Shown here: positions 1 through 21,128 of the stretch, in pieces
How the letters are laid out: each line of letters starts with the position of its first letter
How positions within the stretch are numbered: the first letter of the stretch is position 1
Source of the DNA: a virus
Taxonomy: Duplodnaviria > Heunggongvirae > Uroviricota > Caudoviricetes
IMG/VR virus record: IMGVR_UViG_2534682222_000006
Coordinates: 1 to 21,128 of that record
Strand: one strand, 5' to 3'
Length of the DNA stretch: 21,128 nucleotides
The notes under the pieces: model-generated
Databases searched by the model: none
What the model was told of the DNA's origin: nothing
Seen by the model: only the letters and a program-made list of their open reading frames with translations
Position numbers and translations under genes: made by a program

Positions 1-179
1 TCCGCGCAGATTCTCGCTATTTATGAAAATTTTCTGGTTTATGCCATTTCCGTTCTTCTTCTTGTTTACTCATTGTTTTTGTTAAAAACGTCCTCTCTCC
101 AGAAAGGAAATGCTGAGCAAGGAAAACGGAAGTTTACCGTTGATTGTTTCCTTTCTCTGTTTTTTGCCAGGAGTAAGCC
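1..179 (+). promoter_or_regulatory. cos: cosB-like packaging initiation region (terminase small-subunit binding repeats plus AT-rich bend site); cosN nick site expected at or just upstream of window start
   Basis: Located directly upstream of nu1. Contains a 20-nt stretch (15-34, CGCTATTTATGAAAATTTTC) that I recall as identical to the lambda left end just inside cos. Repeated motif TTTCCGTTCT (47-56), its inverted form AGAAAGGAAA (101-110) and TTTCCTTTCT (147-156), arranged like lambda R3/R2/R1, with an AT-rich stretch (about 61-100) between them where lambda has IHF site I1. Confidence 0.7.
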
Positions 180-725
180 ATGGAGGTTAACAAAAAACGC
201 TTATCCGAAATTTTCGGGGTAAGCGTCCGAACGATTCAGAACTGGCAGGAGCAAGGTATGCCGGTTGTCCGCGGTGGTGGCAAAGGTAATGAGGTTCTCT
301 TTGAATCTGCTGCTGCAATCGAATGGTACAGTGCGCGCGATGCAGCTATAGAAAATGAAAAGTTGCGGAAGGAAGTTGAAGATCTCCGTATCGCTTCTGA
401 GTCCGATCTTCAACCTGGCACGATTGAATATGAGCGACACCGACTTACGCGAGCTCAGGCTGACGCTCAGGAATTAAAAAATGCAAAAGAGTCCGCTGAA
501 GTGGTGGAGACCGCATTCTGCACGTTCGTGCTGTCGCGGGTAGCCGGAGAAATCGCCAGCATTCTCGATGGAATACCTCTGTCGGTTCAGCGGCGCTTCC
601 CGGAGCTGGAGAACCGACATATTGATTTCCTCAAGAAGGACATCATTAAGGCCATGAACAAGGCAGCTGCGCTGGATGAAATGATACCGGGGTTGCTGAG
701 TGAATATATCGAACAGTCAGGTTAA
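180..725 (+). CDS. nu1: terminase small subunit (lambda gpNu1 family), N-terminal winged-HTH DNA-binding domain
   Basis: 181-aa ORF; N-terminus MEVNKK..SEIFG.S.RTIQNWQEQGMPV.RGGGKGNEV closely matches lambda Nu1 as I recall it; GGAG RBS at 172-175; 3' end overlaps start of A as in lambda. Confidence 0.95.
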   Translation: MEVNKKRLSEIFGVSVRTIQNWQEQGMPVVRGGGKGNEVLFESAAAIEWYSARDAAIENEKLRKEVEDLRIASESDLQPGTIEYERHRLTRAQADAQELKNAKESAEVVETAFCTFVLSRVAGEIASILDGIPLSVQRRFPELENRHIDFLKKDIIKAMNKAAALDEMIPGLLSEYIEQSG

Positions 726-2622
726 GGGGCTGCAGCACTCTGCGCGGGCGGGGTTACGTTCGCTGTACCGGCCGCAACCGCAAACAGCAGTTGAATGGGC
801 AGATGAGAATTATTATCTCCCGAAAGAGTCTGCCTACCAGGAAGGGCGCTGGGAAACACTGCCATTTCAGCGTGCAATTATGAATGCGATGGGTAATGAC
901 TATATTCGCGAGGTGAATGTCGTTAAATCGGCTCGTGTCGGCTACTCAAAAATGTTGCTCGGCGTTTACGCATATTTCATCCAACATAAACAGCGTAACT
1001 CCCTAATATGGTTACCAACCGACGGTGATGCTGAAAACTTCATGAAGTCTCATGTAGAACCGACCATTCGTGATATTCCGACGTTGCTGGCGCTTGCTCC
1101 CTGGTACGGTAAAAAACACCGGGACAATACGCTGAGCATGAAGCGTTTCTCGAATGGTCGTGGTTTCTGGTGCCTGGGCGGTAAGGCTGCAAAAAACTAC
1201 CGTGAAAAATCAGTTGATGTGGCTGGCTACGACGAGCTCGCCGCTTTCGATGATGACATCGAGAAAGAAGGTTCTCCCACCTTTCTGGGTGATAAGCGTA
1301 TTGAGGGTTCTGTATGGCCGAAATCCATTCGCGGATCTACACCGAAAGTCAAAGGTATGTGCCAGATAGAAAGAGCTGCTAAGGAGTCTGAACATTTTCT
1401 TCGGTTCCATGTTCCATGCCCACACTGTGGGGAAGAGCAGTATCTGAAATTCGGTGATAAAGAGACACCATTTGGCTTCAAATGGTCTCCGGGAGAACCT
1501 GCCAGCGTTTACTACCTCTGTGAACACAATGCCTGTGTGATTAAACAACAGGAGCTGGAATTTCTGGAGGCCAGGTATATTTGTGATGAAACAGGTATCT
1601 GGACACGAGACGGCCTTAACTGGTTTTCTTCATCCGGTACCGAAATTGAACCTCCTGACAGCGTTACATTCCACATCTGGACCGCATATAGCCCGTTCAC
1701 AACCTGGGTGCAGATCGTCAAGGACTGGATAAAAACAAAAGGTGATACGGGTAAGCGAAAAACTTTCGTTAACACGACCCTGGGCGAAACGTGGGAACCG
1801 AAAATAGGTGAACGACCCGATGCTGAAGTTTTAGCGGAACGAAAAGAGCACTTTGAAGCGTCTGTGCCGGAGCGAGTGGCATATCTGACAGCGGGTATTG
1901 ACTCCCAGCTTGACCGTTACGAAATGCGTGTTTGGGGATGGGGGCCGGGAGAGGAAAGCTGGCTTATCGACAAAATTATCATTATGGGTCGTCATGATGA
2001 TGAGTCGACTCTCGCTCGAGTTGATGAAGCGATCAACAGGACGTATAAGCGCCAGAACGGTCTCGAAATGGTTATATCCCGCACTTGCTGGGATATTGGC
2101 GGCATTGATCCCACCATCGTCTACAACCGCTCAAAAAAACACGGTCTGTTTCGTGTGATCCCTATAAAGGGGGCGTCGGTTTATGGAAAGCCAGTGGCGA
2201 ACATGCCACGCAAGCGTAACAAGAATGGTGTTTACCTCACAGAGGTAGGAACAGACACCGCAAAAGAGCAGATTTATAACCGTTTCACGCTGGTGGCGCA
2301 AAGAGACGAGCCGCTGGCGGGAGCGGTTCATTTCCCGAATAACCCAGAAATCTACGATCTAACAGAGGCCCAACAACTAACAGCTGAAGAGCAGGTGGAA
2401 AAATGGGTAGACGGAAAGAAAAAGATCGTCTGGGACAGCAAAAAACGACGAAATGAGGCGCTCGATTGCTTTGTTTATGCACTGGCGGCGCTGCGTATAA
2501 GCATATCCCGCTGGCAGCTAAATCTTGATTCACTTCTGGCCAGCCTGCTGGAGGAAGAAGGCAGCCGTAACAATAACAAGACCCTGGCGGATTACGCGCG
2601 GGCATTATCTGGAGATGAATAA
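700..2622 (+). CDS. A: terminase large subunit (lambda gpA; ATPase/endonuclease)
   Basis: 640-aa ORF starting with GTG at 700 (MNISNSQ...), near-collinear with lambda gpA (641 aa) including the CPHCGEEQY zinc-ribbon-like motif; overlaps nu1 3' end. Confidence 0.95.
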
Positions 2623-2828
2623 TGGCAACACAGACTGAACTGGATGCCGCGCGCGCTGCGTTACATGACCTGATGATGGGAAAGCGCGTGGCGACGGTAC
2701 AGAAAGACGGTCGAAGAGTGGAATTTACAGCCACTTCAGTCAGCGATCTCAAAAAATATATTGCTGACCTTGAATCTCAGGTTGGCACCACATCACGACG
2801 CCGGGGGCCAGCAGGGTTTTACGTATGA
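2622..2828 (+). CDS. W: head-tail joining protein gpW
   Basis: 68 aa, same length as lambda W; sequence ...[41 protein letters not shown]... matches lambda W; ATGA overlap with the A stop and with the B start. Confidence 0.93.
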
Positions 2829-4417
2829 AAATACCATCTTTGGTGGGACCTGACGGGAAAACATCCCTTCGGGAATACGCAGGATATCATGGCGGTGGAG
2901 GCGGGTTTGGTGGGCAGCTGCGAGGCTGGAATCCGCCGAGTGAAAGTGCAGATGCCGCACTCCTACCCAACTATTCTCGCGGAAATGCCCGCGCTGACGA
3001 TCTGGTGCGAAATAATGGCTACGCGGCAAACGCCGTGCAGCTCCACCAGGACCACATCGTCGGGTCATTTTTCAGACTAAGTTATCGACCAAGCTGGCGT
3101 TATCTGGGAATAAATGAGGAGGATTCACGGGCATTCTCGCGGGATGTGGAAGCTGCATGGAATGAGTATGCCGAGGACGACTTTTGCGGGATTGATGCCG
3201 AGCGTAAGCGAACGTTTACGATGATGATCCGAGAAGGTGTGGCCATGCACGCGTTTAACGGTGAATTATGCACGCAGGCGACCTGGGACAGCGATTCAAC
3301 GCGTCTTTTCCGTACTCAGTTCAAAATGGTCAGTCCGAAGCGCGTCAGCAATCCGAATAATATCGGTGATACCCGGAACTGTCGCGCCGGTGTGAAAATA
3401 AATGATAGCGGTGCTGCGCTGGGATATTACGTCAGCGACGATGGTTATCCCGGCTGGATGGCGCAGAACTGGACCTACATTCCTCGCGAACTACCCGGCG
3501 GTCGACCTTCATTTATCCATGTATTCGAACCGATGGAGGATGGACAGACCCGTGGGGCCAATGCGTTTTACAGCGTGATGGAGCAGATGAAAATGCTCGA
3601 TACCCTGCAAAATACCCAGCTCCAGAGCGCGATAGTGAAGGCTATGTATGCCGCTACCATCGAGAGTGAACTGGATACCCAATCGGCGATGGACTTTATT
3701 CTCGGCGCGGATAATAAAGAGCAGCAGAGCAAACTTACGGGCTGGCTCGGTGAAATGGCGTCCTATTACTCAGCTGCGCCTGTTCGCCTGGGTGGGGCAA
3801 GGGTTCCACACCTGTTGCCGGGTGATTCTCTCAACCTTCAGTCGGCGCAGGATACCGATAACGGCTACTCGACTTTTGAACAGTCCCTGCTGCGTTATAT
3901 TGCCGCTGGGCTTGGTGTGTCGTATGAGCAGCTTTCGCGAAACTATTCGCAGATGAGCTACTCGACCGCACGCGCAAGTGCTAACGAGTCCTGGGCGTAC
4001 TTTATGGGGCGTCGCAAGTTTGTGGCATCCCGACAGGCCTGTCAGATGTTTCTTTGCTGGCTTGAAGAGGCGATTGTCCGCCGCGTGGTCACGCTTCCTT
4101 CGAAAGCCCGGTTCAGTTTCCAGGAGGCGAGAACAGCCTGGGGGAATGCCAACTGGATTGGCTCTGGTCGAATGGCAATTGACGGGCTGAAAGAGGTACA
4201 GGAGGCCGTCATGCTCATTGAGGCAGGTCTCAGCACGTATGAAAAAGAGTGCGCCAAACGCGGTGATGATTATCAGGAGATTTTTGCCCAGCAGGTCCGG
4301 GAAACCATGGAGCGTCGTGCTGCGGGTCTGAAACCACCGGCATGGGCCGCTGCAGCTTTTGAGGCCGGAGTGAAAAAATCAAACGAGGAGGAGCAAGATG
4401 GCGCACGAGCTGCGTAA
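2825..4417 (+). CDS. B: portal protein gpB
   Basis: 530 aa, collinear with lambda gpB (533 aa) with high apparent identity through the whole length (e.g. [26 protein letters not shown]). Confidence 0.95.
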
Positions 4418-5741
4418 TCTTCCGCATATTGCCAGTATGGCCTTTAATGAGCCGCTGATGCTTGAACCCGCCTATGCGCGGGTTTTCTTTTGCGCGCTGG
4501 CTGGCCAGTTGGGCATCACCCGGCTGACAGATACCGTCTCTGGCATCACGCTTGATGCCGGACAAATAGCCGAACCGCTGGCGCTGTTTGGTGAGGATGA
4601 TGACATGGATCCCCGTCCATCACGCAGCTATCAGGTGGCAAATGGTATCGCGGTCTTGCCGGTTTCCGGCACGCTGGTCAGTAAAACCCGTGCGCTTCAG
4701 CCTTATTCCGGCATGACGGGTTACAACGGGATCATTGCTCGCCTGCAGCAGGCAATCAGTGACCCCGGCGTTGACGGCATTCTTCTGGATATGGATACGC
4801 CGGGTGGAATGGTGTCCGGGGCGTTTGACTGCGCCGACATTATAGCCCGTATGCGCGATATCAAACCCATCTGGGCGCTGGCCAATGACATGAACTGCAG
4901 TGCAGGGCAGCTTATAGCCAGTTCGGCATCGCGACGGCTGGTCACACAAACGGCCAGAACCGGCTCCATTGGGGTCATGATGGCGCACAGCAACTATGGC
5001 GCTGCGCTCAAAACTAACGGCGTTGAGGTCACGCTGATTTACAGCGGCGATCGCAAGGTCGACGGCAACCCTTACGAAAAGCTTCCGAAAGATGTGCGTG
5101 CTGATTTCCAGACGCGTATCGATGCCACTCGTCAGATGTTTGCCGAAAAGGTTTCCGCTTATACCGGCATGTCTGTTCAGGACGTGCTGGACACCGAAGC
5201 GGCAGTATTCTCCGGCCAGGAGTCTTTGGATAACGGACTGGCGGATGAACTTGTTAACAATACCGATGCGCTCGGCGTGATGCGCGAAGCACTCGACAGA
5301 CGCAAAAAAACAACCCTTGGAGGAACTATGCCATCACCTTCTGCTTCAGCTGTGACCACTAAGCCAGTTGACCAGGCAGCAACTCAGACAACTGCCTCAG
5401 CTGAACAGGTCACTACCGTTGACACGACCATTGCTTCCGTAGCGGCCCCTGTAGATGTCAGTGCGCAGGTTACTGCAGCAGTAGCTGCAGAGAATAGCCG
5501 CATCATGGGCATCCTGAACTGCGATGAGGCTAAAGGGCGTGAGTCACAGGCGCGAGCACTGGCCGAAACGCCGGGTATGACGGTAGAGAGCGCACAGCGC
5601 ATTCTGGCTGCTGCACCGCAAAGTGCCCAGGCGCGTACCGATACGGCGCTGGATCGTTTGATGGAAACAGCACCCGGTGCACTCCCAGCAGGTAGCGCAT
5701 CTTCTGATGCCGCTGACGATTTGTTAAACACCCCCGTTTAA
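4398..5741 (+). CDS. C: head maturation protease / scaffold gpC (S49/ClpP-like serine peptidase fold)
   Basis: 447-aa ORF overlapping the B 3' end by 20 nt, positioned as lambda C; N-terminal peptidase-like region, C-terminal Ala/Ser/Thr/Gln-rich scaffold-like tail. Confidence 0.9.
   Translation: MAHELRNLPHIASMAFNEPLMLEPAYARVFFCALAGQLGITRLTDTVSGITLDAGQIAEPLALFGEDDDMDPRPSRSYQVANGIAVLPVSGTLVSKTRALQPYSGMTGYNGIIARLQQAISDPGVDGILLDMDTPGGMVSGAFDCADIIARMRDIKPIWALANDMNCSAGQLIASSASRRLVTQTARTGSIGVMMAHSNYGAALKTNGVEVTLIYSGDRKVDGNPYEKLPKDVRADFQTRIDATRQMFAEKVSAYTGMSVQDVLDTEAAVFSGQESLDNGLADELVNNTDALGVMREALDRRKKTTLGGTMPSPSASAVTTKPVDQAATQTTASAEQVTTVDTTIASVAAPVDVSAQVTAAVAAENSRIMGILNCDEAKGRESQARALAETPGMTVESAQRILAAAPQSAQARTDTALDRLMETAPGALPAGSASSDAADDLLNTPV
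5328..5741 (+). CDS. nu3: scaffolding protein gpNu3-like, nested in-frame within the 3' third of C
   Basis: In-frame internal ATG at 5328 preceded by a strong RBS (GGAGG at 5319-5323) inside the C ORF; lambda encodes Nu3 in the same nested arrangement; predicted 137 aa versus 131 aa as I recall for lambda Nu3. Confidence 0.6.
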   Translation: MPSPSASAVTTKPVDQAATQTTASAEQVTTVDTTIASVAAPVDVSAQVTAAVAAENSRIMGILNCDEAKGRESQARALAETPGMTVESAQRILAAAPQSAQARTDTALDRLMETAPGALPAGSASSDAADDLLNTPV

Positions 5742-5750
5742 GAGGCTATC

Positions 5751-6083
5751 ATGGCAATTACTGAAGTTTTCACACATAACCAGCCGCTCGGTAACAGCGA
5801 CCCGGCGCACACTGCGTATGGTCCTGGCGAACTGACGGCTTCCACTCCAGCCATGACGCCGCTCATGCTGGATGCCACTTCTGGCAAGCTGACCGTCTGG
5901 GATGGTGCTCATGCTGGCGCGGCAATTGGCATCCTGGCTGTAACCGCAGACCAGAACAGCGCGGAACTGGCATATTACAAATCTGGCTCTTTCCGTATTG
6001 AAGATGTCCTCTGGCCATCTGCCGTCACCGACGACAACATTAAACGTAACGCGTTCGCCGGTACTGCAATCAGCATCGTTTAA
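5751..6083 (+). CDS. D: head decoration protein gpD
   Basis: 110 aa, same length as lambda D; sequence (..[29 protein letters not shown]...KL..WDG...GAA.GILAV.AD...) matches lambda D; RBS AAGAGG upstream. Confidence 0.93.
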
Positions 6084-6112
6084 TCCGCATTTCTACAACC
6101 ATCATCATTCAT

Positions 6113-6137
6113 AAAAGCCGCTTGCGCGGCTTTTTTT
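6113..6137 (+). terminator. GC hairpin followed by T7 tract between D and E (intrinsic terminator / attenuator-like)
   Basis: Stem GCCGC (6117-6121) / GCGGC (6126-6130), loop TTGC, then TTTTTTT (6131-6137); sits between the decoration and major capsid genes. Confidence 0.5.
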
Positions 6138-6150
6138 ACGGGAAAAATCT

Positions 6151-7176
6151 ATGTCCGTTTACACCACTGCCCAACTGCTGGCGGTCAATGAGAAGAAATT
6201 CAAATTCGATCCGCTTTTCCTGCGTATCTTTTTCCGCGAAACCTATCCCTTCAGTACAGAGAAGGTTTACCTGTCGCAAATTCCTGGCCTGGTCAATATG
6301 GCGCTTTACGTCTCGCCGATTGTCTCCGGCAAAGTGATCCGCTCCCGTGGCGGCAGCACGTCTGAATTCACGCCGGGTTATGTGAAGCCGAAACACGAAG
6401 TTAACCCACTGATGACTCTCCGCCGCCTGCCGGATGAGGATCCGCAGAATCTCGCTGACCCGGTCTATCGCCGTCGCCGCATTATCCTTCAGAACATGAA
6501 GGATGAAGAGCTGGCGATTGCTCAGGTCGAAGAGAAACAGGCTGTTTCGGCGGTGCTCAGCGGTAAATACACCATGACCGGGGAAGCGTTCGAGCCTGTT
6601 GAAGTCGATATGGGCCGCAGCGCTGGTAACAACATTGTCCAGGCCGGTGCGGCTGCATGGTCAACCCGCGACAAAGAAACGTATGACCCGACCGATGACA
6701 TTGAAGCCTACGCGCTCAACGCCAGCGGTGTGGTCAACATCATTGTGTTCGATCCGAAAGGCTGGGCGCTGTTCCGTTCCTTCAAGGCTGTTGAGAAGAA
6801 GCTGGATACGCGTCGTGGTTCTAACTCTGAGCTGGAAACTGCCGTGAAAGACCTGGGTATGGCTGTTTCATACAAGGGGATGTTTGGCGATGTGGCCATC
6901 GTGGTGTACTCCGGCCAGTACGTCGAAAACGACGTCAAAAAGAATTATCTGCCGGACCTGACAATGGTGCTGGGGAATACCCAGGCTCGTGGCCTGCGTA
7001 CCTATGGCTGCATTCTTGATGCTGATGCCCAGCGCGAAGGTATCAATGCCTCGACACGCTACCCGAAAAACTGGGTGCAGTCGGGGGATCCGGCGCGCGA
7101 ATTCACCATGATTCAGTCAGCTCCGCTGATGCTGCTGCCAGACCCTGACGCATTCGTCTCCGTCAAACTGGCATAA
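6151..7176 (+). CDS. E: major capsid protein gpE
   Basis: 341 aa, same length as lambda E, collinear with high apparent identity (MS.YTTAQLLA.NE.KFKFDPLFLR.FFRE.YPF.TEKVYLSQIPGLVNMALYVSPIVSG...). Confidence 0.95.
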   Translation: MSVYTTAQLLAVNEKKFKFDPLFLRIFFRETYPFSTEKVYLSQIPGLVNMALYVSPIVSGKVIRSRGGSTSEFTPGYVKPKHEVNPLMTLRRLPDEDPQNLADPVYRRRRIILQNMKDEELAIAQVEEKQAVSAVLSGKYTMTGEAFEPVEVDMGRSAGNNIVQAGAAAWSTRDKETYDPTDDIEAYALNASGVVNIIVFDPKGWALFRSFKAVEKKLDTRRGSNSELETAVKDLGMAVSYKGMFGDVAIVVYSGQYVENDVKKNYLPDLTMVLGNTQARGLRTYGCILDADAQREGINASTRYPKNWVQSGDPAREFTMIQSAPLMLLPDPDAFVSVKLA

Positions 7177-7221
7177 CTTCCCCCAGTGGCCCTGTCGGGC
7201 CACCTTTCTGGAGTATTTCCC

Positions 7222-7629
7222 ATGACAGAAAAAGAAAAGCTGGTCGCCCGCCTGAATGAACTTGGGACCCAGCTTAACCGCGAGGTCAGTACCAGCGGCA
7301 CCATTCAGGAACTGACGATGCGTATTGCTGAGCTTGAAGAGGAACTGGATGGCAATGCCGGGTCAGTTGACGGTGAAAACGGCGTGCAGAATGCTTCCGA
7401 CAGCACCGACAGCACCGACAACAATGTTGCTAACGTGGCAAAAGTAAAAACGGAATCGGCCACAACGGGTGACCTGGTATCAGTAGAAACGCTGGCCACC
7501 CTGCATATTGACGCTCTGCATGCCACGCGTAACGAGCCGGTATCTATCGTAGAGCCTGGTGTGATTATCCGCGTATCTGAACAGGATGCCGACGACTTGA
7601 TCGCAAAGGGGCTGGCTTTCGAAGTCTGA
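7222..7629 (+). CDS. FI: DNA packaging / head assembly protein gpFI
   Basis: Matches lambda FI (132 aa) in position and in conserved C-terminal motif (HTDALHATR.EPV). I prefer the start at ATG 7222 (MTEKEKLVARLNELG, aligns with lambda MTKDELIARLRSLGEQLN); the ORF track's upstream ATG at 7186 is less likely. Confidence 0.85.
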   Translation: MTEKEKLVARLNELGTQLNREVSTSGTIQELTMRIAELEEELDGNAGSVDGENGVQNASDSTDSTDNNVANVAKVKTESATTGDLVSVETLATLHIDALHATRNEPVSIVEPGVIIRVSEQDADDLIAKGLAFEV

Positions 7630-7639
7630 AGGGGGCCAC

Positions 7640-7993
7640 ATGGCTGATTTCGATAATCTCTTTGACGAGGCCATGTCGCGAGCTGATAGCGCTATCCGTG
7701 GTGTGATGGGCACAGAGGCAAAGGTGATGTCAGGCGCTTTGTCAGGTGCCACCCTGGTCGGTGTATTCGATGATCCAGAAAATATCGGATATGCCGGTGC
7801 CGGGATTCGTGTTGAAGGAACCAGCCCGACCCTGTTTGTGGAAACCGCCACTGTCAGGCAGCTGCAGCGTATGGACACGCTGACGATTAACGGTCGGCAA
7901 TTCTGGGTTGAACGTATTGGTCCGGATGACTGTGGCTCCTGTCATATCTGTCTGGGTAACGGCTCTCCACCTGCATCTTCGCGTCGCCGTTAA
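7640..7993 (+). CDS. FII: head-tail connector / head completion protein gpFII
   Basis: 117 aa, same length as lambda FII; N-terminus MADFDNLFD.A..RAD..IRG.MG and internal VFDDPENI.YAG.G.RVEG.SP.LFV match lambda FII. Confidence 0.92.
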   Translation: MADFDNLFDEAMSRADSAIRGVMGTEAKVMSGALSGATLVGVFDDPENIGYAGAGIRVEGTSPTLFVETATVRQLQRMDTLTINGRQFWVERIGPDDCGSCHICLGNGSPPASSRRR

Positions 7994-8002
7994 GGAGCGC
8001 AT

Positions 8003-8557
8003 ATGTCCATAAAAGGCCTTGAACAGGCCATAGAAAACCTTAACAGCATCAGCAAAACGGCTGTTCCGCGGGCATCGGCGCAGGCCGTTAATCGCGTGGC
8101 AAACCGGGCCGTCAGCCGCAGCGTGGCAGTCGTATCAAAAGATACGCGCGTACCGCGAAAACTGGTAAAGCAACGCGCCAGGGTGAAGCGTGCGACGGTC
8201 AATAGACCTCGTGCACTTATCCGGGTAAACCGGGGAAATTTACCGGCCATTAAACTCGGTACCGCAAGCGTGCGACTTTCCCGCAGAAAACGGGACAAGA
8301 AAGGGGCCAACAGCGTTCTGCGCATAGGGCCATTTCGTTTTCCGGGCGGCTTTATCCAGCAACTTAAAAATGGTCGCTGGCATGTCATGAGGCGGACTTC
8401 AAAACCTCGTTACCCCATTGAAGTGGTCAGCATCCCGCTGGCAGCTCCATTAACTACGGCATTTAAAGAAGAACTGCCGAAGCTCATGGAGTCAGATATG
8501 CCCAAAGAGCTCCGGGCATCCCTTACCAACCAACTCAGGTTAATTCTGACACGATGA
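8003..8557 (+). CDS. Z: tail completion protein gpZ
   Basis: 184-aa basic protein in the lambda Z position (lambda Z 192 aa); AAGGAG RBS; 4-nt overlap with downstream U. Confidence 0.85.
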   Translation: MSIKGLEQAIENLNSISKTAVPRASAQAVNRVANRAVSRSVAVVSKDTRVPRKLVKQRARVKRATVNRPRALIRVNRGNLPAIKLGTASVRLSRRKRDKKGANSVLRIGPFRFPGGFIQQLKNGRWHVMRRTSKPRYPIEVVSIPLAAPLTTAFKEELPKLMESDMPKELRASLTNQLRLILTR

Positions 8558-8952
8558 AACACAGCGATATTCGCAAGGTGATTATTGACGCGCTGGAAAG
8601 CGCGATTGGTACTGATGTCATTTATTTTGACGGCAGACCTGCAGTGCTCGAAGAGGGTGATTTTCCCGCTGTTGCCGTCTACCTGACAGATGCGGAATAC
8701 ACAGGGGAAGAACTGGACGCCGATAGCTGGCAGGCCATTCTGCATATCGAAGTCTTTCTTGAGGCTCAGGTACCTGATTCTGATCTGGATGACTGGATGG
8801 AGACGAGAGTGTATCCGGTTCTCGCAGAGGTTCCGGGGCTTGAATCTCTTATCACCACAATGGTTCAGCAGGGCTATGACTACCAGCGCGATGACGATAT
8901 GGCGCTGTGGAGTTCTGCCGACCTGAAATATTCCATTACTTACGACATGTGA
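8554..8952 (+). CDS. U: tail terminator protein gpU
   Basis: 132 aa (lambda U 131 aa) in the conserved position between Z and V. Confidence 0.88.
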
Positions 8953-8959
8953 GGACCCT

Positions 8960-9697
8960 ATGGCCACACCAAACCCGCTGGCACCAACAAAAGGTGCTGG
9001 TACCACCCTCTGGGTTTACACCGGAACTGGTGATCCATACGCCAATCCGCTTTCAGACGTTGACTGGCTGCGCCTGGCAAAGATTAAAGACCTGCAGCCC
9101 GGAGAACTGACAGCTGAATCGGAAGATGACACCTACATCGATGATGAGAATGCCGACTGGACATCAACGATGCAGGGGCAGAAATCAGCCGGTGAAACAA
9201 ACCTGACGCTCGCATGGATGCCGGAGGATTCCGGTCAGCAGGACCTGGTGAACTGGTTCGATGAAGGCACCGTGAAGGGGTATAAAATCAAATATCCGAA
9301 TGGTGTTGTCGATGTCTTTAAGGGCTGGGTGAGCAGTCTCGGCAAGACCATCTCGTCTAAAGAGGTCATGACCCGCACGGCAAAAATCACCAACAATGGC
9401 AAACCATCGCTGGCCGAAGACAGTGGTACCGCGCCGATTGCCGTTACGGGGATCAGCCTGGATAAATCCACGGCGGCTGTGGCTGTCGCGGCCACGACGC
9501 AACTGGTTGTTTCTGTCCTGCCAGCAAGTGCTTCAGATAAGTCTTTCCGCGTAGCCAGTTCTGATCCGTCAAAAGCAACGGTCACCGTCAGCGGCAATAC
9601 CCTGACTGTTACCGGCGTGGCGGCAGGCACCGTCGAGATCATCGTAATGAGCAATGACGGTAACTTTGTGGCGATCTGCAAAGTCACTGTTTCCTGA
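8960..9697 (+). CDS. V: major tail tube protein gpV with C-terminal Ig-like (Big_2-type) domain
   Basis: 245 aa (lambda V 246 aa); C-terminal about 85 aa has Ig-like character ([63 protein letters not shown]); GAGGA RBS. Confidence 0.92.
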
Positions 9698-9733
9698 TAA
9701 CCGGGGCGAAAGCCCCGTTCCCCCGGAGTAATT

Positions 9734-10156
9734 ATGTTTCTAAAGAGCGAGCTGCTTGAAAGTAACGGCAGCAGCGTCACATTGTTCCAGCTGTCGGCGC
9801 TGCAGCGTATTGAATACCTCGAATACCTGAAACAACTTGAGGCGGTTGAAGCTGGTGATTTTCAGGCTGCCATTACCCTTACCGTGAAGAGTGGAGCATA
9901 TCTGGTGGCAATGTCACTCTGGCATGGCCACGCGCTTAAAGGATCGCAGGGAGAAAACGCGGCGGCGGAAGTGGAGCAGATTCAGGATGAGGTCATGCAG
10001 ACATGGCCGACCGAACTTGTTGCCGAAGCCGAATATAAGGTGAAACTCCTGTCCGGGATGATTGCGCCGGTCACTGATGACCAGGCTGAGCCCGGTGAAG
10101 AACGTAATGAACCCGATGAACCTGTTACTGCGGAAAAGCCCTCGCCAGTGAGCTGA
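9734..10156 (+). CDS. G: tail assembly chaperone gpG
   Basis: 140 aa, same length as lambda G, with acidic C-terminus; followed by an overlapping -1-frame ORF (T) as in lambda. Confidence 0.9.
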   Translation: MFLKSELLESNGSSVTLFQLSALQRIEYLEYLKQLEAVEAGDFQAAITLTVKSGAYLVAMSLWHGHALKGSQGENAAAEVEQIQDEVMQTWPTELVAEAEYKVKLLSGMIAPVTDDQAEPGEERNEPDEPVTAEKPSPVS

Positions 10157-10164
10157 AGTTTGCC

Positions 10165-10485
10165 ATGAAACTGGCGCGTGAGTTCGGTCGCCCGGACTGG
10201 CGTGCCATGCTTGCTGGCATGTCCTCAACGGAATACGGCGACTGGAAAATCTTCTACCAGGACAATTACTTTCATGATGCGCAGCTGGACGCACATTTCT
10301 CCGGCTTGCTCTACACCATCTCAACCCTGTTTTTTGCCGATCCGGAGTTAACCCCGGACAGTTTCAGCATTCTTTCCTCTGCACCGGAAGCCATCGACAT
10401 CGATGATCCGGATGACGATACGCTGATGGCGAAGGCTGCAGGTATTTCAGGAGGCGTGCGCTATGGCCCAGACGGCAGTGGGTGA
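10165..10485 (+). CDS. T: tail assembly chaperone T segment, expected to be expressed only as a G-T fusion via -1 programmed frameshift near 10132-10138
   Basis: ORF in the -1 frame relative to G; the T frame is open from 10120 (stop TGA at 10117-10119) and overlaps the last 12 codons of G; candidate slip site G GAA AAG at 10132-10138 at the position where lambda has G GGA AAG. Coordinates are those of the ORF track; the real coding segment begins at the shift site. Confidence 0.8.
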   Translation: MKLAREFGRPDWRAMLAGMSSTEYGDWKIFYQDNYFHDAQLDAHFSGLLYTISTLFFADPELTPDSFSILSSAPEAIDIDDPDDDTLMAKAAGISGGVRYGPDGSG

Positions 10486-12979
10486 TCTGGTCGTTAACCT
10501 TGACGTTAACTCGACGAAATTTAACGAGCAGCTTAACTACGTCAAAAAAGAATTAAAGCAGACTGGCAGCGCGGCGAACGACGAAGCGCTACGGATCCAG
10601 CAGTCCTTTAGCCGCCAGGAGAACGCCGCGCGCAAGGCGGGTATTTCAATAGGCCAGTATAACGCAGCAATGCGTATGCTTCCGGCGCAGTTTACTGACG
10701 TGGCCACGCAGCTGGCGGGTGGGCAGAACCCCTGGCTGATTCTGCTTCAGCAGGGCGGTCAGGTTAAGGACTCCTTTGGCGGGATCATTCCGACATTCCG
10801 GGCGTTGCTGGGGACGATTTCCCCGTTGATGGTCGGCATTGGTGCATTGTCCGTTGCAACGGGCGCGTTGTTCTATGCCTGGTACCAGGGCTCTTCCACT
10901 CTGTCTGATTTCAACAAAACGCTGGTACTGTCGGGGAACACAGCCGGACTGACAGCTGACCGCATGCTGGCACTGGCGCGGAACGGACAGGCAGCGGGGC
11001 TAACGTTCAACCAGACCAGTGAAGCCCTGACCGAGCTTATCAATGCAGGTGTGCGTACTGGCTCGCGCTTTGATGAAATGAGCCAGGCGGTGGCGCGGTT
11101 TACTGATGCCTCCGGCGTGCCGGTGGAGAAAGTCGCTGCAGCCTACGGCAAGCTCGCAACTGACCCGACATCGGGCCTGATCGCGATGGCCCAGCAGTTC
11201 CATAACGTTACCGCAGAACAGATTGCCCATGTGGCGCAGCTGCAGCGTGCCGGTGATGAGGCTGGCGCACTGCAGGCGGCTAACGAGGCGGCTACAGCCG
11301 GATTCAACGATCAGACCAAAGCCATCCGCGACAATATGGGGACGATAGAGTCTTCAGCGGACTCCCTGAAGCGCGCCTTCAAGTCGATGTGGGATGCAGC
11401 CCTCGATATTGGCCGACCTGACACCGCGCAGGAGATGGTGGCAAAAGCCGAAGCCGCGTTCAAAAAAGCTGATGAAATCTGGAACCTGCGTAAAGGTGAC
11501 CGATATGTCAATGATGAGGCTCGCGCCCGATTCTGGAATGACCGCGAAACGGCCAGGCTTGCGCTGGATATGGCGCAGCAGCAGGCGGGAATTGCCAGGG
11601 CGAACGAAGAGAATGCATCGCGCGAAGCGGCTGCGGAATCGGATCGCCAGAAGTATGCTGCGCAGGCACAGGCAAACTATGCCAAAACGCAGACGGCACT
11701 GGAGAAATACACGGCCAGGCAGAGCGAGCTCAACAAGGCGCTGAAAGAGGGGCGGATCCTCCAGGCTGACTACAACATCAACCTGGCTGCCGCGAAAAAA
11801 GAGTACGAAGACACCCTTAAAAAGCCGAAGAAGACCCCGGCAATCAGAACCCCCGCAGGTGCCCGTGCCACCGATACGGCCAGTGCCCAGACGCTGGAGC
11901 TACAGACACAGCTGCGCACCCTGCAGGAGCATAAGAGCATCAATGACACCATCAGCCAGCAGCGTCAGGAGCTGTGGCGTCAGCAGTCCCGCTTTACGGT
12001 TCTGGAAGAGGCCGCGAAGACCCGAACGCTTTCTGCTGAGGAAAAATCCCTGCTGGCCAGTAAAAGTGAGGTGCTTTCCCGTGCGGAGCTGAATGCGAAG
12101 CTCGGCGATCAGATAGTGGCGCAGGAGCGGCTTAATCGCCTGCAGGATACGTCCCAAAAATACGTCACGCAGATCGGCGAGAAAACCCGAGCCCTTGCGG
12201 AAAGTGCTGGTATGAGCAGTCGTGCAGCACAACGTCGCAATGAAGAGGCCCAGCTTCTTCAGGGCTGGAAAAATGGTGGTGGTTCGGAGAACGATGCTGG
12301 TTATCAGAATGAGCTGCAGGCGCTGCAGGCGTATTACGCCGAGCAGGATAAGCTGCGGGACGACTGGCAGTCCGGAGCCAAATCCGCATGGGCAGATTAT
12401 GTTGATTCTGCTTCAGATGCTTATGGCCAGATGAAGTCGGCTGCCACCAGTGCGTTTGATGGCATCGGGCAAAATATGGCTGACATGCTGACGCGCGGAA
12501 AGGCTGACTGGGCTGACTTCACCCGCTCCACGCTCTCCATGCTGACACAGATCCTGCTGAAACAGGCGATGGTAGGCTTAGTGGATTCAGCATCAACCGC
12601 GCTGGGATTTGCAGGTGGCGGTTATACCGGTTCAGGCGGGAAATATGAACCCGCAGGTGTCGTTCACCGTGGCGAATTTGTTTTCACCAAAGAGGCTACC
12701 AGCCGGATCGGCGTCGGCAATCTTTACCGGATGATGAAAGGCTATGCCACGGGAGGGTATGTCGGGGGCGGTGGTACAGGTCCCGCTGCAGCACCTTTCG
12801 GGGTGAGCGTGTACGCGCCGGTGACGGTCGAGAATGCTTCCGGTAACGCACAGCAGCAAAACGACGGAGACAGGCTGGGTAAGGCGTATCAGCAGGTGAT
12901 TAACAAATCTGTCAACGAGGGTATCGCCAGGGCAATCCAGCCCGGTGGGCTTATCTGGAATGCGACCAATCGCAGGTAA
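10463..12979 (+). CDS. H: tail tape measure protein gpH
   Basis: 838 aa (lambda H 853 aa); long Ala/Gln/Glu-rich helical central region, hydrophobic segment, Gly-rich C-terminal region; AGGAGG RBS; overlaps T 3' end. Confidence 0.93.
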   Translation: MAQTAVGDLVVNLDVNSTKFNEQLNYVKKELKQTGSAANDEALRIQQSFSRQENAARKAGISIGQYNAAMRMLPAQFTDVATQLAGGQNPWLILLQQGGQVKDSFGGIIPTFRALLGTISPLMVGIGALSVATGALFYAWYQGSSTLSDFNKTLVLSGNTAGLTADRMLALARNGQAAGLTFNQTSEALTELINAGVRTGSRFDEMSQAVARFTDASGVPVEKVAAAYGKLATDPTSGLIAMAQQFHNVTAEQIAHVAQLQRAGDEAGALQAANEAATAGFNDQTKAIRDNMGTIESSADSLKRAFKSMWDAALDIGRPDTAQEMVAKAEAAFKKADEIWNLRKGDRYVNDEARARFWNDRETARLALDMAQQQAGIARANEENASREAAAESDRQKYAAQAQANYAKTQTALEKYTARQSELNKALKEGRILQADYNINLAAAKKEYEDTLKKPKKTPAIRTPAGARATDTASAQTLELQTQLRTLQEHKSINDTISQQRQELWRQQSRFTVLEEAAKTRTLSAEEKSLLASKSEVLSRAELNAKLGDQIVAQERLNRLQDTSQKYVTQIGEKTRALAESAGMSSRAAQRRNEEAQLLQGWKNGGGSENDAGYQNELQALQAYYAEQDKLRDDWQSGAKSAWADYVDSASDAYGQMKSAATSAFDGIGQNMADMLTRGKADWADFTRSTLSMLTQILLKQAMVGLVDSASTALGFAGGGYTGSGGKYEPAGVVHRGEFVFTKEATSRIGVGNLYRMMKGYATGGYVGGGGTGPAAAPFGVSVYAPVTVENASGNAQQQNDGDRLGKAYQQVINKSVNEGIARAIQPGGLIWNATNRR

Positions 12980-12984
12980 CAGTT

Positions 12985-13332
12985 ATGACGATAGAAACAT
13001 TCCCCTGGGGCATTAAGGTTTCCAGCCAGCCCACCGAGGGAAGCAAAGACACAGTCAGGAAGGTTCAGTTCGGCGACGGGTACGCACAGGTGAGCGGCTC
13101 CGGCCTGAATGATGAGATTCGTACCTATGAATATTCCTTTTCAGGGGATCCGACTACAGCGAATGAAATTCACGCTTTCCTTCGGCGGCATAAAGTGAAG
13201 TCGTTTATTTTCACACCGCCTTTCGGCGATACCGCGCTGTGGCGTGTCGAGGCTGACACGCTCAAAAAGGTGGTTAAAAACGTAAAAGTGATAACCGTAA
13301 CCGCAACGTTTGAACAGGCATTTGCACCATGA
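12985..13332 (+). CDS. M: tail tip protein gpM
   Basis: 115 aa in the lambda M position (lambda M 109 aa) immediately after the tape measure gene; ATGA overlap with L. Confidence 0.88.
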   Translation: MTIETFPWGIKVSSQPTEGSKDTVRKVQFGDGYAQVSGSGLNDEIRTYEYSFSGDPTTANEIHAFLRRHKVKSFIFTPPFGDTALWRVEADTLKKVVKNVKVITVTATFEQAFAP

Positions 13333-14084
13333 GTCTTAATGCTGATTATCAAAAACTCGAGCCGGGCAATGAAGTCCGGCTTTTTTCTGTCGATGGCACA
13401 GCGTTCGGTATGTCAGATGTACTCCGCTTCCACGCACATAATATCGCGCATACCCCGGAAGAGATTGAGGCTGCAGGCGGGGATGAGAATAAACTTCCGG
13501 CGAAGTCCATCTGGTGGCAGGGGGAGGAGTATAAAGCCTGGCCGTGTCAGATTGAGGGGATCGAGGCTTCAACCTCGGGAAGTAGTGCCCAGCCAAAACT
13601 TTCGGTTGCTAACCTCGACAGTTCGATCACCGCGCTTTGCCTGGCTTACGACGATATGCTGCAGGCGAAGGTGACGATACATGACACCATTGGTAAGTAT
13701 CTCGATGCGAGAAACTTCACCGGAGGCAATCCGACAGCCGATCCGACCCAGGAGAAGCTGAAGGTTTTCTACATCGATGCAAAGAGCAGTGAAACCAATG
13801 AAGTTGTTGAGTTCACACTATCCAGCCCTATGGATCTGCAGGGGCTGATGATACCTACCCGCCAGCTTCATTCTCTGTGCACATGGTGCATCCGGAACAA
13901 GTACCGAACCGGCGACGGCTGCGACTATGCTGGTACGCGCTATTTCGACAAAAACAACAACCCGGTAAGCGATCCGTCGCTGGATGAATGCAACGGTACG
14001 TTGGCAGCATGTGAGCTACGTTTTGGCAAAGGTAATGAGTTATCGCATGGCGGATTCGTTGGAACGTCGTTGATCAGGAGCTGA
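13329..14084 (+). CDS. L: tail tip protein gpL (Cys-rich C-terminal region)
   Basis: 251 aa (lambda L 232 aa); C-terminal Cys cluster (CTWC..., DGCDYAG, DECNGTLAACELRFGKGNELSHGGF) reminiscent of the lambda L C-terminus. Confidence 0.88.
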   Translation: MSLNADYQKLEPGNEVRLFSVDGTAFGMSDVLRFHAHNIAHTPEEIEAAGGDENKLPAKSIWWQGEEYKAWPCQIEGIEASTSGSSAQPKLSVANLDSSITALCLAYDDMLQAKVTIHDTIGKYLDARNFTGGNPTADPTQEKLKVFYIDAKSSETNEVVEFTLSSPMDLQGLMIPTRQLHSLCTWCIRNKYRTGDGCDYAGTRYFDKNNNPVSDPSLDECNGTLAACELRFGKGNELSHGGFVGTSLIRS

Positions 14085-14085
14085 T

Positions 14086-14796
14086 ATGCGTCAGAAAACC
14101 ATCGATGCGATTATGGCGCATGCTGCAGCTGAATATCCTCGTGAGTGTTGCGGCGTGGTGGCGCAAAAGAGCCGGGTAGAGAAATATTTTCCATGTAGTA
14201 ACCTCGCTACCGAGCCGACAGAACATTTTCACCTGTCGCCAGAAGACTATGCCGCTGCTGAGGACTGGGGTACGGTGATCGCCATCGTTCACAGTCACCC
14301 TGACGCCACTACGCAGCCGAGCGAACTGGATAAAGCGCAATGCGACGCAACGCTTTTACCCTGGCATATTGTGAGCTGGCCGGAGGGGGATTTACGCACC
14401 ATCCAGCCGCGCGGAGAACTGCCACTGCTGGAGCGTCCGTTTGTGCTTGGACACTTCGACTGCTGGGGGCTGGTAATGAGCTATTTCCGGCAAACGCATG
14501 GTATCGAGCTCCACGATTACCGGGTGGATTATCCCTGGTGGGAAAACGCCTATCCGGACAATTTTTATCAGGATTGCTGGTATGAATGCGGATTCCGTGA
14601 ATTCGACGGACCACCGAAACCCGGTGATATGGTGATCATGCAGGTCCAGGCCGATAAGTGGAATCACGCGGGAATTCTGCTGGAGGGAAATATGCTGCTG
14701 CACCACCTGTACGGACATCTGAGCCAGCGCGTGCCGTATGGGGGCTACTGGCAGGAAAGGACGATGAAGATTCTTAGACATCAGAATTTTATTTAA
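14086..14796 (+). CDS. K: tail tip assembly protein gpK (N-terminal MPN/JAMM-like plus C-terminal NlpC/P60-like domains)
   Basis: 236 aa; JAMM-like E....HSHPD...PS..D motif in the N-terminal half; Cys/His-containing C-terminal half (FDCWGLV...H.GILL...LHH); position after L as in lambda. Confidence 0.88.
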   Translation: MRQKTIDAIMAHAAAEYPRECCGVVAQKSRVEKYFPCSNLATEPTEHFHLSPEDYAAAEDWGTVIAIVHSHPDATTQPSELDKAQCDATLLPWHIVSWPEGDLRTIQPRGELPLLERPFVLGHFDCWGLVMSYFRQTHGIELHDYRVDYPWWENAYPDNFYQDCWYECGFREFDGPPKPGDMVIMQVQADKWNHAGILLEGNMLLHHLYGHLSQRVPYGGYWQERTMKILRHQNFI

Positions 14797-14843
14797 CAAA
14801 CTGTCACTGATACTATCGTGTAGTACACAGCAAGGATAACGAT

Positions 14844-15068
14844 ATGTATACAGTTGGGTTTGGTTGGATCTTCGTCGGTATTTTTATTGGGTTAATTCTC
14901 TGGTTTTTCATCAACCGCGCCAGCGTCAGAGCGAACAGGCCGGTTGAATTACTTGAGTCTATCGACCAGAAATTATCAAAAATAGTAGATCCAAACTTCG
15001 AGGCAAATAACAAAGACCAGTCGAAAGAAAACTACCTTGAAGAAGCAAGGAAAAAAGCTTGGCTTTGA
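14844..15068 (+). CDS. moron-encoded small single-pass membrane protein, candidate superinfection-exclusion protein (YebO / HK97 gp15-like)
   Basis: 74-aa ORF in an AT-rich insert between K and I, which abut in lambda; AAGGA RBS at 14833-14837; N-terminal hydrophobic helix (VGFGWIFVGIFIGLILWFFI) followed by NRAS and a charged tail; own terminator immediately downstream. The LILWFFINRAS motif is what I recall for E. coli YebO and HK97 gp15 (from memory, unverified). Confidence 0.6.
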   Translation: MYTVGFGWIFVGIFIGLILWFFINRASVRANRPVELLESIDQKLSKIVDPNFEANNKDQSKENYLEEARKKAWL

Positions 15069-15083
15069 GAGCGTAAATTAACA

Positions 15084-15106
15084 AACCACCTACGGGTGGT
15101 TTTTTT
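15084..15106 (+). terminator. intrinsic terminator downstream of the moron ORF
   Basis: Stem AACCACC (15084-15090) / GGTGGTT (15095-15101), loop TACG, T tract 15100-15106. Confidence 0.65.
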
Positions 15107-15117
15107 ATGGGGGCAGC

Positions 15118-15726
15118 ATGCAAGAGGTAATGACAAGAATTGAGCTAAGTGGCGTGCTAGCTAAGACATATGGAAGGGTTCATCACCGTCTGGTTCGCAC
15201 TACTGCTGAAGCCATTAATGCACTCGCGAAAACCATCAATGGATTCGAGAAATTCTTAAACACAAGCAAGGCCAGAGGGCTGACGTATGCCGTTTATAGA
15301 GATAAAAAGAATATTGGCGTTGATGATCTCGGCTTTCCCGTCACCGGCGAAGTGATCCGGATTGTCCCTGTAGTAATAGGGAGTAAAAAGGCTGGTCTTT
15401 TGCAGACGATCTTGGGGGCCGTGCTTATTACTGCTGCTGTGTTGACTGGACCCGGCGGTATTGGCGCTGCTTTCGCTGCTGGTGGATTGACGGGGTTTGC
15501 TGCTGCCACTGGTGCCTCGTTGGTCCTCGGTGGGGTTATTCAGCTGCTTTCACCGCAGCCATCAGGCATAGCCAGTAAACAAAGCGCAGATAACCGTGCA
15601 TCGTATGCGTTTGGCGGGGTAACCAACACTGCAGCGCAAGGCTACCCGGTGCCTCTGCTTTATGGTAAGCGTCGAATCGGCGGAGCGATTATTTCTGCCG
15701 GAATTTATGTCGAAGATCAGCAGTAG
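15118..15726 (+). CDS. I: tail tip assembly protein gpI
   Basis: 202 aa (lambda I 223 aa); Gly/Ala-rich hydrophobic middle (GAVLITAAVLTGPGGIGAAFAAGGLTGFAAATGASLVLGG) and conserved C-terminal PVPLLYG.RR.GG motif as in lambda I; 5' half visibly AT-richer than the backbone. Confidence 0.85.
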   Translation: MQEVMTRIELSGVLAKTYGRVHHRLVRTTAEAINALAKTINGFEKFLNTSKARGLTYAVYRDKKNIGVDDLGFPVTGEVIRIVPVVIGSKKAGLLQTILGAVLITAAVLTGPGGIGAAFAAGGLTGFAAATGASLVLGGVIQLLSPQPSGIASKQSADNRASYAFGGVTNTAAQGYPVPLLYGKRRIGGAIISAGIYVEDQQ

Positions 15727-15745
15727 ATAACTAACCTTTTTTCTG

Positions 15746-15767
15746 GCCACCTTCGGGTGGCTTTTTT
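15746..15767 (+). terminator. hairpin plus T tract between I and J (terminator-like; near-duplicate of the element at 15084-15106)
   Basis: Stem GCCACC (15746-15751) / GGTGGC (15756-15761), loop TTCG, T tract 15762-15767; followed by TATGGGCGCA just before the J start. Confidence 0.55.
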
Positions 15768-15778
15768 ATGGGCGCAAT

Positions 15779-18700
15779 ATGGCTACAGATAAAGTGTTAA
15801 AAGGCCGCAAGGGCGGCAGCTCAAGTTCCCGAACCCCTACCGAACAGCCTGATGATCTGCAATCTGTAGCGAAGGCAAAGATCCTCGTTGCGCTTGGGGA
15901 AGGGGAGTTTGCTGGACAGCTCACCGGGAAGGATATCTACCTGGACGGAACAGCGCTGGAGAATGCTGACGGCTCCCAAAACTTCAGCGGGGTAACGTGG
16001 GAGTTTCGCGCGGGAACGCAGGCGCAAAAATATATTCAGGGTATTCCCGGTACCGAAAACGAGATCAGCGTAGGAACTGAGGTATCAAGTGCCACAGCCT
16101 GGACGCGCACGTTTACCAATACGCAGCTTTCAGCAGTTCGCCTGCGTCTTAAATGGCCCTCGCTTTTCAAACAGGAAGACGACGGCGATCTGGTGGGTTA
16201 CTCGGTCAATTATGCGATTGACCTGCAGACGGACGGCGGCACATGGCAGACGGTACTCAATACCAGCGTGACCGGCAAAACGACGTCTGGTTATGAGCGC
16301 AGCCACCGTATCGATTTACCGCAGGCTGGCAGCACATGGACAATACGTCTGCGTAAGATTACCTCTGACGCCAACAGCGCGAAGATCGGCGACACGATGA
16401 TGCTGCAGAGCTTCACCGAGGTGATTGATGCCAAACTGCGCTACCCGAACACCGCGCTGCTCTACGTCGAATTCGACTCAAGCCAGTTCAACGGCTCTAT
16501 TCCTCAAATTTCATGCGAACCGCGCGGCCGCGTTATCCGCGTTCCAGATACCTACGACCCTGAAACCCGCACTTATAGCGGTACATGGACCGGTGCGTTT
16601 AAGTGGGCATGGACGGATAACCCTGCGTGGATTTTTTACGACCTGGTTGTTTCTGACCGGTTTGGCCTCGGGCACCGTTTGACCGCTGCGAATATTGATA
16701 AATGGACTCTTTATCAGGTTGCTCAGTATTGTGATCAGATGGTACCAGACGGCAAAGGGGGCAACGGTACAGAACCACGCTATACCTGCAACGTGTACAT
16801 TCAGGACCGGAACGACGCCTACACAGTCCTGCGTGATTTTGCCGCTATCTTCCGTGGCATGACCTACTGGGGCGGGGATCAGATTGTGGCCCTGGCTGAC
16901 ATGCCGCGCGATGTTGATTACAGCTATACGCGCGCTAACGTTGTTGGCGGTCGCTTCACCTATTCGAGCAGCACCACGAAAAGCCGCTACACCACAGCGC
17001 TGGTTTCATGGTCAGATCCGGGTAACGCTTATGCCGACGCGATGGAGCCGGTATTTGAGCAGGCGCTGGTGGCGCGATACGGCTTCAATCAGCTGGAAAT
17101 GACAGCTATCGGCTGCACCAGGCAGTCAGAGGCGAACCGAAAGGGGCGCTGGGGTATTCTCACCAACAACAAGGATCGCGTTGTTTCGTTTGATGTCGGG
17201 CTGGACGGAAACATTCCGCAGCCGGGCTACATCATCGCCGTGGCAGACGAGCTGCTTTCCGGAAAGGTTATGGGCGGCCGCATCAGCGCCGTTAACGGTC
17301 GCGTTATCAAACTTGACCGCGTAGCTGATGCAGCACCAGGTGATCGCCTTATTCTCAACATGCCTTCCGGAGCGTCGCAGAGCAGGACCATTCAGGCCGT
17401 GAACGGGGAATCAGTCACAGTCACCACGGCATACAGTGAGACGCCACAGGCCGAAGCTGTTTGGGTGGTTGAATCTGACGAGCTTTACGCGCAGCAGTAT
17501 CGTGTTGTCAGCGTCTCCGACAACGGTGATGGCACTTTCTCAATCACCGGCGCATGGCACGACCCGGATAAATATGCCCGCATCGATACCGGAGCCATCA
17601 TTGACCAGCGGCCGGTGAGCGTGATCCCGCCTGGTAACCAGTCGCCGCCTGCGAACATCGTGATCAGCTCGTTTTCCGTGGTGCAGCAAAATATCAGCGT
17701 CGAAACGATGCGCGTGAGCTGGGACCAGGCGCAGAACGCTATCGCCTATGAAGCGCAATGGCGCCGCAACGACGGGAACTGGGTTAACGTGCCGCGCACC
17801 TCCACCACGTCATTCGACGTCCCGGGGATTTATGCCGGGCGCTACCTGGTGCGGGTGCGCGCAATCAATGCCGCAGAAATTTCATCCGGATGGGGCTATT
17901 CAGAAGAGAAAACGCTGACGGGTAAAGTGGGCAATCCACCGAAGCCGGTTGGCTTCATCGCTTCTGAAAATGTGGTTTTCGGCATCGAGCTGAACTGGGG
18001 ATTCCCGGCGAATACCGACGACACGCTGAAGACGGAAATTCAGTATAGCCTGACCGGTACCGAGGACGATGCAATGCTGCTGGCCGATGTGCCTTACCCG
18101 CAGCGCAAATATCAGCAGATGGGCCTTAAGGCCGGGCAGATTTTCTGGTACCGCGCGCAGCTGGTGGACCGCAGCGGCAACGAATCAGGGTACACAGAAT
18201 GGGTGCGAGGACAGGCCAGCATCGATGTTTCCGACATCACAGACGTGATCCTGGAGGAAATTAAAGACTCCGATACCTTCAAGGACCTGATCGAGAACGC
18301 GGTGGACAGCAACGAAAAAATTGCTGGCATGGCTGACGAAATTAAAAACCATGCCGACGAACTCGAGCAGCAGGCGAAAGACATCCTGGAGAACGCTGAC
18401 GGGCTGGCTCAGGCCGAAGTGAAGATCGACGAGATTTCTGTGTCGATGGACGGCATGACGGGAGGAGTGAAGAACTCGGCAATCGCGATTATTCAGAATG
18501 GGCTGGCGCAGGTGGTAAGCCGTCGCTCGCAGACCGCCACGAACGCCGGGAACAGTGCCAGTATAGACAGAGTGGATACTACGATTGCCGATACCAGCCA
18601 GGCGGTCGCACGCGCGCTGGTCACACTGGATGCAGAAGCTGGTGGCAATATCTCTAACTCAACGGACCTGACAGAAACTCTTGCTGATTTCACCCAGGCT

Positions 18701-19234
18701 TCGGCAACAAAAATCAACACTCTGACTGTTAAATCAGGCGAAAACAGTGCAGCGATAAACGTCAACGCACAGGCTATAGCAGATGTAAACGGTAACCTCA
18801 GCGCGATGTATAACATCAAGGTGGGGGTGTCCAGTAACGGGCAGTATTACGCTGCCGGGATGGGTATTGGGGTTCAAAATACACCCTCCGGCATGCAGTC
18901 ACAGGTAATCTTCCTGGCAGACCGTTTCGCCGTGACTACTATGGTCGGCGGGACTGTAACACTGCCGTTCGTTATCCAGAATGGCCAGGCCATTATCAGG
19001 GATACAGTCATTGGCGACGGGACCATAAGCAATGCAAAAATTGGCAATTACATCCAGTCGAACAATTATGTTGCCGGCTCTGTTGGCTGGAAACTGGATA
19101 AGTCCGGGACGTTTGAGAACTACGGTTCGACAGCTGGGGAGGGAGCCATGAAGCAGACCAACCAGACAATCAGCGTCAAGGATGGCAACAACGTTCTGAG
19201 AGTGCAGGTTGGCCGATTAACGGGGGTGTTCTGA
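15779..19234 (+). CDS. J: central tail fibre / host specificity protein gpJ
   Basis: 1151 aa (lambda J 1132 aa); N-terminal and central regions collinear with lambda J (e.g. YPNTAL. .V..DS.QF, DYCDQMVPDG.GG.EPR.TCN); C-terminal about 300 residues do not match what I recall of lambda J. Confidence 0.93.
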   Translation: MATDKVLKGRKGGSSSSRTPTEQPDDLQSVAKAKILVALGEGEFAGQLTGKDIYLDGTALENADGSQNFSGVTWEFRAGTQAQKYIQGIPGTENEISVGTEVSSATAWTRTFTNTQLSAVRLRLKWPSLFKQEDDGDLVGYSVNYAIDLQTDGGTWQTVLNTSVTGKTTSGYERSHRIDLPQAGSTWTIRLRKITSDANSAKIGDTMMLQSFTEVIDAKLRYPNTALLYVEFDSSQFNGSIPQISCEPRGRVIRVPDTYDPETRTYSGTWTGAFKWAWTDNPAWIFYDLVVSDRFGLGHRLTAANIDKWTLYQVAQYCDQMVPDGKGGNGTEPRYTCNVYIQDRNDAYTVLRDFAAIFRGMTYWGGDQIVALADMPRDVDYSYTRANVVGGRFTYSSSTTKSRYTTALVSWSDPGNAYADAMEPVFEQALVARYGFNQLEMTAIGCTRQSEANRKGRWGILTNNKDRVVSFDVGLDGNIPQPGYIIAVADELLSGKVMGGRISAVNGRVIKLDRVADAAPGDRLILNMPSGASQSRTIQAVNGESVTVTTAYSETPQAEAVWVVESDELYAQQYRVVSVSDNGDGTFSITGAWHDPDKYARIDTGAIIDQRPVSVIPPGNQSPPANIVISSFSVVQQNISVETMRVSWDQAQNAIAYEAQWRRNDGNWVNVPRTSTTSFDVPGIYAGRYLVRVRAINAAEISSGWGYSEEKTLTGKVGNPPKPVGFIASENVVFGIELNWGFPANTDDTLKTEIQYSLTGTEDDAMLLADVPYPQRKYQQMGLKAGQIFWYRAQLVDRSGNESGYTEWVRGQASIDVSDITDVILEEIKDSDTFKDLIENAVDSNEKIAGMADEIKNHADELEQQAKDILENADGLAQAEVKIDEISVSMDGMTGGVKNSAIAIIQNGLAQVVSRRSQTATNAGNSASIDRVDTTIADTSQAVARALVTLDAEAGGNISNSTDLTETLADFTQASATKINTLTVKSGENSAAINVNAQAIADVNGNLSAMYNIKVGVSSNGQYYAAGMGIGVQNTPSGMQSQVIFLADRFAVTTMVGGTVTLPFVIQNGQAIIRDTVIGDGTISNAKIGNYIQSNNYVAGSVGWKLDKSGTFENYGSTAGEGAMKQTNQTISVKDGNNVLRVQVGRLTGVF

Positions 19235-19235
19235 T

Positions 19236-19538
19236 ATGGCTTATGGAATACAGACCTGGGATGCTTCGGGAAACCCCAACAACTACGGAATCAAGCCCGT
19301 TTCCGTTGTTGGACGTATACAACTTGCCGCCGGACAAAACTCCGGCAGCTGGTCTTTCACGGTACCCTCAGGAATGAAGGTCGGTTTTGCGCTCTCACTT
19401 GATGAAGGAGGTAACAGCGTAGGGAGGAGCATTGTCGCGTCAGGGAACACAATAACCGTAACCGCAGCCTCTTCTGTGGGCCTGGGTAATTACCCGGCCT
19501 CTAAATGTGAGGTGGTCGTTTTCATGGAGAAAGCATAA
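19236..19538 (+). CDS. hypothetical protein, translationally coupled to J (possible tail-tip accessory protein)
   Basis: 100-aa ORF starting 1 nt after the J stop (TGATATG); GGGGGTG SD-like sequence upstream; same strand and tight packing imply co-expression with the tail genes; no lambda counterpart at this position (lambda has lom after J). Confidence 0.6.
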   Translation: MAYGIQTWDASGNPNNYGIKPVSVVGRIQLAAGQNSGSWSFTVPSGMKVGFALSLDEGGNSVGRSIVASGNTITVTAASSVGLGNYPASKCEVVVFMEKA

Positions 19539-20212
19539 TGGCCGAATTTGGCGCGATGATATTAATGGATAACGGGAATCCCTTTGTAACGCCACAATCA
19601 ACGCCTTTCTGTCTTTACGGGAAGTATACCTTCAATTCATCCGCGAATGGCAGTTCTCAGCAGGTTGCTCAAAATATCGCTTTAAACGCTGATTACCCAG
19701 TGATGGTTTTTATCAAAACCACCAATACAGCACAGCCCACTCCGGTTATGTCTTACAGGAACGGCGGTAATGTGTATGTTGCTGGTGTTAATCCCTACAA
19801 CCAAAGTTTCACTTTAACGGCGTACGTTTTTGCCATATTCCCGCAGATATTACCGAAATGGGGTTTGGCAATATGGGATGCGAGCGGAAAGCTTGTGTTA
19901 ACTAATGAGTCCCGTGTGCTATCAGACCTGCAGACGGTTGGCACGCCTGGTGCAAACGGCGGGATAAATATTGACCAGACGCTGAGCGGGTCATGGGCCG
20001 TTGCACCTGCTCAGTTGGGTCAGACCATCATTGTGAATAATTCAACCCAGCCTCCGACTATCTACACGATAAATGCTTATTCTTCATGCAGGTTTGACGG
20101 GGCCAATACGAGGATAAACGCAGGGGGGACCTCCACTGGGGCAGGTTCACCTGGAGGGGGAACGAATACTGGCATTTCATTAACCGCCATAAATACAGCG
20201 GCCTATGATTGA
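19538..20212 (+). CDS. hypothetical protein (Gly/Thr/Asn-rich), translationally coupled to the upstream ORF
   Basis: 224-aa ORF; start overlaps the upstream stop (TAATG); GGAG upstream; contains the motif WGLAIWDASGK, related to YGIQTWDASGN in the upstream ORF; Gly-rich C-terminus; visibly lower GC than J. Confidence 0.6.
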   Translation: MAEFGAMILMDNGNPFVTPQSTPFCLYGKYTFNSSANGSSQQVAQNIALNADYPVMVFIKTTNTAQPTPVMSYRNGGNVYVAGVNPYNQSFTLTAYVFAIFPQILPKWGLAIWDASGKLVLTNESRVLSDLQTVGTPGANGGINIDQTLSGSWAVAPAQLGQTIIVNNSTQPPTIYTINAYSSCRFDGANTRINAGGTSTGAGSPGGGTNTGISLTAINTAAYD

Positions 20213-20261
20213 TTGATCGTTTTTAGCGATCAATAACATAATATTGATCTATCCAATCAAT
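20208..20261. promoter_or_regulatory. cluster of ATTGAT/ATCAAT inverted repeats with three GATC sites (candidate operator or Dam-sensitive control region) upstream of the lipoprotein gene
   Basis: ATTGATCG (20212-20219) N7 CGATCAAT (20227-20234) perfect 8-bp inverted repeat; second ATTGAT (20243-20248) N7 ATCAAT (20256-20261); tandem ATTGATTGAT at 20208-20217; GATC at 20215, 20228 and 20246. Confidence 0.4.
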
Positions 20262-20323
20262 TATACCCACCAGAATTGTATTGGTATCGTCTAAGATACT
20301 GAATTCCTCTGGATACTATCAAA

Positions 20324-20557
20324 ATGAGAAAACTGATTATCTGCATGGCAGGCGCTGTCATGCTTACAGGATGCGCTGGCGTAATTGAGAAACAGGAACC
20401 AGTTTGCAGCGGCACTGCAATCGTTGGCGGTCAGGAAACTACGGTTCAGATTTACGGTGTGCGTAAACAAAACAACCAGACGCAGTACCGGGCTGGATAT
20501 CCTTTCAGCTGGCGCTGGGTAAGTGCGAATACATTTACCGAAACAACCTGCAAATAA
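20324..20557 (+). CDS. small lipoprotein, candidate Cor-like superinfection exclusion protein
   Basis: 77-aa ORF with lipoprotein signal peptide and lipobox (MRKLIICMAGAVMLTG|C); a small lipoprotein gene between J and the tail-fibre gene is where cor lies in phi80/N15/HK022-type phages (established knowledge, sequence identity not verifiable here); no clear SD, so the start is uncertain. Confidence 0.55.
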   Translation: MRKLIICMAGAVMLTGCAGVIEKQEPVCSGTAIVGGQETTVQIYGVRKQNNQTQYRAGYPFSWRWVSANTFTETTCK

Positions 20558-20578
20558 CCCACTACGCTTAAACATAAA

Positions 20579-20601
20579 CCTCGCTCCGGCGGGGTTTTTT
20601 T
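20579..20601 (+). terminator. intrinsic terminator downstream of the lipoprotein gene
   Basis: Stem CCTCGC (20579-20584) / GCGGGG (20589-20594) with one G-U pair, loop TCCG, T tract 20595-20601. Confidence 0.6.
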
Positions 20602-20617
20602 ATTGCCTGGAGAAAAT

Positions 20618-21128
20618 ATGCTTTATAACACCGGCACCATCGCCATTAATGGAAATACCGCCACCGGGACGGGTACAAACTGGACGGCACCGGCCAGCCA
20701 GGTCCGCGCTGGCCAGACGATCATCGTCATGTCTAACCCGGTGCAGATGTTCCAGATTTCATCTGTGAACAGCGCCACGTCAATGACGGTTACGCCTGCC
20801 GCTTCCCCGGCGCTGAGCGGCCAGAAATACGCCATTCTGGTGTCAGACATTATCTCCGTGGACGGACTGGCCCAGGCAATGTCGCAGCTCATCAAAGAGT
20901 ATGACGAGAACATTGGTGCGTGGGAGACGTTCGCCACAACCTCAGCCAACCAGAACATTACCGTTACGATCAATGGCACCAGTTTATCAATCCCGGCTCT
21001 TGGGAAATTACTGCAGAAGGGGAGCAACGGAGCTTTGCCGGTTAATCAAGGTGGTACCGGCGCAACGAATGCCGCAGACGCTCGCACAAACCTTGGTTTG
21101 GGAGAAGGTTCGGCATTACCCGTTGGGG
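20618..21128 (+). CDS. tail fibre protein, N-terminal part (truncated by window end)
   Basis: Open frame from ATG 20618 (GGAG at 20608-20611) to the window end with no stop (170 codons by my hand translation); not in the ORF track because it lacks a stop; Thr/Gly/Asn-rich sequence with a ...GGTGATNAADARTNLGLGEGSALPVG motif typical of phage tail fibre shafts. Confidence 0.6.
   Translation, partial: MLYNTGTIAINGNTATGTGTNWTAPASQVRAGQTIIVMSNPVQMFQISSVNSATSMTVTPAASPALSGQKYAILVSDIISVDGLAQAMSQLIKEYDENIGAWETFATTSANQNITVTINGTSLSIPALGKLLQKGSNGALPVNQGGTGATNAADARTNLGLGEGSALPVG

Follow-up and report, generated by a model that had tools for sequence, protein, structure and literature searches.

Programmed -1 frameshifting between the tail genes G and T of phage lambda takes place at the heptamer G_GGA_AAG (Levin, Hendrix and Casjens 1993; Xu, Hendrix and Duda 2004, 2013, 2014; these studies as related in PMC5009743). 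The lambda shift occurs at about 4% (PMC3296357) and depends on thiolation of tRNA-Lys (PMC5009743), and a G:GT ratio near 30:1 is needed (PMC5009743, PMC3296357).

A heptamer differing from that of lambda, GGAAAAG, is annotated in two further phages. In the N15 record (AF064539), positions 10027-10033, which read GGAAAAG, are marked by a misc_feature as "slippery sequence for -1 translational frameshift", and gene 15 is labelled "downstream half of translational frameshift product". In phage LLS (PQ299149), a "minus-one programmed translational frameshift site GGAAAAG" was annotated together with a joined CDS. The GGAAAAG frameshift site is accordingly an already known feature, and an instance of the G-T frameshift that is well known and conserved among long-tailed phages.

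Several bacterial shift sites share the A-site half of these heptamers. At CGA_AAG of Bacillus subtilis cdd and of IS1222, tRNA-Lys re-pairs from AAG to AAA and P-site re-pairing is imperfect or absent. Of the tetramers studied by Sharma et al. (2014), A_AAG performed best, with 5.6% shifting when the IS3 pseudoknot was present and background levels without it (PMC4066793).

Identity of the locus

The window, by which we mean the whole stretch of 21,128 nucleotides that was analysed (IMG/VR record IMGVR_UViG_2534682222_000006), contains the tail genes of a lambdoid E. coli prophage of the N15/mEp237 kind. The genes at the junction are as follows.

8960-9697, plus strand: major tail tube gene (V homologue), directly 5' of G; Pfam PF16461 Phage_TTP_12 with C-terminal Big_2
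9734-10156, plus strand: gene G, tail assembly chaperone, zero-frame product of 140 aa; ORF list and translation
10138-10485, plus strand: T segment in the -1 frame, 115 aa (ALASELKF...GPDGSG) and stop; translation, read from GCC 10138-10140 after the putative shift
10463-12979, plus strand: tape measure gene (H homologue), directly 3' of T; Pfam PF06791 TMP_2 and PF09718 Tape_meas_lam_C

G begins at ATG 9734 and ends at TGA 10154-10156. Its product matched Pfam PF06894 Phage_TAC_2, the family of the lambda tail assembly chaperone G, over the full length (E = 6.5e-52), and the homologue is named G or gp14 in the records of mEp237, HK225 and N15. The ORF in the T frame matched Pfam PF06223 Phage_tail_T, minor tail protein T (E = 1.7e-12). 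The order is thus V-G-T-H, with two overlapping ORFs between the tail tube and tape measure genes, and the start of the tape measure gene overlaps the end of T. The C-terminal Big_2 domain of the major tail protein (8960-9697) is an Ig-like domain covering residues 161-242, like that of lambda gpV.

Over 821 bases round the shift site, identity to the window was 98.1% in mEp237, 92.8% in N15 and 91.7% in HK225, and prophages of the E. coli strains ECCRA-119 and YZMc10-2 were 99.6% identical to the window, as chromosomal copies. The G/T type of the window was present in 31 of 5426 complete E. coli genomes. N15 (genes 14 and 15, AF064539), mEp237, HK225 and LLS have the same genes in the same order, G/T DNA that is 92-98% identical, an identical GGAAAAG and almost identical flanks, and they show no difference of substance; the approximately 80 bases round the heptamer are almost invariant among N15, mEp237, HK225 and the window. 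The window is a prophage copy on an E. coli chromosome; the N15 prophage, with the same structural module, is a linear plasmid. We also observed a GC-rich hairpin, CGGGGC-GAAA-GCCCCG, at 9702-9717, in the gap that separates genes V and G. Its N15 counterpart is annotated as a putative rho-independent terminator; the hairpin of the window is followed by TTCCCCC with no T run and was not called by a terminator scan.

Reading frames and the slippery heptamer

The frames were then compared over the end of G, where the following two features were located.

10120-10156, plus strand: G/T overlap in which the zero and -1 frames are both open; bounded by the T-frame stop 10117-10119 and the G stop 10154-10156
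10132-10138, plus strand: slippery heptamer G_GAA_AAG, the probable -1 shift site; sequence, N15 and LLS annotation, and conservation

The last stop in the -1 frame is TGA 10117-10119, from which point the frame is open (10120) up to the stop at 10483-10485. The overlap consists of 34 nt of sense codons and the G stop, about 12 G codons, as the original prediction had stated in holding that T is open only from 10120 and overlaps the last 12 codons of G. In the zero frame, the end of G reads GCG GAA AAG CCC TCG CCA GTG AGC TGA, and only 12 nt separate the opening of the T frame from the heptamer. The window of 21 kb has three copies of GGAAAAG, about as many as chance would give (3.05 expected); the sole copy on the plus strand falls inside the 34-nt overlap and in the correct register. 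No other X_XXY_YYZ heptamer or Z_ZZN tetramer was found in frame within the overlap, in agreement with the earlier proposal that G GAA AAG is the only A-rich candidate slip site. The heptamer is not a strict X_XXY_YYZ site, as XXX is GGA; it is one that allows near-cognate re-pairing, with a G·U pair at the middle position of the P-site codon. This departure is common to N15 and most relatives.

From these data, we infer that a -1 shift at G_GAA_AAG 10132-10138, with two tRNAs slipping, joins G to T, and assign this reading a probability of about 85%. Most ribosomes would end at the G stop 10154-10156 and give the 140-aa chaperone G, and a small fraction would move one base back on G_GAA_AAG (10132-10138). 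In this step, tRNA-Lys (anticodon mnm5s2U-U-U) would re-pair from AAG to AAA, and tRNA-Glu (mnm5s2U-U-C) would re-pair from GAA to GGA, keeping G-C at position 1, forming G·U in the middle and pairing A-U at position 3. Translation in the T frame would resume at GCC 10138, to give a 250-aa G-T fusion with the junction between ...PVTAEK and ALASELKF.... By analogy with lambda, the fusion would form the link between tape measure protein and tail tube subunit and would be made at a fixed low ratio to G.

Indeed, when the conceptual 250-aa fusion, with base 10138 re-read, was aligned with the lambda-type gpGT of phage 434, a single HSP of 53% identity ran through the junction with no gap, pairing PVTAEK and ALASEL of the window with PVSAGK and VFDGEL of phage 434. 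At the aligned position the lambda-type phage 434 has GCG GGA AAG, which bears out the expected one-base difference from the lambda heptamer. Taken together, the gene families, the frames, the conserved heptamer and the collinear fusion support the proposal that T is made as a G-T fusion by -1 frameshifting.

Homologous junctions in related phages

Homologous loci were collected from annotated phages, from one genome per species and from IMG/VR, giving 153 loci, and in each the heptamer was read 14 codons upstream of the conserved ARE(F/M)xRxDW motif. The sample is biased to relatives of the query, the IMG/VR part being the best 80 matches to it. The G/T junction alignment among lambdoid relatives, which had been suggested with the original prediction, placed a heptamer at the homologous position with the following counts.

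GGAAAAG: 125 of 153 loci
GGGAAAG: 22 of 153 loci
GGCAAAA: 2 of 153 loci
GGGAAAA: 2 of 153 loci
AAAAAAG: 1 of 153 loci
AGAAAAG: 1 of 153 loci

G_GAA_AAG is the commonest shift site among the sampled relatives, and G_GGA_AAG of lambda is a minority form. GGAAAAG was also found where T is no more than 36-44% identical to that of the window, namely in Gifsy-2, cdtI and Providencia phages. The heptamer had been regarded as a variant, and it does differ from that of lambda; it is not new, being already annotated in N15 and LLS and forming the majority in this sample. Thus the observation is confirmed and its interpretation is correct, but the feature is ordinary.

The species-level collection held 40 loci with GGAAAAG and 20 with GGGAAAG. 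Most of the latter have a lambda-type junction and come from assemblies of unrelated bacteria at about 1x coverage; such junctions are almost certainly lambda DNA contamination. The loci concerned (L029-L041, L045, L057, L065 and L075, all genome contigs and often short) are in assemblies labelled Neobacillus, Oceanobacillus, Kitasatospora, Shewanella, Leeuwenhoekiella, Chromatium, Paenibacillus, Enterococcus and others.

Depending on the locus, the heptamer is preceded by 3 to 138 nt of open T frame and followed by the G stop at a distance of 0, 3 or 15 nt. What all the overlap windows have in common is the heptamer itself and the 3 nt in front of it. The rare variants were G_GCA_AAA followed by TAG in Kluyvera genomosp. 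1 and Ewingella (L070:701-710 and L071:701-710), G_GGA_AAA followed by TAG in Providencia rustigianii (L072:701-710), G_GGA_AAA at L143:698-704, A_GAA_AAG at L102:698-704 and A_AAA_AAG in phage ASU11 (L008:598-604). The invariant core among them is A_AAR.

Slippage by one or two tRNAs

Among the 96 distinct sequences, positions 4-6 of the heptamer were AAA in every case and position 7 was G in 92. The resulting A_AAG core is where the single tRNA-Lys of E. coli slips. Position 1, which is the synonymous third base of the preceding codon, was G in 94 of the 96 with an entropy of 0.15 bit; the five upstream third-codon positions had 1.3-1.8 bit. The preceding codon itself varied in the distinct GGAAAAG sequences (GCG 51, CCG 15, CTG 15, GTG 3, TTG 1 and ACG 1), and codons ending in G make up only 30-59% for these amino acids in the window's own genes. 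Conservation of the G beyond coding need points to selection at the nucleotide level for P-site re-pairing. As tRNA-Glu needs the leading G to form the first-position G-C pair after moving from GAA to GGA, two-tRNA slippage with a middle G·U is favoured, and with it the earlier suggestion that the P-site tRNA re-pairs from GAA to GGA through a middle-position mismatch or wobble. Since the leading G is under nucleotide-level selection, this pattern suggests that a G·U at the middle position, formed when tRNA-Glu re-pairs, can be tolerated in the cell.

The same product would be obtained if tRNA-Lys alone slipped on A_AAG 10135-10138, while in the A site or, with the following codon not yet decoded, in the P site, GAA and the leading G being irrelevant. 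AAA at positions 4-6 is indeed the sole fully invariant part in the 96 distinct sequences, and A_AAG is the best E. coli tetramer, reaching 5.6% with a strong pseudoknot; tetramers nevertheless remain at background without a strong stimulator (PMC4066793), and the window has no strongly supported one. Furthermore, three rare relatives, A_GAA_AAG (L102) and G_GCA_AAA (L070 and L071), would re-pair poorly in the P site, so that the shift may be able to do without P-site re-pairing. Several distant relatives have the G stop right after AAG or AAA (GAA AAG TAG), where a P-site slip before a slowly read stop is plausible. Because of these rare relatives and of the G stop directly after AAG, slippage by tRNA-Lys only is a live rival for part of the family. 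It leaves unexplained the near-invariant synonymous G at position 1, and as the explanation for the window we consider it quite unlikely. Two-tRNA slippage remains the preferred reading.

An extra A could also be put into the mRNA by RNA polymerase slipping on the A run, in place of any ribosomal slip. The heptamer does have a run of four A; this is far too short, and a G that is conserved at position 1 and preferred at position 7 (92 of 96) fits tRNA re-pairing instead. Productive transcriptional slippage in bacteria requires runs of about 7-9 or more identical bases. Polymerase slippage was rejected on run length and not on frame, as one added A would give the T frame, and its probability is negligible.

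Translation of T

In mEp237, HK225 and RefSeq, T is given as a separate CDS from an ATG, which implies that T might be made alone and that the frameshift is unneeded. A T-frame ATG does exist in the window at 10165, and several records start a separate T CDS there. The codon at this position was ATG in only 31 of the 96 distinct homologues and CTG in 48, and no AGGAGG-like Shine-Dalgarno sequence precedes ATG 10165 (GTGAGCTGAAGTTTGCC ATG). Upstream of it, the T-frame residues Glu (10150-10152) and Phe (10159-10161) were invariant in seven diverse homologues, and columns T28/T29, the TT of the Phe codon, were invariant in the 96 sequences; the tail of the G frame varies between relatives in both sequence and length. 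In addition, RefSeq itself marks the stand-alone T as partial, and T of lambda is known to be produced only as a fusion (PMC5009743). Independent initiation at ATG 10165 was rejected, the ATG being unconserved, the upstream residues invariant and a ribosome binding site not obvious; we regard it as very improbable.

T is annotated in RefSeq and several phage records as a separate or partial gene, yet what counts biologically is almost certainly the G-T fusion of 250 aa that arises at GGAAAAG. In the RefSeq record NZ_CP029242.1 (L156:666-980), T is a separate partial pseudogene CDS from the ATG equivalent to 10165. The stand-alone ORF of mEp237 and HK225 is called 'tail assembly protein GT', and the fusion is absent from those records.

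Shift efficiency and candidate stimulators

In a reconstituted E. coli system without stimulators, Peng et al. used AUG GAA AAG as a 'less slippery' control for G_GGA_AAG; it yielded mainly the zero-frame product at all EF-G concentrations, unlike G_GGA_AAG (PMC6924986). Under these conditions G_GAA_AAG is much less slippery than the lambda site (PMC6924986). The statement that the efficiency of G_GAA_AAG may differ from that of lambda is reasonable, and the in vitro data agree with it. The dataset of Bock et al. (2019) is without second-position changes, and no measurement of frameshifting on GGAAAAG in phage was found in the searchable literature. The negative control in which 'only one tRNA can slip' in vitro (PMC6924986) is the commonest natural G-T site in the sampled enterobacterial lambda-like phages.

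The window has no Shine-Dalgarno-like sequence 6-17 nt upstream of the heptamer, where it reads TGAACCTGTTACTGC. Stimulated -1 signals such as those of IS911, IS3 and dnaX combine a heptamer with a downstream structure, for which a start 5-8 nt past the heptamer was taken as the expected spacing. Downstream of the heptamer in the window, one structure was predicted.

10144-10218, plus strand: candidate stimulatory three-way-junction RNA fold; predicted, MFE and z-scores

The predicted outer stem pairs 10144-10153 with 10209-10218, beginning 5 nt after the heptamer, and would enclose two hairpins (10157-10161/10168-10172 and 10173-10187/10192-10206). Folding of 10139-10240 gave an MFE of -46.4 kcal/mol, with z = -3.52 relative to dinucleotide shuffles. 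When synonymous codons were resampled, z was -2.46 for the window and ranged from -3.7 to +1.1 by relative, lying near zero in Kluyvera and Atlantibacter relatives. In the aligned relatives 78% of cells were paired, compared with 25-42% in slid controls; in the pair-count test, double substitutions were no commoner than with partners slid by 1-3 columns. A few changes were compensatory: at 10147/10215, A-U was replaced by G-C (Ser-to-Gly together with the synonymous change GCU-to-GCC) in the lambda group, Atlantibacter/Leclercia and Entomohabitans, and Entomohabitans also had A-U in place of G-C at 10144/10218. RNAalifold on all 96 sequences returned essentially no structure common to the family; in the closer subfamily, default scoring gave the inner hairpin only, and the outer stem appeared only with RIBOSUM scoring. 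Synonymous sites showed no suppression, the entropy being 0.92 in 10157-10218 and 0.77 in 10219-10281, and an Rfam scan of 9900-10500 returned only a sub-threshold hammerhead match (E = 0.8, chance). We consider it possible that the predicted downstream fold is a stimulator; the evidence of selection on it is mixed, and we do not claim this role.

Two arrangements were recognised among the relatives, although the split is confounded by phylogeny. Most relatives, the window among them, are without an upstream Shine-Dalgarno-like element; they have a potential outer stem, and 15 nt lie between the heptamer and the G stop. In the cdtI/Gifsy-2-type relatives (L010, L011, L053, L055, L059-L061, L066, L067 and others, whose heptamer is at locus position 598 or 701), GAGG, which was seen at this place in no other relatives, occupies -14 to -11 with a spacing of 10 nt, the outer stem is absent, and G stops one codon past the heptamer; the GAGG and the near stop may be an alternative set of stimulators. 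It is conceivable, if rather doubtful, that G_GAA_AAG is intrinsically poor and is brought to the few-percent level by lineage-specific signals, namely a long-range stem (10144-10153 with 10209-10218) in the N15/LLS/lambda type, to which the window belongs, and GAGG with a near stop in the cdtI/Gifsy-2 type. If this were true, the 'stimulator-free' lambda G-T frameshift would have conserved and interchangeable stimulators.

Comparison with other shift sites

The window and lambda share homologous G and T genes, the order V-G-T-H, a slip site 15 nt before the G stop and the A-site event in which tRNA-Lys would move from AAG to AAA. They differ in the P-site codon, which is GGA (Gly) in lambda and GAA (Glu) in the window. 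On re-pairing, the G·U would therefore be at the middle codon position in the window, whereas it is at the wobble position in lambda, and mnm5s2U34 would be present on both slipping tRNAs in the window but on one in lambda. Because both slipping tRNAs carry mnm5s2U34, phages with GGAAAAG may exceed lambda in their sensitivity to the 2-thiouridine pathway of the host.

The A_AAG tetramer and hexanucleotide sites resemble the window in relying on the movement of tRNA-Lys from AAG to AAA. A_AAG and CGA_AAG sites depend on strong stimulators, either Shine-Dalgarno-like sequences or pseudoknots, whereas the window is without a Shine-Dalgarno-like sequence 6-17 nt upstream and its fold is putative. 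The dnaX site of E. coli, A_AAA_AAG, has the same A-site codon and tRNA as the window; dnaX has an upstream Shine-Dalgarno-like sequence and a downstream hairpin, and the window is without the upstream element. The spacing of the dnaX Shine-Dalgarno-like sequence is 10 nt, as is that of GAGG in cdtI and Gifsy-2. The dnaX shift amounts to about 50-80%, compared with a few percent in G-T systems. Tolerance of a middle mismatch in the P site is also found at G_GUU_UUU in cardioviruses (2B*) and arteriviruses (nsp2TF), which has the form X_XYY_YYZ. These viral sites operate on eukaryotic ribosomes, use protein trans-activators and are U-rich rather than A-rich, and are analogues only.

The lambda heptamer G_GGA_AAG itself is present in the window at 2678-2684, in frame (ATG GGA AAG, encoding M-G-K) within a 68-aa gpW-like ORF at 2622-2828. 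A -1 shift there would add 29 out-of-frame residues before an early stop. GGGAAAG occurs four times in the window, which is at the chance level (2.9 expected), so that this copy is probably incidental.

Follow-up and report, generated by a model that had tools for sequence, protein, structure and literature searches.

Tail genes K and I overlap in phage lambda (K, 14276..14875; I, 14773..15444), and the question raised by the present locus is what the extra DNA that separates them here encodes, where it came from and what its product may do. The locus lies in a stretch of 21,128 nucleotides from a virus of the Caudoviricetes (IMG/VR record IMGVR_UViG_2534682222_000006). This whole stretch is referred to below as the window, and coordinates are those of the window unless another phage or locus is named. 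An earlier note on this DNA had described an AT-rich insert of about 320 bp between K and I, and had read it as a moron carrying a 74-residue open reading frame (ORF), with a Shine-Dalgarno sequence in front of it and a terminator of its own. The insert is indeed present between K and I, and each of these elements was found in it.

The insert and its signals

The features of the insert, from left to right, are as follows.

14772..14796, plus strand: AT-enriched, remodelled 3' end of K, which is the left junction of the insert (from comparison of the K end as protein and as DNA)
14808..14816, plus strand: extended -10 promoter-like element, TGaTACTAT, 27 nt 5' of the ATG (from comparison of cassettes)
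14832..14837, plus strand: Shine-Dalgarno sequence of the moron ORF, AAGGAT, 6 nt 5' of the ATG
14844..15068, plus strand: YebO-family ORF of 74 aa with an ATG start, the ortholog of HK022 gp20
15083..15106, plus strand: intrinsic terminator, hairpin AAACCACC-TACG-GGTGGTTT followed by a run of seven T
15109..15117, plus strand: GGGGG Shine-Dalgarno sequence (15109-15113) and spacer for tail gene I, which form the right end of the insert

The GC content of the region 14772-15116 was 39.7%, as against 53.4% for the window on average and 55% for tail gene K. Nucleotide homology to mEp237 and N15 is lost at 14771 and regained at 15115-15117, and about 345 bp of the window stand where these two phages have about 30 bp. 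At the left junction, the K protein of the window terminates as ...MKILRHQNFI*, compared with ...MKIVRYKDVMAGETCRK* in mEp237, which lacks the moron. Up to about position 14790 the changes in K are conservative (ILRHQN vs IVRYKD), after which the protein stops seven residues early. At the right junction, tail gene I begins with the ATG at 15118, while in relatives without the insert its ATG falls within the end of K; the segment 15109..15117 stands in for the K/I overlap of these relatives.

Because K and I overlap in lambda and in mEp237 (by 13 nt), and share 1 nt in N15, it is correct to speak of DNA added between adjacent genes. In the terms of the moron definition of Juhala et al. 2000, as summarised in PMC3594210, the insert is an addition between genes that adjoin one another in relatives (lambda, mEp237 and N15), its base composition is unlike that of the flanking genes, and it ends in its own terminator (hairpin at 15083-15102, then the T-run). 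It also has a conserved promoter-like element.

This element was recognised by comparing 18 representative gp20-type cassettes, that is, cassettes of the type of HK022 gene 20. They were anchored on the start codon for the comparison, their upstream regions being otherwise about 33% identical. The motif TGnTAnnnT was present 24-32 nt 5' of the start codon in 15 of the 18, where shuffled sequences gave an expectation of 0.38. From its position in the window, transcription is predicted to start near 14823. A stringent two-hexamer (-35/-10) scan for sigma-70 promoters returned no promoter site within 14000-16000. We take the conservation of the extended -10 element as comparative support for an independent promoter, which falls short of proof of transcription. 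The conserved element is new from the present analysis.

The hairpin of the terminator has 8 bp (4 GC) and a loop of 4. The HK97 and mEp235 records list a terminator at this place, and an equivalent hairpin with a T-run follows the gene in every single-gene cassette examined. A T-run followed by ATGGG before the next tail gene is also found in the HK97 gp15 cassette and at the loci L009, L080 and L083. The layout is common to the HK97 gp15 cassette and to gp20-type cassettes from Serratia, Pantoea and metagenomes: a short AT-rich leader comes first, followed by the ORF, a GC hairpin with a T-run, and the ribosome-binding site for the tail gene that follows. When the insert was searched against Rfam, only the terminator hairpin was returned, against an sRNA model and far below threshold (E 0.48).

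A second terminator-like hairpin was seen in the intergenic region between I and J (15727..15778), where GGCCACC-TTCG-GGTGGC (15745-15762) is followed by TTTTTTATGGG. It is closely like the moron's own terminator and junction, and its CCACCTTCGGGTGG core is that of the terminators of cassettes lying between tail genes H and M at L012 and L073. In HK97, HK022 and the prophages of E. coli MB06232 and VREC0761, this slot holds two extra moron genes (gp22/gp23-like). In the window it is empty except for the terminator.

The encoded protein

The 74-residue ORF was assigned to the YebO family by Pfam (PF13974) with a score of 43.5 bits (gathering threshold 27; E 3.8e-11), the match covering only residues 11-43 and positions 5-39 of the 80 in the profile. 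The PF13974 core W-F/Y-F-x-N-R-A-S-x-R-x-N-x-Q-x-E-L-L-E follows the transmembrane segment, with Pro in place of Gln33. Homologs have a precomputed PF13974 hit and bear the name 'YebO family protein'. HK97 gp15 passes the same Pfam model at 35.4 bits.

The earlier note had proposed a likeness to E. coli YebO and HK97 gp15, and had suggested BLASTP as a check. The search gave significant matches to both: 70% identity over 30 residues with authentic E. coli YebO (E 1e-12), and 41% identity over 44 residues with HK97 gp15 (E 4e-8). The likeness is real, as the Pfam score also indicates, but is restricted to the transmembrane and juxtamembrane core. Similarity to YebO ends at residue 43 and that to gp15 at about residue 49, and the C-terminal two-fifths of the protein is specific to its subfamily and resembles neither. 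As for the sequence motif on which the proposed likeness had been based, a 13-residue stretch (IGLILWFFINRAS) is identical in the window protein and E. coli YebO, but HK97 gp15 gives a loose match only (LIVIFYLLRFSTRAN).

Over its full length the protein matched phrog_5031 (3.2e-39; residues 1-74 on a 75-position profile). Two segments are invariant in this subfamily, the core NRASVRAN(R/K)Q(V/I)ELLESI and the C-terminal LEEARKKAGL, and both are conserved in gp20-type proteins across Escherichia, Enterobacter, Serratia and Pantoea. The C-terminal L-E-E-A-R-K-x-x-G-L motif is present in the window protein except for a Gly73Trp change.

Hydropathy analysis gave a single hydrophobic stretch at residues 5-23 (19 residues; mean Kyte-Doolittle value 2.36) and no second candidate, in agreement with the one N-terminal transmembrane helix proposed before. 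The flank on its N-terminal side has no charged residues and that on its C-terminal side has three Arg. By the positive-inside rule, therefore, the tail of about 50 residues would be cytoplasmic. An AlphaFold2 model of low confidence (pLDDT 66.9, pTM 0.30) has helices at residues 3-29, 33-48 and 53-72. The protein gave no meaningful match in NCBIfam, and a sequence search of the PDB returned only noise (E 0.49).

The ORF is a real gene under strong purifying selection. When it was compared with a relative 88% identical at the protein level, dN/dS was 0.06; in comparisons where synonymous sites were saturated, pN was 0.16-0.34. An antisense ORF of 66 aa (14813..15013, minus strand) was also considered and was rejected, as its frame is lost in relatives (40-45 aa at L010 and L084) and the substitutions fit the plus frame.

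HK022 gene 20 and its copies

HK022 gp20 (HK022_20, AAF30371.1) is annotated as 'moron gene product' at the same position, and 72 of the 74 residues of the window protein (97%) are identical to it. The DNA from K through the ORF to I is 96-98% identical in mEp235, HK75, HK446, HK022, HK633, mEp234, HK106, mEpX1, HK544, mEp506, ECP1 and HK97, and the K/I element is present in about 13 sequenced HK97-like phages. In the mEp235 record, the equivalent ORF is entered as 'similar to gp20 [HK022]', with the annotated terminator coming after it. Two complete E. coli chromosomes hold a 346-bp cassette identical to that of the window, and the element is carried by only 7 of 5,426 complete E. coli genomes. 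The identical protein is RefSeq WP_000288865.1, named 'YebO family protein' by PGAP.

The window element is almost certainly the YebO-family moron known as gene 20 of HK022, which can be traced through the HK022 record and the summary in PMC3594210 to Juhala et al. 2000. The insert is thus already known: it belongs to the original set of HK97/HK022 morons, and RefSeq labels the exact protein. The earlier note was right that its locus differs from that of HK97 gene 15, which lies between the chaperone and tape-measure genes. The K/I location is not a new placement, however, because the same element lies there in HK022, HK75, mEp235, about ten others and, as an amber copy, in HK97.

In HK97, the gene-20 DNA is found between K (gp19) and I (gp21), with TAG at codon 33 where the other phages have CAG, in an otherwise intact cassette (L001, 6061..6285; about 13560..13784 of the HK97 record). 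It is because of this amber codon that the HK97 numbering skips 20 and only the terminator is annotated. A supE (glnV) suppressor host would put Gln at UAG33 of HK97 and restore wild-type gp20, so that HK97 lysogens may differ in gp20 according to the host strain.

As to how the cassette came into the present genome, the block 13303-18385, which reaches from L into J and takes in the N-terminal three-quarters of the latter, was 96% identical to mEp235 (HK022-type). The remaining window is closest to mEp237, its head and tail-shaft genes being near those of mEp237, HK225, N15 and phi80 (about 90-95%). Since the entire block is mEp235/HK022-like, the cassette arrived as part of a larger L-to-J recombination block, and its independent insertion into the window genome was rejected. 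In both E. coli prophages with the identical cassette, the I-J interval holds two additional genes, which the window lacks; the idea that the window was taken from one of these two chromosomes was therefore rejected as well.

Downstream of J, the window carries a cor gene (20324..20557, plus strand), whose product matches, with 100% identity across 77 aa, the E. coli MB06232 protein that PGAP names 'phage exclusion lipoprotein Cor'. The target of Cor is FhuA, a receptor in the outer membrane. With cor at this position, the tail region carries a second, unrelated exclusion-type moron.

The tail proteins of the window were mapped onto about 50 related loci to place the gp20-type genes, which were found in three slots. 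The first is that between K and I. The other two are these.

Between H (the tape-measure gene) and M: L012, L016, L073-L075 and L081-L083
Between the chaperone gene and H, the slot of gp15: L009, L015, L079, L080 and L086

All placeable gp20-type copies belong to siphophage tail operons, where they share one orientation and adjoin tape-measure or tip genes, and none was found elsewhere. The K/I position of the window gene is typical of the phrog_5031 subfamily but does not define it. In Serratia-type and some other prophages, the K/I slot holds a two-gene cassette, in which the YebO-like ORF precedes another one, about 110 aa long and without a Pfam hit (L008, 2778..3110; also L014, L072, L078, L084 and L085). 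These cassettes have no hairpin directly after the first ORF.

Thirty-four species-representative genomes (L019-L052) match the YebO core only, with no tail genes nearby, and presumably represent chromosomal yebO. The window gene lies in a prophage tail operon and its product has an unrelated C-terminus, which sets it apart from orthologs of chromosomal yebO. Proteins that share only the YebO core (about residues 13-43) were also seen in Proteus and in other viral contigs (L017, L018, L087-L093 and L095), with tape-measure-like sequence some 1.5 kb upstream of their genes; a further phage-borne YebO subfamily may be represented here.

Seven phages (HK75, HK446, mEp234, HK544, HK106, HK633 and mEpX1) have gp15 together with an intact gp20, and five (HK022, mEp235, HK542, mEp506 and ECP1) have gp20 without gp15, while HK97 has gp15 with the amber copy of gp20. 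The window has no gp15-type gene, nor room for one at the chaperone/tape-measure junction. As gp15 and gp20 occur together in seven phages, they are probably not functionally redundant. Hybrid proteins were found, in a viral contig (L086, 2989..3222) and in about 20 Klebsiella phage records (e.g., KY271401.1, 26094..26303), that join a gp15-like middle (KQSAQIDLLIALAHKK) to the gp20 C-terminus YLEEARKKAGL. The hybrid genes lie in the chaperone/tape-measure slot. Hence, gp15 and gp20 are branches of one phage-borne lineage. The three slots, the routine co-occurrence with gp15, the hybrids and the unusual window allele described below are modest new points.

Proposed role, alternatives and known systems

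The best overall explanation, to which we give a probability of roughly 55%, is that the insert is a gene-20 cassette coding for a YebO-family paralog of gp15 with a role in exclusion, present in the window as an altered allele. The cassette would be self-contained, consisting of the extended -10 element, a leader of about 20 nt with the Shine-Dalgarno sequence, the ORF, the terminator and a fresh Shine-Dalgarno sequence for the next gene. The repressed prophage would express the protein, which would sit in the inner membrane as a bitopic protein with a periplasmic N-terminus of 4 residues, one transmembrane helix and about 50 cytoplasmic residues. From there, gp20 might interfere, like gp15, at the step where the tail or tape-measure protein of an incoming siphophage opens the DNA channel.

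The analogy is with gp15 of HK97. This protein is produced by the prophage and goes into the inner membrane; it keeps the genomes of HK97 and HK75 from entering while leaving receptors unaffected, and its specificity is set by the tail of the incoming phage (PMC3594210). On this analogy, the exclusion of incoming phage DNA by gp20 is plausible, at somewhat less than even odds. A literature search for the function of gp20 returned no experiment or paper. Neither overexpression nor deletion of E. coli YebO had any effect on HK97 (PMC3594210), and membership in the YebO family therefore does not guarantee exclusion.

The latter result fits a different role, in which gp20 is a lysogenic-conversion membrane protein that alters host envelope physiology as chromosomal YebO may do, with no exclusion of phages. 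The conserved core of gp20 is closest to YebO, to the point of identity in the 13-residue stretch, no PADLOC model matches gp20 or gp15, and the co-occurrence of gp20 and gp15 suggests that the two do different jobs. Such a role leaves the C-terminal part, entirely unlike that of YebO, out of account, as it does the finding that every placeable gp20-type copy sits, like gp15, in a siphophage tail operon. It also makes no specific prediction, and we consider it unlikely.

The window allele itself raises another alternative. Compared with the nearest intact allele (E. coli YPE10), it has exactly three derived changes, none of them silent.

14837: G>T at -7, in the Shine-Dalgarno core, changing AAGGAG (all other copies) to AAGGAT
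14940-14942 (codon 33): A>C, Gln33Pro; CCG here, Gln in all others
15060-15062 (codon 73): G>T, Gly73Trp; TGG here, Gly in all others

Every other intact copy that was read has Gln at position 33 and Gly at position 73, and the Gln is shared by YebO and gp15 as well. The Pfam score falls from 47.7 to 43.5 bits. Two E. coli prophages whose I-J region is unlike that of the window carry this allele too, which shows it to be a genuine, circulating allele rather than an artefact of sequencing. The chance that all three changes would fall at critical sites was roughly estimated at about 3%, three changes being too few for statistics. Seen together with the stop that HK97 has at codon 33, the pattern of the changes is suggestive of an attenuated or retuned gene, and we put the odds that the window allele is attenuated or altered in function at about even.

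A gene in decay would account for the same pattern. The element would then be inherited baggage in the window, its product inactive or not made at useful levels. Three changes that all strike functional elements, with none silent, would be expected of such a remnant in a family whose dN/dS is about 0.06; the fall in Pfam score and the loss of the HK97 gene by an amber at the very same codon also agree with it. Decay is nevertheless improbable in our judgement. The reading frame, promoter motif and terminator are all intact, AAGGAT is still a usable Shine-Dalgarno sequence, and three changes are few to build on. Moreover, the same allele, with its ORF intact, persists in three different prophages, and it could be functional.

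The least likely alternative is that the gene serves the phage's own late cycle, for instance in assembling the tail tip, ejecting DNA or timing lysis, and is expressed by read-through of the late operon. This would suit a gene always found in the tail operon, in one orientation and beside tape-measure or tip genes, and the Q-type antitermination encoded in related prophages would read through the terminator. A late function is nevertheless very improbable. mEp237, N15 and lambda build tails without the gene, and HK97 is viable with an amber stop in gene 20. The cassette differs from its surroundings in GC content and comes with a terminator and a conserved promoter-like motif of its own, and three different slots misfit a fixed structural role.

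Returning to exclusion by a gp15 paralog, a more specific proposal can be made only tentatively and is rather doubtful: that the gp20-type proteins are a second, functionally distinct class of YebO-derived tail-operon morons, marked by a cytoplasmic LEEARKKAGL motif, not redundant with gp15, and mobile among at least three junctions on either side of the tape-measure and tip genes. If this were true, gp20 would exclude other phages than gp15 does, or would engage another partner in the inner membrane or cytoplasm. The amber of HK97 and the Pro of the window lineage, two independent changes at codon 33, would then reflect selection, in some backgrounds, for switching the gene off or retuning it.

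In terms of annotation nothing is new here, and the remaining value of the locus is as an experimental lead. The published work on gp15 used HK97, the one phage whose gene 20 is inactivated by an amber codon. If gp20 excludes with a different specificity, one tail operon would carry two related, non-redundant blocks to entry. A natural allelic series is available in Gln33 (intact), amber33 (HK97) and Pro33/Trp73 (window).

Among known systems, the closest is HK022 gp20 with its phage copies (mEp235, HK75, HK446, HK633, mEp234, HK106, mEpX1, HK544, HK542, mEp506 and ECP1), in which the K/I slot, flanks, promoter motif and terminator are all the same. The window genome differs from these in being another mosaic, with a head and tail shaft of the mEp237/N15 type.

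HK97 gp15 (AAF31105.1) comes next. It too is a small PF13974 protein, in which the motif R(A/S)..RAN.QVE.L comes after a single N-terminal transmembrane segment. Its gene is likewise an AT-rich moron within a tail operon, has a terminator and is joined to the gene behind it by a T-run/ATGGG junction. The window protein resembles gp15 in sequence over its N-terminal two-thirds only, and its gene does not share the gp15 location. gp15 has 62 aa as against 74 and is missing LEEARKKAGL, and its gene (HK97 8203..8391, between genes 13/14 and 16) lies in the chaperone/tape-measure slot instead of between K and I.

E. coli YebO (b1825, NP_416339.1) shares with the window protein a single transmembrane segment followed by basic residues, as well as the identical 13-residue stretch. 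It differs in being encoded on the chromosome beside mgrB and not in a prophage, in its length of 95 aa, and in having a longer N-terminus and an unrelated acidic C-terminus. P22 SieA and the lipoprotein Cor, which exclude phages at the DNA-entry step or close to it, are likewise small, prophage-expressed envelope proteins that block superinfection (PMC3594210); they have no sequence relationship to gp20, and the likeness is one of proposed function only.

Follow-up and report, generated by a model that had tools for sequence, protein, structure and literature searches.

Morons have been described as units that carry their own promoter and their own terminator (PMC3594210). In the public records of related phages, hairpins next to the tail genes I and J are already marked as terminators: the HK75 record labels both of the elements considered here 'terminator', the HK97 record labels both 'putative terminator', and in the N15 record the element at the I-J junction is a 'putative rho-indep. 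transcription terminator'. The moron terminators of HK97 and HK022 were reportedly described by Juhala et al. in 2000, and the modular theory of Susskind and Botstein is said to have proposed boundary or linker sequences for modular exchange among lambdoid phages.

The window, by which we mean the whole stretch of 21,128 nucleotides of viral DNA analysed here (IMG/VR record IMGVR_UViG_2534682222_000006), has one such element directly ahead of I (element 1) and a second directly ahead of J (element 2). The sequence of element 1 is identical in HK97, where it follows the counterpart of HK022 gene 20, and in HK022, where it follows gene 20 itself, one base is changed 5' of the stem; in both phages, as in the window, an insert of low GC content flanked by conserved tail genes ends with it. 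Both elements are carried by mEp235 as well as by HK022 and HK75. Unlike the window, in which element 2 stands alone in the I-J junction with no moron ahead of it, HK97 and HK022 have a two-gene insert preceding element 2 (gp22 / gp23-srb). N15 shares with the window the I-J hairpin, GCCACC-TCCG-GGTGGC followed by T7 and ATGGGCGCAATATG, and the D-E hairpin, but carries only one of the two copies because it lacks the K-I moron. Lambda also has a hairpin at the homologous I-J position, with the compensated stem CCGCC/GGCGG, and its hairpins likewise lie in a long Q-antiterminated late operon, where read-through by modified polymerase is expected. However, the lambda T run at I-J is interrupted (UUUUGUCAUUU) and the leader reads UUUAUGGAGCGUGAGGA-AUG; a weak terminator is therefore expected there, and the hairpin may serve another purpose too.

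Two look-alike elements ahead of I and J

The elements and the genes that follow them are:

15083 to 15106, plus strand: hairpin and T run of element 1, AAACCACC-UACG-GGUGGUUU then U7 (terminator scan and fold); stem 15083-15090 / 15095-15102 with core CCACC/GGTGG, loop TACG at 15091-15094, T run at 15100-15106
15107 to 15120, plus strand: leader of I, AUGGGGGCAGC and the AUG of I (15118-15120), with an SD-like GGGGG at 15109-15113
15118 to 15726, plus strand: tail assembly gene I (Pfam Lambda_tail_I), found in all relatives examined
15745 to 15767, plus strand: hairpin and T run of element 2, GGCCACC-UUCG-GGUGGCU then U6; stem 15745-15751 / 15756-15762, loop TTCG at 15752-15755, T run at 15762-15767
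15768 to 15781, plus strand: leader of J, AUGGGCGCAAU and the AUG of J (15779-15781)
15779 to 19234, plus strand: tail tip / host specificity gene J (Pfam FNIII-A_GpJ; annotated relatives)

Both elements follow one plan, in which a CCACC-UNCG-GGUGG hairpin is succeeded by six or seven T's, by ATGGG.GCA and by the ATG of I or J. Element 1 begins 15 nt past the moron stop codon, and element 2 begins 19 nt past the stop codon of I. A repeat search joins 15086-15120 and 15747-15781 as a single ungapped direct repeat of 35 nt with 30 matching positions (86%), bearing out, at the same positions, the near-identity reported in the initial annotation. A degenerate 30-mer made from both copies, with three mismatches allowed, finds only these two sites in the 21 kb, and none in 100 shuffles.

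Extended identity between the two copies had been put forward as something that pairwise alignment should reveal, and it does so in part. Unrelated modules of hairpin, T run, SD and ATG, drawn from the window and its relatives, already share 60-76% identity with the J element (mean 0.665, SD 0.045), so that much of the likeness is generic; the I element scores 81% in the same comparison, above this baseline of 66.5 +/- 4.5%. Because the unrelated modules already score so highly, the likeness beyond the generic is real but moderate. It consists of the identical 5-bp stem core and of matches at 8 of the 11 bases between T run and ATG.

The moron and the K-I junction

Element 1 lies at the end of an insert between K and I, the other parts of which are:

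14797 to 14843, plus strand: moron 5' end, with a possible promoter and the SD AAGGA ahead of the moron ORF
14844 to 15068, plus strand: moron ORF of 74 aa, a YebO-like small membrane protein (Pfam PF13974 YebO, E = 3.8e-11)

The ORF is the same gene as HK022 gp20, which is annotated 'moron gene product', and the insert has the marks of a moron: it is extra DNA (14797-15117, giving a K-I gap of 321 nt), its GC content is 38-42% against 50-59% in the flanks, and element 1 provides a terminator of its own. By eye, an extended -10-like TGATACTAT with a weak -35 can be seen in the AT-rich moron 5' end (14808-14816); since a consensus promoter scan called none there, the moron promoter is only putative. 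The 5' segment of the moron takes the place of the last ~10 K codons of N15 and mEp237, and K ends in ...ILRHQNFI* in the window vs ...IVRYKDVRGNEACRK* in N15.

In N15, mEp237 and lambda the YebO moron is absent, and K and I overlap or abut with no hairpin between them. When a K-I junction does bear a moron, a terminator and SD nearly always stand immediately ahead of the I ATG, and the type of hairpin follows that of the moron; K-I morons end in many different terminator hairpins, and I leaders differ widely from one moron type to another. The sequence of the I element is uniform within one type, being the same in all 21 loci with the YebO moron. Homology to N15 and mEp237 restarts at the I ATG, and so the I leader is supplied by the moron cassette. 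To judge from these comparisons, the I-proximal element evidently came in with the moron, the insertion of which replaced the K/I overlap and therefore had to provide I with a new ribosome-binding site as well as bringing a terminator.

It had been suggested in the initial annotation that the moron, and possibly gene I, was inserted by recombination at a pre-existing hairpin that became duplicated. Insertion of the moron between K and I, with element 1 as its end, agrees with the comparison with N15, mEp237 and lambda and with the low GC content. The K-I junction offered no pre-existing hairpin for duplication, all moron-less K-I junctions being hairpin-free overlaps or gaps of 12-15 nt, and an insertion of gene I is contradicted by its occurrence in all the relatives examined, lambda, N15 and betaproteobacterial prophages among them. 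Among the fetched loci, the YebO moron occupies only the K-I slot. In Klebsiella phage P7641 a YebO homologue (46%) is flanked by tail genes T and H; its hairpin is a different one, though of the same architecture, and because of that difference the homologue does not settle the origin of element 1.

The J-proximal element across relatives

A hairpin ahead of J, with compensating substitutions in its stem, is present in ~100 non-redundant loci from many Enterobacterales genera. The I-J hairpins comprise 47 distinct sequences, nearly all of which form perfect stems of 5-7 bp. In the stem alignment 90.8% of cells are paired, compared with 37-68% when the partner is slid, and three of the six pairs are changed on both sides, one pair occurring as AU (24), GC (11), GU (5) and UA (1); the covariation score was reached by 0 of 500 shuffles. 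The T6 + ATGGGCGCAAT that follows the hairpin is nearly invariant with or without morons, and the same leader is found after the stems GCCACC/GGTGGC, ACCGCC/GGCGGT, GCCCGC/GCGGGC, GGACGC/GCGTCC and GGTCGCC/GGCGGCC. Six consecutive T's occur in every one of 104 non-redundant J leaders, and across these sequences the entropy from -17 to -1 is 0-0.4 bits, except at -4 and -3 (0.7-0.9 bits), with mostly 1-1.9 bits in J codons 2-20 and in the stem-loop.

The I-J hairpin is found in the moron-less N15 and mEp237 and also in lambda, and is kept where the gap is 50-60 nt as well as where it is 318-2029 nt. Any insert at this junction sits 3' of the I stop codon and 5' of the hairpin. In betaproteobacterial prophages, I and J overlap and are hairpin-free. 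The suggestion that the hairpin is a conserved tail-tip element thus holds for the copy ahead of J, which on this comparison of relatives is evidently long established at the I-J junction of enterobacterial lambda-like tail modules and conserved in its structure.

Termination as the probable function

Both elements are probably intrinsic (Rho-independent) terminators placed right against the region where translation of the following late gene starts. A terminator scan rates both as terminator-like, and the hairpin of each is present in the minimum-energy and the centroid folds. The stems, of 8 bp (4 GC) and 7 bp (5 GC) with 4-nt UNCG loops, lie within the range of a GC-rich stem-loop of ~5-14 bp, U runs are found within 0-2 nt past the stem (T7 at 15100-15106 and T6 at 15762-15767), and for the J element the relatives' alignment adds compensatory substitutions. 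The six invariant T's fit termination better than a hairpin that merely stabilises the RNA. A search of the region with Rfam 15 at a permissive threshold gave only sub-threshold matches to the terminator parts of unrelated sRNAs (E of at least 0.44), and six related loci with I-J inserts gave no Rfam match at E < 0.1.

How such terminators might act can be proposed from their anatomy and from lambda biology, on which both termination and Q read-through are based here; searches of the literature found neither transcript ends nor ribosome profiles mapped at these junctions, and no demonstration of Q read-through at these particular hairpins. In a lysogen, element 1 would end the transcript of the YebO-family moron and thereby keep transcription out of I and J, and element 2 would halt unmodified RNA polymerase coming from upstream, ahead of the host-range gene J. 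During lytic growth, Q-modified polymerase would be expected to pass through both hairpins (the window itself is without Q), after which AUGGG.GCA, 11 nt before the AUG, would serve as Shine-Dalgarno region and spacer for I or J.

Two features are not covered by the simplest form of this explanation. Insulation from a moron alone leaves the I-J terminator of the moron-less N15 and mEp237 unexplained, and a plain weak SD is insufficient to explain how little the 11 nt past the T run vary. Both elements are most likely of a known kind, the ordinary punctuation of lambdoid late operons, as already marked in public records.

Similar modules at other junctions and the origin of the likeness

Two further modules of the same architecture occur in the window:

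6117 to 6153, plus strand: D-E junction module, GCCGC-UUGC-GCGGC, U7, ACGGGAAAAAUCU and the AUG of E (fold)
20576 to 20620, plus strand: cor-stf junction module, after a cor-like gene, AAACCUCGC-UCCG-GCGGGGUUU, U-run, AUUGCCUGGAGAAAAU and the AUG of a tail fibre gene (terminator scan and fold)

All 78 related loci in which a D-E gap could be measured have the D-E module, none of them with an insert, and its hairpin is annotated as a terminator in N15 and mEp237; the mEp237 site equivalent to 20576-20620 is annotated as a rho-independent terminator. Hairpins at the E-FI and V-G junctions of the same operon have no T run.

Common descent of the I and J copies is plausible. It has a more specific form, tentative and a little short of an even chance, in which the hairpin, T7 and ATGG(R) are the right end of mobile moron cassettes and the I-proximal copy is a diverged J-type junction; lone hairpins would then mark, or be the scars of, moron docking sites at which cassettes are swapped through short homology. 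As a proposal about where the elements came from rather than what they do, it can stand beside the terminator explanation.

Several observations at other junctions favour such a portable module. Exact matches to CCACCTNNGGGTGGYTTTTTTATGG in viral contigs stand before J in 62 cases, before I in 23, L in 8, M in 7 and other genes in 13, and the same hairpin module closes insertion cassettes at H-M, M-L, K-I and I-J in other phages. Cassettes with a conserved left end AGCCGAAAGGCRGGAG, a conserved right end CCTGATATTCRAWCAGTA and the hairpin are found at the M-L and I-J junctions, and cassettes sharing this right end and hairpin at the H-M junction. In a lineage whose M, L and K are ~33-37% identical to those of the window, empty M-L junctions have a lone GCCACC-ACAA-GGTGGC + T6 + ATGGGAG, and in occupied ones the insert is always 5' of the hairpin. 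Identical 16-nt hairpins stand at the I and J junctions in 13 of 80 loci, CCACC-type hairpins stand at both in ~48 of the 80, and the 81% identity of the window's copies exceeds the generic level. The hairpin-free overlap of I and J in betaproteobacterial prophages implies, moreover, that the I-J hairpin is itself derived by insertion, even where it stands alone. A search for related loci with lambda I returned near-identical copies only and added little diversity.

Against this, the longest exact run common to the two copies in the window is 11 bp, which is not enough for homologous exchange to be efficient, and mosaic breakpoints between the window and its relatives miss the hairpin and map to about -150 to -100, within the 3' end of I. 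The D-E hairpin is free of inserts throughout its 78 loci, the YebO moron keeps to the K-I slot and its homologue elsewhere has another hairpin, and CCACC-UUCG-GGUGG is especially stable, is reachable by convergence and also occurs before unrelated genes.

The elements resemble the linkers of Susskind and Botstein in being short conserved junction sequences, common to diverged genomes and placed at the edges of exchangeable cassettes, but differ from them in the position of the measured breakpoints, in the end of gene I, and in having the full anatomy of a terminator, which linkers need not have. The hairpin was also considered as the recombination joint between the I and J modules and rejected, identity to the window rising from ~70-84% to ~100% upstream of it, within the final 100-150 nt of I. 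Of concerted evolution between the two copies in each genome there was no sign, loop and flank variants varying independently.

The other account of the likeness, chance resemblance between independent generic terminators that all need a GC stem, a stable tetraloop, a T run, an SD and an ATG, is rather unlikely. UNCG tetraloops closed by C-G are generally favoured, and this preference, the 60-76% identity of unrelated modules to the J element and the many different terminator hairpins among K-I morons are what chance would lead one to expect. The 81% identity of the I and J elements is, however, about 3 SD over the baseline, their stem core is identical, their spacing from T run to ATG is equal (11 nt, with the 8 matching bases), and the same stem recurs at several junctions in several lineages.

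Possible roles in mRNA stability and translation

A main role after transcription would make the hairpin an mRNA processing or stability element, either protecting the 3' end of upstream RNA or, once RNase E has cut, forming a protective stem-loop at the 5' end. The U run and AUGGGCGCAAU would then be a tuned initiation region for J and, in this lineage, also for I, with ribosomal protein S1 proposed to bind the U run ahead of a weak SD. The conservation of T6 + ATGGGCGCAAT beyond that of the following J codons or the stem speaks for such a role, as do lambda's retention of a hairpin with a broken T run and the E-FI and V-G hairpins without one. J is low in copy number in lambda virions, which the weak SD of J (GGG) would fit. 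A run of at least six T's right after the stem in 104 of 104 leaders is nevertheless a signature of termination that stability does not need, and I leaders vary so widely between moron types that no single leader sequence is needed for I; we consider it unlikely that the main role is post-transcriptional. The anti-sRNAs of EHEC prophages (PMC4104026) were rejected as counterparts of the conserved leader, since they sit downstream of PR' and not at tail junctions.

An improbable combination of these ideas makes the hairpin, U7 and AUGGGCGCAAU a portable module, dedicated to the junctions of enterobacterial lambdoid tail operons, that both sets the translation of J and anchors cassettes, the I-proximal copy being a transplanted J-type junction. 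The leader, invariant across genera, may on this proposal set translation of the host-range protein J, and exchangeable cassettes may dock immediately 5' of such hairpins at H-M, M-L and I-J. The cassettes have conserved ends, a structured, covarying ~140-nt leader absent from Rfam, and small cargo proteins of at least 20 unrelated kinds.

Upstream ATGs and tiny ORFs

As first noticed in the initial annotation, an out-of-frame ATG lies 11 nt upstream of the I and J starts, and each opens a tiny ORF:

15107 to 15109, plus strand: upstream ATG of element 1, opening a 7-codon ORF (15107-15130)
15768 to 15770, plus strand: upstream ATG of element 2, opening a 10-codon ORF (15768-15800)

The ATG is found in 100 of 104 J leaders, with GTG in two of the exceptions. 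Its counterpart is ACG in most D-E junctions, ATT or ATA in otherwise equal M-L junctions, and ACG or CTG in some lambda-type I-J leaders; other I leaders have ATTGG or ATTTAGG, and the upstream ATG is missing from many of them. Start codon and frame are thus not kept wherever the element occurs, as those of a conserved uORF would be. Because equivalent junctions have ACG, ATT or ATA in its place, the tiny ORFs look incidental, the ATGs being apparently a by-product of 'T run + A + U + GG(SD)'.

That the tiny ORFs are translated and control I and J, as an attenuation or translational-coupling device, is very improbable: the frequency of the ATG in J leaders is not specific, because the whole 17-nt stretch of the J leader is conserved, and although in lambda, too, J is preceded at 14 nt by an out-of-frame ATG with the same relative frame, the ORFs begin past the T run, 3' of the hairpin, rather than upstream of or overlapping the stem, and so could not govern its formation as a leader peptide does; the folds of the two elements contain no alternative, competing or antiterminator pairing; the upstream ATG is preceded by the U run only, with no SD; and it is elsewhere replaced or absent. 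Translational coupling between I and J is unlikely because the 52-nt gap between them holds a stable hairpin.

Implications

For the window itself these results have little consequence; the HK97, HK75 and N15 records already mark the elements as terminators. For specialists, the interest lies in the patterns: a terminator kept ahead of J over many genera with an almost invariant leader, cassettes of accessory genes that always lie just upstream of such hairpins, and one cassette family with a common structured leader and highly variable cargo. If these patterns hold, they would help to explain how accessory genes expressed in the lysogen can lie inside tail operons without switching on the tail genes, and might show how accessory genes move between junctions.

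Two similar hairpins before the tail genes I and J

The window is a lambdoid phage late operon, encoding head and tail functions. Overall its closest relatives are mEp237, HK225 and N15; HK75, mEp235, HK022 and HK97 match the K-I-J segment at 96-98% identity. The features concerned are:

14086-14796, K
14844-15068, 74-aa YebO-family ORF (the moron gene)
15083-15120, I-proximal element, ending at the I start
15118-15726, I
15745-15781, J-proximal element, ending at the J start
15779-19234, J

The initial annotation described near-duplicate elements before I and J, and these are real: its coordinates and sequences were correct on re-reading the window, and the two segments form a single ungapped 35-nt repeat with 30 matches. 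A degenerate pattern made from both copies had no third match in the window and none in 100 shuffles. In each copy a CCACC/GGTGG stem, extended by A-U or G-C pairs, closes a UNCG tetraloop and is followed by 6-7 T and then ATGGG.GCA, the start codon of I or J lying 11 nt downstream of the upstream ATG. Both copies are terminator-like by terminator scan, and folding gives the expected hairpin. A large share of their likeness is generic: unrelated hairpin/T-run/SD/ATG junctions in the window and its relatives share 60-76% identity with the J copy, and the I copy, at 81%, stands about 3 standard deviations over this baseline. The L coding sequence also contains, at 13359-13392, a 9-bp terminator-like hairpin with TTTTTCTG after it.

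The J-proximal element is old and its stem is compensated

Among 80 viral loci collected via the I protein and not via the hairpin, every one with a recovered I-J junction has a hairpin, T6-8 and ATGGGCGCAATATG before J, at I-J gaps both of ~52 nt and of 318-879 nt. The J hairpin is likewise found in ~45 Enterobacterales prophages (one genome per species; genera including Enterobacter, Citrobacter, Kosakonia, Kluyvera, Rahnella, Erwinia, Pantoea and Mixta), down to 55% I identity. The stem differs wholly in sequence between lineages while its pairing is kept (47 distinct hairpins; 90.8% paired, against 37-68% with slid partners), and one position shows AU, GC, GU and UA pairs. Hardly any variation is seen in the six T's or in most of the next 11 nt, which are more conserved than the first 20 J codons. 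N15 and mEp237 have the J element with no accessory gene nearby, and the N15 record labels its own a putative rho-independent terminator; lambda has a hairpin with a compensated stem at the same position, but its T run is interrupted. Since I and J overlap without a hairpin in betaproteobacterial relatives, the I-J hairpin is a derived but old feature of enterobacterial phages. HK97, HK022 and others have extra genes between I and J, and these are always placed 3' of the I stop codon and 5' of the hairpin.

The I-proximal element arrived with the moron

It had been suggested that the moron, and possibly gene I, was inserted at a pre-existing hairpin. Low GC and moron-less relatives support insertion of the moron between K and I; gene I, universal in the relatives, must be left out of this scheme. 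The earlier hairpin is not borne out either: N15, mEp237, lambda and a number of prophages have no hairpin at the K-I junction, where the two genes either overlap or are separated by 12-15 nt. The window's insert is the HK022 gp20 moron. It takes the place of the last ~10 K codons and N15 homology restarts at the I ATG; given also its low GC, the insert therefore supplied the terminator and ribosome-binding site now used by I. K ends ...ILRHQNFI* in the window (14760-14796) and ...IVRYKDVRGNEACRK* in N15 (locus L205, 14300-14360), so that moron insertion altered the K C-terminus and abolished the K/I overlap of moron-less phages.

In the window's lineage the K-I junction is an insertion hot spot for many different inserts of 321-2807 nt. 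Nearly all of them end in a terminator hairpin, T run and SD directly before the I ATG, and hairpin type tracks insert type. Across loci L124-L203 the hypervariable slot holds at least 10 insert types (gaps 321-2807 nt), including several lipoproteins, a 176-aa secreted protein and multi-gene inserts of 2.7-2.8 kb. The HK75 and HK97 records already mark the moron hairpin as a terminator, and morons have been described as having their own promoter and terminator (PMC3594210). In HK97 the YebO-like ORF (L002, ~1380) is interrupted by an in-frame TAG, at a codon that reads CAG in HK022 and CCG in the window, which is why HK97 annotates only a terminator there and no gene. Klebsiella phage P7641 (L526, 1429-1722) has a YebO-like moron with 46% identity to that of the window. 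It is located between the tail genes T and H, where HK97 has its gene 15 moron, and its own, different terminator abuts the H start codon.

Function and origin

The anatomy of both elements and the strict conservation of the T run point to intrinsic termination. In a lysogen, element 1 (before I) would end the moron transcript and element 2 (before J) would halt any unmodified polymerase before J, whilst after induction Q-modified polymerase would, judging from lambda biology, read through both. The bases 3' of the T run would provide the SD and spacer for the next gene. The same hairpin/T-run/leader layout is found at the window's D-E and cor-stf junctions and after the Klebsiella phage YebO homologue between T and H. 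The D-E junction (6117-6153) reads hairpin, T7, ACGGG, 8 nt and ATG; its hairpin is present in 78/78 related loci with a measurable D-E gap, never with an insert. Because the D-E hairpin is constant yet insert-free, such hairpins are operon punctuation in their own right.

A control role for the tiny out-of-frame ORFs fares less well. They start downstream of the hairpin and so cannot be an attenuator leader, and the ATG varies between equivalent junctions, being ACG at D-E, ATT or ATA at M-L, ACG or CTG in some lambda-type leaders and absent from many I leaders. The J leader keeps it, as it keeps all surrounding bases. The ORFs are treated here as presumably incidental.

The I and J copies may be a true duplication, with observations pointing both ways. 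Common descent is favoured by an exact-pattern scan, which finds the same hairpin, T run and ATGG ahead of J, I, L, M and other genes. Against it, the longest run shared by the two window copies is 11 consecutive bases, and CCACC-UUCG-GGUGG is a very stable hairpin that may have originated repeatedly and independently. Common descent is also favoured by cassettes at the M-L and I-J junctions, whose ends are conserved and whose right end runs into the hairpin, and by H-M cassettes with the same right end, likewise running into the hairpin. One lineage has M, L and K proteins with only ~33-37% identity to those of the window; there a hairpin of the same type stands alone in empty M-L junctions, and where such a junction is filled the insert is always on the hairpin's 5' side. 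Against common descent, mosaic breakpoints are located within the end of I rather than in the hairpin, the I and J copies do not co-vary within genomes, and the YebO gene in another slot has a different hairpin.

Cassettes with a conserved leader

A ~140-nt conserved block, not present in the window, lies between the terminator hairpin and the start codon of many insert genes in reverse orientation, HK97 gp23 and HK022 srb among them, at H-M, M-L and I-J junctions:

2700-2830 in L002 (HK97)
2510-2640 in L003 (HK022)
also in L004, L017, L018, L021, L034, L041, L303 and others

It has a TAnnnT -10-like box on the reverse strand and an invariant UCAGCC...GGCUGA helix around a hairpin with 5 compensated pairs, 3' of which come GGAGGGAUGGCUGAUUACCUC and an SD; Rfam gave no match for it. 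Behind this leader are at least 20 unrelated protein families, mostly of 65-100 aa (e.g. in L034, L156, L029 and L017), among which Pfam recognised only DUF6602 and DUF1883. In the reverse-gene cassettes the expression module thus stays constant while the cargo varies greatly. Their left-end motif, AGCCGAAAGGC(G/A)GGAG, is a GCC-GAAA-GGC mini-hairpin plus SD (just 3' of the M stop codon in L017, L018 and L041; 2170-2198 in L002); after it comes a short forward ORF, in many cases coiled-coil-like, that appears to lack its own promoter.

Lambda I-J DNA (99.6-100% protein identity) was also found in contigs L352-L365, assigned to Collinsella, Neobacillus, Pseudomonas, Bradyrhizobium, Shewanella, Enterococcus and others; several contig names give a coverage of ~1, and the assemblies appear to be contaminated with phage lambda.

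Significance

Judged by sequence, both elements are intrinsic-terminator-like and stand at moron/gene boundaries of a lambdoid late operon. Their novelty is low, the records of close relatives annotating the same sequences as terminators. The remaining interest lies in the unusually invariant J leader, in the consistent placement of inserts 5' of such hairpins, and in the structured leader conserved among the reverse-gene cassettes.

What the first reader, a model, noticed from the sequence alone, without database searches (positions are those of the whole stretch)
20208..20323. Inverted-repeat array ATTGAT-N7-ATCAAT with three GATC sites upstream of the lipoprotein gene
Within about 55 bp there are two perfect inverted repeats (ATTGATCG-N7-CGATCAAT and ATTGAT-N7-ATCAAT), a tandem ATTGATTGAT, and three Dam (GATC) sites, all in an AT-rich intergenic region just upstream of a lysogenic-conversion-type gene. 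This looks like an operator for a dimeric regulator and/or a Dam-methylation-sensitive switch of the kind seen in pap and agn43 phase variation, rather than a terminator: the stem is AT-rich and there is no trailing U-tract.
Basis: seen in the sequence. Interest (0 to 1): 0.55.

Follow-up and report, generated by a model that had tools for sequence, protein, structure and literature searches.

The report
Methylation-sensitive OxyR-type switch before cor
The repeats and three GATC sites upstream of the prophage gene cor (which blocks the FhuA phage and iron receptor) form a conserved binding site of the OxyR/Dam-methylation type, so this phage-resistance gene is probably switched epigenetically like agn43, gtr and Mu mom, which has not been reported.

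Summary
IR1 (20212-20234), IR2 (20243-20261), the ATTGATTGAT tandem and GATCs at 20215, 20228 and 20246 are all present, in a 31.5% GC spacer upstream of cor, the phi80/HK022-type lipoprotein that inactivates FhuA.

The functional unit is not ATTGAT-N7-ATCAAT. It is GATC-N9-GATC-N14-GATC inside a 37-bp site (20216-20252).
- The site matches the OxyR tetramer consensus at 16 of 20 positions. This is the best match in the window and was never reached in shuffles.
- The 13/18-bp spacing is kept in 28 of 33 cor loci chosen only by Cor protein, across several enterobacterial genera.
- Mu mom has the same spacing; agn43 has 13/19.
- The IR1 arms equal the proven OxyR(A)/(C) half-sites of P22 gtr.

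No covariation supports a hairpin. Fur, FNR, CRP, IHF, pap and HdfR patterns do not fit.

Best reading: a Dam-sensitive OxyR operator at -82 to -46 of a conserved extended -10 cor promoter, predicting bistable Cor expression. Whether bound OxyR activates or represses is unresolved, and nothing is shown experimentally.

The same operator-promoter cassette also precedes other phage accessory genes. I rate it a new member of a known kind.

The parts
19538..20212 (+). Upstream late-operon ORF (phi80 gp23-like, 224 aa). Its last codons and stop (TAT GAT TGA) create the left part of the 'tandem ATTGATTGAT'.
   Evidence: ORF list. Homologous CDS in phi80, mEp237 and N15 records.
20215..20218 (.). GATC1 (Dam site), about -83 from the predicted TSS. 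It overlaps OxyR element 1 (ATCG, 20216-20219).
   Evidence: Present in 28/33 Cor-selected loci at a fixed 13 bp from GATC2.
20228..20231 (.). GATC2 (Dam site), about -70. It overlaps OxyR element 2 (CGAT, 20227-20230).
   Evidence: It is the only GATC retained in the HK022-type variants.
20246..20249 (.). GATC3 (Dam site), about -52. It abuts OxyR element 4 (CTAT, 20249-20252).
   Evidence: It lies at a fixed 18 bp from GATC2.
20216..20252 (.). Predicted OxyR tetramer site: ATCG-tTtttAg-CGAT-caataac-ATAA-tattgAt-CTAT. The proximal dyad is 20238-20252.
   Evidence: It matches ATAGnTnnnAnCTAT-N7-ATAGnTnnnAnCTAT at 16/20, the best score in the window. No shuffle of 2000 and no simulated window of 100 reached 16. 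The same register scores 13-16 in relatives, against 14 for agn43 and 13 for mom. The arms are identical to the P22 gtr OxyR(A)/(C) half-sites.
20255..20264 (+). Conserved block AATCAATTAT (family consensus AAyCaATTaT) at about -43 to -34, between the OxyR-like site and the -10. Its role is unknown; it could be the -35/UP zone or an extra OxyR contact.
   Evidence: A similar AAnCnnTTAT block lies at the same offset in non-cor cassette families (read by eye).
20282..20290 (+). Extended -10 promoter element TGgTATCGT (hexamer 20285-20290). The -35 match is poor (TATACC, 20262-20267).
   Evidence: The homologous position is annotated as minus_10_signal in phi80 record FN582354. TGnTAnnnT is conserved in most lineages. 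A -10-like hexamer sits at a fixed +39 to +44 from GATC3 in other cassette families.
20298..20298 (+). Predicted cor transcription start, transferred from the phi80 annotation. The record does not state the basis for that annotation.
   Evidence: L001 position 1097, offset 19201.
20324..20557 (+). cor: a 77-aa lipoprotein that excludes FhuA-dependent phages.
   Evidence: Function as described in PMC3594210.
20576..20604 (+). Rho-independent terminator that closes the cor moron.
   Evidence: 9-bp stem followed by a T-run. Annotated as a terminator in the phi80, mEp213 and mEp237 records.

Best explanation
The array is the operator of an OxyR/Dam epigenetic switch that controls the moron promoter of cor.

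Proposed mechanism:
- The host LysR-type regulator OxyR, a dimer of dimers, binds the unmethylated 37-bp site 20216-20252.
- That site lies at about -82 to -46 of an extended -10 promoter (20282-20290).
- Dam methylation of GATC1-3, which sit inside or against the OxyR contact elements, prevents OxyR binding. Bound OxyR in turn prevents methylation.
- The two states (unmethylated with OxyR bound, and methylated with OxyR absent) are therefore self-perpetuating.
- A lysogen population would split into Cor-high and Cor-low cells. This would trade resistance to FhuA-dependent phages and colicin M against ferrichrome uptake.

Shown: the sequence architecture, its statistics, its conservation, and its identity of form with proven OxyR/Dam sites.

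Inferred: OxyR binding, methylation sensitivity, bistability and the phenotype.

The direction is unresolved. I slightly favour (about 55:45) OxyR-bound meaning higher expression.
- The site lies wholly upstream of a promoter without a -35.
- It is in fixed phase with the -10.
- HK022-type variants keep the OxyR match while losing two GATCs.

The alternative is OxyR as repressor, as at agn43 and mom.
For: 1. Consensus match. Site 20216-20252 scores 16/20 against the OxyR consensus. It is the top hit of 42,184 positions in the window; the next best scores are 14 and 13. Simulated windows reached at most 15 (0/100 reached 16), and 0/2000 shuffles of the spacer reached 16.

2. Geometry. GATC spacing is 13/18. 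Mu mom has the identical spacing in the opposite orientation, and agn43 has 13/19. Both are OxyR/Dam-controlled (PMC2909390).

3. Half-site identity. ATTGATCG-N7-CGATCAAT has the same arms as both GATC-pair half-sites of P22 gtr. For those sites, EMSA showed OxyR binding abolished by Dam methylation, and OxyR protected the GATCs in vivo (PMC2909390).

4. Conservation. Of 33 cor loci found by Cor protein alone (Enterobacter, Rahnella, Hafnia, Citrobacter, Kluyvera, Phytobacter, Dryocola and others; Cor down to about 50% identity), 28 keep all three GATCs at exactly 13 and 18 bp. The flanks and the element-3 spacer diverge.

5. Selection for GATC itself. All 29 module-bearing sequences (28 loci plus the window) use ATCG/CGAT rather than the stronger ATAG/CTAT. 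This suggests selection for GATC, not only for OxyR affinity (same argument in PMC4856963).

6. Ecological pattern. The module is absent upstream of cor in virulent T1-like and Dhillonvirus phages. That fits a lysogen-specific control.

7. Cassette behaviour. The same operator with a -10 at a fixed +39 to +44 from GATC3 precedes unrelated small genes in other phages. This argues for a host factor rather than a phage-specific one.
Against: - There is no experimental datum for this locus: no OxyR binding, no methylation state and no mapped TSS. The basis of the phi80 TSS annotation is unknown.
- Element 3 of the four OxyR elements is not conserved, and the strongly conserved ATTGATC and AAyCAATTAT are not explained by the consensus. 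So the second dimer's contacts, or a second factor, are uncertain.
- A single dyad alone (8/10) is not significant; 335/2000 shuffles score as well.
- N15 has a decayed module, and HK022 keeps only one GATC. Lysogens of both are reported to show the Cor phenotype (PMC3594210). The switch is therefore dispensable for expression.
- A search of about 8 million papers found no report linking cor to OxyR or Dam.
Confidence: 0.68

Rival explanations
1. A different DNA-binding protein recognises the conserved GATCG-N7-CGATCAAT ... ATTGATCTaT ... AAyCAATTAT motif. It could be another LysR-type regulator such as HdfR or LeuO, or an unknown host or phage factor, with or without Dam sensitivity.
For: The most conserved bases outside the GATCs (AAT after GATC2, ATT before GATC3, AAyCAATTAT) are not part of the OxyR consensus, and OxyR element 3 is variable. 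HdfR is a precedent for another LysR-type protein blocked by GATC methylation (PMC6735912).
Against: The std/HdfR GATCs are spaced 13 and 9 bp and lie at -242 to -220, which is not 13/18. The full 37-mer OxyR match is highly significant. The dyad is identical in form to sites proven to bind OxyR. The cassette occurs in unrelated phage types, which argues against a phage-specific regulator.
Confidence: 0.15
2. Dam and SeqA act alone. The GATC cluster modulates the promoter directly, or through SeqA binding to hemimethylated DNA after replication, without a specific transcription factor.
For: GATC1 and GATC3 are 31 bp apart, about three helical turns, which from memory is a spacing SeqA can bridge. 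SeqA is an ancillary factor at opvAB (PMC4856963).
Against: None of the GATCs lies in the -10 or -35. The strictly conserved non-GATC bases, the exact 13/18 spacing and the consensus match are not needed for SeqA.
Confidence: 0.07
3. It is an RNA or DNA secondary structure at the end of the upstream late gene, acting as a terminator, a processing site or a cruciform.
For: RNA 20200-20270 folds at -18.5 kcal/mol with z = -4.8. IR1 starts at the last base of the stop codon of the upstream ORF.
Against: There is no T-run, and the terminator scan does not list it. In 29 relatives no helix shows more compensatory change than shuffled controls, and where arms vary, pairing is simply lost: IR1 outer pairs are broken in 13-16 of 29 sequences, and helix I1 is only 59% paired. 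HK022 deleted half of the IR1 left arm.
Confidence: 0.03
4. It is a site for FNR/CRP-family, Fur or IHF proteins. The TTGAT/ATCAA half-sites resemble FNR, and iron control of a FhuA blocker by Fur would make biological sense.
For: The half-sites TTGAT and ATCAA are those of FNR (from memory). Cor acts on an iron-uptake receptor.
Against: The spacings are N7 and N11, not N4. The best FNR match is 8/10, reached by 292/2000 shuffles. Fur scores 11/19, reached by 1511/2000 shuffles. CRP and IHF are not significant.
Confidence: 0.02

Closest known systems
agn43 (flu) OxyR/Dam phase-variation switch of E. coli (CP4-44 prophage)
   Same: Both have one compact OxyR site carrying three GATCs. agn43 spacing is 13/19 and cor is 13/18. 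Consensus scores are 14/20 for agn43 and 16/20 for cor, and both share the GATCAATAT motif. Both are single-site toggles. Methylation abrogates OxyR binding at agn43 (PMC2909390; PMC13076061).
   Different: From memory, the agn43 site lies at or downstream of the transcription start, where OxyR is a repressor. The cor site lies upstream (-82 to -46) of the predicted promoter, so the sign of regulation may differ. One GATC is shifted by 1 bp.
Phage Mu mom promoter region I (OxyR/Dam)
   Same: GATC-N9-GATC-N14-GATC spacing is identical. The site is also upstream of a weak promoter in a similar zone: GATCs at about -87, -69 and -56 from my predicted mom start, against -83, -70 and -52 for cor. 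Both are phage accessory genes.
   Different: The orientation is opposite: the 13-bp pair is promoter-proximal in mom and distal in cor. From memory, mom needs the phage activator C and OxyR represses it. Whether mom phase-varies is unknown (PMC2909390). No sequence homology is evident beyond the site.
P22 / Salmonella gtr OxyR/Dam phase variation
   Same: The half-site form ATTGATCG-N7-CGATCAA(T), with two GATCs 13 bp apart, is identical. Both lie upstream of the promoter of a prophage lysogenic-conversion (superinfection-related) operon. Both share CTATC..ATTATAC after the central dyad. For gtr, OxyR binding, the methylation block and phase variation are proven, including in E. coli (PMC2909390).
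   Different: gtr has three half-sites (A, B, C) separated by N17, four GATCs and two alternative tetramer sites, with AB giving ON and BC giving OFF. cor has one compact four-element site with three GATCs, so it cannot use the alternative-site mechanism.
Salmonella opvAB OxyR/Dam switch
   Same: OxyR sites with GATCs lie upstream of the promoter of a horizontally acquired phage-resistance locus. OxyR acts as activator independently of its redox state. GATC-bearing half-sites deviate from the consensus (PMC4856963).
   Different: opvAB has four half-sites spread over about 130 bp, four GATCs and opposite methylation patterns in the ON and OFF states. cor has a single 37-bp site.

Membership tests
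OxyR/Dam epigenetic switch (agn43, gtr, opvAB, Mu mom) | An OxyR tetramer site: two ATAGnTnnnAnCTAT dyads in canonical spacing. | tested here: met
   Site 20216-20252 scores 16/20, with each dyad at 8/10 and N7 between them. It is the best match in the window and no shuffle of 2000 reached it. Proven sites score 13-14.
OxyR/Dam epigenetic switch (agn43, gtr, opvAB, Mu mom) | GATC sites embedded in the OxyR contact elements. | tested here: met
   GATC1 overlaps element 1, GATC2 overlaps element 2 and GATC3 abuts element 4. The spacing is identical to mom, and the half-site form is identical to gtr A and C.
OxyR/Dam epigenetic switch (agn43, gtr, opvAB, Mu mom) | The GATCs and their spacing are kept under selection in relatives. 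| tested here: met
   28/33 Cor-selected loci keep the exact 13/18 spacing, and all 28 use ATCG/CGAT rather than ATAG/CTAT.
OxyR/Dam epigenetic switch (agn43, gtr, opvAB, Mu mom) | OxyR binds the unmethylated site, Dam methylation abolishes binding, and OxyR protects the GATCs. | not testable with these tools
   This needs EMSA or footprinting and in vivo methylation assays. No published data were found.
OxyR/Dam epigenetic switch (agn43, gtr, opvAB, Mu mom) | Heritable ON/OFF lineages with opposite methylation states. | not testable with these tools
   This needs reporter fusions or per-read methylation in lysogens.
OxyR/Dam epigenetic switch (agn43, gtr, opvAB, Mu mom) | The host encodes Dam and OxyR. 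| not tested
   The hosts are E. coli, Enterobacter, Rahnella, Citrobacter and others. That Enterobacterales carry dam and oxyR is established knowledge and was not checked here.
pap-type Lrp/Dam switch | Two GATC boxes 102 bp apart within Lrp sites, plus a PapI-like co-regulator. | tested here: not met
   The GATCs are spaced 13/18, and there are no other GATCs from 18428 to 20214 or from 20250 to 20718. The definition is from PMC2909390.
std-type HdfR/Dam switch | GATCs spaced 13 and 9 bp in a far-upstream UAS (-242 to -220). | tested here: not met
   The spacing is 13/18 and the site is at -83 to -52. The definition is from PMC6735912.
FNR/CRP-family operator | TTGAT-N4-ATCAA for FNR, or TGTGA-N6-TCACA for CRP. 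| tested here: not met
   The spacings are N7 and N11. The best FNR match is 8/10, reached by 292/2000 shuffles, and CRP scores 7/10.
Fur box | A match to the 19-bp GATAATGATAATCATTATC consensus. | tested here: not met
   The best match is 11/19, and 1511/2000 shuffles do as well.
Intrinsic terminator / structured RNA | A GC-rich stem followed by a U-tract, or pairs kept by compensatory change. | tested here: not met
   The terminator scan does not list it. Covariation is no higher than in shuffles, and pairs break in relatives.
Phage moron (autonomous promoter-gene-terminator unit in the late operon) | Its own promoter and terminator flank an accessory gene inserted between conserved structural genes. 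| tested here: met
   A conserved extended -10 lies at 20282-90 and a terminator at 20576-97. The unit sits between gp23 and stf. The phi80 and HK022 records label the cor product a moron gene product. The spacer is 31.5% GC.

The most novel reading that the evidence does not exclude
The site may be one copy of a portable, roughly 110-bp 'epigenetic promoter cassette'. The cassette consists of an OxyR-type operator with three Dam sites at 13/18 bp, a conserved AAnCnnTTAT block, and a promoter without a -35 whose -10 lies at a fixed +39 from GATC3.

Temperate phages of Enterobacterales appear to place this cassette in front of many different accessory genes. Examples seen here are cor, small membrane proteins, the moron slot upstream of the tail sheath gene in P2-like phages, and a related 4-GATC form before a phage Dam-like methylase (a form that lacks the fixed -10 offset).

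If so, phase-variable lysogenic conversion would be a general phage strategy rather than a peculiarity of gtr. For cor, the switch would create a bet-hedging mixture of FhuA-blocked cells (phage- and colicin-resistant) and FhuA-active cells (ferrichrome-using).
Probability: 0.4. Interest if true: 0.78.

Novelty: new member of a known kind. Interest (0 to 1): 0.62.

Why it matters
Cor is a widespread prophage superinfection-exclusion function. The cor regulatory region is present in 43 of 5426 complete E. coli genomes in this exact form, and cor itself occurs in many other genera. It has a cost, because it inactivates FhuA and lowers ferrichrome uptake (PMC3594210).

If cor is under OxyR/Dam control, several things follow.
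- Lysogen populations would be mixtures of resistant and sensitive cells. That affects phage-host dynamics, phage therapy with FhuA-dependent phages, and sensitivity to colicin M and albomycin.
- It would add a fifth OxyR/Dam locus to a very short list (agn43, gtr, opvAB, mom), and one that is simple, compact and natural.
- It comes with ready-made 'locked' natural variants (HK022-type, N15).
- It would point to a reusable regulatory cassette shared among phage morons.

Tried and rejected
- RNA/DNA hairpin or terminator. The window RNA folds well (z = -4.8), but covariation tests on 29 relatives gave nothing and there is no U-tract.
- Fur, FNR, CRP and IHF consensus scans. None is better than shuffles.
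- pap/Lrp and std/HdfR geometries. Neither fits.
- An alternative promoter inside or upstream of the site: TTAACC-18-TATGAT at 20180-20209 and TTGATC-18-CATAAT at 20213-20242. These would give an agn43-like arrangement. Neither the hexamers nor the spacers are kept in relatives; TATGAT is simply the Tyr-Asp codons, and the spacer becomes 19-20 bp in phi80 and Enterobacter. By contrast, the -10 at +39 from GATC3 is kept even in non-cor cassettes.
- A third OxyR dyad, as in gtr, downstream of 20252. None was found in register; 20260-20274 matches poorly (read directly from the sequence).
- Literature. No paper links cor to OxyR, Dam or phase variation. The TldR paper, the two STEC methylome papers and the mEpimmI paper were irrelevant. 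Vostrov 1996, Wallecha 2002 and Hattman & Sun 1997 are not held. So the basis of the phi80 TSS annotation and the exact footprints at agn43 and mom rest on memory.
- PHROG scan of the small ORFs behind non-cor cassettes. Only the Dam-like methylase was recognised.
- BLAST of two non-cor cassette families. One matched a single unannotated Enterobacter phage; the other matched nothing in cultured phages or in E. coli genomes.
Full report
**Context**

The window is the late region of a phi80/HK022/mEp237-like lambdoid phage. It runs from terminase to the host-specificity protein J (15779-19234). Two small ORFs follow (19236-19538 and 19538-20212), then a 111-bp spacer, then a 77-aa lipoprotein gene (20324-20557), a rho-independent terminator (20576-20597) and the side tail fibre gene.

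The lipoprotein is Cor, 100% identical to phi80 Cor. Cor protects lysogens against FhuA-dependent phages and colicin M, at the cost of ferrichrome uptake (PMC3594210). The phi80 and HK022 records annotate the Cor product as a moron gene product. The spacer is 31.5% GC against 53.4% for the window.

**The observation**

The three GATCs follow a 1.8-kb GATC-free stretch. A triple with this spacing is expected 0.002 times per window.

**What is conserved**

I collected cor loci in a way that is blind to the upstream DNA: back-translated Cor peptides scanned against one genome per species.
- Of 33 loci, 28 carry three GATCs at exactly 13 and 18 bp. They come from Enterobacter, Rahnella, Hafnia, Citrobacter, Kluyvera, Phytobacter, Dryocola and others, with Cor down to about 50% identity.
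- Six of seven cultured phages examined also carry the triple.
- The gap-free consensus is A..GATCGtTtt.A.CGATCAAT-(8 variable)-ATTGATCTat..AA.CaATTaT-(about 17 variable)-ttGtTAttgT.

So the conserved unit is GATC-centred and asymmetric. The left flank is TT or AC, and the IR2 right arm becomes AACCAAT or ATCTAT.

The tandem ATTGATTGAT is an accident: the upstream ORF's Tyr-Asp-stop codons abut the site.

No helix (IR1, IR2, the everted pair, or the long-range pair that dominates the RNA fold) shows compensatory change beyond shuffled controls. Where arms vary, pairing is simply lost. A hairpin or terminator role is rejected.

**What it matches**

The 37-mer at 20216-20252 reads ATCG-tTtttAg-CGAT-caataac-ATAA-tattgAt-CTAT. 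It fits the OxyR tetramer consensus ATAGnTnnnAnCTAT-N7-ATAGnTnnnAnCTAT (consensus as quoted in PMC2909390) at 16 of 20 specified positions.
- It is the best match on either strand of the window; the next best are 14 and 13.
- None of 100 Markov-simulated windows reached 16 (maximum 15).
- None of 2000 shuffles of the AT-rich spacer reached 16.
Of these, 22 are this module or its variants.
- The same register scores 13-16 in the relatives. The proven sites of agn43 and mom score 14 and 13.

The geometry is the strongest clue.
- Mu mom has GATC-N14-GATC-N9-GATC, the same triple in the opposite orientation.
- agn43 has 19/13.
- The P22 gtr region contains ATTGATCG-ggtaaca-CGATCAAT and ATTGATCG-cttgtat-CGATCAA, the same arms as IR1.
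- These two are the OxyR(A) and OxyR(C) half-sites. For them, OxyR binding, its abolition by Dam methylation, protection of the GATCs by OxyR, and phase variation (also in E. coli) were shown experimentally (PMC2909390).

Controls for other regulators were negative.
- Fur scores 11/19, and 1511/2000 shuffles do as well.
- FNR scores 8/10, and the half-site spacings are N7 and N11 instead of N4.
- CRP and IHF are not significant.
- pap needs GATC boxes 102 bp apart.
- The HdfR site of std has GATCs at 13 and 9 bp, far upstream.

One further point argues for selection on Dam sites. All 29 module-bearing sequences use ATCG/CGAT where the consensus prefers ATAG/CTAT. A site selected only for OxyR affinity would drift to the consensus and destroy the GATCs, as noted for opvAB (PMC4856963).

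**Promoter**

The phi80 record annotates a -35, an extended -10 and a start site. These map to window positions 20260-65, 20282-90 (TGgTATCGT) and 20298. The record does not state the basis.
- The TGnTAnnnT element is conserved in most lineages.
- The -35 match is poor.
- With the start at 20298, the GATCs lie at -83, -70 and -52, the OxyR-like site at -82 to -46, and the conserved AATCAATTAT block at -43 to -34.

**A wider cassette**

- It gave 72 instances that also have the third GATC at +18.
- Of these, 31 precede Cor-like ORFs and 41 precede other DNA.
- In most non-cor families a -10-like hexamer (TATCGT, CATTAT, TAGCGT, TAACTT and others) sits at the same +39 to +44 from GATC3. An AAnCnnTTAT block sits at the same offset.
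- The downstream genes are small and unannotated. They include membrane proteins and the slot upstream of a tail-sheath-like ORF in what look like P2-like phages (by recall of the P2 FI N-terminus).
- A related 4-GATC form lies 37 bp upstream of a Dam-like methyltransferase start codon, so it lacks the fixed -10 offset.

This supports the promoter assignment. It also argues that the binding factor is a host protein, and it suggests a portable operator-promoter unit.

The module is absent upstream of cor in T1, in a Dhillonvirus and in Stx2 phage 86.

**Mechanism and its uncertainty**

I conclude that the array is an OxyR-type, Dam-sensitive operator of the cor moron promoter. By analogy with agn43, gtr and opvAB it should produce two self-perpetuating states: unmethylated with OxyR bound, and methylated with OxyR absent. 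The result would be heterogeneous Cor expression in lysogens.

The sign of the regulation is not determined.

For activation:
- The site ends at -46, upstream of a promoter without a -35.
- It is in strict phase with the -10.
- The HK022-type variants (about 13 phages) lost GATC1 by a precise 4-bp deletion and GATC3 by a G-to-T change. Both changes keep the OxyR score (15/20), and HK022 lysogens show the Cor phenotype.

For repression:
- Both known single-site systems (agn43, mom) are repressed by OxyR.
- mom's site occupies the same zone, with GATCs at about -87, -69 and -56 from my predicted start.
- N15, whose module has decayed to one GATC with CGAT-N14-CTAT, still converts its host. So the promoter does not need the site.

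I put about 55:45 on activation.

What is shown is architecture, statistics and conservation. Binding, methylation states, switching and phenotype are inferred.

**Novelty**

Searches of the paper library found nothing linking cor to OxyR, Dam or phase variation. A 2026 review still lists only agn43, gtr and pap as direct examples.

I therefore rate it a new, predicted member of a known kind. There is a plausible extension to a general moron cassette.

Noticed in passing
Viral loci L047-L166, e.g. L062 (module at 6465-6499 on the reverse strand), L066, L071, L059, L115, L117, L150: The same operator (GATCG-N7-CGATCAA, third GATC at +18) precedes genes other than cor in at least 4 sequence families: 41 of 72 instances. 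Most also have an AAnCnnTTAT block and a -10-like hexamer at +39 to +44. The downstream ORFs are small unannotated proteins, and in what look like P2-like phages the cassette sits upstream of a tail-sheath-like ORF (identified by recall of the P2 FI N-terminus, not by a search). It looks like a portable epigenetic promoter cassette.
   Followed up: partly
L054 12091-12140 (+) and L149: [quoted passage not shown] This could be a Dam-sensitive operator controlling a Dam-like enzyme.
   Followed up: partly
L006 (HK022) about 255-300; L171 (N15) 5500-5560: These are natural 'locked' variants. HK022-type phages lost GATC1 (a precise 4-bp deletion) and GATC3 (G to T) while keeping a 15/20 OxyR match. 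N15 keeps only GATC1 and has a shortened spacer (CGAT-N14-CTAT). Both phages are reported to confer the Cor phenotype, which makes them ready-made controls for experiments.
   Followed up: partly
window 18428-20214: A 1.8-kb stretch without any GATC (window average about 1 per 271 bp) lies immediately upstream of the 3-GATC cluster. It covers the end of J and the two small ORFs.
   Followed up: no
L167 (T1), L170 (Dhillonvirus JLBYU60), L168 (Stx2 phage 86), L169 / L029 / L041 (Erwinia): cor homologues in virulent T1-like and Dhillonvirus phages and in Stx2 phage 86 have no GATC module upstream. Erwinia phages and prophages instead have two GATCs 9 bp apart (tcGATCggaacGATCg).
   Followed up: partly
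L082 about 3526-3600, L088, L146: The TTGATCG-N7-CGATCAA dyad is paired here with an ATAG-N7-CTAA dyad (15-16/20 OxyR match). It lies directly beside the start codon of the side tail fibre gene but points away from it. This is a differently arranged module, possibly serving an antisense moron.
   Followed up: no
window 20623-21027 (-): An ORF lies antisense to the start of the tail fibre gene. The phi80 record annotates the homologous position as 'gene 25, moron gene product', with its own promoter and terminator on the minus strand.
   Followed up: no
window 20213-20242 and L046 (P22) 21114-21141: The P22 record's annotated gtr 'promoter' (TTGATC...TAACAT) is in fact the OxyR(A) half-site region. 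The true gtr start was mapped 33 bp downstream of GATC4 (PMC2909390). The analogous consensus hit in the window (TTGATC-18-CATAAT) is likewise probably not a promoter.
   Followed up: partly

Follow-up and report, generated by a model that had tools for sequence, protein, structure and literature searches.

A cor superinfection-exclusion gene with a putative promoter and a terminator of its own in the tail region of a lambdoid phage or prophage

The open reading frame at 20324..20557 (+) of the analyzed window, the whole 21,128-nucleotide stretch of Caudoviricetes DNA studied here (IMG/VR record IMGVR_UViG_2534682222_000006), is, on the basis of its sequence, cor, the superinfection-exclusion/lysogenic-conversion gene of phi80/N15/HK022-type lambdoid phages. 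The gene identity, the lipoprotein features of the product, the architecture of the cassette, purifying selection, and a fold resemblance to Llp, the lytic conversion lipoprotein of phage T5, are established here. The whole explanation, consisting of identity, expression from the prophage, and inactivation of FhuA, is held with high confidence; the periplasmic binding and allosteric mechanism, drawn by analogy with Llp, would be the likelier account of how Cor acts. All findings on this cor gene have already been published, and they are correct but ordinary. The coordinates of cor, its signals, and its neighbors are collected in Table 1.

Table 1. Features of the cor region and of the companion gene at 14844 (window coordinates)
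Feature	Position	Strand	Evidence
YebO-like gene, 74 aa, between tail genes K and I	14844..15068		Pfam match
J-type central tail fibre/host-specificity protein, 1151 aa	15779..19234	+	ORF; annotated host specificity protein J in matching records
gp22-like gene, 100 aa, first of extended cor cassette	19236..19538	+	PHROG 557, E = 3e-36
gp23-like gene, 224 aa, second of extended cor cassette	19538..20212	+	PHROG 425, E = 1e-80
AT-rich nested inverted repeats, ATTGAT(C)/(G)ATCAAT	20204..20265	.	inverted-repeat search; between gp23 stop and cor promoter
Putative extended -10 of cor, TGGTATCGT	20282..20290	+	phi80 FN582354 minus_10_signal and transcription start mapped by alignment
cor coding sequence, 77-aa precursor and stop	20324..20557	+	ORF translation, family matches, dN/dS
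Lipoprotein signal peptide, residues 1-16	20324..20371	+	lipobox pattern; also annotated in phi80 record FN582354
Mature Cor lipoprotein, 61 aa	20372..20554	+	predicted cleavage before Cys17
Rho-independent terminator of cor	20576..20601	+	9-bp stem, GC-rich core, T7 run
Side tail-fibre gene stf, 5' part, runs off window	20618..21128	+	PHROG 12714/1591 tail fibre, E down to 1e-83; annotated in matching records

A preliminary description of this DNA had put the gene forward as a Cor-like candidate, and similarity searches against the Cor family returned a clear match. The equivalog model NF047972 of NCBIfam (“phage exclusion lipoprotein Cor”; curated cut-off 31 bits) was matched over positions 1-76 of its 78 positions with 140.9 bits, i.e., 110 bits above the cut-off, and PHROG 1119 (“Cor superinfection exclusion protein”) was hit by the 77-aa product with E = 7e-37. 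By tblastn against 50,697 phage records, the amino acid identity was 100% to Cor of phi80 (CBH95076), mEp213, and HK225, 79% to the HK022/HK75 type, and ~60% to Cor of Salmonella phage ES18; for Cor of T1-like and other virulent siphophages it dropped to 35-44%. The identical 77-aa sequence is furthermore encoded by mEp237, HK140, and mEp043. The HK022/HK75-type proteins, N15 gene 24, and ES18 gene 32 belong to the same family and share length, lipobox, cysteine pair, and the slot between gp23 and the tail fibre, with N15 cor being clearly diverged from the gene of the window (dN 0.285).

On DNA level, positions 20150-20700 agree fully (100%) with phage mEp237 and to 95.3% with phi80. The cor coding sequence, the terminator, and the start of stf are base-for-base the same in the window, phi80, and mEp213, and the differences from phi80 (about 20 substitutions) are confined to the ~110 bp upstream of cor, a region in which mEp213 and mEp237 are identical to the window. 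The same cor allele is carried in chromosomal prophages of 49 out of 5426 complete E. coli genomes, annotated as “cor: phage exclusion lipoprotein Cor”. A large protein collection holds 113 homologous clusters, nearly all of them named Cor, from Escherichia, Enterobacter, Salmonella, Klebsiella, Cronobacter, Rahnella, and relatives. As the product is identical to phi80 Cor, a transfer of the Cor function from phi80 should be as safe as annotation allows.

The product starts with MRKLIICMAGAVMLTGCAGVIEKQ, ends with TTCK, and reads in full MRKLIICMAGAVMLTGCAGVIEKQEPVCSGTAIVGGQETTVQIYGVRKQNNQTQYRAGYPFSWRWVSANTFTETTCK. The canonical lipobox noticed earlier was recovered at residues 14-17: judged by pattern only, the signal peptide combines an n-region with two K/R, a hydrophobic h-region, and the lipobox L14-T15-G16-C17 (LTGC), predicting a mature protein of 61 aa and 6.8 kDa before lipidation, with Cys at its N-terminus and Ala at position +2. 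In the Lol pathway sorting rule, Asp at +2 serves as the inner-membrane retention signal; with Ala at this position, mature Cor thus lacks it. Among 41 Cor homologues Cys76 is invariant, and Gly16, Cys17, and Cys28 are conserved in at least 90%. A disulfide is presumed between the conserved Cys28 and Cys76 of the precursor (Cys12/Cys60 of the mature protein). The core motif QIYGVR..QTQYRAGYPF.W.W is present, and I43, Y44, Q52, T53, G58, P60, and F61 are invariant within the same 41 homologues. Codon-level comparison gave dN/dS values of 0.115 versus HK75 cor and 0.224 versus ES18 cor; consequently, the frame is under purifying selection and represents a real coding gene.

The AlphaFold model of Cor is an all-beta small barrel with pLDDT >90 over residues 31-77, and its best structural neighbor in the PDB is T5 Llp in the FhuA-bound form (8A60 chain B; also 7QJF). 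Judged from this model, both proteins appear to share the same fold, with 13% identity in the structural alignment, while phmmer as well as hmmsearch with a profile of 41 sequences against all PDB sequences, including 8A60 and 7QJF, gave nothing meaningful and no Llp at E <= 10. T5 Llp binds the periplasmic face and the plug of FhuA, thereby closing the loops EL7/EL8, which was shown for Llp only; its mechanism is solved, whereas that of Cor is proposed by analogy. The two also differ in their setting, Llp being expressed early by a virulent phage and encoded beside the gene of the receptor-binding protein, whereas cor is probably a prophage moron.

According to the literature on the family, Cor proteins inactivate FhuA, so that FhuA-dependent phages are excluded; upon expression of Cor-family members, T1/T5/phi80-type phages were excluded, ferrichrome uptake was reduced, and protection against colicin M was gained. 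For the gene of the window, we propose that the 77-aa precursor would be exported, lipidated on Cys17, and cut by signal peptidase II, and that the resulting beta-barrel-like Cor of 61 aa, probably clamped by the Cys28-Cys76 disulfide, would bind the periplasmic face and the plug of FhuA. FhuA is a TonB-dependent transporter, and the binding of Cor would lock it in a state in which phage receptor-binding proteins can no longer dock onto its extracellular loops. Such a cell would then resist T1, T5, phi80, N15, HK022, and the mEp phages as well as the carrier phage itself, and it would be expected to take up less ferrichrome and to be protected from colicin M.

An alternative leaves the identity as Cor untouched and assumes that the protein does not act in an Llp-like manner, either by requiring an interaction of Cor with further abundant outer-membrane proteins (OmpA, OmpC, OmpF, OmpW, LamB, Slp), or by a non-allosteric occlusion of FhuA, instead of a 1:1 periplasmic binding to the FhuA plug. 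We consider this unlikely, in respect to FhuA-bound Llp being the single best structural neighbor of Cor in the PDB, the parallels of Cor and Llp in size, lipidation, and terminal disulfide pattern, and a published AF3 model of a T1-like Cor together with FhuA, in which a confident periplasmic complex overlaps the Llp site (PMC13164509).

Regarding transcription, a weak extended -10 promoter belonging to cor itself would start the transcript and a dedicated terminator would end it, a combination by which a repressed prophage could express the gene. During lytic growth, antiterminated late transcription would read through the cor terminator into stf. For cor, the phi80 record FN582354 lists a -35 and a -10 together with a transcription start, the latter ~8 nt past the -10 and near window position 20298. 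The motif TGnTATnnT appears at the same place upstream of cor in all four aligned phages (window, phi80, HK75, N15), with varying surrounding bases. Its block in the window is composed of TGn and TATCGT (TATTGT in phi80) and accompanied by a poor -35, which is the reason why a generic sigma-70 scan remained silent on this site. A cor promoter at 20282-20290 is plausible, and the earlier idea of an own upstream control region holds in part: the extended -10 is common to the four phages, but the promoter annotated in phi80 was not called by the generic scan. Two other candidates were not adopted, namely TTGATC-18-CATAAT at 20213-20242, returned by the generic scan with a -10 that is not conserved in phi80, and the -10 annotated in mEp213 (GATACT, ~7 nt before the ATG).

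The downstream terminator had been predicted correctly, with the T run ending exactly at the proposed position 20601. Its 9-bp stem (20576-20597, 5 GC) begins 19 bases past the cor stop and merges into a T7 run at 20595-20601; the fold reaches -17.6 kcal/mol (z = -2.9 versus shuffles), and the records of phi80, mEp213, and mEp237 carry this terminator as an annotated feature. In the biology of lambda Q, late transcripts are antiterminated. A terminator located right before the essential late gene stf makes sense only if this applies to the late transcripts here and the terminator serves the prophage transcript. ES18 cor (L004 1501-1743) likewise lies between gp31 and the tail fibre, on the strand opposite to the tail genes. 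Due to this inversion, the late promoter cannot transcribe ES18 cor, and an own promoter is implied there. The inversion is direct evidence of cor as a mobile, separately transcribed unit. Lysogens of HK022, N15, phi80, and mEp167 were reported to be protected, and this protection in turn means that cor is expressed from the prophage. Taken together, the terminator, the shared extended -10, the ES18 inversion, and the protected lysogens support a moron-type expression of cor.

These observations have to be weighed against a mainly late lytic use of cor as in virulent T1-like phages, by which progeny would be spared from cell debris and competitors blocked during infection, with a non-functional upstream promoter and without a role as prophage-expressed conversion gene. 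The location of cor inside the late tail operon in the same orientation, the poor -35 at a site uncalled by the generic promoter scan, and the virulent Drexlerviridae, which also possess cor and deploy it early or in the course of infection (PMC13164509), point in this direction. However, the protection of the lysogens requires prophage expression, the terminator directly before stf fits a non-antiterminated transcript only, the extended -10 recurs in four out of four aligned phages, and ES18 cor lies antisense to the tail operon, rendering a mainly late lytic role improbable. Late lytic and prophage expression of cor are not mutually exclusive. A generic small lipoprotein ORF or chance ORF with no exclusion role, a reading which could draw on the absence of a Cor family from Pfam (sub-threshold matches to DUF4223 and MiAMP1 only) and of any PADLOC model matching Cor, gp22, gp23, or the 14844 product, is effectively refuted at sequence level by the identity to the founding Cor protein of phi80, the 110 bits above the NF047972 cut-off, strong purifying selection, and the 113 homologous clusters nearly all named Cor.

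The position of cor between J and stf, recognized in the preliminary description as that of the phi80/N15-type phages, was confirmed: two post-J genes and the tail-fibre gene starting at 20618 flank it, and the order J-gp22-gp23-cor-tail fibre is common to the window, phi80 (genes 21-22-23-cor-stf), mEp213, HK75, N15, and ES18. The gp22-like gene occupies the position of phi80 gene 22, N15 gene 22, and ES18 gene 30, and the gp23-like gene that of phi80 gene 23, N15 gene 23, and ES18 gene 31. Neither of them matched any entry in Pfam, NCBIfam, or PADLOC; their PHROG labels are “outer membrane protein” (557) and “membrane associated protein” (425). In HK97, cor, gp22, and gp23 are all missing and stf directly follows J, and among the phages compared no relative was found with gp23 directly abutting stf. 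A three-gene “extended cor cassette” was associated with FhuA-dependent phages in a 2026 paper (PMC13164509). Thus, the earlier notion of a self-contained cassette is to be modified: cor is probably a separate transcription unit but not fully stand-alone, forming the end of a recurrent gp22-gp23-cor set that accompanies FhuA-dependent tail tips. The last 194 aa of J are 90% identical to phi80 gp21, and FhuA is the receptor of phi80; we infer that the phage of this window would use FhuA as well.

The window as a whole covers the late region, with head and tail genes, of a lambdoid phage or prophage of mosaic build, and no deposited phage is identical to it. The closest matches are mEp237 (95.3% over 95% of the window) and a prophage in an E. 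coli chromosome (98.2% over 96%), followed by HK225 (93%), N15 (89.5% over the head-tail genes), and phi80 (~91.6%, first 8 kb only); in contrast to this mosaic pattern, phi80 and the window agree to 100% in the cor coding sequence and terminator. Rfam families were absent from the whole of window positions 1-21128. Inside the 5' end of stf, the phi80 record FN582354 additionally lists a “gp25 moron” in antisense orientation, complete with a promoter and a terminator. Its counterpart, an 85-aa ORF at 20623..20880 (-), is open in the window and matches no PHROG or Pfam family, and the “gp25 moron” may be an annotation artefact. Both this ORF and a second antisense ORF at 20291..20575 (-) were rejected, having no family support.

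The tail operon had also been suggested to harbor a second exclusion determinant at 14844, giving two in total, and sequence comparison leaves this plausible. The predicted single-pass product of 14844..15068 has one N-terminal transmembrane helix, and the gene is followed by its own terminator (15083-15102 and a T run; feature span 14844-15108). Pfam YebO was matched with 43.5 bits (cut-off 27). The product shares 96% identity with HK022 gp20 and with an ORF that the HK97 RefSeq record does not annotate, and 41% over 44 aa with HK97 gp15, a demonstrated superinfection-exclusion protein. The latter, a YebO-like protein of the inner membrane, was the earliest moron product to be described and blocks the genome entry of HK97 and HK75 (commentary by Cumby et al. 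authors). Like cor and the 14844 ORF, HK97 gene 15 is a small moron-encoded gene within the tail operon, each having its own terminator. The slots differ, with HK97 gene 15 located between the tail chaperone and tape-measure genes and the 14844 ORF between K and I. In comparison with Cor, HK97 gp15 is unrelated in sequence, resides in the inner membrane, and targets DNA entry rather than the receptor.

Immediately upstream of the putative cor promoter lies the block of nested inverted repeats at 20204..20265, with a GC content of 38.5% (about 50-55% in the flanks) and three GATC (Dam) sites within 35 bp. It includes the perfect 8+8 palindrome ATTGATCG-N7-CGATCAAT, which occurs nowhere else in the window (0 expected by chance). 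Conservation of the repeats in phi80, HK75, and N15 is partial, and compensatory changes are absent: phi80 retains the inner palindromes and HK75 largely does so, but in phi80 the outer stem carries three changes that are not compensated. Despite the significant fold of this stretch (z = -4.8 versus shuffles), these three changes make a conserved RNA structure unlikely, and the block points to a DNA motif rather than to an RNA structure. FhuA is under Fur regulation. A Fur box upstream of cor was rejected, the best match of 11/19 being reached by 1434 of 2000 shuffles.

We see a slim chance that the block at 20204-20265 acts as a switch, e.g., as a methylation- or regulator-dependent operator setting the Cor level in the lysogen. 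Such a control of cor is not mentioned in the literature consulted on Cor. If true, this operator would balance phage resistance of the lysogen against lost ferrichrome uptake.
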